DNA of 64,000 nt from Octopus vulgaris. Lineage: Eukaryota. Positions 1-64,000 of this stretch are shown here, one piece after another. The translations under genes and the position numbers were made by a program. The stretch covers positions 34,410,001-34,474,000 of the forward strand of contig OX597833.1 of NCBI GenBank assembly GCA_951406725.2, in the 5' to 3' direction. The notes beneath the pieces were generated by a model. The model did not search any database. It was not told where the DNA came from and worked only from the letters and a program-made list of their open reading frames with translations. How positions within the stretch are numbered: the stretch's first letter is position 1; the number at the start of each line of letters is the position of its first letter.

Positions 1-1678
1 CTATGTCAACAAAAGCTAAGCACAGAGGTTTATCTTTGGCTAGGTATTTCTCCTGCAGCTGTCTTACCAGAAATATAGCATCAGTGGTGCTTTACCCTGG
101 CACAAATCCAAACTGCATCTCATCTAGACTGACTCTCTCCCAAATTAGTTGGGCTATGACCCTCTCTGTGACTTTCATTACCTGATCCAACAACTTGATA
201 CCGCTGTAATTATTTGTATTTAATGTGTCACCTTTACCTTTGTAGCAGTTGACTATGATGCTGCTACAGCAGTAATTGGGGTATGACTCTTTCATGTATC
301 ACCTGGTTGACTATACAACTAGACTATAGTTGACACTGCCAGATATTTTAAGCATCTCTGCAGTGATTCCTGGTGGGCCAGGGGCTTTCCCTGTCTTCAT
401 ACCATTAATTGCTTTATCTACGAAGATACTGTCAATTTGAATAGCTCTGTTGGGTCGACATTTGGCAGACTCTCTTTCTCCCATTCATTCTCTTCATTTA
501 GCAACCTTTCATAGTGGCATCTCCAAATCTCTCTCTTTGCAGCCTCGTTAAATGCAAGTGAGCCATCATCCATGCGGATATATTTTTCTATGACATCACG
601 ATTCTCTCACACACTGTCTTGTAACACAAAACACTTCAAGTCTTTGGTCCTGACGATGCAGAACATTGGCAAATTTCTTCCTTTTCTGTTTCCCCTCTGG
701 CAATCTGATACAATTCCCTAGCTTCCCTTCTGGCAATCTGATACAATTCCCTGGTACCACTGTTCTTCTATGCCTGTTTCTTTACCCTACTGGCCCTGTC
801 AACCACATTGTTCCACCACCACGTTACCTTGGGTCGAGAGGGGACTTTGCACCATCCACAGATCTGGTCAGTAACCTTCAACAGGTTGTCCCATAGGAAC
901 CTCCAGTTGGCTTCCACATCATGTGAAGCTATATCCCCCTCTATTTCATCAAAAGCTTTGAGTAATATGTCTTTAAATCTCTGTCCATTCGCAGGATCCT
1001 TAAGCTTCCAGACCCTTCTCTTCCATGCTAGTCATCTTCTGGGCATACATTTAGCCCTGATCCTGAAGTCACTATGTTGTGGTGTGCATTCTTCATCTGG
1101 GTAGGTTTTGGCATTTGTAAGTAGCCATCTTACCTGTTTCCTGGTGATGATGTAATCAATTTGACTAGTGTGTCCACCAGAATGGTAGGTAAATAGGTGA
1201 CTAGCAGGTTTCCTGAAGTTAGTATTACAAACCAGCAGCCTGGTTCCCTCATTGCGGGAAAGAAAACCATAGCCTCCATGTACGCCACAGAAGCCCCCTG
1301 CAAGTTATCCAACATGCCCACTGAAGTTGCCAGCCACAACCAGAAGATCCCTGTCATTCGTCAATGCGGTAGTCTGCAAGAGGGTGTCATAAAATCGGTC
1401 TTTCTGTTCATCAGGTAGCCCTGGCTGAGGGGCTTAAGCCAAGATAATGGTTGCTAACCCATGTTGCAGCACTAATCTAATCTTAAGTATTCTATCACAG
1501 ACTCTGACTACCTCGATTACCTTATCAACCCATTTCTCTGCAAGAAGTATACCCACATCCCCCAACCTTGTCAGTGTTCCCTGTCCAGAAAATCTTATAC
1601 CTATGTTCTTTGCCTGTGAGGAAGCCAGCAGAACTTCTTCTCCACCTTACTTCTTGGATGCAGCACAAATCTACACAT
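1..1678 (-). mobile_element. Degenerate RTE-clade LINE fragment (AP endonuclease to RT N-terminus), running off the window edge
   Basis: Minus-strand translation gives VDLCCIQEVRW...KIFWTGN...VGILLAEKWVDKVIEVVRVCDRILKIRL (APE) near 1450-1678 and IVNCYKGKGD...NYSGIKLLDQVMKVTERVI...QFGFVPG (RT) at 92-295; many stops and frameshifts. Confidence 0.85.
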
Positions 1679-4056
1679 TTCTCTATATATAGTATTTATC
1701 TCTTACCAGATGGTGTACTTATTTTGTCAATCTTACAATCATGAAGCAGTACACTGTGTGTTGTGTCTCTGTATCTGTCCCCCACCACCACTTGACAACC
1801 AGTATTGATGTGTTTATGTCCCCATAATGTAATGGTTCAGCAAAAGAGACTGATAGAGTGAGTATTGAGTAAAAAAAAAAAAAAGTATTGTGGTTGATTC
1901 ATTTGATGAAAAATTCTTCAAGGTGGTGCTCCAGCATAGCCACAGTCTAATGACTGAAACAAGGAAAACAGGTATGAAAATAAATGGCAAACACTTATCT
2001 CATTGCCAATGAGTATTGATCTATGAATTGACCTCAGAACTACAGAAAATGCTACAAGACAACCATGATAGCAGCAAGCTTAAATATGCACTTAAGGAAA
2101 ACTAAAGTCATATGCAAGTCCACTGCAAAAAAAAAAAATGGAGAGCAGCATTAGCATCAACAAGAGACGCATTCAGAAATTTATGTCTACATTTACCTGA
2201 GACAGTTGGTGACAAAAGACTGTCAGCAAGAGCAGGAGATGTGAAGTAGAATCAGCCTGAGCTGGATTGCCTTTGGCAACACTAGACTCCATCATGAGAA
2301 ATAGAAGCATGCCATTAAGGTTTATAAAGAAAGCACCTAGTTAGTGAAACTTGGTTACTGAACGAAGATCAATCCCAACCCAATGCAAAATGGAATGTCT
2401 AATGTTGGGACTGACATTGCATGGCAAAAGATGGATCAAATGAAAAACGGGAGTTATTGACATATTTCACAAAATCAAGTGGTAGAAGCACAAGCAGGTG
2501 ATGGAATGGCCATTGTGACTACATGTATTCAAGAGAACATCCAAAACTAAGATGATTTTGACCAAGCTACATGTCTAAACTGGAAGCAAGTAGCCAAAGA
2601 TAGATGGTGTTGAGGGAACTAAAGAGAGGTCCTTACAGTTGCAGAAACATGTATCCTGTTGATGATATAGAAAAATATATTTGTACAGACAGCTCTAACC
2701 CATATCAAAATTTGACAAAAAAATATGTGTTAAAATATTGAGATAATGTTAGGAACATTAAAAAGATAACTGGAAGTATACAGAGCAGAAATAAAACTAT
2801 TAGTCCAGGGAAAGAGAGAGAAACTTTAATGTAGAAATTTCAATGGTTCTATAGTCCAAGATTTTGAGAACTGAGGGTCAAGAAAGAGTTTTGTTATCAA
2901 TATGCAAGAGAAAATGGTAATAGAATGTCATCAGAGAAAATTTTGGAAAAAGGATGTGTAAATGTCGTTTGGCTTAAGTATTGTTCCATAAAGATCAATG
3001 AAGGACCTTACATAAAAGAAACTCTTGAAATGGATAGTTTAAGCATTTAATTTCAGCAGAATACCTAATCAAAAGGTTTAGTTGTCACAAATCAAAAACA
3101 TCTATCTGGTCACTGGAACACCATGTTGGGTGATGTAATCATACACTGTATGTGAATAGACGATGAGGTAGTAACTGTTGGAATGTTTTCGATCAATGTA
3201 TTTATTAGATGAGGACTGACCTGGGACTAAACAACATCTCAGCTGATTGTTGTTTAACTCACTCCAAGTCTAACAATGATAATGTAGACATGAAGGAATG
3301 TATCTTTATTGAAAAGAAAAAAAAAAAGACCGAAAGAGGAGCAAAAGACTTCGTTAAGAATTGAACTAATTGAAACCCAAGGTTGGAATGTCTATTGATT
3401 AGGGTTGATCTTGAACCAAACATTTCAGTTAACACCCAGAAAAATGGTTGTCATATTTCAGAAGAAAATGTGGGTTTAATTGTTCTTTGCAAATTCGAAT
3501 ATTTTTACGAGTTTTAAAAATATTCTACAGTTAGATAGTGCAATGACTAGAAGATTAAAGGACTGGTGAAGAATTCAAGCTTTAAAAACAGCTGTTACAA
3601 AGTTCAGAAATAAGGTTTATTCTCGAAATGAAAACCGGAAATTAACTTCTATTTTCTGTCACAATGTATCATATTAATGGACTAAAATATTCCCTTCACC
3701 TACAACGCCCGAGAAACTCGATCATTTCATTGTTTAACAACGAAAATAGAGAAATTTTAATGATCTTACAATTTTAAAAATGCCAGCAAACTGGGAAACT
3801 ATATTGCAATTGATATTTTTTTTAAAAAAAAAAAAGACAAAATTGAAGTAAATTTATGGATGATTAACAATAAATAATATACTATGATGAAAATAACTTG
3901 TATTTAGTACCGAGTTAAGTCCCTGTATGACAGACCCTAAACAATTCGATTGTGATAAATAATATAGCGAGGTCTATATAATCAGATCTTTCAATCTGGT
4001 AGCCATATAATTGACTAAAGCCAATGAAAATGAAATACAAAGTTCGTGGTAATAGA

Positions 4057-4270
4057 ATTGTACACCAACATTTCGTTGATCTTCATGATCAAGACATCCA
4101 CACACAAAATGTGGAAAATATGTGGATGCTGGTGAAACGGAAGTTGAGATGATAGTTTGGGACATCGGACGAATTGCTTGTTTAATAAATGCAGCAGATT
4201 TTCTGGCATAATCCCACTGAAAAAAAGAAGACATTTGTTCACTTTTTGGCGGCGATCGCCAGTCTTTATG
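4057..4270 (+). pseudogene. Merlin/IS1595 (ISXO2-like) DDE transposase C-terminal remnant
   Basis: Frame from 4057 reads IVHQHFVDLHDQDIHTQNVENMWMLVKRKLR**FGTSDELL, matching the HFVDP..HTQxIExxW..KR.....GTS motif of Merlin transposases; interrupted by stops. Confidence 0.7.
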
Positions 4271-4334
4271 CTGTATAAAAAGCTGCTTCTTTTACTATTA
4301 ATCTCCCCTTAATTTTATTTATTTTTATATATAA

Positions 4335-5370
4335 CTAGCAGCTAAGCCCAGTTTCACTCGTTTGGTCAGTTTGGATGATGTGGCTGTGATCCTTTTCGGT
4401 TAGGCATAATCTATAACAGCGTTTCTCAACCTTATCATTTCAGGCCCCACCGTTTCGACTGGAGCCTCCAGCTGTATGAAAATTTCCTGACCCCACCCCT
4501 TGTCAGAAAACAGCTTCAGGAGTTGTGAAGAACAAATTTGTACATAGTCTATTTCTGAGAGCTATTCTATTTGACCTCTGTCTAATCATTAAAACACTGA
4601 TTTAATTATGAACACAGAAAGAAATTATACATTAATCCCTATTGTTGTAAGCAGTTGTATCCATAAAAAATTTTACTTGCAGAGAGCAGAAATTGAAAGA
4701 AGATATATGAAATGGACGTGTGTGCATGCTTGCGCGTGTATATGTGAGAGAAAGAGATAGAGTGAGTGAAGGTGTGTGTTGTGATGATTGACGTCTTTTA
4801 AGGTACACACACATAGAAAATGTGAGGTCATCATATAAAATTTTTACGATAGTTGATTTATGGAAAAGATTGTTAAATTTTTGAAATGCAAATATGTGAA
4901 TGAAAATTAAGTTCAGACCTCTACATGGTAGGTAGACCTGGTAGAAATAGCAGCCAAATCTCCTTCAAAACACCCTACTCTCTTAATCTGACAATTCTGC
5001 CTATTATGTAGCTTGAATGAGAAACTGTAACTAAAGATTAAGATTATTAACCCCACAAAGAGGTGAAAGAAGAAAGACAGCATAGCGAAAGTTTTGGTTG
5101 ACTGTCATCCCGTACTCCCCTTGTTGCTAGCGAAATGGTATATGCTGGCTGTGTGAGCAACCGGTTGTTTTAATGACAGAACAAACGGAAATTCCATTAG
5201 AAAAAGTTTTAATCAATTTTCTCGGTAACTATGGGGGCTAGGAAAAAAATACAAACTGCATTCCAATCTATGCACCCGTCTCCACATGTGTGCCATTTTT
5301 CACACGAATCCACCCAGCTGTTTGGCTGTGAACCTCAAGACAAGAAAGAATACAATTTAAATTATAAACT
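4335..5370 (-). mobile_element. Possible old non-autonomous Helitron
   Basis: a|CTAGcagctaagcccagtttcactcg at 4335 resembles the CTAG+hairpin 3' end of the Helitron copy at 44561; the other end is only approximate. Confidence 0.35.
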
Positions 5371-5686
5371 AAACTGAACAATTACCCAGGATGGTTATAT
5401 TGAAAAAGTAATATATTAGAGTGACATTATTAACGTATATATCATAGTAAAAAATGATTTGAAGTGTTCTAAAGTTCGTTGTACAAACTTTTAATCCACC
5501 TTGATACAAAAAAAAAATTAACAGAGGAGAAATGGTAAAATGGGGCAAAAGCTGCGTAATTAATTTCATATACAAGAGTTAGTAGCATAGGGAAGAAGAA
5601 TTTTGGAAAAATTTCCGTTAAAACGGAGAAAATCCAACTTATGTCGGCATCCTGATCTGAAAGACTGCTATAAAATTTTAAATGTA

Positions 5687-6954
5687 CGAAGGACGTTCAA
5701 TAAGTAATGCCTCTGACCCACTTGCAGTTGTTTGATCTAGCTGAAATTTTGCATGTGCAATCATTTATATCTCTATAGAGTAAGTGGCAAATTACAGCAC
5801 TGAATTAATTGTGGTTTCTGATTTACAGGTGTTTGAACCGAGTCAAGTGTTAAATGGAGCCTGTTGAGTGTCGAGCAGTGATCCGGTTTTTGTATTTGAA
5901 AGGATGCACACCACGGGAGACTTTTGATGAAATGAAAGTAACTTATGGTGATGATGCCCCATCATATGACCTTGTAAAACGTTGGCATCGTGAATTCAAA
6001 CATGGTCGGAACTCTGTGGAAACAGCTCCCAGATCTGGTCGCCCCCTTCTGCCATTGATGAGGCATCTGTCCGTCAAGTTGAGGCTGCCATTTTGGAAGA
6101 TCGACGCATAACTATTCGCCAAATAGCCCATGAGGTCAAGATTAGTACCGGGTCTGTGGAAACTATCATTCATGACCATTTGCATATGCAAAAGGTATCT
6201 GCCAGATGGATTCCCAGGTTGCTCACGCCTTTCCAGAAGCAAGAACGCGTTGAGTGCTCGAGGGTGAATTTGGAGATGTGCCAAGAAGATGAATCAAAAT
6301 TTTTCAAAAGACTGATTACACAGGATGAAACCTGAGTCCATCACGATGATCCAGAGACCAAAGCCCAGTCAATGCAGTGGAAGCACCGTGACTCACCCCC
6401 TCCAAAGAAGGCAAAGGTGCAGCCCTCCGCTGGCAAGGTCATGCTCACAGTCTTCTGGGACCAGGACGGAGTAGTGATGACAGATTTCCTGGCAAAGGGT
6501 ACCACAATTGCAGGAGCCTATTATGCTTCACTTTTGAGGAAATTAAGAGAAGTTATCAAAATCAAGAGGCGGGGCAAGATCAGCAAAGGCATCCTCCTCC
6601 TGCAGGACAACGCTCCGGTCCACAACTCGCTTCTCGCCAGATCAGAAGCACAGGCATATGGCTATGAATTCCTCCCCCATCCCCCTACTTTCCTCACCTC
6701 TTCCCAGTCATGAAGTTGTTTTTGAAAAGAAAGCGTTTCCCAGATGATGCAGCCTTGATTTCTGAAGTCGCGTTCAGGTTGGAGGAGCAAGCTGGGGTCT
6801 TCTATAAAAATGGTCTCCAGAGCTGCATCAAACAATGGGAGAAATGTGTAACTGGGTGGTTCCTATGTAGAAAAAGACTAATAACTGTGCCAAGTTTCGT
6901 TGCTCTACTGCTATGGGAAGTGGGTCAGGGGCATTACTTATTGAACGCCCCTTG
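5687..6954 (+). mobile_element. Full-length but defective mariner transposon (about 1.27 kb)
   Basis: TA duplications at 5685-5686 and 6955-6956; about 37-bp TIRs (CGAAGGACGTTCAATAAGTAATGCCTCTGACCCACTT vs CAAGGGGCGTTCAATAAGTAATGCCCCTGACCCACTT); frameshifted transposase 5854-6870 with WIPRLL, TQDET and LLQDNAPVH; the YSPDLAPSD segment carrying the third catalytic Asp is deleted. Confidence 0.95.
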
Positions 6955-7502
6955 TAATTCATTGTGTATACTGTAGATAGAGAAAAACTGCGGCGCAATT
7001 ATATTCGAAATAGTTGAAGTATCGGAACAGCTTTTAAATCATTCTTTAAATAACGAAGTCTTCAAAATAAACAAAAATTCCATTTTAAAACACGTGCAAT
7101 GTGACCTTCTAATGTAATTTTAGATAAATATGCTGGTTGCGAAGGCGACTGGTATACTTGTAAGTGGTTACAAGAAGAGGATGTCAACAAGATCGGTGGA
7201 TCTGTTACAATGAACAAGTGTCATTCATTCTTGAACTAAAAATATATTATCGAAGGATATTGCTGGATTAGCTGTTCAGCAACTTTGTACTGATCGGTCC
7301 TAGTTCTGCAGAGCCAAATGCATTCAAATACTAATATAATAAATTGCATATTTCATTGTTAATTAGTCCTACATCATTTGTATGTGAATAGTGCTTTTTT
7401 ATAAAAACTTTCCTAATGTAATTCAGTAGATAATTAGTGTTTAGACGAAATAAATTCAAACTAATCCACAAATGATTTGACTGTTATTCAAGATCTATAT
7501 TC

Positions 7503-8320
7503 AGCGGAGGGAAAGGACATGGACCCCACCTTTCGGTTTCTTTTTTGTTGGGGTTTTTTTCGATCTTTTTTTTTTCTTTTTTTTTTTTTTTTTGCAAAAT
7601 ACATAGAAAAATATGGAGATTATGATTCTGAAAAAAAATTTGTAAAATTTCAATTTTTCAAAAATAAATAAATATCATCCCCTCTACTCCGCCAGCGCAT
7701 TTTGACAGAAAGTGGACATGTGGTTGAGGGTCCCTTGGAATTAAGAGAAGTAAGTAAACAATTAGTTTTTTTGCACGTACACACACACACAACAGAATGA
7801 CATTAAAAAAATTCTTTCTTTTTTGGTAATTCGTATTTAGAAAGTGGATCTTCGGTTTGGCTGTTGTTTCTAGCTTGTCAAACTTTCCGGCTAGAGCGTA
7901 CATAAAAGTTGAAGATTTTGAAAACCCCCAAAACACGCTTTCAAAATTTTAATTTTCTCCTTCTCTACCCCTCTCCGGGAAATTAAAATTTTGAAAACGT
8001 GATTCGATGTTTAGCTGCTGTTTCTAGCATGTCGAGTTTTCTGTTTATAAACTTTTTACGTCTGCTATTTTAGTAGGAGGGGAGGGGTGTTTATGTACTC
8101 TCTTTCTCTCTTTTCTCTTTTACTTGTTTCAGTCATTTGACTGCGGCCATGCTGGAGCACCGCCTTTAATCGAGTAACTCGACCCCGGGACTTATTCTTT
8201 TGTAAGCCCAGTACTTATTCTATCGGTCTCTTTTGCCGAACCGCTAAGTGACGGGGACGTAAACACACCAGCATCGGTTGTCAAGCAATGCCTGGGGGAC
8301 AAACACAGACACACAAACAT

Positions 8321-8361
<41 letters not shown>

Positions 8362-8821
8362 TACGACAGGCTTCTTTCAGTTTCCGTCTACCAAATCCAC
8401 TCACAAGGCATTGGTCGGCCCGGGGCTATAGCAGAAGACACTTGCCCAAGATGCCACGCAGTGAGACTGAACCCGGAACCATGTGGTTGGTTAGCAAGCT
8501 ACTTACCACACAGCCACTCCTGCGCCTTTACTCTTTACTCTTTGTATTTATTTATTTTTTTTTTAATTGAAATTTTACAATTTTTCAGAATCATAATCTC
8601 CGTATTTTTCTACATATTTCACACACACACACACACACACACAAAATTCTTAAAATAGTGAAAAACTGGGCGATGGGAATATAAATTTTGAAATGCCGAT
8701 CTTTTTAACAGATTCGGAATCTCCGCAGTCGAAAAGATTTTTTTCCGTAGCAGGGGGGGGGGGGGAATGAAATAAAATAAATAACCGAAAGGGGGTGCGG
8801 TCCATGTCCTTTACCTCCGCC
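7503..8821. mobile_element. Non-autonomous DNA element with long imperfect TIRs (hAT-like), carrying a nested SINE
   Basis: Ends gcggagggaaaggacatggacc...tttcggtt and aaccgaaa...ggtccatgtcctttacctccgc are inverted; inner arms about 7598-7657 and 8564-8619 are also inverted; 8-bp direct repeat CTATATTC at 7495-7502 and 8822-8829; second copy at 30286-31035. Confidence 0.75.
8101..8527 (-). mobile_element. Young full-length tRNA-derived SINE (cephalopod OK/OR-like family) with internal (TA)n
   Basis: Minus-strand head AGGCGCAGGAGTGGCTGTGTGG (A box) ... GGTTCAGTCTC (B box); 3' tail gactgaaacaagtaaaagag; near-identical copy at 61205-61639; degenerate copies near 1750-1970, 9945-10290, 10450-10660, 17410-17570, 26420-26570, 33620-33880, 41390-41585 and 56350-56500. 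Confidence 0.85.
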
Positions 8822-9230
8822 CTATATTCCTCTGAAATACAATCTGGATTACAAAATTAATTACACCTTATCAAATGATAACATTTTAATTACGTCTCTT
8901 CTCCCATTTTATCAAAACAATAAACAAAAATGTAGAAATCAGGGAACTATATCCCATGAAATTGGAATAGATTTCGAAGAAAATCTCTACTGAAAAAAAC
9001 TTTGAAGACGTTGCTTTATCTGTGGCTGTATATGTGAATATTGATGTGTGCGCGCGAATGCCGTGTTTATGTTTCCGCTGGTTTCATGATATGTTGCTGT
9101 TACCATTGAGAACGGCAAGAATGTCATATATAAACTTGTCTCAATATGGGAGAAACCTCCACACCACACGAATTCCTGCACAGACAAAAAGCATTCAAAA
9201 ATCAGAACATATTATCCCGTTCACTTTGTC

Positions 9231-9524
9231 TCACTTAGGCGATGTAAGGTCCCGGATAGAAGGTCCAGTATTGCCTTGCTGTAGAAGTTGGTATTCCTGA
9301 AAACGCTGAGTAATTCGTTGTGTCATCTTTAAGTATTTCTCCATACAATTTATGGCACAAGAGCTTTCCTTATCCAACACTTGGCGAGTGGTGAAGTCAT
9401 TCACACAGTCTATAAAGCACATGGATGAGAGTTTGTTGTATGAAGATAAAAACTCACGAAATTGTTTCATCATCGTCTCTGTATCAGCCATTTCAGGGCT
9501 ACCGGTGGCTGCAGTCGTTTGCAT
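9231..9524 (-). CDS. TIMM9: Mitochondrial import inner membrane translocase subunit Tim9 (97 aa, single exon)
   Basis: Intact ORF with QFREFLSSYNKLSSMCFIDCVNDF...ESSCAINCMEKYLKMTQRITQRFQEYQ: twin CX3C motif plus the Tim9-typical sequence; GCC-ATG start context. Confidence 0.93.
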   Translation of the reverse strand: MQTTAATGSPEMADTETMMKQFREFLSSYNKLSSMCFIDCVNDFTTRQVLDKESSCAINCMEKYLKMTQRITQRFQEYQLLQQGNTGPSIRDLTSPK

Positions 9525-10670
9525 GGCTATTCTCTTTCCTTTTTTTATGTGTATTTAAGTTAAAGTTGATTCACAAATCCGTACACTGTAGTCTGACTAC
9601 AAAAATCGTTTAACTAGTACACTCAAAATGTGTAAAGTAAACAACGTATCTGTTTTAAACACAAAAGTATCAGAGACACAATACAAACGATAAAGTCGAC
9701 CTTGACGTTTTCTCTGATTTTCGCTCCCACATGCGGTGACGAATGGCTGCTTGGTTATCTCCCTTGTTAAACCTGAAACGGTGTCGATTATATGTGCATA
9801 TGTCAATGGATTTTGGAAAGTATTGAGCTTCGGATATTCTAGTCTGCACTTAAATTTCGAAATTCGTTTGAGTCAATTAGGAAAAATTATTCACTCATTT
9901 TTATTTTATATCAAACTAAGAAATTTTTGTAAACAATAATAACGCAGGCGTGACTGTGCAGTAAGAAATTTGCTTTTCAACCACATGGTTTCAGGTTCAA
10001 TCCCTATGCGTGACACGTTGGGCAACTTTTTTCTGCTATAGACTAAAGCCGACCAAAGCCTTGTGAGTGGATTTGATAGACAGAAACTGAAAGAAGCCCG
10101 TCGTATAATGTGTGTGTGTGTGTTTAGCCTCCATCGACACTTAATCCTTCGCAGTTTGTTGACGCCCCTGTAACTTAGCTGCTGGGCAAAAAGTGAATGA
10201 CAGAATAAGTACCAAACTTGAAACATATGCACTGGGATCATTTGTTCGACTAAACCCATTAGGGTAGTGCCCTAGCAATGGCTAGAACAAGAAAGAAAGT
10301 AATAGGGCCATTGATTACAGATTTCCATCTATTGGTTTACTGAATAAACAAAGGAGTAACAAAAGCGGAACAATAGCTATATGATATTTTAATTCGAAAA
10401 CACCGGCCATTTTTTTATTGTGTTATGTATCTATCTATCTGTCTGTCTGTCTTCTTTTACTTGTTTCAGTCATTTGATTGCGGTCATGATGCCATCTTGG
10501 AGGGTTTTGGTTGAACAAATCAACCCCAGGACTCATTTCTTAAGCAAAGTACTTATTCTATCGGTCTCTTTAGCCGAAACGCTAGCTAACAGGGATGTAA
10601 ACACACCAACACCAGTTGTCAAGTAGTAATGTGGGGTACAAACACAGACACACACACTGATATATGCATA

Positions 10671-13600
10671 TGTTGTTTGAGGGAAATAAGAAACAATTTG
10701 CCTACCTTCTTGTCATCTGCCAGTCAGCTGTCCTCAATCCATAACTCACCCAGCTGGCACACCTAACAAAAGCAGATACTAGTACCTGTCCCTATCGGCT
10801 CGCTCACCTCACATCCATTCGTCATGAGCACCCAAGGCAAAAGAAGATGACCCTGGTCTTCCTACCCTCATTTCCTCTCTCACCCTTCCTGTTCTGATCA
10901 AACCCCTTAACTGTTGATGTCACAGCCTCTTCCTTCCAGCTCATCTCATCCCCACATGCCTCCCTGATCTCAAAGATCACCTCCTCACTTTACTCCACGT
11001 CAAAATCTGCCACCCACCTGGGTGAACACCTCACACTGTGATCTCCATAGGAGGGTAATCACGTTCTCTTCTTCTCCTCCACCTGCATTGTCTGATGAAG
11101 TGGCAAACATCCAAGACGTGACACGGCATTCCCTCCATAGAAGCATTATTTTTGGAGTTAACAGTTGTCTGTTCCACTGAGATGTGCAGCGTGCCTTCGG
11201 GGGCTTGACCCAGACTTCATCTCCCACCTCTATGAAGACAGGCTTTCTCTCTTCCACAGGACATTTTGATGGTTTACTCAGATGCTGTCATTCATATATG
11301 AACATCGCTCTGTGTGGTACAGACTCTTCAGCCTATCCTGATTGGGGCAACATATTGTACCAGAACACTGCTTACAGCGGCAAGATGTATCCCCTCTCCA
11401 CCATGGCCTTCATCATTTGATGATGTCTTCTCATGATCCCATTTCCACTCAGCCTGTACGCTTCTCTGAAGAAGTGATGCACATTCCACTTACCAAGAAA
11501 CTCCTTCAGTGTCTCTGAATGAAATGCAGTTCTATTGTCCATCAGCAATTCATCCACAGGGGCCCACTCCAGGAATATGTTGTTCAAGATATGTGCAATC
11601 TTGTCTGCAGTGCCTCTCTTCAATTCCTTCCAAATGGTCATCTAACCCAGCCCACAGTCAACCATCGAGAGATATATCCCCTGCCAGTTGTGTGTCATAT
11701 TCTCTGCCAATCGTCTCCAGTTGTGCTCTACCAGAATGTTTCCCTGCTCGTGCACACCCAGAGCAGGGTCAATGGATTGACACCTATCCACAATTCTTGA
11801 CCACCTTTTGGATGCTCTGCCATGTGACATCGGCATCAATCCTCCTGGCAAGATACAGAGTTCTATCCACTCCTATATGATGCATGGCATGCAGTCTCCT
11901 TAGCTCCAAGTCACTTAACCAACACACTGCAGCTATCCCCTGCTTCAAATCTTCCAGCTCTGCCTACTAGGCCTTTTTAACCCTGGTTAGAACGTCTGCC
12001 TTGATCCTTTCTGAAGGCACAAATTCTATGCTCAGCTTCAAACCAAATTTGGCAGCTAGGTGGTGCTTTAAAAACATATCTGCTGCCCCTGTGGTTCAAA
12101 CCCTCTTTTCATCAGTGATCACTGGTCCTAACCAGCCAAGCATGGTGGCCGAATCGGTTCAGATTTTGATGGAGTGCAGCCCCTATTTCAGGGCCAAATT
12201 CCCTACCTTCAGCACTGTATCCAACTCAGCCACATTGATGTGGTTCTAATCATCAGCTTTTTGAAGCCAGGCTTGTCCTCCACTTTGATGCCTCCGATTT
12301 GCAGTACAACACTTATCTGTATGCTGCTAGCATCACACCATACGGTCCCATTCTCCAATTTGGGCACGTACCTGTTACCTCTTACTGGGTCTTCTGCTCT
12401 TGTCCGCTGTAGGATCTTCCGCATTATCACCACTATTTCCTCTCCCTCTTTGTCTCCCCAGTTTACTCCTTCTGCTCATCACCTGATGTAGCTGCATGCT
12501 GTCCTCAGCCACCCTGCAATTGGGTAGTGTTCCACAAGCCTCCCACATATCAAGAATAGTTCTCTCATGCTGATGCTGGTACCCAGTTCTGGGATCTTAT
12601 TTCCTCTGAGGTTTTATCTCTATGAAGCTTGAGCCCCAGTGTTGCTCGTCCAACCATTGATTCCAGTGGCTTTGCAATCAGCCTGAACTTCTTAAGGTGA
12701 TATACATCTGTGGCAGACACTACAGACTCATCTACCAAGATGTCATCTATATCGGAATTGGTGGCCCTTCTTATCCTGTTCACCTTTCCCAGGATAGACT
12801 TGAGCACTGTCTCCATGATCTTCGGCATGGAATTTAGCCCAAAACCCAGCCTAGTCAAACAGTATGCCTGGCCCTTCTATTGCACCAGCTGATACTGCCA
12901 GTTTCTCACTTGCATGGAGCTACAAATATGCCGATTTCAAGTTGACAATCATCATTGCCCTTGTCATATGTTTCCACTCGCACAGTGTCACACTGCAGAC
13001 ATCAGTTGCCTCACCACCTATGTGGCACAATATATGGCCATTCATCTCCTGAAAGTCCAGTACCAGCCTGACTTTGCTCTTTGTTGGCTGCACCACTGAC
13101 ATTAGTGGTAGCACTCCACTCACCACCTCCTCCTTCCATGGGATAAGGACACCTTCTTTAATCTACTTCTGTACCTCTCCTTCAAACCCACTCCTGGCAT
13201 GTCCTTCAAGGTATGCTGATAGCAGCTCAGCCTGTTCTTCAGTATCTGTGGCTCCTCTTTTCAGTATCACTCTACCATCCACCACTGGCCATCAAACACC
13301 ACCCAAAAATTCTTGTCCTCAATGGTATAAGCAGTACAGTCCCTCGCACGGCTCTGCTCCCTCTCATGTAGTAGACTCATGGCACATGACGCCCCTGCAC
13401 CACCAAATGAAACCACATCTCCACCAACACTGACACCTCCAGCGTGGTTGATTGCATCCATCCCTATCACCATGTCAACCCCATCTACCATATGGTCAAT
13501 CACAATCACCTGCTGCCTCAGTGTTGTGCCTCACACCGCTATCTCCATGTCGCAGCTACCCTTACATTCAATCTCACTGCTGTCCACCGCCCAAACATTA

Positions 13601-13950
13601 CTTGTCCCCTTCCATTTTTTTGTCATGTGAGATGTCATACAGCCCATATCTACACAGACTCTGAATGCTTTTTTCCCAACTGAGACTTCCACAATGAGCA
13701 ACTGCATGAGCACCTCTACTCACTAACATGGGAAGTTTGAGAGGCAGCAACTTCTCCCTGGCTGCAATTTCAAGTGATATGCCCAGTTTGCCTTCACTAG
13801 TAGCAAACAGGTCTGGGCTTCATCTCCACACAGTCCTTTACCATGTGCAGCCCTTGGCACTTAAAGCACTGGCTCTTGAACAGATGCTGTCGCTCCAAGA
13901 CAGTTTTCTTCTCCCCATTCTGATTAATAAGGGTATCATGAACAGCATCA
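10671..13950 (-). mobile_element. Degenerate Ty3/Gypsy LTR retrotransposon (gag-PR-RT-RH-IN) with probable 3' LTR at the left end
   Basis: Minus-strand fragments in Gypsy order: zinc knuckle CFKCQGLHMVKDC, protease VCVDMGC, RT LGFGLNSMPKIM...DIDDILV, RNase H WCDAS, integrase CQSIDP / DNRTAF / YRLSGNGIMRRHH; left boundary starts TGT. Confidence 0.85.
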
Positions 13951-14936
13951 CCCACACATTTAAGTATTTTCAAAACTATCAATATTACAGTTATCATGCT
14001 TGAACTCTGATGGTGGGAATTAATTTTGGTGTCATATCCATTATAACTTACCCTTGAGTATAAAATATAAAATTATAGGATATTATGTTATATGGTAGGT
14101 TGTATTACATTACATATGTTATATGCTATATATTGTGTTGTATGGTGTGCTATATGTATTATTATCCCTACCTAGTTAATCTGACTTCATCCTATTTTGG
14201 CAATTACACTATTTTCTTTTCTATGAATTTTTACCCTACTAGTCATATAATGTATATTTGTAGTGATTTTATGAAAATAAGTCTCCCTTGACTAAATCCT
14301 GTAACACACAGAAACTATATAATTATACATACAATAACACCTGTAATATTACATCTTATAAAACCTTTGTTTGAATACCTTTCACAGCCCTCACTACTTC
14401 CATACCTATTACCCACCTCTTTTTAGGTTACCGTTATCTTTTCCCTGCCTCTTTATATAAATGCATATGTATTTAATATTTTCTTTAAATTCTTATTGTT
14501 TTGTTTTCTTATTTTGATATCCTTACCTTACTAATCTCTTATCCTTTATAAATTGTTACGTTTCTTGTTCTTAAATTGATATTTTTCAGTTACTTAGGTC
14601 TATGCAAAATATTTATACTATATTCTTTCATATAAGCATATATATGTGTATATGTATATATGCACACATAGATGTATGTGTGTGTGTGTATGTATATATA
14701 TAGGGGAAAATGTTTAAACCCTCTTTGTATATGTATCTATATGCATTATTTTTACACTTTACACCTACTTATATCAGTACATATTTTTGAGTATATTTAT
14801 ATTTTATACCTTATAATTAATTATATCTATGTATTACCATTATCTTATCCTGCTTCCGATTCAATAGATATGTGCATCTTTCTTGATATTCCAAATGTAA
14901 GTGGCTTGAGCAGTCTTTATAGAAGAGGTATTAAAG

Positions 14937-15095
14937 AGTTCAAATTCCGCCGAGGTCGACTTTGCCTTTCATCCTTTCGGGGTCGATAAATTAAGTACCA
15001 GTTAAGCACTGGGGTCGATATAATCGACTTAATACCTATGTCTGTCCATGTTTGTCCCCTCTATGTTCAGCCCCTTGTGGGTAATAAAGAAATAG
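14937..15095 (+). mobile_element. 5'-truncated SINE with Nin/Deu-like central domain
   Basis: gagttcaaattccgccgaggtcgactttgcctttcatcctttcggggtcgataaattaagtaccag is nearly identical to the full copy at 54722-54950. Confidence 0.75.
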
Positions 15096-15935
15096 GTATT
15101 AAACTGATCTTACATAATAGTAATCTTCCCTTTTAATGTTTATAATTGATACATGCACACCTTTTAGCTATTTTGGTTATGATATCATTTTCCGGAATTC
15201 TTAAATTTTATACAACATAACAATATTGTTTTTAAACGTTCCCTTATCGTGCCCCTAATAATATTTTCCCTGTATCTGCATCTAAAGTTTTTCTTAGTGT
15301 TTGCCCCTTTAACTGGTAATTAATATCATGATTTAAAGTCTACCCCTACCATGCCACTTTTTTATAGACAGTTACTTCTATCTAATTGACTCTTCCTAAA
15401 GTTTTGTTTTTCTCTTGAGGGGAAAGGGATACCTATGATAATATTTATGACCAATAGCTAACCATGAGCTGTCAACTCACTCTTGTTCTTTATTCTAAAT
15501 ACACTCTTCTAATAACAGATTTTAGATGAATATGCGATAAATAAATTGAAAATGAATTACACCCCTATGACCCCACTATGCTCCATTCTAAGGAATTGTA
15601 GGTTGTTTTTTTTCATTAGTCACTTTTGCTACAATAGCAACATAAATTCTTCCAGCATTCTATCTGTTGAAATTCCATATATTTTTTGTGCAGCTAAAGA
15701 TAGCACTGCATTTAAATTGATGTAATGACTGCATTGTTTTATTAAATGGAGTTGCTTGAAACGGTTGTACTGCATTACTACTTGATATCCTATTGCATAT
15801 TTTGATTTTATTCACCTTACTTTGAGCTGTGCGGATAATACTTGGTGTTTCAACTTAAGTACCTAATTCAACTGAATCTTAATTATTTCTTATATATATT
15901 TGTTAAAAATTTTTATCCTTCTGAAATTGATAAAA

Positions 15936-16874
15936 ATGTCCAACTTTTCTCTCAGGGTGCTTACACTCTGTTGTGTATGCACACTGACATTACACATCCA
16001 GTGGATCATACTAGAAGTGAAGCTAATATGATCCGCTGGATGGGTAATGTCAGCATTCATACACAACAGAGTGTAAGCGCCCTGAGAGAAAAGTTGGACA
16101 TAAGAAGCATCAAATGTCGTGTGCAAGAGAGACAACTGCACTGGTATGCTCATGTGTTACGTATGTATGAGGACAGCAGTGTGAAGAAGTGCCACTCCCT
16201 AAGTGTGGAAGAGATAAACCAAGGAAGACATGGGATGAGTTGGTGAAGCATAACTTTAAACATTGGGCCTCACAGAGGCAATGACAGGAGACCAAGACCA
16301 TTGGAGATATGCTGTGATTGAGAAGACACGGCAACTAAAGTGAGATTGCATGCATGACTGATGCCAGTGTTGCATGTCCAGGCCATTTAAGAGTACCCTT
16401 GATGCATTGGGGGATATGATATGCTTGAAAAGACCTGTCAAGTCAAGCAAAACCAAAATCGTAGCTGTGGCCAGTGCCCCCTTACTGGCTCCTGTTCCAG
16501 TGGCACATAAAAATGCACCATCTGAACATGGTCGATGCCAGGTCTGCCTAACTGGCTCCCATGCCTGTGGTACATAAAAAGCACCATCCAAATGTGGCTG
16601 ATGTCAGTACCCCTAGACTGGCTCCCATGCCAGTGACACGTAAAAAGCACTATCTGAACGTGGCCGATGCCAATACCCCCTGACTGACTCCCGTGCCGAT
16701 GGTACATAAAAAGTACCCACTACACTCGGAGTGGTTGGTGTTAGGAAGGGCATCAAGCTGTAGAAACATTGCCAGATCGGATTAGAGCCTGGTGCAGCTG
16801 CTGGCTCTCCAAACCTTAGTCAAACTGTCCAACTCATGCCAACATGGAAAATGGACATTAAAATGATGATGATG
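15936..16874 (+). mobile_element. RTE LINE 3' fragment with 5' hairpin duplication, about 60-bp tandem units and a (GAT)n tail
   Basis: Translation EANMIRWMGNVS...LREKLDIRSIKCRVQERQLHWYAHVLRM is an RTE RT C-terminus; about 4 related units at 16470-16715; ends ...ggacattaaatgatgatgatg. Confidence 0.75.
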
Positions 16875-19089
16875 AAATACCTATTAAGTACTTAACTGTC
16901 TCTTTTGAGTAGTAGCTGGCAGAATCATTATCAAACTGGATAAAATGCTAAGCGGCATTTCTCTTGGCTCTTTATGTTCTGAGTTCAAATGCTGCTGAAG
17001 TTAACTTTACCTTTCATCCTTTAGGGACCAATGAAGTAAGTACCAGTTGAATACTGGGGTCAATGTAATTGACTTCTACTCCACCTTAAAATTGCTGGTT
17101 TTGTACCAAAATTAGAAAGAATTACTGGAAAGAATGGAAATTTATAATTAACATTTTGGATATGAAAATTGTTTTCTTTCAATGGTTTCAGTCACTAGAG
17201 TGCAGCTATGTAAGGATATCACTTTTTAAGGGTTTTAGTTGATTATCAACATCCAATACTTTGTCTGATACTTACTTATTTCATTGTTTTGTAACATATT
17301 AATTGCAAAGTAGAAATAATTCAGATGGACATGAATACTGCAAGGGATTCTTGTTTGGATGTGCCATTTTCCCCTTCTATACACATATATATAAACATGC
17401 ATATATATATGTACAGTGGGCTTTTGTACAATTTCTGCATGCTAGATTTCACTAAGACACTGATCCCAAGGCTTTGAGAGAAGGTGACACTTGTCTAAAA
17501 TGGTGCACAATGGGATTGAATCCAGAACCATATGGTTGTGAAGCAAATCTGTAAACCACACAGCCATTCCTATGACCATATCTAAAGATAAAATGAAAAA
17601 AATTGTATTTTAACAATCCTCTTCAGTCTTATCAAAAATAACAAGTCAAATGAATTTTTCATAAAATTTAATAAGACTGGATGGATGACTTAAGATTCCT
17701 TTAGAACACAAACGTTATAATTTTGTAACAAAAGAAGCGGTTATTGGGGGGCTCACATTAACCCCTCAAAATTTATTTGTGTATGAAAACATGTTACCAA
17801 AAGGAATCTTTATATTTCTTAAAATGTCATTACATGATAAATCAGACATTGACTGTTGTGTTTTATTTAATCATTTATTTTGTTTTGTTCTAGATTGTAT
17901 GTAAAAAAGGTGTTTTAAAAAAAGACTTCTAAATGTGGTTTAGTTCATTGTCGAGGTGAGGTGAGTTGAAATGAAGACATTGAAATACAGGATTACAGAA
18001 AACAAGTTCATATAAGTCTCATGAGAACCAACAAAAAGTGAACTCACTACAAGACACTCTGAGTCTATGTGCGCATCTGAGTTGGTCACAGGTCAAAAAT
18101 ACTCTAAGGTGTGAATAGAGCCAACTTCATTCTTATTGGACAAGAGAGTATGTGCATGTGTATGTATATATACATGCACACACACACACACACATGTATA
18201 CAAACATACATCCTCATCATCATTTAATGAGCATTTTCCATGCTGGTATGGGCTTGACAGGAACTGATGAACAGGAGGGCTGTGCTGAGCTCCAGTGTCT
18301 TCTTAATGTCAACCATTGGATGACTTCCCCAGCTAGAAAATGGAAAATGGTCATTAAATGATGACAATGATGATGATGATGATATCCATGCATACACACA
18401 AATATATCTATCTTTATTTCTCAGAACACACATGCATGCACACACACACACAGGACAAGAAGGAGAGAGATATCTTTTACAGTTATGTTTCTTTTTCTAA
18501 ATATATATTTATATGAACTTTAAATTAGTTAGAAGATGTTTGTGACATATTGCTGCTATATTTATAAATTTATTAATCACATATGTGTGTGTATAGAAAG
18601 AAACACAGTTCCTTGGTGTCTGATGAATTAGTTGGCTATGAGTAATGCTTCCCCTTCTTATTTAACAAAATAACTAGAAGTCTTTATATATGTGTATGTC
18701 TACACATATATAAGTAACTGTAATAACTGCAACCATAGTTGAATGCTTAAGAAATTCACTTTGTAAACATGAATACCCAAGTGCAATCCAAATGCAGAGC
18801 ACCTTGGGATATACAAGCCATGTATGAGAAATTAGTTAGATGAAAATCGTGTGGACCCCCACCTCCAGTTGGATGGACTGTACTTATGGTTCAAGGGGCT
18901 TAATCTTGTCACAAAGTGTTTTACACTGGTTCTGCCTGCCAGAAGATTATGTTAAGAGTACAACTGACTGAGGAATAGTCAGTCACTTACACTATATAAT
19001 ACAATGAGAAGGTAGTTTCATTGATCAAACATTTGGATTACTCATTGTATTTAACAGACAAGTGATCTGTTCATACACATAAAGCTGCT

Positions 19090-19157
<68 letters not shown>

Positions 19158-20055
19158 ATGGGTGTGTATGTGTAATGTTTGTATATGTTTTACTATAGAA
19201 ACATTTAAATGTAATACTTAACCCAGAATGGGAGGTAAATATAGAGATGCCATTGTATTACTGGCGTTATTTTGTTATTGGTGTAATTGTAACCTCAGGT
19301 GCAAAGGGACTTGGGGCTGTTGTAGTTATAATGTGGACAGTGGAGAAATATGTACAAATAACTAATTCAAAATGGAACTAGCTATTATTTGGCAAAAATA
19401 GGACTAGAGAAGGCATTTCAAGAAATAGAAATAGCAAATATTGAAACCATTGTTAGTTAGGAAGTATTGGACAGAAACAAACCCTGGTTTCACAATTGGT
19501 TCGGAATATTCTATAATTGCAAAATTGCAGATATATACCAGTTTCTGATTAGTTTGATAAAATAATTTTAAATAGTTGTGGTGGTGGTGGTGGTGATGAT
19601 GATGATGAGGGTAATTATTGTTGTTGTTGTGATTAATGTTAGTTTCATATAATTCATGTTATATAAAAAATTTTTAAATCAGAAAAAATAGAAATAAAGA
19701 CTTTTGTTTAAAAAAATAACATTAGCGAATATTAGTGTAAAAAATAAAAGACATAAAACCCCCAAGGATACAAGTGAATTAGTTTGCCAAAAAAAAAAAG
19801 TGAATGTTTAAAATATTAACTGTTTTCAACACTAAAACCTGTAGAGAAAAAAAAAATTTACAAACAAATCAATGATAAAAAATATTTCAAATAAATAAAC
19901 ATATTGTTCAGCTTAGTTCGGCACTGGCTTTTGATGGCAACATCCAATAATCATTTGTGGATTTCATATGGCTCTCTTCATTTTGGGGATTTATTCCAAG
20001 GACAGTGATGGTTATGATGATTTGAGAGGGGCAGGGAGAAAAAAAAAAAAGTTAA

Positions 20056-20218
20056 CCCTTTAGCATTCAGATTACTCTCTCGAATGTAATGTTTATTTAT
20101 TCACATTATTTTGAATTAATTGTGTAGCTAAAACTTTCATGATGTGATTGCTTATGTTTAGAATGACATTGCAGGATAGATATGAAGGCCAGATCTGGCC
20201 AGTTTGAATGCTAAAGGG
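20056..20218. mobile_element. 163-bp piggyBac-type MITE
   Basis: TTAA at 20052-20055 and 20219-20222; perfect 14-bp TIR CCCTTTAGCATTCA / TGAATGCTAAAGGG. Confidence 0.85.
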
Positions 20219-20245
20219 TTAAAAAAATGCTTCACAGTTCAGTCT

Positions 20246-21967
20246 TTAATCACAATTATTATTTCCATCAATATTTTCATCTTGCTTCTCTCTTTTCAAT
20301 ACTTTTTCTTTACGGTGTAATCTGACTGCTTCAAAGAAGCGGTCAGAAGTAATACTACCAGGGAAGACAGGTGAACTAGTACCATTGTAACTAACTGGAC
20401 TGTTTGGACATTCAACCTGTTCAGAATAAAATTTGGTGATTTCTTCTTCAAGAGTCACTAAGCTTTCCTTCTTATCAGAGTCAAATAATTCCTGTTGGAA
20501 AGATGTCACAGTAGTTTGGTCTGGTGGAGCTGAGGTCACTATGTTTCTATCTAAACGCTCATCTAATTTATTGTCTGCAGTGATTTTATGTTTAATTTTG
20601 TTCTTCTGTGCAGTGTTTTCCTTTTGTGCACAATGTGCACTTTTCCGATGTAAAGCTAGATTACCCGACTGAGTGAATACTTTTGAGCAATCTTGACATT
20701 TAAAAGGTTTGGTGCCAGTGTGCACACGCATGTGGGTTGTGAGGTGGGCAGATAGGACAAATTTCTTTTCACAGAAGTTACATGCAAAAGGCCTCTCACC
20801 AGTATGCACTCGTGTATGGGCATCAAGATGATTCTCGTCTATGAATGATTTTGGACAAAATGTGCAACGATAGGGTCGAAGTTTTCCTTTCTCATCCCTC
20901 TTATCAGTATTGTCTATATTATAACGACAACAACGTTTATGCTTTGCTAACTGACTTGAACGTGCAAAGAAACGGTTGCACCCTGGGAATGTACACTGAA
21001 ATGGTTTCTCACCAGTATGAGTTCGAGTATGGACAGCCAAATGGCTAGAGTCAACAAAAGATTTCTCACAGTGGTCACATTTGAAGGGTTTCTCACCTGT
21101 GTGAGAACGGATGTGGAGAGTTAAATGACTGGACTGAGCAAAACTTTTATGGCAGTGTTCACACCGATAAGGTCGTTCACCACTGTGCTTGCGAAGATGA
21201 ACAATTAACTGGCCAGCATGAGTAAAAGACTTGGAACAAATGTCACAGATATGAGGTTTTACACCTGAATGTATTTTGGCATGATGTGTTAAGTCACTGG
21301 ACTGAGTGAAAGATTTGCCACAGTGTTCACATTTATAAGGTCTGTCACCTGTATGAGAACGCATGTGGACAGTGAGATGGCCTGAATATGTGAACTTTTT
21401 CTGGCAAAGCTTACACTGAAATGGTCTTTCACCAGTATGCACTCTCATGTGTGCAGCCAACTGACTTGAATACGCAAAAGCTTTATCACACATGTCGCAT
21501 TTTTGAGACTTTTCATTCGAGTGTGTTTTCTGGTGTGTCACATATGCACGAAACAGAGGGAACACCTGATCACACTGCTCACAAGGGAACACAACTTTGT
21601 TTTTATGCATCGATTTCTCATGATGTGCCAGCTTTCCTTGAGTGGAAAAGATATCTTTGCATTCGAAGCACTGGTAGACCTTGGGGGGCTTTGAATGAAC
21701 TTTCCTGTGGAGATTGAGGTAAAATGGTTTGGTGAACATTTTAGGACAGAGGTCACATTGGTACGGTTTATTTAGTGGATGGACTTGTTTACTATTTGAC
21801 ATTTCACTTGAAGCAATTATCACTTCTGGTGATGAAGCTCTCTCATCTTCTACAGAAACAAATTCACTGCTATCATTGTCCTTTGTCTGCAAGGAAAAAG
21901 AATAGTCTTTGTTCTCAAGAAAGTCTTCAACTGAAGTAATGGTATAACCTTCCATTTTGATCCACAT
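20246..21967 (-). CDS. C2H2 zinc-finger transcription factor, 573 aa, 13 fingers in one coding exon
   Basis: Intact ORF with 12 C2H2 fingers, one C2HC-type finger (CTFPGC...HKRCC) and TGE(K/R)P(F/Y) linkers; candidate 5'UTR splice acceptors on the minus strand at 22028-22029 and 22261-22262. Confidence 0.93.
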   Translation of the reverse strand: MWIKMEGYTITSVEDFLENKDYSFSLQTKDNDSSEFVSVEDERASSPEVIIASSEMSNSKQVHPLNKPYQCDLCPKMFTKPFYLNLHRKVHSKPPKVYQCFECKDIFSTQGKLAHHEKSMHKNKVVFPCEQCDQVFPLFRAYVTHQKTHSNEKSQKCDMCDKAFAYSSQLAAHMRVHTGERPFQCKLCQKKFTYSGHLTVHMRSHTGDRPYKCEHCGKSFTQSSDLTHHAKIHSGVKPHICDICSKSFTHAGQLIVHLRKHSGERPYRCEHCHKSFAQSSHLTLHIRSHTGEKPFKCDHCEKSFVDSSHLAVHTRTHTGEKPFQCTFPGCNRFFARSSQLAKHKRCCRYNIDNTDKRDEKGKLRPYRCTFCPKSFIDENHLDAHTRVHTGERPFACNFCEKKFVLSAHLTTHMRVHTGTKPFKCQDCSKVFTQSGNLALHRKSAHCAQKENTAQKNKIKHKITADNKLDERLDRNIVTSAPPDQTTVTSFQQELFDSDKKESLVTLEEEITKFYSEQVECPNSPVSYNGTSSPVFPGSITSDRFFEAVRLHRKEKVLKREKQDENIDGNNNCD

Positions 21968-22779
21968 GTGCAGAATAGTATAATAAATTATATATCACTT
22001 AGGCATATTGAAAGAGTATGAAACTACCTGAAGATATACATAATAGGGGTAAAAAAGAGGTATTTTCTTTCCATTTGATTTTGTGGTTTTTTAATGCCAG
22101 TTCTAAACCAAAGAACTTAATGGTCAGAAATCGGTTTACAGTTATATGTATACTTTAACTTTCTTGAGATGAAAGGATCAAGAAGGAAGAAATTCAAATC
22201 TTCTTTCTTATATTGGATTACTTTGATTGTCTGGGATTTCAACATTTTAACCAATTGGATCTGAAGAGAAAGAGAGAGAGAGAGAAAAAAAGCACAATAA
22301 TTAAAGAAAATAAAAATATTTGAATAATATTTTTTTTTTTATTTAACAACATTTTTAGTAGTAAAAGTGAAGTTATTGTTAAATTGTAATGAATTACTGG
22401 TGCAAGATGGCACAAGATGAATCATGAAAATCAAACAGTAAAATGGATGCAAATATATTTAATGTAGTAAGCTGAGATATTTTAATTAATTAAAATTGTG
22501 CTATAATGAGAAAAAACTATTATTACTATATTGGCCAGTTCTGGTAAAGACAACTCCCAGAGGCGGTGGAGATTGAACCTCATGTTTAGAAGTACTTTTG
22601 GCAGTCTAACCATTACTAGATAAGTGGAGGAGTATATACGATTTTTCTGAATGAACACTGAGTGTGTTAAAATTTAAATGACTGCAAGAAAATACACAAG
22701 AATGTATGCTGTATGAAACAATCAGTAAATGAGTTGTAATACTAAGTCTGTTACAGAAATGCATTACTTCATCATGCTA

Positions 22780-23700
22780 TATCTTCATTTATCTTCAGTG
22801 AAAGTTGTCTCATTGCCCTTGACATCAGAAAAGCTTTTGACCATGTTTGTTATGCAAGCCTCCTGCCAAAATTGCCTGCCTATGGGCTTTATCTACCTTT
22901 CATCTCTTGTATTGGTAGCTTCCTGTCAGACTGCACAATCACAGCCTGTGCTGATGGAGCTCTCTGACCCTATCAACCCTGGAGTACTCCAAGATTGTTT
23001 CCCCTCCATACCCTTTCTCTTACACATCAACGACATACTTGTCATCATCTCCAAAACATCCACTCTTATGCAGATATCACCTTTCATTCTACATGCAACC
23101 TAAAATACTTTATCCAAAATCTGTACTGACTCTATGAACAAAGACCTAAGAAACATCCACAATGGGCTCAAGCCAACCTTATCTCCTTCAATGGAGAGAA
23201 AATGAAAAAACCTCTTATTGATATCAAGAAAACATCATTGTACCTCACCTTACTGAAATATAAACAGCATACAATGGAAGTTCTTTTGATTGTTCTAAAT
23301 GCTAAGCCTTTCTGTCAATGAAGATCTCTCTTAACAAACACACTTTCTCAACATATCAAAGACATCTCAAAGAATATTGGCTCTTCTCTGCAGAGCCAGA
23401 AAATGCTTCAACCCTAAAAATACAGACCCTCAACAAAGCTCCAGTGAGAATCACAAAAGAATACTACTGTCATATCTAAGATGGTGTTGCTACTATACTC
23501 AGAGACATCCTAGGCAATATGCAGAGAAAGGTCACTAAACTGATTGGCATAAAGTCCATCACAGACTTCTTGCTTTTTCCATTGTATCTCAATAGACTCT
23601 ACTCTTCAGAGTTGGCTGGTTTTGTGTCACCTTCACTCAAGCTCCCTCAACTCACCTCCTCTCCTCTTATCAAGGATGTTGTGTCTACCCTTTATCTCAA
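22780..23700 (+). mobile_element. Highly degenerate CR1/Jockey-group LINE RT remnant
   Basis: Pieces read IALDIRKAFDHV...LLPKLPAYG, GVLQ...FLLHINDIL and HSYAD across frameshifts. Confidence 0.6.
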
Positions 23701-23726
23701 GAAATATGAACTGTAATTTATTTGGG

Positions 23727-24162
23727 AAAAGAATTACATTTATAGCATGGAAGGTGTTTATAAGCCATTTAAGAAACGCACAAAACCGTTAGATTCACTT
23801 CAACATTTAAATTTAATTTGTCAAAATATTTTTGTTGCTTTGAGACCGCAACCTGTTCACTGACAAGCACGAAGTTTTGAAAAGAATTACATTTATAGCA
23901 TGGAAGGTGTTTATAAGCCATTTAAGAAACACACAAATCCGTTAGATTCACTTCACCATTTAAATTTAATTTGTCAAAATATTTTCGTCGCTTTGAGACC
24001 GCGACCTGTTCACTGACAAAACTTCGTGCTTGTCAGTGAACAGGTCGCGGTCTCAAAGCGACGAAAATATTTTGACAAATTAAATTTAAATGTTGAAGTG
24101 AATCTAACGGCTTTGTGTGTTTCTTAAATGGCTTATAAACACCTTCCATGCTATAAATGTAA
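23727..24162. repeat. Direct plus inverted repeat of an about 150-bp unit (Penelope pseudo-LTR-like)
   Basis: Unit aaaagaattacatttatagcatggaagg...cactgacaa occurs at about 23727-23880 and 23880-24020, then in reverse complement at 24018-24162; the same family forms a hairpin at 54248-54420. Confidence 0.8.
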
Positions 24163-25533
24163 TGGTGTATAATAGTGTCAAACAGGGAGATATTCCTGCC
24201 CCTACACTTTTCTCTATTTATTTTCTTGCATTCCTTTGGTATACTTTCAAGGATTGCAACAGAGGAATCGGAATCAGATTTCGGACATCTGGTCATTTTT
24301 AATTTGACCCAGTTTAACTGCAAAGCAAAAACTTTCATAATACTTGTTAGAGAATTACTTTATGCTGATGATGCTGATTTGTTGGCACACTCAGGGGGGG
24401 ATATGCAGCATTTAATGGACAGATATTCCACTGTGTGAGTACATTTCAGACTTTCAATTAGTCTGGGGAAAACCAAAGTAATGTTTACTCCGGTGCCAGG
24501 ACAAACATATCCTGAACCAAACATTTTTCTGAATGGAACAAGGTTAGCAGTTGTTGACACCTTTGTTTACCTAGGAAGCACACTGTCAAGAGATGGCAGT
24601 CTTGATGCAGAGATATACTATCGAATAAGGAAAAGAAGTGTTGCATTTGGAAAGCTCGAAAAGCAAGTATGGGCGGATAGAGGTATTTCTCTGCAGAAAA
24701 AAATCAATATCTATAAAGCATGAGTATTGTCAGCACTTCTTCATTCAAGTGAGACATGGATCACTTACAAGTATCATACAAAAATGCTGGAGAGATTTCA
24801 TCAAAAGTGCCTCAGATGTATCTTCGGAGTCAAGTGGGAATGTTTCATACCAGATACAGAGGTTTTGCGCATATCTTGGCTCAAATGAGATGGACTGGAT
24901 ATGTTATTAGAATGAAAGATGAGTGTTTGCCAAAGCATCTTTTTTATGGTGAGCTCAACTCTGGTAAGTGACCACAACATAAGCCAAGGAAAAGGTATAA
25001 AGACTGTGTGAAGGAAAACCTGAAGAAACTAGATATGAACAAAAGTGATTGGAAAAATGATGTTCTAGATCGGAACAAGCGGAGAGGTGCTATCAGGACT
25101 GGTTGCAATGCTTAGGAGGAAAAGATGATTCAGCACTCTGAACCTGAAAGGGCCTGTCACAAAGGAACAACTGGAACTGTAATCAACAGTGAACATTGGA
25201 CGTGTATTATATGTGACCATGTTCTGTTGTCAGAAGCAAGATATGTGAATCATGAAGTCACATAAAAATCCTAATTCCCAGATAGGTAATGATCTTGGAC
25301 ACCAACCGCCTCTTATGACTTGTGTCATATATCAAAAAACTTGCAAGACAATATCTGGACTTAAAAGACATATGCCAGTTCATAAAAACATTCCTTCAGA
25401 ATCAGATTCAAAAGGGCAAGGATATGGAAGGAACTTGAAAAATATGTGTCACTTGTGTTTTAAGCTCTGTCAGTCAGCAGCTGGTCTTAAAAGTCATCTA
25501 AGGGCACATCAACGGAGTGATTGTGTTGTGTGA
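24163..25533 (+). mobile_element. 5'-truncated RTE/BovB-like LINE with C-terminal C2H2 fingers
   Basis: VKQGDIPAPTLFSIYF, RELLYADDADL, KTKVMF...FVYLGSTLS, RWTGYVIRM...PKHLFYGEL, then finger-like motifs CIICDH, CVIYQKTCKTISGLKRHMPVH and CHLCFKLCQSAAGLKSHLRAH. Confidence 0.88.
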
Positions 25534-25611
25534 TGGGGTGGGGTGTGTGTGGGTGTTGATGGGATGGCTATAACCAGTCAAGATGAAGCAATCATTATGT
25601 ATACATATATA

Positions 25612-25970
25612 TATTCACATGCACTTCTAGCAACATCATTTACTGCATCTCCCGCTCTTTCTGTCCTCTATATCATCAGTCAAATGGGATGCCACTCGGC
25701 TGACCAGTTCGCAGAACACCTCCGAGACATTAGACTCAACAACAACACCCTGGTCTCATGCCATTTCCGCTCTACCGGTCATTCATTACAACACATGTCT
25801 GTGTTTGAATTGTCTTTGCACAAGGGTCATCCAGACTCCCGCCTTCAACGTGAACAGGAATTAATCTTTTTCTTCACTCCTTTGCGCCACATGGGCACAA
25901 CTCCTCTCCCCTCTTCATCTAACTCCCCCGTCTCTCCTCTCTTCACTCCTACTCCACCCCTACTCCCTCA
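25612..25970 (+). mobile_element. Penelope-like element GIY-YIG endonuclease fragment
   Basis: FTCTSSNIIYCI...LYIISQ...FAEHLRDIRL...HFRSTGHS...REQELIF; homologous to 35005-35240. Confidence 0.75.
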
Positions 25971-28900
25971 ATAAGGCCAAGAGAAAATGATGTTTTATAA
26001 ACATATTCTACCAGTATACGAAGTTTAAAACTTTTTAGTTACCTAGAAATTATGTTACAAACTGCCGTTCAAAAGGAATTCGGTGTGAAAAATTATATCA
26101 GTAAACCGAATTTTAAAATTTCAAAATCTGTGACAACAGAAAAGATCCGATTTTGGAATTCTATACCTTAGGAATCGCACCATTATGATAATGTTGCACA
26201 CACGTTCCCTCTCTCTATTACATAAACTTTTATGTGCGTCAGGATGGATTTTAAGAGTATACTGTCATCCCTGCCTCTCTTGCATGCATTCTCGGTATAC
26301 ACACAATAAATGTGTGCGCAGACATACACACCATCGGTTATATACGAAATACAAAAACGTGTGTGGTTATATATATATTACATGTAGCCACACAAATACA
26401 TATCTATAGCTATGTGTATGCGTGTCTTTGTCTGTCCCCCATCACTGCTTGACAAGTTGTGTTCGTTTCGATAGAATAAGTATCGGGTTTAAAATAGGAA
26501 TAAGTACTGGGGTCAAGTCGTTTGACTAAAATTCTTCAGTCATTAGTCTGCATGGCCGCAGTCTAATGAAAAAAAGATACACATAAAAACAAAATATGCA
26601 CACATGCATACACTTTCGGAGACAGACACAGTGATTTAAAGTTAGAACTGCATACGGTTCGTAAAATCACCAAGTGTGTGTTGAACACAAAATTTACAAG
26701 AGTATAAATAACACCACGACTCCTCATTGTCGTCGTCAACTAGACAGGAAACCTTAGAGGCAAGCAGTTAGCTTGCCTAAGGGAATTAACTCGACAAATA
26801 ACAATTTGTTAATTAAGCAGGTGGCCTTCGGCAAGTTGTTGGGTAAGACACGACATCGCGACTATAGAATGCATTAATTAGGTGTATGGCTTCAGGCAAG
26901 TAGAATGCTGTGTCTTGCCTGGAGGATACACATGCTAGATTCACCAGTGAATGTTTGCGCTCTCGTTCACTGCCGCGCAAACACACTTTCATAAAAGCAG
27001 TTTTGTACAGAGAAAGATATACACATACGTATGCACAATCACGCATCCAAAGATGTAGAGATGTTCACATATTCTATTAATGATGTAGGAGGTAGAAAGA
27101 GAGAGTATACTCAATATGCATGACAATAATGTGTAGGAATATAAAGATATATCGTCGCAGGCCAACCATAAGAATAAAAAGCAATCCAACGCATCGTTTT
27201 TTATTTTCTAGATAGTCGTCTGTGGATGAGTGTACATGTAAAACTTCTCACATGTGTGTGTGTGTGTGTAAGCACACACACACACACACTGCAATATGCT
27301 TGAGCGAATGATACTTTAAAAATCTAAACATATAGGGGATAAATCATTCCGAGATTTCATCTGCATGAAGTATTTCTAAGCTAATTAAAAAAACTTGTGT
27401 AAACTCAATAACTAATATTTTGATACCAATAAATACGGGAGACAACTCTATATTTGTTTTTGTTGACCATCTCATCTAAGCAAATACTAATTTTACACGG
27501 ATGGCATTTGGTAATCTCTTCTGTATCCCTTGTCTATCCTCATTGCTTTTCCTAAATAGTATTTAGTCTAGCTCTATTATTGGTTCCTTCCATTTTGTAA
27601 CTCCTGATATCACTTCATTCATAATACATCATCTGTTCACAATACATATCTAAATCCAATTGTCTCTTAAATGAAGCTACATTGCTTGCTTCCACCATCA
27701 CTAGTATGGCATTTATTTAGGTGGAGGAATGGTTTATGAGTTGTACCTAACCAACAACAGACTACCTACGTGCCATAGGTCTGCTTAGAGTTGACTTGGG
27801 GCTATAAAATGTGCCCAAACTAGTATATTTATTGAACCTGATGTAGATAATTGGTCATCATCATGTGTGTGTGACACAGCAAATTGAGAAATCCCACCCA
27901 TCTGCAATAATAATTTTTAAGTGGCTTAAGACTATGCATTTTGGTGAAGGAAGTAGTCAGCTAAACTAACTACAGTATTTGATTGGTGTCTGTGTTGTTG
28001 ACTTAAGAATAATGGATGGCAAAGTTGATCCCAAAATGTACTGAAATTATTAAATACACATAGACAACTAAACTCTACAAGACATTTGTCAAGTACTTCA
28101 CCTATTGCCCCTTCCATTGCTCTATTACTTATTCATATAACTCTCCAGATTTAGTAAATTCTCTAAATTCACTCCCTTACTTTCATCTACCATCACACTT
28201 GATGCTCATGTGTCTAACAGTTTACTATACTTTTTCATTCCCCAATAACTCTAAAACAATTTTGAAACTTCAACCATCTCCTGATTAAATTACCTAGATA
28301 AGAGGACTTATTTAGATCCTTCTAGTGAATTGTCTGAATAATCCATAACCTTCATTTCATAGTTACAGATGTTGCTAACTCTTTCATGGAAGGTATTGCA
28401 GCCAGAGTTTGTGATTCCCCATTCAGTCTAGTACATATCTGTTCTTTTTTTTTTTTATTTTATTGGTTTATCAGATAAATTCATTAATTTTCCCCCCATT
28501 TACTTTAATCCTTTTCAATGTTATTGGTACTAACATGAAAGATATTTTTATCAGTGTTTTTGTGTGTGTGCAGCTCTATTCTTCCTCTACTGCTTTAAAA
28601 ATTTGAATAAATTTTATCTCTTTCAGACATATGATGATGGAGTGCCAAGTAGAAAAAGAAACAAAAAAGAAATAATTTATCAGGCAACCCAATACATCAT
28701 GCATTTATGTACTATAATGTCATTGGTTATAGGTTGCAAACAGGATAACTGCTAGTACATCATATCTCCAACGGCATAAGTGACAAGGGAGTGTCTGTGC
28801 AACTTGCTAAAATAAATACTACAACATATTTTAGTACGATATATGGATTTACTGAAAATTTCTAGTCAATGTGTATATTTTCCACCAATAAACACACACA

Positions 28901-29596
28901 AAGATGAGGATCTGTCCAAGGTAGGGTGCTGTCAGTTCAAACTCAACACCATGTGATGCAAACTTCTTTACCTCACAGCTACATCTACTTCCATTACTGT
29001 ACCATATGCAAAACTGCAATTAAAACTTTTTGAGGCCCTTACTACTAATAAATATTTTGATCCTGATCACTATATTTTCTTGGCTTTAATTTTTTGCAAT
29101 TCACAGAGTAGTTATTAAAACTAGATCGCCAATACAAAAACATCCTATTAGGTGGTGCTCTAGTATGGCCTTACACATGATGGCTAAACATGCTAAAGAA
29201 TTATAAGCATCCAACAATGAATCATTTTGACACTATCTATAGAAATAAAATGAACAAATGAGGTATGATGATAGAACCTTTAGTCCTGACAATAATGTTA
29301 GAGAATTCTCATAAAAGCCCTTTGACGGGTCTTTACAAATCAATCTCCAAACATTCCCTGGTTTTATAATTTCAAGGTAAAATTGCTCTTCAATTACTTC
29401 TGAAATTGCTTATCCAAAATAATATATGTGGGTCCAGTTATTGGTATAACTTGTACTGTATCCAATCGAACTTTATTTTATCCAGATCAGAACATTTTGC
29501 CTTTTAATGTATATGTACATAAACACACACAAGGCATGGGTATCTGTTTAAGACATTCACTTTGCAATGGGCATGTGTTTTCTACTAGTTTCAGAC

Positions 29597-31058
29597 CAGG
29601 GGGTCACCAAACTTTTTCGACCATCGACCCCCTTTAGCCACTTCTTCCACATCGACCCCCTTTAACCACTTCTGCATCAACCACCCTCCTCATTTAAAAT
29701 ACCTTAATACTTTACCCTACTGTACCATATCTTAAATGTGTACTGGGTACTGATGCTGGCAATTAAAATGTTAGCTAAAATATACATGTACTACAAATAA
29801 AGAAATTCAATTTAAAACTACGTGTAGTATGAGTATACAGTATTAAACTTTAAATTTTTATGAAATTGTTTTCACGGTTACAAAATGTGAAAAACGTACC
29901 ATATTGCTGGAATATCTTTTATTGAAATTGACAACATCAATATGAGGGATGGGCATGGGTGATCCTGAATCAAGGCATTGATATCAGGCTGAATGTTAGT
30001 CAATTTCAGTCTCAAATCACCTTGTTCCTCCAGGTTCGGGCAATTTCTATAAACAAACACTTGTCAGTCTCCTCAATCGCATCTCTCAATCTTCGATTAC
30101 GACATCAGGCTTCGACCGTTAGCAACAGACTTCTCACTGCAGTGAAAATTTATCATGTTTTCCCACGTTTCATGGTGATAAGTATTTCAAGCAGTTCATC
30201 TGTGTACGCTGGTTTTTTTTTTGCTCGCCGACCCCCATTAAACCCCTTGTAATTGCTCACCAACCTTTAGGGGGTCCCTCAGACAGCTGAGGTAAAGGAC
30301 ATAGACTGCACCTCCTTTCGGGGTTTTTTTTTTGGGGGGGGGGGTATTTTCTACAGAAACCCACCTTTTCGACTGCAGAGATTCTGAATCTGCATTTCAA
30401 AATTTTAATTCCCCACCCCAGTTTTTCACATTTTTAGAAATTTTTTGGCAAAATACATAGAAAAATATGGAGATTATGATTCCGAAACAAAAATAATTAA
30501 ACTCCAGCTAAACGACGAATCACGTTTTCAAAATCTTCAATTTTTATATACGCTCCAACCGGAAAGTCCGACAAGCTAGAACCAACAGCCAAACAAAAGA
30601 TATACTTTCTAAATACGAAACCAAAAACGAAAAAAATGTTGTCATTCTGTTGTCGTGTGTGTGTGTATGCAAAAAAACTTATTTTTACTTACAAAAGACC
30701 CTTAACCACAACACGTTCACTTTCTGTCACAAATGCGCTGGCGGAGCGGAGGGTTTGTTTGTTTATTTTTGAAAAATTGAAATTTTACAAAATTCTTTTT
30801 TCAGAATCATAATCTCCGTATTTTTCTACGTATCCCCCCCCCCCCCCAAGAAAAAACTTCTCAAAATAGTGAAAAACTGGGGGTGTGAGGTTGGGGAATA
30901 AAAACTTTGAAATGCCGATTTTTTTTTTTTTTGTGTGCAGATTCGGAACCTCCGCAATCGAACAGGTGGGTTTCTGTAGACCTCACCCCAAATAACCGAA
31001 AGGGGGTGCGGTCCATGTCCTTTACTTCCGCCCCTAGGACTCCCTTTGGTGAGCCCTG
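29597..31058 (-). mobile_element. hAT (Charlie/Buster-like) deletion derivative containing a nested MITE (30286-31035)
   Basis: TIRs CAGGGGGTCACCAAA / TTTGGTGAGCCCTG; flanks tttcagac / agatagac (degenerate 8-bp TSD); minus-strand RNCPNLEEQGDLRLKLTNIQPDINALIQDH matches the hAT C-terminal region; it splits an older SINE (29530-29596 and 31059-31290). Confidence 0.75.
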
Positions 31059-31775
31059 AGATAGACTAATTATATGTAAGTGGAATTCGGCAGACAGAAA
31101 CTATGCAGAAGTTTGTCTCTCACACACATACACATATATGTACTTATACCGGTCTAAAAATTGATGTTGTGCTGTGTCCTGTAACTTAGTAATTCGTCAA
31201 ATAGACGCCAATAAAATAGTACGGGGACATCGTGATAGACTAAAACCTTTCAAGGAGCTGTGCAAGCTTAACAGAGGACCAAAGGCTGATACAGGTAAAA
31301 TGTGTTCGTGTGCGTGCATGTGTACACACAGCATATATATATCTTCAGACATGCATCTACAAAATTTACTCTAAGCATTCTGTCGTAATTTGAAACAGAG
31401 ACAAAATATTTCTATTTTTCAGCGTATATATATATAGGAATAAATTTTAAAAAGACATCAGTAGATGTGTGAGCCTGTGTGTTGATATATATATGCGTTT
31501 ATATGTATATAAATATAAGAACATGAACATTTATCGACCTCCTGAATAAGCTTCTCGGTAAACTCTGTGACACGGTTTCGAGCCTCAGTTAATGTTTTAT
31601 TTAATTTACTGTATCCCTAGTGACAGACACGAATGTCACAATTACCGTTTTCCCTCCCCTTGAATTTATCAAGGCTGGTCACTCATTAATGGATACCCTA
31701 GACTGCGAAAGGTCAAATTGTGCTAGTGCGTGAAAGAAATTATGTACTGATGTGTTTATGTCTCTCTTTTTCTAT

Positions 31776-31807
<32 letters not shown>

Positions 31808-34737
31808 AATATATATATATTTATGCATACAAAATGTTTTGTGTTTATGTGTATATGGAAAAAATCATTAATCAAAATCGGAGAAAAGTGTGGAGTTGGT
31901 CGCTTGAATCAAATGGCCTAAATTGTCCACTACAGAGTGAGTTGCACACTTTCTCCCTCTGTTCTCTGTGATACTTTTTCTACTACCACCACAACTACCC
32001 TTTCTTCGTTTAGTTCTCGATCTCTATCTCTCTCTCCATATGCATACATACAAACACACACACATACATAGGAATATCTCTCTCCCTATATGTATACACA
32101 CACATATATCCCTTTCTTATTCTTCGGTTAGCGATAATGGTGTGTGGGTGGGGAGTTAAGAAAGCGTATGTTTGCAAGACATCGCTCGATCTGTTAAAAA
32201 TAGTAGTCAAATCTCCCTCGAAACCCCCCTACCATTTTAAAATGGAAGGATCACATTGGACAATGTAGTCTCTGGTAGATATAAAAACAGGATGGCTGTG
32301 GTGGAAATGCCTTTGGCGATCAAAATCAGCTCGATCAGGGTAACCGGGGATAAACAAAAATAAACCATCAACAACGTCCATAAAGTGTAAGAAAGTACTT
32401 ACCTAGATCAGCGTAAAGAGGGTCAAGACTCGCTTGCTCGTTGACTGCTTGTTTGTCCGTTTGGTGTTGGATCGTTGTAGATAACGTATATAGTATATAT
32501 ATATGTGAGTGAATGTATGTAGCTCAAAACGAGATGCTTGCAACGCAGACCAAGCCCTCAAGGTATAAGAAAGATAGTTTCCAAAGAAAAGCAGCAATGA
32601 TAATATATATTTATACGTGTGTAGTAAGAAGAATGAGACCCCAGCACAAAACATGCTGAAAGTGAAAAGTGGAACGAAGCTGTTTCACTAATTAACTTAT
32701 ACTAAACTAATAACATCAACAGCATGGATGGATATCGAAAGATGCGAGGGAAATAAATAAATAAAACAACAAAACACCGTTAACCCTGTCCTCTCTATCC
32801 CACCCCAAAAAAACTGAGAACAATGTGGAAACTGAAATCAAGGGAAGATAACTTTGCTTCGGGTTTTCTACCTTGCCTTTATCATCTACACCCTTTCTCC
32901 CTCCGCCCTTCCATCGTTTTCCTCCACCCATTTCTGTCCCTAGAGGGCGTCACTGTAGTGCATAGCTGTGCTTAGTGAAGCTTATCACGAAGAGTTGATA
33001 GAGAGAAACAAACAAAAAGAGAAACGGAGAGAGAAAGAAAGTAAGAGAGACGGAGAGGGCTAGACACAGCCGCTAGTCTCTATCAGCGCCCCCAAACAAC
33101 AATAGTGGAAGTGAATGCTTGTTATTTAGGGATGGTATTATTGACAGTGGCGTGAAATGATGATGATGATAGGAGTAGAGATGAGAATGTTGGAGGGGTG
33201 ATAACGATGGAGATGATAGTGACAGTCACAGGAGTGGTGATACGATAGAAGTGATGGTGGCGGTGGTGAGGTGACTTGAAGGCGTATATTTTGTTTTGAA
33301 GTTTCTCATATATATATATATATATATGAAGAACAAATATACTTCCCCCTGAAGACGAAAGAATGTTTAGTTGATTTTTCTCCAGTCTATGTATCTTTTC
33401 AACGAGACTGTTACTATTTCTGTCTCTCTTTCTCTCGTTCCCTCTCTCACTCCATTTCCGCACATGCTGGATGTGTGTGTATGTACGTATGTATGCATTT
33501 TTTTGTTACTTTTTCCTTTCTATAATTCAAGCCGATCACTAACAAAGTGGCAAGTAATTGTATTTGGATGTGTGTATGCGCGAGCGTATACATATGAATT
33601 TGTCCCACTGCGTGCACTTTGGGTGCGTGCCTTCTAAGTATAGCCCTGGCCAATCAATACTTTGGGAATGAATTTGTTAGACGGAAACTATGTGAAGTCG
33701 TGTGTGTGTTCCCAACCCCATTGCTTGACAACCGGTGTTGGATTTCTACGAGCCCCATAACTTAGCAGTTTGGTAAAGAGACCAATAAAAATAAGTACTG
33801 GGGATGATTTATCCAACTAACCCTACAAGGCGATGCTCCAGCATGGCCGCAGTTTCAATGACAAACAAAAGAGTAAAAGATTTGTGTGTATTTGCATCAA
33901 TATATGTAGATATGTGTATGACTTATTTATGTGCATATTTGTATGTAAATGTGTATAAACACATATGTCTGCACTTTGAGATAAATGCGTTTCGCGATCA
34001 CGTAACTTTTGGTTTCAATTTCACAAGCGGCTCAAGTTTGCTGATGACTTCTCGTGTGTGTGTGGTTATGATGCATCCCTATATGATACGTTATTTAGCT
34101 GTTCGACAAATAGACCGTTAAAATGTCCCAAACAAAAATAAGTACTGGAGTCTATATGATAAGCAAACCCTTTCAAGGCAGAGCCGAAACCCACTGACTG
34201 AAACCAGTAAGAGGATACATCTATCTCAATCTATCTGCTAATTTTTTCGGTTTCTCCTTGTTTCCTTCTCTGCCAGTGATTCAGCATGCCTCTGTCTCCC
34301 CTCTTCTCCCTCCACATTTCTCTCATTTCAGCATTTGATTTTCTGTGAATGCATCTAATCTGTCTTTAGAAGTCTGAGCAGCAAAATAGTTGCAAGTTGC
34401 TACACTGCACTCCAATCACTGTTTGAGGTAAGGAAAATACCTTGAGATCCCAGTCTAGACTAAAGCATAAGATACCTAAAAAAATTCTGAAGAGAGGGGA
34501 TAGAAACCTCGGACAACGGGAAATTTGTAGTTGGTAGACATCGGTGCAAGATACACACACACACATTGTTATCATCATCATTGTCATTCTATTATTTAAT
34601 CCAGTAACTGCGACCATGCTGAGGACCACCTCGGAGAGTTTAGCTGATGAATTCGACCCATGTACTTAACGTTTCTTTAAAGTCTGTTTGACATACTAGA
34701 TCCGATTTTTATTTTATTTATTTAAAAATTCCACGTG

Positions 34738-34778
<41 letters not shown>

Positions 34779-34936
34779 GAGTCCACTGTGATCCGTGTGT
34801 AGGAGAGGTGCAGCCGGAGGGTAAGTATCCAAACGAATCCGTAAATGGTAGATGAAGAGTAGATAAAGTGTCCAGTGGAGAAGTTTGTAGTGGTAAGAAA
34901 AGATAGGATCAACATGTGCGACCACGTGAGCGTGTG

Positions 34937-35786
34937 ATATATATAGGGAGAGTTTACGAAAAAAACAAACGACGAAGACAGGTGGTGTACAAAAAGCCAT
35001 TCCCTGTACATCGGACAAACGGGACGCCGCTTGGCTGACCGGTTCGCGGAACACCTCCGTGACATCCGCCTCGGCAATGACACCCGAGTCTCACGCCATT
35101 TCCGCTCCACCAGTCACTCCTTGCAACACCTGTCTGTATTCGGATTGTCCTTGCACAGAGGCCATCCGAACTCCCGTTTGCGCCGTGAACAGGGATTAAT
35201 CTTCTCTCTTCGCTCTTTTATGCCATTTGGGCTCAACTCTCCTCCCCGACTCCTCTTCACTCATACATCTTTTCACCCCTACTCTCTTTCCCTCTTCTCC
35301 CTTACTCTCTTTCTCTTTGCTCCTCACTCTCCTCTCTCCCCCTCCCCCTCCTTCTTCCCACCCAACTCTCCTCTCTTGCCCCAACTCCTACTTCTCTTCA
35401 CCCCTACTCTCTTTCCCTCTTTCTCTCTCTCCCCTCCTTCCCTCTTCCTCTCTTCTCTCTTACTCTCTTTCTCTCTCCTCTCTTATTCTCTTTCTCTCTT
35501 CTCTCCTACTCTTTCACTCTCTCTTTCTCTCTTCTCTCCTCTTCTCTCTCCTCACATACCCACCTTCCCCTCGTGTTTGACCCTTCTGTCCGGCACTAGT
35601 CGCCATGATAGATATAGATATAGATAAAAGCCACTACACACATTTTTTTCTCCTTGTTTTTTGTGTCCCTTTCTGTAGAAGAGCGTAGGCTCGAGACGTA
35701 AAAGGCTTTTTTCTATTCCTAAGCGTTATACTAATACAACTGTTTATTTTGTACACCACCTGTCTTCGTCTTTTCTTTTTTTTCGT

Positions 35787-35797
<11 letters not shown>
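34937..35797 (+). mobile_element. Penelope-like element 3' part: GIY-YIG fragment, pyrimidine tract and pseudo-LTR, flanked by an inverted pLTR piece
   Basis: LYIGQTGRRLADRFAEHLRDIRLGND...REQGLIFSL...PFGLN at about 35004-35240; 34945-34994 (agagtttacgaaaaaaac...gacgaagacaggtggtgtacaaaa) is the reverse complement of 35747-35794. Confidence 0.85.
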
Positions 35798-35820
<23 letters not shown>

Positions 35821-35867
<47 letters not shown>

Positions 35868-37149
35868 GGCAGTTTGTCTGTCTGTGTGTCTGTCAGATTG
35901 TACCCTCACCCTGACCACGGCTTTCAACCGATTCTAATGAAACTTGACACACACATAGCCCAATGTCATAATGCAAAACTAACGCAGCGAAAATTTTGAA
36001 AAGTTCCCCCAGTTCTGAAAAAAAATCGATAAATTCGGCATAGGGTCGAGAATCTAAGCTTATCATATGCAACACATTTTCCGTTGTAGTTTTCGCAACT
36101 TGCAATCGATTTTCACCAAACTCATGGTGATGCTTAATGTTACCCTAAGGAACTTAATTCTGACGTTAGTTTTCCATGCAATACCTTACCATCAGAAAAA
36201 ATCGATAAAATCATGCCATTTTGGGAAATCGCATTCAAATTCAAGATGACATATTTTCAACAATATCTTTAACAAATTGGCAGGAATTTTTTTTGAAATT
36301 CACAGCGAGCATCATGTCTGCTCCAAGTAGCTATATGGCCCTTTTGATTCCAATAGGATACGTTATTACTGGAAAAAAATCGGTTAATTACATCATATGT
36401 GGCACACATAGCAAACCAATTTTTCTGCGAAAGTTCACATAGATTTTCCTTACACCGATGTTGGACATCAAGTTTGCATTAAATGTCAAACTAATGCAGT
36501 TAACAAGTATTGGGAGAAATCGACAACACCATATCACTTTGAGACCGACCATGCGAACCCTACAAAACTGACTTTTGTTAAATAGTTCGCAGATTTCAGG
36601 CGATTTAGTCGATTTTTGCCGCTTCAGCTAGGAACGTCGTATACACAGAAGTATTGGAGTGAAGAGAAGACGTTGCAACCTACACATGCGCCTTCGTTCC
36701 CTAGAGGGAAAGGACTAGATCGGCATTAGTCGTTGCCTACAAGAGGCTCCCGAGCCCCCTTTCGCTAGACTTAAGTTAGGATTAGGTAGGGCTTAGCTGT
36801 GGTCCGAACCCAACTTTTGTTCGGGGGGGGGGGGGGCGGTGTCAAAAGGGCCGGCATATGCAACCTTATCACCTCTACCTGTCAAACTCCCAACCCATGC
36901 GTTCTCGTCGTGACATTGATCCCGCAGAACTGGGTTGGGTGTGCTAAACAAAACCAGAAAATGCACTTTGACTGTCATAGATTTTCTTCATGCATGCAAG
37001 GGAACGGTGCCTTGAATGCCTTAATGCCTTTTAGGCTTCATTTTACAAAATAACGGTTCAATGAGTACAAAAATGGGTAAAAAGATAAAGGGCATTGCTT
37101 ATCGACAAAGTTTCTTACATACCCGGGCAACGCCGGGCTATGCTGCTAG
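35821..37149 (+). mobile_element. Non-autonomous Helitron, copy 1
   Basis: 5' TC(TA)n start (inside a microsatellite, so approximate), GTCT repeats, 3' hairpin CCCGGgcaacgCCGGG followed by CTAG|T at 37146-37150; shares modules with 44561-45359. Confidence 0.8.
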
Positions 37150-37165
37150 TATATATATATATATA

Positions 37166-38299
37166 AGAACCTGTCCTTAATTTCTTCAGGGTTGGTCATG
37201 GTGGGGGCATAAGCGCTGATGATGGTCGCACTAGTCTTGTTTCCAAGTGGGAGCTGCATCTTCATCAGCCGATCGTTGATACCCTCGGGGGAGCTTTCCA
37301 GTTTCCTCACGTTTACTGACTTGATGGCAAAACCAACACCAGCCTCACGACGCTCTTCGCTGCTGCGACCACTCCAAAAGAAAGTGTAGCCGCCGCCTGT
37401 CTCTGTCAGCTGGCCTTTGTCCACAAGGCGGGTCTCGCTCAGTGCTGCGATATCGACATTGTATCGGCTCAGTTCTCTGGCCACCAGGGCAGTTCGTCTC
37501 TCTGGTCTGTCCGCTTTGGTGTTGTCAAGCAGAGTTCTCACGTTCCAAGTTGCGAAAGTGAGCACCTTTGTTCGTTTTCTTTCTTTGTTTCGACCGCTTT
37601 GAAAGGATCCCCGCCAGCCGCGGTTTGCTGACCAGGGTGAGGTGAGGCAGGCTATGTTTAGGGCAACCTTTTCTAGCCCCGTCCTCATGCTGCGGAGGCG
37701 AGCAGAGCGATCCTGAAGAGGGCTGCTCGGTCACTCAGGAGGGTGCCGGACTCCACTGCTGCCTCAGTTCAGTGAGGGGCGACCACATGTCCTGAGCCGC
37801 CTGTGTGTGGGTTCACGACTGCAGCTCCCAGTGTATCCTCACCTGCTACTTCGCCGTTTCCCCATCGCTACAGGACTTTGTGATGTTGGTGTCATGATGT
37901 CATGACGTGCGCGTGACTTGGATTATAGTGAGGGTGACTTGCGCAGGATCAGCCTCACTCTCTCGTCCTGGTGCGCCGGATCCAGTGGCAAGACAAAGTC
38001 AAGACGGCTGGGGGTAGACCAGGATGCAGGAGCTGCCGGAAGGTGGCACGCATGGCGCAATCCAACCGCCTTAGGGGCTCCACTCCGGATTTATATAGGT
38101 TTTTGGATGGCCATTGACTCATGAGAGAGTTCCTCTGCCCTTTGACAGGTTTTGTTTTTAGTCCTGCTGGGTGTCCAAATCACCCTCCTCACCAAGAAAT
38201 CTTGGTGGGGTTGCCAGTTTAGTCGCCAACGACCCGACCATGTAACAGGTTGTACTGGGTTACATGTTACCAGTAGCTCCAAGCGGAGATCTGACACAA
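37166..38299 (-). mobile_element. Inverted 5' part (5'UTR and APE N-terminus) of a near full-length RTE LINE
   Basis: ORF 37146-37688: TFATWNVRTLLD...DIAALSETRL...YTFFWSG...GVGFAIK...ISAYAPTMTNPEEIKDRF; this continues on the + strand at 38306. Confidence 0.92.
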
Positions 38300-38305
38300 A
38301 TATAT

Positions 38306-41168
38306 AACCCTGAAGAAGTTAAGGACAGGTTCTATGAGGAACTCGTCTCCCTCATCACGTCAGCCCAGCCTGGGAAGCTCATCCTCCTTGGGGACTTTAA
38401 CGCCCGTGTCGGGACTGACCACCAAGCTTGGCATCGCGTACTGGGAAAGCAAGGAATCGGAAAGTGCAACTACAACGGGCAGCTCCTCCTGCGGGCGTGC
38501 GCCTCTCATGATCTTACCATCGCCAACACCTTGTTCCGTCTGCCAACACGCAACAAGACATCATGGATGCATCCACGCTCCAAACACTGGCATCAGATAG
38601 ATTACGTTATCGTCAGGGCGAAAGACAGGGACGTGAGACTGGTCAAAGCCATGTGTGGAGCTGATTGCTGGACGGACCATCGCCTCATTATCTCCAGGAT
38701 GGATTTCTACATCCAACCTAAGAGAAGACCACAGGGTCAGAAAGTGACGAGGAAGCTTAACATCACGAAATTAAAGAACTAGCTGACTGCACAAGATCTC
38801 CAGTCACGTATGGACAGCAAGCTGTTGGATATTCGGAATGACCAGTCCAGCATCGATGAGCAGTGGGAATCATTCAGGGACACGGTTCATTCCATCGCCC
38901 TTGAAACTCTAGGCTAAGTTACGAGGAACCACCAGGACTGGTTCGACGAAAACGACCAGAAAATCCAAAAGCTCCTGGAAGAGAAACGCCGTCTGCTGCG
39001 GGCCCACCAAAATGACACCACCTGCATGGCAAAGAAGGCTGCTTTCAACAACATTCGCAGCACAGTCCAGGCAAAACTCCGCCTCACGCAAGACGCATGG
39101 TTAAGCGCCAAGGCGGATGAGATTCAGGGATACGCAGACAAACACGATACCAAGAAATTCTACGAGGCGCTGAAAGCTGTCTATGGACCGCAGTCCTCTT
39201 TTGGATCAACCCCCCTACTCAGCTCGGATGGAACCTCACTCCTGACTAACAAGAGGCTTATTCTGGAGAGATGGGCGGAGCATTTCAACATCGTGCTCAA
39301 CCGACCAGCCCAGATCAACGAGGAAGCCATCGCACGACTCCCCCAGGTGCCGACAAACCACGAGCTGGCTGTTCCCCCTGCCGTCGAGGAAGTGAGCAGT
39401 GCCATCAAAAAAATGTCCACCGGCAAAGCTCCAGGCTCTGACGCCATCCCTGCAGAGGTGTTCAAGTCGAGCGGCCCCCACCATGATCAGTCAGCTCACC
39501 AGCCTGTTCCAGTCGATGTGGGACAGGGAACAACTCCCTCGATTTCCGGGACGCAACAATCGTCCACATTTATAAGCGGAAAGGAGATCGGCAGTCCTGC
39601 GACAACCACCGAGGAATCTCCCTCTTGTCCATAGCAGGCAAGATCCTGGCCTGAGTCCTGCTTGACCGCCTTCTGGAACACTTGGAGCAAGGCCTTCTCC
39701 TTGAGAGCCAGTGTGGCTTCCGCGCGGGTCGAGGGACCACTAACATGATATTCGCCGCCCGCCAGCTCCAGGAGAAATGCATGGAGTAGCACCTTGACCT
39801 CTGCATGACCTTTGTTGACCTCACCAGGGCTTTCGATACAGTCAGTCGGGAGGGACTCTGGAAGGTCATGGGAAAATTTGGTTGCCCCAGCAAATTTATT
39901 GCAATTGTCCGCCAGTTCCACGACGGAATGACAGCCAGAGTCCTTGAAGACGGCAACTCATCTGAAGTCTTCCAGGTGACCAACGGAGTCAGGCAGGGCT
40001 GTGTCCTGGCCCCAACACTGTTCAGCATCATGTTCTCGGCAATGCTGTCCGACGCCTTCAGGGACTGCAAGTCCGGTATCGACATCAAGTACAGGACGGA
40101 CGGGGATTTTTTCAACTCCAGAAGATTGCAGGCCGTCACAAAGGTGAGGGAGACAGTCGTCAGAGACTTTCTCTTTGCTGACGACTGCGCCCTTAACGCA
40201 ATCGATGAGCAGGAGATGCAGCTCGGGATGGACAGGTTCTCATCAGCCTGTGACAACTTCGGTCTCACCATCAGTGCCAAGAAAACCGAAGTGATGTTTC
40301 AGCCAGCCCCCGGCAAGCAATACCATGAGCCTCAGCTAAAGGTGAACGGACGGATCCTACGAGCGGTGGAAAACTTCACCTACCTGGGCAGCACTCTCTC
40401 CTGCAATGCCAACATAGATGCTGAAATCATCAACAGAATCTCCAAGGCAAGCAGCGCGTTTGGGAGACTGCGAAAGAAAGTCTGGGAGCGGAGAGGAATC
40501 AGCCTCAACACCAAGCTGAAAGTCTACCGGGCAGTCGTGCTTACCACCCTACTATACGGCTGCGAGACGTGGACTGCTTACCGAAGGCACGAGCGCCAGA
40601 TAAACCACTTCCACCTCAGGTGTCTTCGGAACCTCCTTCACATCCGCTGGCAGGACAAAGTCCCAGACACGGAAGTTCTGAAGCAGGCAGATCTCCCTAG
40701 CACCATCACGATCATGCGCAAGGCCCAGCTGAGATGGGCAGGCCACGTCTCCCGCATGTCCGACACTCGCATCCCAAAACAGCTCTTCTACGGTGAACTC
40801 AGCCAGGGCAAACGCAAAGTTGGAGGGCAGAAGAAGCGCTTCAAAGACAGTCTCAAAGTCTCTCTCAAAGACTTCTCCATCGGCACAGAGACTTGGGAGA
40901 CACTTGCTGCCGACCGCTCATCCTGGCGCAGCGCAATCACCACAGGAGCAAAGACAGCCGAGGAGAGACGGATTCAGTCAGCAGAACAGAAACGCCAGAT
41001 GCGGAAAGCCAGAGCCACCTGCACCAATAGCACAGCCCCTACCCACTTCTGCCCCACCTGTGGGTGGGGCTTTCTTGCCCGGATTGGCCTAACCAGCCAC
41101 CTCCGGTCTCATAGCAGCAATTCCACCAAATGATGTCAATGGTCATCTTCGAACCCGAAGGACGAACA
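38306..41168 (+). mobile_element. RTE/BovB-like LINE main body (APE C-terminus, RT, C-terminal C2H2), lightly disrupted
   Basis: NPEEVKDRFYEEL...LGDFNARVG...IDYVIV...TDHRL; KAPGSDAIPAEVFK; FVDLTRAFDTV; GVRQGCVLAPTLF; FLFADDC; CPTCGWGFLARIGLTSHLRSH; ends in (TA)n; few stops and frameshifts; markedly GC-richer than the flanks. Confidence 0.95.
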
Positions 41169-43279
41169 TTATATATATATATATATATATATATAAGATA
41201 AAGATATAATCATAAAAAATGATTATATCAGTGGCCTAGCATATAAAAATGACCGCATAGGTAACATTAATTTTTTTACGTATATAATTATTAAAAATAT
41301 AATTATAGTTAAGGGCTACTGGAAATGACCATCGCCAATGCTAGAAGTAGATATCAAATACCGTCAATCCACTCTAAAATTTAAGAGTGTCCTCCCCGCC
41401 ACCACCATCGCTTGACAACTAATGTTGTTGTGTTTACATCCCCGTTATTTAGCGGTTCAGCAAAAAATATCGATAGAATAAGTCCCAGGCTTACAAAGAA
41501 TAAGTTTAGGGGTCGATTCTTTGACTAAAAGGCGGTGCTCCAGCATGGTCGTAGTCAAAAATGACTGAAACAAGTAAAAGAATTTTGGAGAGAAAGTAGC
41601 AATAAAATACTTACGGACCTTTATAGAAATTTTTTTAATTCGGGAGAGGGGGGTAGTTTTCGTTAATTTGTTGCCTTTTCTCTTTAGTATTATTTAAATA
41701 TTTTTCACCGTTTCAAGTTTTCATTTCTTATTGTCCAACCAAGTGTCTTTTCTCCTTTCTCCTTCACACTTACCCGTTTATCAAATAACATTTCAGTGCA
41801 GATGGAAGAAGTTGCTGGTACTGGGAAGAGATACTGTAATTACCGTTGTTTATCAGTTTAATCGGGTATCACCAAGCTAGGGATAAACCGTGATGGACGC
41901 ATTACGCTATTTCACTCTATATGTCAAGCTGAATGATATCTAAATTGGTCGAGACAAATTCAAGGATTGCTGGTAGTCATACAGCCGTTGGGCTGTTATA
42001 GGAGTGAACTTGTTATTGTATACTTCACAGATCAGTCCTGACAACCATCCTGTATATCTAAGATTAAATTGTCTAATGTGTACTTCCCTTTTGGGGGAAA
42101 TTCGGCAACTATCTCTAGCAGGTTGTGCGACCGCAGAAAGGCGTTCTCGTTGACTCAATAGGAATGAAATCTTTGACCTAGATGACCAGTATGATACTCG
42201 GTTTATTCCAGATGATACTAATGCTCGTCTCTAAGTTAGGGGAAGAGTAGGCGGGCTAGTTGGCCATATGTTCTTAACAATGATTATTGAAATACTTAAT
42301 GAGCAGTTTCGATGAGGCTTACACGTCACATCTGGCCTGAGCTTATTACAAATTGAAATGGGCCCTACATTTCACATCTGGCCTCAGTCTATTACTAGCT
42401 TTGCACAGACCTGTTTGTGTCACTGGTTTAACGGGATAAAAGGGTGCGTTGATGGATAAAGCTGGTCTGAGTTTCAATATACGTGTTTGTGTGTGTGTGT
42501 GTGTGTAGATAAAGGAAGAAACAAAACTAAGATGGTAAAATGCGACGATTAATTCAACCCGTTAAAGAACTTTAATACAGCAAAGCTGTTGAGATACATC
42601 TTGAAAGAACGGTCACACAAAGGTTTCACATGCAATTGTATGCTGGATAGAACAGGAAAAACAAATACGAGACATAACTTCTACTGGAAGACAGGAACAA
42701 ACGTATGCCTCAAAAGATGCCTGTGAAAATAAACTTGCTCTCTGCCGAAGATCCTGTAGTGGATCTTGCATGCATGAAGTGGATTCGATCAACCATAGTC
42801 AAATTTTTAAAAACACTGCAATGGAACTTTTCCCACGGTGGAACAATGGTTTTTCTCTGACAGCAGTTTTACATTAGCTAGGTCAAAATAATGTCTTCCC
42901 CACTTGACCCTTTCTAACCTCTTCTACTCCCCAAAAGCTAGAATAGAGATAACAAGACCACCAACTAAATATATTGTTCTCAATGATATATCTATCCTTC
43001 TGGATAGTTATAAAAGCAAGAGCACCCCAAGCAAAAATCAGTCGATGACGACTCATCTAGTTAGTCACGTCGGTGACAACGAAGTCTGGCTGACCAGCTA
43101 AAACCTTGATCAGAGGGAAAAACGAAGTTTACTGTCAGTAACGCTCTCTAGCTCTACTTCTGTTCTCTTACAGCATCATTCTGTCTTTCTCTGTAATTAC
43201 TACTAAACAATGAAGAGAACACAAAACACAAACTTCGCATGCTTTTGGATTTATCAACCTGCCCGTCGAGGCAAGGTAT

Positions 43280-43490
43280 TGTAACGTAAAAGTAAATAAA
43301 TATTTCCTTAAAACTTCATGCATTGTCCACCTTTCACATCCTACAGTATGCAATTATAAAAACAAATTTTCATCGTTACAACTGTTGACTCCGACATTTC
43401 ATATTATTGTGTACCTCAACAATCTTAACCTTTACAATTGGTAACTACACTAATAAAAACTTGACCGTAACAATTGGTGACCCTCGACTT
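43280..43490 (+). mobile_element. Probable short Gypsy LTR followed by a tRNA-Trp primer-binding site
   Basis: TGTAAC (43280) ... AATAAA ... GTAACA (43472), then TGGTGACCCTCGAC at 43475; no internal coding region recognised. Confidence 0.5.
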
Positions 43491-44560
43491 CAACTAAAAA
43501 CTATCGTTACAATCCAAACTCGATTGTGCACACCCACCTCACTAAAGAAATAGAGGGAAAAGTTTCTTTATTTTTGCTGACTGTAAGCTCCCTGTGGACA
43601 GACATAAATTTCCTGCGTTCGGTTGGTCTGTCACGCGAAGCTAGAGGGACTCGACTATCACGTGACCAGATCGTGTAACCACTTGTAGAAAACACAACGT
43701 ACGAGCCGATATACGCCTATCTAAGCTTAAACAATCAAACTGTAAGCATATGCTTGCTACACTGGTATTGTTGGCAGTGTATAACTTTGTTCCTTTTTTA
43801 CGAAGATCTTCAACCATTTGAAGTCTGAAATCTAAGTAAAAGTTGTGGCATAGTCGAGAAGAAAGCTTATCTTATGTATATGAATATAATTTATAGCTAC
43901 ATTAACACAGAAAATGCAATGAAAGAAAAGGAATATTCAGATGAATTGACGCACATTACAAGTTCAAGAAATCTTCGTTGGAAAGTCAACGTTCGGGATA
44001 GTTTTTTACCCATCAATACGTACAGTCTTGTTACCCTGTTATCATGGTGTGTTTCTGTATCTATCGCGCCAGGTTGAATACGTAGCCGTAAAAACAGCTA
44101 TGAAGCGAGAAGGGGATAAAACAGAGTTGTAATTAGTAATTAGGTTGTTTATTCTTTAATTAGAATTAATTGCCGAGTTGTGGTTTCGTACCTATGCAGA
44201 TATCTTGCAGCGTGTTATGTAAATATATATAAAGGGCTGGTGTTTCTTTGTGTTAAATGAACAAGATAAATTTCCCAGTAGATAAGATGTCAAATCTGTC
44301 ACAGATAACATTTTAAGATATATATTCTCAACAGTTAGGTTAATTGAAGTATGTAGAAGTATATTGATTAAGTGCATAAGAACATGCCTGCTCGAAATCT
44401 GATATCAACATAAGAGCTGATAAGTAAATGTTGCAATTTAAGAGTCGGGGCTGGTGGTGGTTTACATCAGCAAAAATTGCTTCAATGGAGTCTAAAAGTT
44501 TTAATGACCCATAAAGAGAAAAGAATTCTTAATGTTTCGACCGTGACATTTTATATGCTA

Positions 44561-45359
44561 CTAGCAGCATAGCCCGGCGCTGCCCGGGTATGTAAGAGCC
44601 CCTAGTAGGCAACGACTAATCCCAATCTAGTCCTTTCCCTCTAGGGAACGAAGGCGCATGTGTAGGTTGCAATGTCTTCTCTTCACTCCCATATAACTAT
44701 CAAACAGCTATCGATAATTCAACCCAACCAATTCCTACCAGGAAGAAATTACATTCGAGACTTTACCCCCAACACCGCCACTTCTGCTAATAGCTGCTGC
44801 AGCCGCAAGTTATTCGAATACTATTTTTGTTTACACTTTCTTTATAACTACCACCCCAAACGTTTTACCTCAAATTTTTGATGTACCCTAAGGGTCCTCG
44901 GACGCTACTTGCAAACTCTTGGTTTATTATAAACCGCTTTTGTCGTGTGCATCAAAAAACCTTTTCCATTCGTTTGTTCAGTTTGGTCACTTTTGACTTT
45001 TTCGTTGTTGTCACTCACATTGCTGCCCGCTTTTTTGCCGTTTTTGTACATTTTTATACATTTTGGGATACTTACCCCACGTGTTCCGAGAGTTAAAAAA
45101 GTCGAGTTGCGTCCCCTAGACAGTCTGTAGAAAATGTGTTGCATATAAAAAGTTTAGATTCTCGACCCATGTCGAATTTATCGATTTGTTTTCAGAACTG
45201 GGGGAACTTTTCAAAATTTTCGCTGCGTTAGTTTTGAATTATGACATTGGGCTACGTGTGTGTCAAGTTTCACCAGAATCGGTTGAAAGCCGTGGTCAGG
45301 GTGATGGTACAACCTGACAGACACACAGACAGTCAAACTACCGTTTATATATAGAGAGA
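44561..45359 (-). mobile_element. Non-autonomous Helitron, copy 2 (799 bp)
   Basis: Minus strand starts TC (45359-45358) and ends with hairpin CCCGGgcagcgCCGGG plus CTAG (44564-44561); inserted between A (44560) and T (45360) with no TSD, the canonical Helitron signature. Confidence 0.88.
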
Positions 45360-48329
45360 TATTTTTAAATGATTTTTTGTGCGTTGCGTCCCTGCAAGGT
45401 ACCTAGCCATAGGTGAGAGGTAATGTGTATCAATTAATTTTTTTTTTAACTGAGCTAACACTGGTATCTTACCCTAAGGAAGATTTTTATTTCTCACTTC
45501 CATAAACCTGCAGAAACTGAAAGTAAACACGAAATCTGGTGAGGTGTGTGACTTGTGAAAGAAATAGTTAAATAGCTATTTAAGAAATAGTTAAATTGGT
45601 CTTGTGACTCATAAAAAGCCTTTTGTTGTAATGGTTGATTTGTTCCATTTGGTGTCCTTGTGATAAATGTATTTTTAACCAATTCATGATTATGGTGATG
45701 ACAACGACGTGTGTGAGTGAAGAAGAAGAGATATAACGACGGTTTCTAATTTTTGTATAGGGCCAGCAGTTTGGAGGAGAAGATATTAGTCGATACTAGC
45801 GACCCCGGTACTTGACTGGCATTGTATTTTACCAGCCCCAAAAGAATGAGATGCAATGTCAACCTCGGTGGGATTTGAACTCAGAACATTAAAAAAAAAC
45901 TAGAACTAATACTGTAGAATATTTTCTCCGATGCTCTAACGATTCTGTTAGTTCATAGTCTTTCAATAATGAAGACACCAAACTTTCGCGCATAATATAA
46001 AACCATACCCTCTATACTAATACACACTCAACTCATGCAGATGCACGCACGCAAACGATACTTTATCAAATTTCTAAATCAATTTACACTCCTTGATTCA
46101 CAAGTCTATTTTATATTTAAAGCATTAAACATATAGATATATAAATGCAAGAGCATGCAACGAAATACACATTTAAAGATGAATAATAAATCTGAAGAGA
46201 TACAGGCAGAGATAACAGTAGATACAATTTGCAAAACAGCAGTAGCAGCAAAGTAACAGCAAGCGCAACGACAGCAGCACAGAAAGAAAATTTGAGGATA
46301 ATAACTGTGTTAAAAATAGGCATATAGCCTTAGGCAAGTATAGCTAAGTGTCTCGCCAAGGGACAGGGGACAAGAAACAACGATTTCTTAATTAGGAACG
46401 AAGCCTTTTGCAAGCAGAGAGAGAGAGAGAGGGGTGGGGGAGGGAGAAAGAGAGTTGCGTTTTGCCGACGGACATAAGTTTGCTTGCCAGCAGGATGCAA
46501 TCTCTCGAGACAAATGAGACAGGAGTGGTGCTACGTCTTCCACTTAAAGTCATTCTGGAGCCTTCTCACAATTAAAAATAGCAGCAGCAGCAACGACAAC
46601 AGTAACAATAGCAATAATAAAAACTATAACAGATGGAGCAATAAGCAACAGCATTAACACCAAACTTCAAGAAGAAGAAAAAATCTAAGAAATGAAGTAA
46701 CATTAAGACACTAGATAGAAACATGATCACACATGGAGACAGACAGACAGACAGACACATACACACACACACACACACATTGTGTGTGTATATATATATA
46801 TATATTCATACATGCATATATAGGATTTAGTGAACTTGTAGTTGAATGTGCCTGAGTATCACCTTTTAGCGAGGGATGTCGCTAATAAAAACGTCAACAC
46901 TTTAATAATTGGACTAAATCATTAATCCAGCTGTGAAATGTCTCTGGTGCAGTGACAACAACACCGTGTGTGAGCAACTTCGTGTCCAGGGTTTTATTCA
47001 GATGCGTAACAAACGAACTCATACATGAAGTTATCTGGTATGAAGAAAAAGGTTCTGAACATCTTGCCATGTTCCACAATGACAATGATAAAATAGAAGG
47101 AATTCAGACTGCAAAATTTAGTTTCAGACAGGCACTAGGCGTAGAATACCATAGCGAGTTGCTGATAGGAAAGGATATCGAAATCTGTGTGCTTGCTTTC
47201 TCTCCGAAGTTGACCTTGTCGTGTCGTAGAGAAAAAGAGGGAAAGTTCAATTGGAATACGCTCTTAAGTAGGCAATCTGCTTCTAACGCCCTCCTGTGAA
47301 TCGTTTTGTAGTTACGCCTTGTATACTAGCAAAGCGGAAGCTAACCAAGTTCGCTTGGGGTGTTCTGGAACATGCGACAGGGAAAATAACTGTCGTTGAC
47401 TCCCAAAGGATATTTTGCGGGTTACGAACCTGCATCAATTAACGTTGCCTACATTACCCTCCCCCAGACCGAAAGGAATGAAAAGGTTGAACAGGCAAGG
47501 AGTTAAACTGTAGGTAATGAAACAAGTGATAGCCCGTGTTACACAAGGAGGAGCAGAGACACAAAGAGCGGGTAAAATGGATAAATCATGGAAGATGGCA
47601 AAATGTAAACAATGCATGCAAACACAAGATATGCGAATAAAAGAATAGGAACATGTAAAAACAAATGCATATAACATACGAAATACATGTTGTAAAATGT
47701 GCAAAAAGAAATTGCAGCAAAACAGTTTGTTAAATTGTACAGTTTGTTCAAAACAGGTGGTGTATCAACAGGCACAGTTTATGCTAATACGAAAAGAGGA
47801 TTAAATATAGATAGCTTTGGACAGTTTATGGGGCCAAGTTACTGTTCCACCATTTCGTATGATATAAGGTGAAGTGGAATGTAATGTTTGCGAATGTTGT
47901 TTGGAAGCATGTAAAGTTGTTTGAGGTTTAAGTTGCTGTTGGAGTGAGTGTGTCGGGTAGTGAAAGAAGACTTTCAGAGAAAGCCTTCATTACTCTGTCA
48001 ATAGATACAGTCTCTTTCCGACCGTAAATGCACACGGTCAAAAGTTTTGCTGTATGTGAAAACACACAGAAAAGGCCTGAGTAGGGCGGTGTGTAGGCGC
48101 AGTTACCCTCTTTGACAGCGGGTTTAAACGCTGGCACCAGATGGGGCTAGAGCGTGAGATTCTGACACGAGGCTTTAGGACTTTCTCTTTTCTTGCCAAG
48201 ACGTCGGACAGTAAAGACGTGATCTACTCTCTCTCTCACTCCACACGCCAGCTAGCAGATAGGTGCTAACGCATAGGAGAATATCATGGCCTCCACGCAT
48301 CAAACGATTTTAATTTATAATTCAGCTTG

Positions 48330-49766
48330 TGTATGTACGTGTGGCCACATTAAAAGTATATAAAGGTACCATCTTGTTTCATGTATTTCCTTATATCGTG
48401 TTCCTGTCAAATGAGATTACAGCCTTCTGAGTAGAGTCACATTAGGTGGCTTCACAACCTTATCCGTCTAAAATGGTGACCCCCGACGTAATATGGACAC
48501 CTCACCATCTAAAATGGTGACCCGACGTTCCAGACCACTATCACTATCTAAAATGGTGACCCAGCGTTCTAGATCACTATCACCATCTAAAATGGTGACC
48601 CGACGTGAATACATCACTACCACCATCTAGAATGGTGACTCCCGACGTTCTAGGCCACTATCACCATCTAAAATGCTGACCCGACGTTCCAGACCACTAA
48701 ACTAACTAAAACGATGACTCGACGCAGCACACACCATAATTCCTTCTAAAATGGTGAACCCCGGACGAATTCTGACAGTGAATACGTATTCCTCCTTCTC
48801 CTTCGCGACTTCGTTTACGCAACCAGACCGCCACTCATCGCATATAGGAACATACCACTGATGTCCCTCGTCGCCATATTGTCTTCTTCACCAGAACATT
48901 TTGGCGCCATTTTCAAGCTGGAAAGTGCAAATCATTTTTCGTCGGGTTGTAACGGAATTTACAACTTGTTCCTTTGGTGACACAGCGTCCTGTAAAAAAA
49001 TATCCGGAATTTTCTCCAGAATTCACAAAGACAACAAAATTTTCCTACGTGCCTGGTATGAGTTTCTTTCTCTCAACCAGCCGGATTATCCACGTGTTGG
49101 CTATGTTCAATTCTTTATCCGTTAACAAGGACTTCTATTTTCATCCTCTGCTACTGAAAAAAAATGTCCTAGTTCGCTGCTCATCGGGTTTTCTTTCAAC
49201 TAGGGTATTTGGCTGCTATTTCTAATGGCGTGTCTTCCAACTAGCTTGTTCTTCGTGACGTTCCGTTTTTCTATTATCGTCCAAAATGAATCCATTTCCT
49301 TTGCCTCAATGCTCTTCTTCGTCCTCCTCTCGAGCTGGTATTTCTTCTGCTCCAGACGACACGCAATCCTCCGCAATCTTGCGGGCCATTGTAGAGGTGA
49401 CCCGTCAAATCGCACACATGTACAGAGACCGTTCATTTTCACGAAATCATTCTGAAGGGAGAACCAGACGTCGCTCCTTTAGGCACGGACACGCGCCTCT
49501 TGTTTCAATTTGCTGGTACCACAGGAAGACACGTCATCATCATCATCCGCTGTTTAGTTTTAGAGCAATCTGTCAACAGCCGAAGCCAGCCATTAGCCTT
49601 CTTCTCTCGCCAGCTGAAAAATGCTAAATTGAGATACAGTGTGTTTGGTAAAGAACTTTTAGCAATTTATCTGGCGGTGAAGCATTTCTTTTATCTTCTC
49701 GAAGGTAGAGATTTTACGATTTTCACCGACCACAAACCGCTAACGTTCGCTCTCTTTGCCGACTAG
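48330..49766 (+). mobile_element. Internally deleted CsRn1-like Gypsy element (LTR-like end, PBS array, gag remnant, RNase H)
   Basis: PBS TGGTGACCCCCGACG at 48474; gag knuckle ICWYHRK; RNase H QPLAFFSRQL...RYSVFGKELLAIYLAVKHF...LEGRDFTIFTDHKPLTFAL at about 49550-49766. Confidence 0.8.
48467..48767 (+). repeat. Tandem array of 8 units of 38-41 bp, each with a tRNA-Trp PBS-like motif
   Basis: tctaaaaTGGTGACCCGACG motif or variant starting at 48474, 48515, 48554, 48593, 48633, 48674, 48712 and 48752. Confidence 0.9.
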
Positions 49767-50329
49767 TGCCCACATTTGACCAGGAAGCGTTAAAGTGGTA
49801 CCGTACAAGAGTTCGGTCGAGGAGTAGCCCAAATCCGCCTTAACCAGCGGACCGGTAACCTAGGAGAACGACAGGAAGAAATTCGGTCCATCGTTGTGGA
49901 TCTGGAGTTGCGCGAAGCACAGGTTTTAACTGCCTATGCAATCTCTCCACCATTCCATTTGTATGGATGTATTGTACACCATGTAGCGTTGCCTACAAAC
50001 TTATAGCTTCATAGGACCCACAAACATAAAGTGGCACTTCATGTTCAAGGCTCCGATGAAGCTATAAGCAGTTACTCAAACACTCAACTATGAGCCCACT
50101 GCATCTTATAGTGAAAAGAGCTGAAAGTTGTTCATATGATAATCGTTTATTCCTTTGTCATCTCTGTTTCTTATTACCTCTCTGTACTAGTCGAATGCTT
50201 CGTTCTGAAGCATACGCATATTGGGTCCTATACCAAGTTATTAGTATCGCAATGCCTAAGCGAAATATATAGATATATTCAAGTAAAGAGATTTTTGACG
50301 ATGTTGCCCTGCACTACAATGTAGCCGTG

Positions 50330-50915
50330 GCTGCCATCAGTTTTAAAAACAGAAATATTTATAGTGCAAAATCTTATCCATCCAAGAAAAACGCCACCGG
50401 AAAGTGTTGTGGTTCACATCCACTTTTTAAGCGTAAAACTTTTTGCTGTAGGATTTTTCTTTGCTTAGTAGTTAAACATTTCGTTGTTACGAATAGTTTC
50501 AGTAAAAGTTTTAATAGGCACATTTTAAGAATTTCCTTTAGCTGTGCACTTAGTATAAAAAACATATTAGTAGATTAGCCCAGACTTGAGAACAAGGTAG
50601 GCTGCTCAAGCACAGGTAACACCATATGTCTCCTTAATGGCCATCGTAACACTGAATAGTTGTATATGAGACAGAGATAACATCAAAAGGCTCAAATAGG
50701 AAACCAGATATGCGGAAGTATGTGAGAGCGGTAGAAGGTCCGTTTAAGACTATATTCAATGACTATAAATCCGTTTTAAAAATCCCGGCGAGACGAAATG
50801 TCACAGCCCTCACCAGGCACTTATGGGTGTTAAGGCAAAGTGCTATGGAGTACAGCATAAAGTGGAAAATCTTAGAGAAGTGCTGGGCTTATTTTAATAG
50901 CAGTAAAAAATGCAG
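50330..50915 (+). mobile_element. Degenerate Penelope-like element (RT-thumb linker plus GIY-YIG), different subfamily from 35005
   Basis: HPLF...IFLCLVVKHF...SKSFNRHILRISFSC; CLLNG; YVRAVEGPFKTIFNDYKSVL...TALTRHLWVLRQ...IKWKILEKC.AY...KKC. Confidence 0.65.
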
Positions 50916-51319
50916 TGACAAACGAAATATACACCGCCGATAGTTGTTGTTGACAAACAACGGCAGTAATTTTATTCAGCTGAATACACGTCATTGATTG
51001 GTTGAAATTACCGAAATACAACTTCGTAAATATAAACTTTTCTCAAAAACGCTAAGAGTAAAAGTTGTTTTATATGACACATTCTACCAGTATACGAAGT
51101 TTGAAAGTGTTTTGTTACAAAAAATTATTTTCTAAATCTGCCGGTCAAAATATAAAGATTCTATTATTATTATTATTACATTAAATTCTGATATAATCGT
51201 AATCTACTCCTTCTGAATGGTATTTGTAGAAATTTTTATTGAAAAAATACTCATTTTTCTGAAAGTTACAAGGAAACAAATTTGACTCGTGTGAATTATC
51301 CGAAATACCACCCGGTATT

Positions 51320-52580
51320 TTCTTTACCCTTTGAACGGCAGATCGAGAAATTAATATTTTGTAACTAAACAGTTTAAAACTTCGGACACTGGTAGAATGT
51401 ATCATATAAAACATATTTTACTCTTAGTATTGTTGAGAAAAGTTCGTATTTTTAAAGTTATTTCGTGTTAAAGTTGTCGTATTTCGGTAATTTCCTCCAA
51501 TCAATGATGCGTATTCAGCTGAAAAAAATTACTGCTGTTGTTTGTCAACAACTTCCGGCAGTGTATATTTCGTTTGTCACTGTTATTTATGACATATTTC
51601 ATCTCAGTTACGCTTGTATGAATAAACGAGCCTACCTGAAGCGTGTTTACTTCATGACACCACCACAATCGTTCGTGCATTTCTACTGCTTTTAGAGTTT
51701 TTTTTCCTGTTTTTCAGCTACTGTTTTCGGAAGGACTGTTTTGCCTCCCACTACAATTTCTTCATTTTTCACTTTTTTCCGTAACTCTAACTCTAAAATC
51801 CCAACCCTAACCCTAAACCTAAAACCCTAAAGCTAAAACCAGCACAAACGCACGAACGATGTCATAAATAACAGTGACAAACGAAAATATATACCGCCGA
51901 TAGTTGTTGTTGACAAACAACGTGGATCTTTTCGGTTTGAACGGCAGTTTTTAACATAATTTCTAGGTAACTAAAAAATTTTAAACTTCGTATACTGGTA
52001 GAATGTGTTTATAAAACATCTTTTTCTCTTGGCTTTATTGAGAAAATTCTATAGTTTGTAAAATATTTGTTGTTGTTTATCTTCAATTTCTGCAATTTCA
52101 ACCAATCAGTGACGTCTATTGAGTTAAAAAGCATTCTGTGCCGTATGAATATGTCCCTCGTTTTAGAAACAGATTGGGTTTATTTACATTTGTGAAGAAA
52201 AAAAGATACCCTTCCCCCACTCCTAACCCTAACCTTAACTAACCCAAACCCTTTAAGAGATTGAAATGCAACAGATCGATTCTAGGATTATAATTATGGG
52301 TGACAATTTCATATGACACCGCTAGAAAAAACTGCCGTTCAAACCGAAAAGATCCAACAACGTTAGTAATTTTATTCAGCTGAATACACGTCAATGATTG
52401 GTTGAAATTACCGAAATACGACGACTTTAACACGAAATAACTTTCAAAATATAAACTTTTCTCAACAACACTTAGAGTAAAAGATGTTTTATATGACACA
52501 TCCTACCAATGTCCGAAGTTTAAAAGTGTTTAGTTACAAAAAATTAATTTTTCGATCTGCCGTTCAAGGGGAAAAGATCC
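51320..52580. mobile_element. Foldback-like MITE with about 270-bp inverted arms (Merlin-like TIR); a further arm lies at 50913-51160
   Basis: 51320-51595 is the reverse complement of 51859-51923 plus 52364-52580; terminal ...ttgaacggcagatcg / cgatctgccgttcaaggggaaaagatcc; internal CCCTAA-like repeats at 51782-51840. Confidence 0.75.
51924..52355. mobile_element. Merlin-type MITE (432 bp) nested in a related MITE
   Basis: Perfect 29-bp TIR GGATCTTTTCGGTTTGAACGGCAGTTTTT; exact 8-bp TSD AACAACGT at 51916-51923 and 52356-52363; a partial copy lies at 25970-26080. Confidence 0.88.
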
Positions 52581-53110
52581 AAAAATATCAATTTTTCTGA
52601 AAGTTATGAGAGAACAAAATCGGTGGAGGACACACTTGTGTAGGAATATCGATAGAAGTAATGAGAACTGACTGAATCTGCCAAAAAAATTAGAAAATAA
52701 AATATCGACAATTCATTGTCGATATATTTTCAAAACGATTCACCAAATTAGAGAGCTGCATTTGACTATTGACCTGAAATAATAAAGTTTTAATAGTAGC
52801 AGTTTATTTTCTAAATTTATTGTCCAATTCTAGCATCTTTCATGATCAACACTTAATTTTTTTTTACTTTACCAGAAGCATAAAAGCAAAAAAAAAAAAA
52901 AACGAAAAGAAACGAAACAAAACGAAAAGAAAAGGACAAAGGAAAAGTCGCAACGATTAATGCAGAAAGTAAAGGGACATAACTAAATTGTCGTAACATT
53001 TAAATATCAAACCTCGCGGCACGTATGCGTGATTATAAACTGTAGTTCTCTCCCTCGATTTTGTTCAGTTCACATAGCATTTGTGGTAATTTGGTACCTT
53101 GAAATAAACT

Positions 53111-53218
53111 ATGCCTAGCTTAATTATCAATACTAATTTACCTCGGGCGAAAATCCCACAAGATTTCTTGTCCAAAGCTACTGAAATGATGTCGAAGCAG
53201 ATTGGCAAACCATCAAAG
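53111..53218 (+). CDS. MIF: Macrophage migration inhibitory factor, coding exon 1
   Basis: MPSLIINTNLPRAKIPQDFLSKATEMMSKQIGKPSK (108 nt) followed by donor gtaagt; catalytic Pro after Met, TN and GKP motifs. Confidence 0.92.
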
Positions 53219-54247
53219 GTAAGTATGTTAAAGAGCGAATTATTTTATTTAAAGATTTGCGCGTGGTATTGATTGTTGAGTGGCAGGAGCAGTTTTTACT
53301 TTTCTTTTTTTAGTTTATTTACCGTTTCAAAATATTAAAGTTCCCCTAACGAAGAAGGAAGTACATCTACATCATTCCCACCTTTCTTTTTCTAGATATA
53401 GATTACTTTAAACTATATTAACCAATGTGTCCTACTTTTTTTCTATAATGATAGGGCGCGATTTGACGGAGATTTATTTGGTATTTCAAGCAATTCTAAC
53501 TTCCGCATTAGGACAGCTTCGTTGTCTCGAAATATATGCTTGTTAATAAGGAGAATGAAAGAAAAAGAAAAGAAATAGAATGAAACCAAGTAAGCTATTG
53601 TGACATACGGAAAAAGCCTACTGTCTCTATTTCCCAATCATTGTGTTTATCTAGGACCACTCTAATCAACGTGTATTGTCTTTTTAAGACGTTTGGATTT
53701 GATTTGAGGAGATTAGGTTGCTATTTGGAACAGAACATGCGACCAAGCAGTCGCTTTTCTTTTTTGTTCGCAGTAATCGTTGCACCCAGTTTTGATTCCC
53801 CGTTGAAACTAAGCTCGATTCTGTACGAGCTAACAACAACCTCTACATAGCCTCCACTTTTCTAGAAATCAGGTCCTACTATCTTTAATAGGGAAATGGT
53901 GCATTGCGTCTGTAGTGTACCCCTAATGAGACGAGGTTGTCTCTACAAGTATAACTTTGGTAATAAATTTAGAAGATCAGGGTTGAATTTGACCTTTGTT
54001 TAAATATAAAATCGTGAAAAATTTGTAAATGTTTGCTTTTCTTATTTTTATATGTGTACCAAATGCTTATCTAAAAGAAAAGAAAAACACTATTTTACTT
54101 AAAGCTTTTACAAAGTTTACAAATATTATTACGTTATCATAAGTGATAAAAATTCGGTAATTGTTCAGTTTAGTGATATTAAAAAATTACGGAGATGTAC
54201 TCGCATAGCAAGAGATTTGATCTGAGATCGTGTGCTGGAACGAAAAC

Positions 54248-54420
54248 AATTGCTGCGTGGAAGGTGTTTGTAAGCCATTTAAGAAACACACAAAAGCCGT
54301 TCGATTCACTTCAACATTTAAGTTTAATTTGTCAAAATATTAAACTTAAATGTTGAAGTGAATCGAACGGCTTTTGTGTGTTTCTTAAATGGCTTACAAA
54401 CACCTTCCACGCTGCAATTG
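54248..54420. repeat. Near-perfect hairpin (about 80-bp arms) in MIF intron 1, same family as 23727-24162
   Basis: caattgctgcgtggaaggtg...tttaagtttaat [ttgtcaaaat] attaaacttaaa...caccttccacgctgcaattg. Confidence 0.85.
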
Positions 54421-54721
54421 TTGATGTCAAAAAGTAAATAAAAAATGAAGGGGAGATAACTAGTAAAGGAACGTGCATAAGTCAACATAAATATTGGTTA
54501 TTATTTACTTTGGAATTGATCAGATAGGCACGTGGAAAACCAGCGGGACCGCAATTCATTGTTCGTGAAATTGAAATCGTCAACCATGAATCAATTTTGG
54601 AATATTACCTATTTAGCCGAATAACGAGACCAGATTCTTCCAGTGGTTGGCAGGGCGACGACTAATAATGAATTTATACGCGTGCAAAAATTGTAACTCT
54701 CCATGTTAGCTTACTGCAGTC

Positions 54722-54950
54722 GGCGAGCTGGCAGAAACGTTAGCACGCCGGGCGAAATGCTTAGCGGTATTTCGTCTGCGTTACGTTGTGAGTTCAAATT
54801 CCGCCGAGGTCGACTTTGCCTTTCATCCTTTCGGGGTCGATAAATTAAGTACCAGTTACGAACTGGGGTCGATGTAATCGACTTAATACCTATATCTGTC
54901 CTTGTTTGTTCCCTCTGTGTTTAGCCCCTTGTGGGTAATAAAGAAATAAG
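54722..54950 (+). mobile_element. Full-length tRNA-derived SINE with Nin/Deu-like domain
   Basis: Head GGCGAGCTGGCAGAAACGTTAG, B box GAGTTCAAATTCC, core gactttgcctttcatcctttcggggtcgataaattaagtaccag; degenerate copies near 16915-17110, 45730-45950(-), 57060-57230(-) and 59010-59150(-). Confidence 0.8.
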
Positions 54951-57517
54951 TATTAGTTGTTTAACAGTAAGTTGACTTACGTATGGCCCTTTACTAGTTA
55001 TCTCCACCTTAATTTTTATTTACTTTTCTAATGTCACTAAACTGCACAATTACCAAAAATTCTTAATGTCTTTCAAGTAGTGAACTTAATGGTGAATTAA
55101 TCGAAGCAGCCACTCTCCTTTTACAATCTATGGTTGTGCTCTAATTAACAATTCATAATGGCAATCTGAATGCTAACAATTTTTTTTAATTTTATGAATT
55201 GCTGCAAAGTATACGAAATCCCAAGCCTGCTTCTCCACTCAATAGAATTTAGGACCCATCTTCCACTGGTTAAAATGAGGCTTTTATAGCTTAATGCATC
55301 TTTAGTAAATCAGTAGATTGTTTAATCTCTTTGTTGTCCTGACTGTTTCACACATACTAATTATCATTTTCTGAATATTTTACATTTTTATTTTGAATAT
55401 AATATCAGGATGTTGAGCACCTAGAGCAGCCCTATAAATTGCAAGCTCCTTCTCCCAGCTTTACAAAATGAGTCCTCTTTCTCAATGTCTTCTGAAACAG
55501 TTAAAAAATTATCAACTAGTAAACAAGAAATCTATGGTTTTATGTTAATGTATATCACTGTGTAAATCAGCAATAAGGCAAACTTTGAAATGTTTTACAC
55601 CAAATCATGTGACTGATTATATCACCACACAACACCCTCAGCTCCCCCATTCTGCCCCTAATCTGTCCAGCAGTAAAATCATCTGCTCCCTTTATTATTA
55701 AGTTTTCGTATTTTTAATTGGATTGAAGTTTTTGTCTAAATTGTTTAAAAATATCTTTGCCATCCTAGGTGATTGCCTCATTTCCTGAGTGTGAAAATAT
55801 TGCAGAGCATAGTCATATAACTTTTAATCAAATAGATTCTCTTTATTTAAATTCTTGCTCGTTTTTCGTTCTTTGAAATTATATCAGAGAAAGTTGAGAG
55901 AGATCTCCTTGTCTTTTATAGGCATTCCCAAATCTTTTGGTATTTAGCTTAAAATTGTGTTGGTCAAAGCCTGTAAGAAAGATTTAGATGAGAGAATTCT
56001 AATGGAGTTGCACCCCTAGAGAAGAGTATGGCAAAGCTTTTAGCTAAAAATCTTGACAAGATGAAAGAGGATTAACAAACAAAATTAGGCAAGGTTGGAC
56101 AGTATTCATGACCTCTGCAGGTTTTCGTAAACTGATGCCCAGCCCAAACATCTGCAGGAAAAAAAATGTGGGAGGAAATAGCTGAGGTATCTCATTTGAA
56201 TGCTTGGAATATGCTGGACATGTTTTCATAAGACCTAGAAGCAAGGAACAGCACTTATTTGATGGTGATGTTCATTTATAACTATCAAGGGATGTGGAGA
56301 CAAAGACACAGGTGTGTGTGTGTGTGTGCACGCACACACATAAATATGACTTTTCTTTCAGTTTCTGCTTAACAAGTCCACTTATTAAGCTTTTAGTAGC
56401 CTGGGTCTATACAAGACACTTGCCCAAGGTACCATGCAGTGTGAATGAACCTGAAATCATATGATTAGGAAGTGAAACTTTTAACCATACTGTCAAGCCT
56501 GCACACAAGCACATGTGTGTGAAGCCGTCACAAGATGTCATCTTATTGTGAAGCTTTTCATTTATAGTGACTTCACTTGTTCAAAAAGGAGGAAGGGTTT
56601 AATGTAACATGTATTGAATGTAGTTTTGTGCTATTGAGATATCGTTATTGTAATTCGTTTTTGAGGACTCTATTTGTAGAATGAGTTGTCCTGGTGGCAC
56701 TTGTGTATAGAAGGGTAAACAGGAATGAATAGTATTATCATCTGCATTGAATTGTTTGTGGTTATTAGTAACATTGGGAAAAATGTTGAAGGCGTAATCA
56801 GTTGTTTCTGTATACAAAATTTAATGAGCTGGAAAGACTGCCATCAGTACAGGCTTTGATAGAGCAGTGTGATAAGAAACTTTTGATGTAAAAATGAGAG
56901 GAAGAGTGTCTGCAGTATAGAATTTAAAATGGAGGGAGTTTAAAACTGTTGAGTTATGAGGCTTTTGTGTTTGATAAGTTATCTTTCAAAATCATGATGA
57001 GTGTGTGGTTTAAAAGTTGTTCTTAAGAATTATATAATTTTCTATCTTTTCTAGCAAAAGCACAAGGTCTTAAATTTGGGTGAGGTTAGTTGATACCATC
57101 AAGCCCAATATTTGATTGCTACTTTATTTTATCAATCTCAAAAGGGTGTAAGGCGAAGTTGACTTCAGTAGGGTTTGAACACGGAATGTAAAGAACCAGA
57201 ATTAAATACCAAAAGACAGATTTTCTGATGCTTCATTATTTTATTTGTATTATTTTGTCCTGTAATTTGAGAAGGAATAGCAGTTGTTGTGTAATCAATA
57301 ACATAGTTGTCTGGCAACCTAAGGATACATGATTCAAGAGCTGTTAGTGGGCCTATTGCTTTCTTTCTTTTTATCTGCCTCAAATTGGTGTTTATGAGGT
57401 TTCAAATCATTTATTACTATTGTTGGAGTTATTGAAGGGAAGTTGCAAACTGTAATTGCTGAACTTTTTGTTATTATTGTTATTGCACTGTTAATGCTGC
57501 TATTATTGTTGTTACAG

Positions 57518-57690
57518 TATATTACCATTTGTGTCCATCCTGACCTAATAATGAGCCATGGAGGGTCGGATGACCCATGTGCTTCAGTTCATGTTACTTC
57601 TATTGGAAAACTAGGGCCAGATGTCAACAAGGACCATTCAGCAAATATTGGAAGCTTTATCCATGAAACTTTAAAGATTCCAATGGACAG
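57518..57690 (+). CDS. MIF: Macrophage migration inhibitory factor, coding exon 2
   Basis: ttacag| YITICVHPDLIMSHGGSDDPCASVHVTSIGKLGPDVNKDHSANIGSFIHETLKIPMD(R) |gtatgt; 173 nt, phase 0 to phase 2. Confidence 0.93.
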
Positions 57691-58369
57691 GTATGTTTTC
57701 TTTGTTATTATTTAATCCTTGATTAGCCCTAATCCACCAAATCTATGATCAAATATGTTGTTGTTGAATGAACTTTGCAGGTTGTTATTATTTAATTCTT
57801 GATTAGCCCTAATCCACCAAATCTATGATCAAATATGATGTAAACATGACCATTCAGTCTTTTTCCTTGATGTAGATATCTACTACATTAATGTTAAACA
57901 ACCTTATTCAGCGAGTCCACCTTTTAAGATGGTAAAATTTGATTTGAAGAAAATTTGGTTGTTCTTTCTAGCAAGATAACTAACTGTATATAAGCTCTTT
58001 CATTGGTATGTTTTTGTTGTTGATGTGTGAACTATTCAGATTTTCTCTAACTGTTATACATAAGGTAAATGCTTGTCAGCAAGAAGTTGATTACTTTACT
58101 TGGAAGAAAATTCTAGTAAGGTTCAAGTTGAATGACTCTTACACTCCTACTACATGGAGTCCAGTAAGAATGTATGATCATGTGCATAATACCAACATGG
58201 CCCTCTATTTCTGAAAGGCTTTTCAGTTTGTTGGCATATCTAGTCAATTGAAGAGCAATAAGATGAAACTGCAATTTGGATAAGCAGTCCCTGTTTCTCA
58301 AATAACATAATATATACATGTGTGTGCGTGTGTGTAGATATATATATGGCTATATATATAGATAATGTG

Positions 58370-58685
58370 TCAGTGATTAGTGTCAGGCCCACAATCATGA
58401 AGTAGTTTGATTCCCAGATTGAGCTGTGTGTTGCGTTCTTGAGCAAGACACTTTACTTCACAATGCTCCTATTTACTCAGCTATAGAAATGAGTTACAAT
58501 GTCACTGGTGCCAAGCTGTATTGGCATTTTCTTTTCCCTTGGATAACATTAGTGGTATGGAGAGGAAAGGCTGGTATACATGGATGACTGCTGGTCTTCC
58601 ATAAACAACCTTGCTTGGACTTGTACCTCAGAGGGTGACTTTCTTAGTGCAATCCCATGGACATTCATGACTGAAGGGGGTCTTT
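58370..58685 (+). mobile_element. Degenerate CORE-type SINE in MIF intron 2
   Basis: tgcgttcttgagcaagacactttacttcac...ctcagctatagaaatgag resembles the CORE consensus, after a decayed tRNA-like head. Confidence 0.5.
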
Positions 58686-59508
58686 GTATACAAATATGAG
58701 AAAGAGATATTTACTGTAACAATTGCACTCTCTGTTCTAATTTGCTGATTGTGTACCACATACCTGTGATTCATCTGCTAGTCTTCTCTCCTTACTATTA
58801 TTCTCCAAATCATCATTTTGTCTGAACACTCTCTTAGGTCTAATATTTAGAAATATTAGAAACAAGACATTGAATTTGTGTGTAGATGCATGCAATTTGT
58901 ATATGTGCATGTTTGTGTGCATGTGTACATGCATGCATCTGTGTATGTACAGATCAGTCTTTTCATTGTTTTTGACTTTAATAAATTAGTGAAATTTGTA
59001 AACACAATGCCCCGAAACTGATGGCCACATCAACTCTTGTATGAAACTCTGGAAAGGCAAAAGATAAAGTTGACTTTGACAGGATTTGAAATCTGAATGT
59101 AAAGCAAGGTAACTAAATACTGCAAGCCATTTTCTCTACCATTCCACTAACTCCACCACTCCACCACCCTTATAAACATCATCATCATTTAATGTCTGTT
59201 TTCCATGCTGGCATGGATTGGACAGTTTGACAAGAGTTGGAGAGCTGACCAGAATCCAATTGTCTGTTTTGGCATGGTTTCTATAGCTGGATACCCTGCC
59301 TAACACCAACCACTTTACAGTGTGTTGAGTGCTTTTTATAGTTCACTGACATGGGTGCACTTAAGTAGCACTGGCACCTGCAAGACAAAGACCTCTCAGG
59401 TGGGAGGGGGAGTAGGGGTATGGCCACAAAGGACATGTGTGTATGGATGGCTGCAATTTTACTTAGCTTGATGCGTCTTAAGTAAGATGTCTTATTTTAC
59501 ACTTTTAG

Positions 59509-59572
59509 GTTTTACATACAATTCAATGACTTACTTCCTTCTAATGTTGGTTATAATGGTACAACATTTTAA
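59509..59572 (+). CDS. MIF: Macrophage migration inhibitory factor, coding exon 3 (protein totals 114 aa)
   Basis: ttttag|G TTT TAC... gives (R)FYIQFNDLLPSNVGYNGTTF*; phase fits exon 2; AATAAA at 59638-59643 and 59659-59664. Confidence 0.92.
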
Positions 59573-59702
59573 AATGTTAGCTGAAGCTTCACACCAAGTC
59601 TCAATTTATACAGAAGAAAACATTAAAGACATGGAAAAATAAACAAAGAAAATAGTAAAATAAAAAATATGAATTATTTTTGTTTTTCTTGAATTTTATT
59701 TT

Positions 59703-61080
59703 TTAAGATCTACCAATAATAAATTGCCATGTCTTTCCTTTGTTCACAGAACTACATTTTTCCTGAATCCCACCTTCACACTTCCATATATGCGTACTAA
59801 TCAACATACAAACCTCATTGTTTTCTTGTTTCATTGGTTCTTCTGTCGTAAGATCAATTTCTAGTTGTATTCTTACTTTCATGCATTTTCTCTTTTTCTT
59901 TTCTGGTGATGCTAGGTCAGTTTCCATGTAGAGGAATCTTTTTTTTTTTTTTTTTGCTTTGGTGTGTAACATATTCTCTTGATGTATTTGTTAATGTTTT
60001 TTTTTTCATATGGTATAGTCACATGAGAGGATTTAATTCAATCATGCCCCCAATCTTTTAATTTTGGCATTGGTTTGTAAGTCTTGTAGTAATATACTCT
60101 AACTATTGCATCTCTCTTCTGCATGATGGTCCATAGTTCAGTGTTGCTTCTGTTGAAACATGGTGTTCTTTTTTGTATCCTTTCTAGTTGATGTCTAATG
60201 TTTATGCATGTTGGTGTTCCCTCCAGGATGCATTTTGTTTCTTTGTTGTTTCTTGAAACCACATTTCATCAGTGTAGATTATTGTTTTGTTGATGCAGCT
60301 TCCGAATGTAAAATTATATGATGCTTGGCAACACACATTCTTCCACAGTTCATGAGTCCATTCTGTATTGAACACAGTATGTAACTTTTTCTAGAATTTC
60401 TGACACCCATTATGTGTAGTCCTTTTTTTTCCCTCTTTTTTTGTATGTGACAGATTTCAAATGTGTGTTGTGCAAATTTAGCTGAGTCAATGTTATATTG
60501 CAACCATTTGTCCAATATGTTTAGTGATGTTTGTACATCCCCAGTATTGGTTGTTTGCATTTGTGAGGAAGAATTCCTTTTTCTCTCTTATTTACTCTCA
60601 TTTTGGTGTTTAGTTCCAATGCGAGTTCTTGTTGCTGCACTTTATATGATGGTGCTGAGATTTAGTGTAGATTTGTAAATGCTGTCCTATGTTTCTTTGT
60701 ATTTTTGTTTATCTGAAGTTTTTACAAAGTGTTACATATTTTCAGGAGTTTTTTTAATAAAGTTGTATTTCTTACCTTGTACGATGTCTTGGTTTTTTTA
60801 TTATGTGCTCTTTGTCACTTTCCTCTTGTAAAACATTTTTTTGCGAGTCTGCATCAAGCATGTTTTCCAGGATGACCCAATGTTTTTTGGTGTCTGTGGT
60901 GAGGTAATTAGCAAATCTGTATGGATTGAATATTTTTTGACATGATAGTTTGTAAGGTTTGTTTCCTCTTTGTTGTAGTAACCTTTTCACCACCATGAAG
61001 TTGTAGTTGTTGTTGGGGTGCTTTCTGTGCCATGTAATAACATGAAAGTGGTATGTTGGAACAGTGTTTAAAGTTTTCAG
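59703..61080 (-). pseudogene. Endogenous parvovirus/densovirus-like NS1 (HUH endonuclease plus SF3 helicase), frameshifted
   Basis: YHFHVI (HUH, HFH at 61042-61050) in frame with FANYLTTD (motif III-like); Walker A GVRNSRKS (60384-60407); NFTFGSCINKTIIYTDE (Walker B 60265-60282); KCILEGTPTCINIRHQ...RTPCFNRSN (B' and C); C-terminal PEKKKRK. Confidence 0.85.
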
Positions 61081-61412
61081 ATGTCATTCCAGTTGCTATT
61101 CCTGTATTGATTGTTGGCATTTTTTGTGGATGGCTGGCGCAAGCATAATTTGATTCAATTTTAATGAAATATGTAGTTTCGAAAGTAAAGTATAATGTTG
61201 ATTTCTCTTTACTCTTTTTCTCTTTTACTTGTTTCAGTCATTTGACTGCGGCCAAGCTGGAGCACCGCCTTTAGTCGAGCAAATCGACCCCGGGACTTAT
61301 TCTTTTTAAGCCCAGTACTTATTCCATCGGTCTCTTTTGCCGAACCGCTAAGTGACAGGGACGTAAACACACCAGCATCGGTTGTCAAGCAATACTAGAG
61401 GGACAAACATAT

Positions 61413-61467
<55 letters not shown>

Positions 61468-62955
61468 CATATATACGACAGGCTTCTTTCAGTTTCCATC
61501 TACCAAATCCACTCACAAGGCTTTGGTCGGCCCGAGGCTATAGCAGAAGACACTTGCCCAAGGTGCCACGCAGCGGGACTGAACCCGGAACCATGTTGTT
61601 GGTTAGCAAGCTACTTACCACACAGCCACTCCTGCGCCTGTTGGTTTTGGTAATAAAGGGCAATTAATTAATATAATTTCTGGTGGGCCCTCTGATGTGT
61701 ATGCCACATTGTTTATTAGTGTTCTATCTGCTACTGTGTATATTTCAGATGATTGTACTTGTAGGTCTGTTGTTGTCACTGTGATGTCTTTTCTGAATTC
61801 TTGGTAATTGAAAGCTAGATCAGACACTTCTGTCCTGGCTGAGTCTTGTTTCTTTTGTTCTGACTCTTAGATGATTGCTCTTACAATTTAATATAGCATT
61901 GTTGCCATCTGTTCCGTATGTTGGTGCCATGGATACATCTAGACATCCATCCAATATAATATCTCTCTCTCTAGCTGATATGGTGTTGAATGCTGGAGGA
62001 AAATGTATGGTTAAGTTGTCACGTAAGGTGTTGGTTAGGGGTTTTCTAAGTAATGACTTGTTGAACCATTTGCGTACATATGTATCCCCTTGTCTAATCT
62101 TTTTAACTGAGTTCATCTCTCTCCAATCGTGGAAGTCTGTGATCAAAGTTGTGCATTCTTGAGTGTCTGCTGTAATTTTGCATTCTGCATTTCTGTTCAT
62201 TACCATTATTGGTGCTGAATAACTGTATTCATATTTCGGTAGGAACACGTGTTATGCTGTTGTGGGTTGTATTTCCCTTGTTTGGTATGTGAGATAATTT
62301 AAGTAGGTTACCAAACCCAGTGTATTTGAAGGTTTCAAGGATTGGAATGGCCACTTCGTCATTGTTTTTTGTTTCCTGCTGTAATGTTGTCACTTTTGAA
62401 ATTCATGCTTCTTATTTTGTGTGAAGTTGCATTTGATAGTGATTGTTTGAACTTTATTGGTTAACAAGTAGAGTATGATGTAGTCTTCAGCTTATACTCT
62501 TCCCCATCTGAAGTGTCCTGTGTTGTGCATTCCTTTTTCTCTCCATTTGATATTTTGTGAATTTTTCTTTGGTTGTATTCATGTCACATGATTTGATCAT
62601 GTTTCTAAACTTTCTGCTGAATTTAAGTATTTGGGTTTTGCTCCTTTCCATCCATTGTTTTCTCCTCTTCTGCCTCTGAATTTTGTGACTGTTGATTTAA
62701 AGCTATTGCAGTATCAGTATTATGTCCAGAGACAGCAATATTATTAGTATTGGTTTCTGGTGGTCTGAAGTAGTTATCAAGTCTGAGATAGTGCTTAACA
62801 GTGATTTCTCCTGTTGCAAGTATGCCAGTTGGACTGGTCTGTATAGCACTTTTGATGAATTTTTTGTTTTGTTTGCCTCCTGAGTATCTATGTCTGTGGG
62901 CATAATTCAAGTAGTGTTCTTTTGCAATTAGATCATGTTCGTTTTGTAGAGGCTC
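60908..62955 (-). pseudogene. Endogenous parvovirus-like capsid (VP1u PLA2-like remnant plus major capsid), frameshifted and SINE-interrupted
   Basis: EPLQNEHDLIAKEHYLNY...EANK/KFI resembles the PLA2 PxNxxDxxAxxHDxxY...AD..F motif; IRQGDTY resembles the LRTGD capsid motif; Thr/Asn-rich frames; the frame GPPEIILINCPLLPKPT|EKSTLYFTFETTYFIKIESNY resumes across the SINE. Confidence 0.65.
61205..61639 (-). mobile_element. Young tRNA-derived SINE inserted in the viral capsid remnant
   Basis: Near-identical to 8101-8527, including A and B boxes, internal (TA)n and the 3' tail. Confidence 0.9.
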
Positions 62956-64000
62956 TCATTGGTTGCTACATTGCTGTTAAGATCAAGTTTGATGTGACAA
63001 GCCTATATTAAAAAGTATGCTAAAGACAGACACATACCAAATGTTGACAAAGGACAGAAAATGATCTGTTGGTTGTGCTTGCATTCCAACTAATTTCTTG
63101 CACATTTTAACTTACAGTATTGATTTGTCATTTAGGTTTGGAGGCTAATACATATTTGTCAAATGCACACTACTACCTACCATGGTGTATTCTTTCTCTT
63201 CTTCCTCTAATTGAACTGAACCAGTCAGAATATAGGGCTAATACAAACTATCAACACTGCAACAAGTCAACTAGCCTACTTCTAAGTGTGATTTTACATT
63301 TTTTTAATTGCAGTTCTTTGAAATGTTTTCTTTTGACAAGAAAGTTTGTAGGAAGCCTTAATTGTTCTATGGAGCAAGAAATTACTGCGTAGATAGTACA
63401 AAATATTGCCCTCAGTCAATAGTGACTCTTAGTCATTATTGAGAAAGTGCAATAGTTTAGTTGATTAAGTATTGAACCAGTGTTTGATCTGTAACTAATG
63501 ATGCTATTGTCAACAAATAGTAATAAGGAAGGAAAAATAATCATGTTATCTTCCAATGCTATATATTATAATGCATTGAATTTGTCAGGCAGCAGGACAC
63601 ATGAAAGCAAAGTATAGACAATTTGATGATGGAAAGTACTGAACTAACAAAAAAAAAATAGTTTAGGTTACTAAGAGAGAACTTTTTCTCTCCTGCCTGG
63701 ATTTGCTTTTGTTACATATTTACTACAATTTTTGTTTAGTTGTCTACAAGTCGTTCTTTAACTGTAGTTAGGCTTTTTAAGGTAAGAACAGTTGTATGAG
63801 GATGTGTACACACATGAAGGTAGTAATTCCAAATAAAAGATGTGAACCTTTACAGCCATCCAGAATATGTTAAGGTTACAGTTAAGTTTTATGAAAAAAC
63901 AAAACAAAAACGTAAGTTTCAAATTCAATTTGATTTTTATTCATTTTGACAAATAAATATATTGAACAAAGAAATGGCATTGTGTGGAAACAAAGAAAGC

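Follow-up and report, generated by a model that had tools for sequence, protein, structure and literature searches.

A decayed endogenous parvovirus-like element beside an octopus MIF gene points to a source virus that probably had its capsid gene first

The 64,000-nucleotide stretch of the Octopus vulgaris genome that was analysed (contig OX597833.1, positions 34,410,001 to 34,474,000, hereafter the window) carries on its minus strand a decayed endogenous parvovirus-like element that is about three quarters complete and fixed in the germline. In this element the capsid (VP) gene lies ahead of NS1, an order that is probably native to the source virus, judging from sister elements in the same genome. 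Endogenous parvoviral scraps are already known from invertebrates, cephalopods included; what is new is the capsid-first architecture.

A sequence-only reading of this DNA had reported a near-complete parvovirus- or densovirus-like genome. All of the motifs that it quoted are present in the minus-strand translation at the places given, but the description as near-complete was not confirmed. Roughly a quarter is gone, namely the promoter, the termini, the beginning of the capsid gene and some 0.45 kb where capsid and NS1 meet. The element begins within the phospholipase A2 (PLA2) region, has no promoter or terminal hairpin, and encodes no intact protein. Its CpG ratio is 0.19 versus approximately 1.0 in the sister elements L021, L022 and L014, and its decay looks neutral. 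Homology nevertheless stands out from shuffled sequence, with tblastn matches of the window to the relative P0151 (93.6 bits), to a paralogous capsid frame (105 bits) and to a paralogous PLA2 region (44.3 bits) each exceeding 40 of 40 shuffles. The best Pfam family for the paralogues is Parvo_NS1 (PF01057), above cut-off, with an E value of 8e-17 for L014 as compared with weaker matches of that element to PPV_E1_C (4.5e-5) and DUF5906 (4e-4), and the best PDB match is AAV Rep. Reads bridge both host-virus junctions in four of four DNA runs, which carry four organism labels. It could be argued that the element is non-parvoviral (a CRESS Rep or a Polinton/D5 helicase), an assembly artefact or a contaminant, since none of the window's own fragments (0 of 11, and 0 of 3 window pieces in a second set) has a relevant Pfam match and a CRESS Rep fragment occurs elsewhere in the genome. 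This explanation is scarcely credible, being refuted by the Pfam ranking, the parvoviral PLA2 and the bridged junctions. The proposed origin, an ssDNA virus of parvovirus type fossilized in the germline, is supported.

The NS1 gene is recognizable on the minus strand from its nuclease domain to its stop. The nuclease domain, with the HUH motif and the motif-III tyrosine, lies at 60772..61053 as aligned with P0154, P0157, P0174, P0019, P0022 and L048. It is followed by the linker and SF3 helicase up to a degenerate Walker A (60336..60797, matching P0151 in a frame with four stops), by Walker B, B' and C in two further frames (60038..60330, with P0151 matches of 84% across 25 aa and 46% across 70 aa) and by a C-terminal tail with stop, an open frame of 95 aa with approximate boundaries at 59703..59990. 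At the nucleotide level the 3' region (59859-60383) is 64% identical to L022. The helicase set claimed from the sequence is supported by the P0151 match. The HUH motif was likewise upheld, as the spacing from HFH to the motif-III tyrosine is 48 residues both here and in the full-length relative P0154, P0005 matches the same frame with a genome-wide E value of 3.4e-5, and a paralogue matches it at 1.9e-4, although direct scores to distant relatives are marginal (32.3 bits versus P0154 against a shuffle maximum of 31.2, and a score versus P0174 reached by 3 of 40 shuffles). An accidental overlap of the HUH reading with the end of VP was ruled out by L048 and P0154. The nuclease sits N-terminally on the same protein as the helicase. 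In an SF3 tree built by a quick method from 77 rows (drawn from the 75 highest-ranked of 150 listed proteins and four cluster members, with 14 short rows dropped and no classified parvovirus sequence among the rows), the window pieces fall in the same clade as the paralogues with SH-aLRT support of 100; the row EVE_L054, a long-branch outlier that is probably out of frame, was disregarded. A word-seeded protein search with the window helicase piece returned no match.

Upstream on the same strand lie the remains of VP. The 5' end of the element (62740..62961) is a remnant of the VP1-unique region, where a PLA2 domain is found in most Parvoviridae genera, and it is detected in a genome-wide search at an E value of 9.4e-5. 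The PLA2-like remnant noticed earlier is therefore real, but it consists of the helices without the calcium loop, and its catalytic position reads EHYLNY rather than NEHDL, with H-Y where H-D is expected. The corresponding region of paralogue L021 matches PF08398 at 1.5e-6, above cut-off. The gene body (61640..62740, three frames with stops) corresponds to residues 68-505 of the L021 VP frame with a best E value of 1e-33, and a last surviving segment (61064..61204), whose tblastx match to L021 (E 8e-10) ends at 61064, is joined straight to NS1. The capsid-like frames reported earlier are hence homologous to paralogous VP and may encode the single jelly-roll T=1 capsid protein of Parvoviridae. 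Two models reached pLDDT values of only 39.6 and 35.1, a Foldseek fold search was empty, the capsid sequence matched nothing in the Pfam coat families, PDB or Atlas, and a word-seeded protein search with a paralogous VP piece found no match, results that speak neither for nor against such a fold. The putative capsid identity of these frames rests on the PLA2 and on position.

VP precedes NS1 on the same strand in all three two-gene elements found in the genome (that of the window, L022 and L048), which are 57-67% identical in nucleotides and share no flank except host repeats. The order NS before VP was seen in none of the 17 elements examined (three two-gene, five VP-only and nine NS-only); because the genome searches set no more than a minimum on the number of copies, one with NS first may have escaped detection. 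Described monosense parvovirus genera carry NS 5' of VP, and ambisense Densovirinae carry the two on opposite strands; neither arrangement is found in any of the three two-gene elements. The earlier statement that this combination of domains typifies Parvoviridae is overstated, given that about a quarter of the element is missing and that its two genes stand in the opposite order to those of usual monosense genomes. Parvoviruses form concatemers in replication and integration, and an NS-then-VP virus could yield the observed order if each element had been cut from a head-to-tail concatemer so as to combine VP from one unit with NS from the following unit. The spacers between VP and NS, 97 and 131 nt long and kept in L022 and L048, could then be eroded termini, and that of L022 does contain a small stem-loop (equalled by 7 of 200 mononucleotide and 19 of 200 dinucleotide shuffles). 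Such a history would, however, require that the same junction was captured three times independently and the unit itself never. The spacers are also short and weakly folded, faring no better than dinucleotide shuffles (19 and 180 of 200), and the lack of NS-first copies among the 17 weakens it further. Additionally, the strong hairpin is found elsewhere, in a conserved stretch before VP that has host DNA and no NS upstream of it. We consider this origin very unlikely. Three independent capsid-first elements with none NS-first, weak spacers and a conserved hairpin before VP together argue that the order is probably native, as stated at the outset.

The sister elements also retain signals that the window copy has lost. 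A TATA box lies upstream of VP in all three elements scanned, and L022 has the sequence TATAAAT approximately 43 nt upstream of the NS start; the same scan detected no TATA in the L048 spacer. L021 and L068, located on different chromosomes, start at the same conserved stretch before the VP TATA (89% over 95 nt), which folds strongly (z of -4.6 and -3.8, 0 of 200 shuffles). At the other end, NS closes with a poly(A) signal, beyond which host DNA begins, in both the window element and L022. Both termini together are retained in no element.

These ends bear on whether the source virus, with a parvovirus-type NS1 and PLA2 capsid, was circular. If the origin lay after NS and ahead of VP on such a circle, copies opened near it would always read VP then NS. 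The origin motif consensus of circular Rep-encoding viruses is NANTATTAC, and a nine-base match to it occurs in the conserved pre-VP stretch of L021 and L068, on the 3' side of the predicted loop; furthermore, the contigs in the cluster of a distant relative measure 4859, 4868 and 9572 bases, lengths that would correspond to roughly one unit and two units. Yet L021 and L068 both start at one point approximately 60 nt upstream of this motif, as a linear end would, and the motif is absent from the inspected stretches of L022 and L048. The NS-downstream and VP-upstream ends were found to share no sequence, and no copy reads from NS into VP. A circular genome is accordingly improbable. The Rep itself is not of the CRESS type, being of the Parvo_NS1 type with no Viral_Rep match for the clade. 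We favor, as reasonably probable from comparison of the elements, a linear genome in which the capsid gene came first and each gene had its own promoter, and of which the window element is a decayed germline-fixed copy; the window element likely has its capsid before NS1 because the source virus did. Its inferred layout would run from a terminal hairpin and TATA through VP1 with PLA2, a short spacer with a second TATA, and NS1 to a poly(A) signal and terminus. Parvoviruses use NS1 to nick and unwind hairpin ends, and by analogy this virus may have replicated in the same manner.

Capture of one such genome behind the MIF gene probably took place in a germ cell, after which the copy would have lost its left end and middle, gained a SINE, decayed, and then been duplicated together with MIF. 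The SINE, a host repeat within VP on the minus strand (61205..61639), is 92% identical to a copy at 8099-8527 and has very high read depth; its coordinates had been given correctly, and a 9-nt target duplication with one mismatch (61196-61204 and 61640-61648) supports them. The internal deletion of about 0.45 kb, which removed approximately 40 last capsid codons, the spacer and approximately 70 first NS1 codons, fuses VP to NS1; L022 and L048 retain the deleted portion, and the fused form is bridged by reads in all four DNA runs. The element ends on the minus strand at 59672..59700 with AATAAA after the NS1 stop and then an A-rich tract. No terminal repeats or hairpins were found at the window element, and an Rfam search gave only microsatellite noise. 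With its 5' truncation within PLA2 and its end just past AATAAA, this copy could be a LINE-made retrocopy of a read-through mRNA from the same capsid-first virus, a matter of insertion route rather than gene order. An 11-nt candidate target duplication with one mismatch does flank the element (59661 and 63009), but it is matched by 6 of 30 random stretches and so is not above chance. Sister elements keep promoters and terminal sequence, demonstrating DNA capture for the lineage, and for the window copy we regard retrocopying as somewhat unlikely.

Among the runs listed, the element is present in 20 of 24, under four organism labels, with none of the runs that hold it recorded as RNA. Host-virus junctions, decay and presence across individuals are those expected of an endogenous viral element. 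Its neighbor, tail to tail, is an intact plus-strand host MIF-family gene of 114 aa (53111..59572, exons 53111-53218, 57518-57690 and 59509-59572; PF01187, E 8.9e-16), whose stop lies approximately 130 nt from the element end and whose GT..AG splice joints are seen in the RNA-like runs X12 and X15. MIF exons 2-3 and the whole element form part of the first unit (55203..64000, plus strand) of an 11.4-kb tandem duplication (98.0%), with the second unit 18.4 kb further on, beyond the window. The SINE and internal deletion are present in both copies, which differ by 5 substitutions in 2826 viral bases. Twofold depth of the duplicated region in DNA runs X1 and X6 rules out a false haplotype duplicate. 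The MIF gene, the tandem duplicate, the further copies and the capsid-first order had all gone unremarked in the sequence-only reading.

A contig of run X15, at a depth of 122, extends from the MIF exon-3 acceptor to 59929 and so covers about 230 nt of the NS tail. This raises the prospect that the element is under selection, either because it contributes to the 3' end of MIF or because it yields antiviral small RNAs in antisense; primary piRNA-like RNAs from parvovirus-like sequences are described for starfish and anemone in PMC6085071. The runs are presumed to be RNA by guess, however, the contigs are strandless, host AATAAA signals at 59638 and 59659 precede the element, and the decay looks neutral. 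Selection is thus improbable, and the sole activity of the element is likely passive antisense read-through in the MIF 3' end.

The nearest full-length relatives are 32-36% identical. No free virus of the clade and no free relative above 36% was found, and scans of IMG/VR viral contigs and JGI metagenomes were empty. The literature covered, which lacks most subscription papers, describes neither a monosense parvovirus with its capsid gene first nor the window element. Francois et al. 2016 (PMC5013282) list helicase fragments from Euprymna scolopes and Sepia officinalis ESTs, described as branching outside known genera. In a comparison by eye with P0003, these fragments share helicase motifs with the window clade, and a cephalopod likely was the host of the source virus; a zinc-finger gene also fits an octopus. 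The cephalopod fragments in that paper are single-gene pieces of 0.2-0.8 kb without gene order, linked capsid or junctions, so that the lineage was known only as helicase scraps. The same source lists an O. vulgaris VP transcript and an O. bimaculoides NS, the latter resembling L012b, a second lineage also present in this genome, rather than the window lineage.

Like the monosense Parvoviridae (Parvovirinae, Iteradensovirus, Hamavirinae and Penbrevirinae), the octopus elements combine an HUH and SF3 NS1, PLA2 at the VP1 start, one coding strand, an inferred genome of about 4 kb and a hairpin-like end, but they differ in carrying VP 5' of NS. They resemble ambisense densoviruses, aquatic ones included, in a VP with its own promoter beside the genome end, but are one-stranded in three of three cases, unlike the opposite-strand NS and VP outlined for that group in PMC12297876. 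The Swazi bat megaparvovirus lineage, as described in PMC13426907 (approximately 6.4 kb, four ORFs), similarly has a PLA2-bearing ORF upstream of NS1 but keeps its capsid ORF after NS1. The nearest named viruses, Pot worm parvo-like virus 2 (WPR17604.1) and the Turdus and Tarsiger parvoviridae sp., have NS1 proteins 28-33% identical over the helicase with the same HUH arrangement but fall outside the cephalopod clade in the tree; these viruses, compared by NS1, may already be capsid-first.

On balance we find it about evenly poised whether cephalopods host an undescribed subfamily-level lineage that would be capsid-first, one-stranded, two-promoter and possibly circular, with at least 17 germline entries, and that survives here as a MIF antisense tail. 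For a cephalopod lineage represented so far by helicase ESTs only, these data link NS1, capsid, promoter and terminus evidence for the first time, and they offer sequences with which to look for living viruses in farmed and model cephalopods. The MIF read-through is also a testable case of an endogenous viral element transcribed antisense by a host immune gene. A native capsid-first order would mean that NS and VP cassettes are less tightly constrained as modules in parvoviruses than textbook layouts suggest, and would bear on the origin of the family from Rep and capsid modules and on the evolution of ambisense genomes.

The HUH, SF3 helicase, PLA2-like and capsid-like motifs quoted in the sequence-only reading are all present in the minus-strand translation of 59700-62960, and the minus strand of this interval is strongly A-rich relative to flanking DNA. 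The window fragments are too broken to give a relevant Pfam match, so identification was run through paralogues, and the profile check proposed by that reading succeeds for paralogous NS1 and PLA2 frames and fails for the window itself. The searched genome (2.80 Gb in 227 contigs, with the window at G000:C20:34410001-34474000) gave 8 matches to the window helicase piece. Parvo_NS1 is the top Pfam family for the longer paralogous frames (E 6e-14 to 8e-17), with papillomavirus E1 and DUF5906 far behind, and the best PDB match of paralogous NS1 is AAV Rep. A search of 1.84 billion proteins returned 582 matches. About 20 of them, unnamed and for the most part truncated, are close at 45-81% identity, beyond which identity falls to 36% among full-length NS1 proteins; the nearest named proteins are those of Pot worm parvo-like virus 2 and bird-swab "parvoviridae sp." Mapped back, the protein relatives account for window NS1 across four frames, and window VP is covered piecewise by a paralogous capsid frame. 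Helicase, capsid and PLA2 matches to the window score above 40 of 40 shuffles, the HUH region marginally so, and in alignment the HUH-to-tyrosine spacing equals that of P0154, a relative from the protein search. The putative capsid assignment of the VP gene draws on PLA2, position and size (about 600 codons in sister element L021); sequence searches, structure searches and fold models gave no evidence for or against a capsid fold. PLA2 itself differs among sister elements: L021 and L067 have an intact calcium loop and L or Y at the catalytic histidine position, and only L022 has H-D there. Thus PLA2 activity may vary within the lineage.

The element had been described as near-complete, which must be revised, as its 2826 viral bases leave roughly a quarter of the inferred 3.7-3.9 kb genome unaccounted for. 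The element is also dead. Mapped homologues require at least 4 frame changes in VP and at least 3 in NS, the 60336-60797 frame has 4 stops and the VP segments, as delimited in this analysis, have 5, and Walker A of NS1 is degenerate. The 5' end lies inside PLA2, and the calcium loop, the start codon and a TATA box are all missing. VP homology ends at 61064 and HUH begins at 61050; at this border the two-gene elements L022 and L048 carry about 40 further VP codons, a spacer and the NS N-terminus, and by our estimate some 0.45 kb is absent from the window element. The SINE (61205-61639) does interrupt VP, with a 9-nt target duplication. The CpG ratio is 0.19, compared with about 1.0 in three sister elements and 0.22 in L048, a depletion that fits long residence in methylated DNA.

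Germline integration is borne out by the host-virus junctions. The stretch is present in 20 of 24 listed runs, which come from 10 studies and carry four organism labels, one of which may be the source. Three points were examined in one DNA run per label: the junction on the capsid side, the junction on the NS side and the fused VP/NS point. Contigs bridge each of them in 4 of 4 runs, with a depth equal to that of the flanks and a sequence that differs from the window by no more than about 1%. Since junctions and fused point are common to the four labels, insertion, deletion and decay are older than the split of these labels. The window element is a real, old and broken endogenous viral element, ordinary as such. 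A second copy lies 18.4 kb away in an 11.4-kb tandem duplication (98.0% identity), which is real because depth doubles over it (103-135 vs 51-67 in run X1; 85-99 vs 47-53 in run X6). Both copies contain the SINE, and they are 5 substitutions apart in the viral part. Between the tandem units, G000:C20:34476600-34483600 holds shuffled and inverted pieces with two further MIF exon 1 copies (98.7% and 93.3%); the duplicated MIF could thus still be an intact gene.

The neighbouring three-exon, plus-strand gene, with splice joints in two RNA-like runs (presumed to be RNA) and strand taken from GT..AG, translates to an intact 114-aa MIF. Its stop is about 130 nt from the element end, the two lying tail to tail, and host poly(A) signals fall between them, before the element. 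One contig begins at the MIF exon-3 acceptor and reaches 59929, inside the NS tail, at depth 122 (636 for MIF exons 1-2; 4-10 for intron contigs), and antisense read-through into the NS tail is plausible. Elsewhere the window contains a minus-strand open frame of 582 aa (20249-21994) that encodes 13 C2H2 zinc fingers, and a GC-rich fragmented LINE with endonuclease and reverse transcriptase frames (37149-41130).

Genome searches, which give lower bounds, identified at least 17 elements of the same kind besides the tandem copy: 3 two-gene, 5 VP-only and 9 NS-only, four of the last assigned by best match and not by tree. All three two-gene elements have VP then NS on one strand, and the reverse order occurs in none of the 17. 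As the two-gene elements are 57-67% identical, with flanks unrelated except for host repeats, they derive from different viruses that inserted independently. It is improbable that they were instead cut at the concatemer junction of an NS-then-VP virus, which requires three like accidents. L048 runs continuously from VP end through NS N-terminus to HUH, the 97-nt spacer of L022 contains a TATA box some 43 nt ahead of the NS start, and a VP TATA box lies 40-50 nt upstream in all three elements scanned. The VP-NS spacers do not fold more strongly than shuffled sequence, whereas L021 and L068, which lie on different chromosomes, begin with the same conserved, strongly folding stretch ahead of the VP TATA box. 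The simplest reading is that the source virus would have had a linear genome that starts with the capsid cassette. A circular genome with its origin ahead of VP would also give this order, and a nonamer-like motif in the conserved hairpin, similar to the origin consensus of circular Rep-encoding viruses, speaks slightly in its favour; we regard it as unlikely. The weak point of the capsid-first linear reading is the absence of any observed free genome, with no free relative found in the viral-contig and metagenome collections scanned. Contigs of 4859, 4868 and 9572 bases encode one 630-aa NS1 in the P0060/P0179 protein cluster of a distant relative, which could reflect a dimer or a circle. Additionally, a short word, TGCCA/TGGCA, recurs in the hairpin ahead of VP (L021:3790-3860) and in the L022 and L048 spacers, and may be part of a promoter or a binding site for NS1.

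A quick ML tree (without classified parvovirus references; 14 short rows dropped and one bad row ignored) groups the window pieces with six sister elements and the close unnamed proteins (SH-aLRT 100, stem 1.4). Every full-length relative falls outside this clade, and L052 and L012b make up a second lineage. The NS-only L052 element of this second lineage (L052:4330-6080, contig C9) ends in AATAAA and an A-run and has a 67-nt direct repeat (92.5%) on either side, within a LINE-like frame; it resembles a retrocopied NS mRNA. At G000:C14:64.32-64.34 Mb (L012 and L054), viral fossils crowd into about 15 kb. They represent two parvoviral lineages plus a Rep of CRESS type (Viral_Rep E 8.9e-23) and lie among transposon pieces and an ankyrin-like repeat ORF, an arrangement reminiscent of a piRNA-cluster-type graveyard.

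Helicase fragments from Euprymna and Sepia ESTs are listed by Francois et al. 2016 (PMC5013282), who describe such mollusc sequences as branching outside known genera. Compared by eye, the EST motifs given there are the same as those of the window clade, which probably extends across octopuses, cuttlefish and bobtail squid and was already known at fragment level. This match, the 13-finger C2H2 gene of the window, the genome size and the type of SINE make an octopus the likely host. The literature searched contained no capsid-first monosense parvovirus; as far as is known, the described monosense genera are NS-first. The nearest precedent seen (PMC13426907) is a megaparvovirus lineage with a PLA2 ORF upstream of NS1, although its capsid still follows NS1. 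The source virus would work like a parvovirus, and membership in Parvoviridae is likely on NS1 and PLA2. The window lineage lacks the gene-order feature of the monosense and ambisense genera. The value of the window element is that, with two other elements, it testifies to a probable capsid-first lineage of cephalopod parvoviruses.

Follow-up and report, generated by a model that had tools for sequence, protein, structure and literature searches.

Monosense parvoviruses carry the NS gene at the left end of the genome and express it before the capsid gene that follows. The window, a stretch of 64,000 nucleotides of octopus DNA, contains a viral element for which an earlier note had proposed the reverse arrangement, with a capsid gene (VP) upstream of NS1 and overlapping it on the same strand. 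The question raised by this locus is whether such a layout belonged to the source virus or arose in the copy. Our answer is that the window holds the decayed endogenous remains of a parvovirus-type virus in which, very probably, VP preceded NS1 on one strand. As the best reading of the related copies, with a probability of about 0.6, we propose a parvovirus lineage associated with cephalopods in which the two genes have swapped places and the genome is linear.

The A-rich element was observed on the minus strand at about 63000-59700 as a decayed endogenous copy. Its order along that strand, PLA2, VP, HUH and SF3, was confirmed as first described by tblastn and profile matches. The decayed PLA2-like region of the VP1 N-terminus (62764..62952, minus strand) aligned by tblastn to residues 34-95 of the relative P0001 (E 6e-5), and intact relatives scored above the Pfam cut-off for PF08398. 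The capsid body (61645..62665, minus strand), containing several stops and frameshifts, aligned to P0001 144-516 (tblastn, best E 1e-36) and matched the VP profile, and the P0001 model is predicted to have a parvovirus capsid fold. Homology to VP ended at residue 516 and restarted at residue 519, on either side of a high-copy host short repeat (61205..61640, no strand assigned) with very high depth and loose ends from 61204-61208. We take this repeat to be SINE-like, and the first residues of the VP frame in the earlier note fall within it. The last capsid segment kept (61064..61198, minus strand) corresponds to VP residues 519-562 of 608; against each of P0001, P0002 and P0003, 0 of 300 shuffles scored as well. 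On the NS1 side, the piece of the HUH endonuclease that starts at motif II and takes in the motif III region (60775..61050, minus strand) aligned to P0010 91-170 and P0013 100-185 (0 of 300 shuffles as good). The linker, SF3 helicase and C-terminal part (59776..60800, minus strand) are broken and matched P0010 by tblastn (E 2e-43) as well as the NS1 profile, and intact relatives of this part pass Pfam Parvo_NS1. Within the helicase we observed a decayed Walker A at about 60407-60384 and a Walker B at about 60279-60265 (minus strand). With stops and frameshifts in both genes, the window copy is dead.

No viral family was matched when ten viral fragments of the window were searched against Pfam, the fragments being too short and decayed, so better-kept relatives were sought. 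Searching the same genome yielded further copies, and public assemblies supplied intact relatives, with a VP of 606-621 aa and an NS1 of 514-568 aa. In one copy, L019, the VP frame is interrupted by just two stops over 600 codons and encodes a PLA2-like domain that exceeds the Pfam cut-off; as a query it recovered three unbroken VPs on Logan contigs of 4078-4470 nt. Using a helicase piece as the query recovered NS1 proteins of up to 568 aa, including relatives from cuttlefish. The predicted domain PF08398 (PLA2-like, VP1 N-terminus) was above cut-off in P0001, P0002 and the L019 VP; a PLA2-like domain in VP1 is an optional feature within Parvoviridae. Parvo_NS1 was the sole Pfam family to pass in P0010 and P0013, and the best match of the NS1 profile to the PDB was AAV Rep (E 2e-14). 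The HUH motif II was read off the NS1 alignment, and the window pieces aligned to the HUH and SF3 parts. Trees of NS1 and VP, built for the lineage and two outlying copies, were mostly without resolution, and the absurd branch of L020, probably read out of frame, was given no weight. Three related VP1 proteins (P0079, P0081, P0097) carried an N-terminal extension of 85-107 residues before the PLA2 region.

Sequence comparison of the L019 VP to the PDB returned 0 hits, and a first capsid model built on 4 sequences (pLDDT 35) was set aside. The P0001 model, built on 82 sequences with a mean pLDDT of 56, gave a best VIA-align score of Z 16.0 (rmsd 4.5, 262 aligned). The top 20 rows of that search were all parvovirus capsids (Z 9.9-16.0), followed by a next row at 6.7, with circovirus capsids at 5.8. 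Foldseek matched the same model to AAV capsids (E 1e-9), and in the Atlas most of the top matches were parvoviral, one being a smacovirus capsid set (0.94). Identity of the capsid to the parvovirus capsids listed, whether solved or predicted, does not exceed 16%. From this model, it is predicted to fold like a parvoviral jelly roll. Taken together with the Pfam and PDB matches, the capsid fold identifies the upstream frames of the window as capsid, which upholds that part of the earlier note through both homology and the P0001 fold.

Gene order was examined by scanning 24 stretches with the VP and NS1 profiles. Both genes were found by profile in the window, L010, L007, L008, L019 and L052, and L020 joined them through a VP tail recognised by alignment, which 0 of 300 shuffles equalled. 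Our count leaves out L010, a duplicate of the window, and L052, a scrambled copy of a second lineage. All five of the independent loci counted (window, L007, L008, L019, L020) carried VP then NS1 on one strand. Four of these keep an undeleted junction consisting of the VP end, a short spacer and the NS1 start, so the VP-to-NS junction does recur in related copies, a check that had been proposed for this locus. The spacer measured 93 nt in L007, where a TATA-like box lies 45 nt before the NS1 ATG, 27 nt in L020 and about 113 nt in L008, and was LINE-interrupted in L019; none held a strong hairpin (fold z -2.05 to +1.15). The NS1 start was supported with 0 of 300 shuffles as good in L008, L019 and L020, and by a short, marginal match in L007 (9 of 300). 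The L007 element was contained in one contig in both of two DNA runs, and at its positions 4781-4858 another large internal deletion has brought the NS1 start directly against the part of the helicase that follows Walker A. In P0149, from another assembly, VP residues 328-365 are fused in frame to NS1 residues about 162-231, again with VP first. Large deletions thus recur in the lineage (window, L007, P0149), as they do in defective genomes.

Divergence between the loci was high at synonymous sites (pS 0.61-0.85) and low at nonsynonymous sites (pN 0.10-0.47) in all 15 comparisons. With synonymous sites saturated and pN low, the loci derive from different coding viruses and not from one insertion. 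We therefore regard the VP-NS order, seen here in endogenous copies and contig proteins, as very probably native to the source viruses. The earlier suggestion of an undescribed parvo-like lineage with a VP-NS layout gains support accordingly, the order recurring with a short natural spacer at four independent loci besides the window.

Contig data from other assemblies were also examined. Members of the VP cluster P0003 and the NS1 cluster P0011 lie on contigs of the same lengths, 4078, 4065 and 3790 nt (among the 15 of 34 P0011 members listed), which suggests that one contig carries both a P0003-type VP and a P0011-type NS1, in an order that the lengths do not give. The NS1 on the 4.07-kb contigs was called at only 370 aa, so these contigs may be endogenous copies. 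Among the matches listed, P0011 NS1 contigs recurred at about 1.94-1.99 kb and 3.8-4.08 kb, two sizes that would agree with an NS1-only transcript lying inside a longer one that spans VP and NS1. Scans of viral, metagenome and prokaryote contigs contained no related loci. A second, distant endogenous parvovirus-like lineage was observed at L051 3160-5539, with long NS1 frames behind a cysteine-rich N-terminal stretch, and at L052 4294-5514, where a scrambled NS-VP-NS arrangement places a VP piece before the NS helicase. Extra short viral fragments were also observed beside main copies (L036 6632-7002, L050 4900-5085, L042 5467-5580), one of them inverted.

The form of the genome was approached through the ends of the copies. 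None of 12 element ends ran from NS1 into VP, a weak test of circularity, since truncation affects most ends and a circular genome linearized at its origin would give the same picture. In L019 the flanks are direct duplicates of each other, 97% identical over about 320 nt of host and LINE sequence (3451-3773, 6592-6885), and this fixes the 5' boundary. The 5' end so defined folds as a hairpin (-20.4 kcal/mol, z -3.43, 0 of 200 shuffles), the best of 70 windows across L019. Such a hairpin was found in one of four ends tested, other ends having z values of -3.7 and -3.1 with weaker energies. The L019 terminal hairpin is suggestive of a linear genome. No terminal repeats or end sequences common to the copies were found beyond host repeats. 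Contigs of the relatives span 4.07-4.47 kb, compared with the linear genomes of 4-6 kb, with hairpins of 120-600 nt and two cassettes, described for Parvoviridae (PMC6537627). Since both proteins are of parvoviral type, and linear hairpin genomes are what defines the family, we favor a linear form and consider native order combined with a linear genome somewhat more probable than all other readings together.

Ambisense densoviruses express VP from its own promoter near the genome end and carry PLA2 in VP1. Their VP and NS genes (Densovirinae) lie on opposite strands, whereas both genes of the octopus lineage lie on one. The native layout in the octopus lineage would run from one end through a promoter, VP1 with PLA2, a short spacer and NS1 to the other end. 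An end-proximal promoter may drive VP1; a TATA-like box was found 35-48 nt before the VP start in L007, L008 and L019, these being motif matches only. NS1 would be expressed from an internal promoter of its own in or near the spacer, for which the TATA-like box in the L007 spacer is a candidate. Two presumed-RNA runs compared to L007 gave short cross-matches only. The predicted genome is linear and single-stranded, of about 4-4.5 kb, with terminal hairpins, and by analogy to Parvoviridae NS1 would nick and unwind the termini in a predicted rolling-hairpin replication. The swapped layout could have arisen if one cassette of an ambisense genome was inverted or, alternatively, if a head-to-tail circle was permuted.

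The strongest competing explanation, which we consider possible but clearly less likely, is that the viral genomes were circular and unisense, encoding a parvoviral capsid, PLA2 and NS1. VP-to-NS1 would then be one of two junctions, and integration would open the circle at an origin lying past the end of NS1 and before the promoter of VP, so that every copy reads VP before NS1. Such a circle fits the five VP-NS1 loci and their short spacers equally well, and an HUH protein can nick a circular origin. In L019 and L045 the sequence NANTATTAC, which we take to be the CRESS nonamer, was matched ahead of the TATA box of VP. These are two of 12 ends, about what chance would give in A+T-rich DNA by a rough estimate, and the L019 match is not in a stem-loop. 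Also speaking against a circle are the lack of an end crossing from NS1 to VP and the membership of both proteins in types known from Parvoviridae, with its linear hairpin genomes. In addition, the term 'parvo' is absent from the main text of a large survey of circular viruses (PMC7000223). If the circular reading were true, the lineage would connect CRESS rolling-circle viruses to hairpin-ended parvoviruses and would have left repeated fossils in octopus and cuttlefish genomes.

An improbable alternative keeps the ordinary NS-VP order in the virus and derives the copies from head-to-tail concatemers or episomes that lost their terminal sequences at the junction. Head-to-tail parvovirus episomes are known from bocavirus, where, in the portion of PMC3125170 available, the VP end is joined to the NS start on one strand much as in the octopus lineage, and the large deletions listed above are common in the copies. 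However, the bocavirus junction is 513 nt long and holds the terminal hairpins, as given in that same portion, whereas the octopus-lineage junctions of 27-113 nt are without a strong hairpin. The same telomere loss would be needed in at least four separately derived viruses, with the VP end and NS1 start left intact 27-113 nt apart. Moreover, this explanation predicts that copies with an ordinary NS-to-VP junction should be the commonest, and none was observed. The earlier note had offered a concatemer with a deleted junction for the window; the deletion is upheld, and the concatemer is disfavored.

That deletion very probably also accounts for the overlap first reported in the window. The two frames (60908..61237 and 60772..61083, minus strand) are indeed open and overlap by 176 nt, with no hairpin between them, as stated before. 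Homology to VP in the upstream frame is restricted to 61198-61064, and the stretch 61069-60911 gave no VP match (13-100 of 300 shuffles as good). Upstream of 61050 the HUH frame likewise gave no NS1 match (82-261 of 300 shuffles as good), its homology beginning at residue 91 of P0010 or 100 of P0013. The NS1 N-terminus is therefore missing here, as the earlier note had suspected. NS1 restarts about seven residues before HUH motif II; these few residues sit in the VP frame and resemble those found directly ahead of motif II in P0010, P0013, P0017, L008 and L020, a likeness that is not significant when taken alone (82 of 300 shuffles as good). The junction of the deletion, at which VP meets these residues ahead of a small frameshift, was placed at 61051..61069 (minus strand). 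The window lacks some 46 codons of VP, the spacer and 83-92 codons of NS1, a total of about 0.4-0.55 kb. Single contigs bridged the junction in all four DNA runs examined, taken from 20 listed with window sequence and representing four organism labels and four studies, so the deletion is real and shared and not an assembly error. A small frameshift after the deletion probably keeps the VP frame open as far as 60908. The apparent overlap is almost certainly an artefact of a deletion of about 0.5 kb plus this frameshift. That VP and NS1 truly overlapped by about 170 nt in the source virus is highly improbable, for all that both frames are open over 60908-61083, as neither is homologous in its supposed overlapping part, codons of both genes are absent, and four undeleted junctions are without overlap.

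In the published descriptions, all parvoviruses have NS at the left and VP at the right (PMC11357303, available part). This is the usual layout and not a formal criterion in the ICTV profile, where linear hairpin genomes define the family; the five loci depart from it. Compared to monosense Parvoviridae (AAV, Hamaparvovirinae), the octopus lineage shares an NS1 with HUH and SF3 domains, a predicted jelly-roll capsid, a PLA2-like VP1 N-terminus and a likely genome size of 4-4.5 kb; it differs in that VP precedes NS1 and in the low capsid identity given above. The Swazi bat-associated megaparvovirus, in the available part of PMC13426907, also has a PLA2-bearing frame upstream of NS1, but its capsid gene follows NS1 in a genome of about 6.4 kb, whereas the octopus lineage has the whole capsid gene, including PLA2, first. 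For cephalopods, the available text of Francois et al. 2016 (PMC5013282) reports NS only as short fragments and VP as a single Octopus fragment of 565 nt, gives no gene order, and treats marine mollusc sequences as uncharacterised new lineages. The Sepia and Euprymna NS EST fragments in that text share helicase motifs with the octopus-lineage NS1 when compared by eye. The parts of PMC6950620 and PMC4795697 available contained nothing bearing on the question. Among its top-ranked papers, our literature search found no description of a monosense parvovirus with VP before NS; subscription papers, GenBank annotations or bioRxiv supplements may hold one. If native, the swapped order would mean that NS-first is not required and that cassettes can be permuted, e.g. 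via a circular or ambisense intermediate. The lineage bears on the relation of linear hairpin parvoviruses to circular rolling-circle viruses, and would provide a first genome plan for cephalopod parvoviruses, which are represented by fragments only in the papers cited here.

The viral element lies beside a host MIF gene of three exons (53111..59572, plus strand), identified by Pfam MIF in the middle exon (E 9e-16) and by motif scan in the first and last exons. The two are convergent on opposite strands, with about 130 nt between the MIF stop and the NS1 end. The history of the window may have begun with an integration just 3' of MIF. The deletion would have occurred before or after integration, and decay, repeat insertion and a tandem duplication together with MIF would have followed. 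A tandem duplicate of MIF and the viral element was observed 18.4 kb downstream (97.8% identity over 8.8 kb; window 53111-64000 compared to L009-L010). In runs X5 and X6 the contig depth over the window element was roughly double that over L007, and in X3 not clearly so, a weak hint of a real, perhaps variable, duplication of MIF and the element. About half of the words of 59990-61200 were present in several presumed-RNA runs, and read-through from the 3' end of MIF could produce antisense viral RNA.
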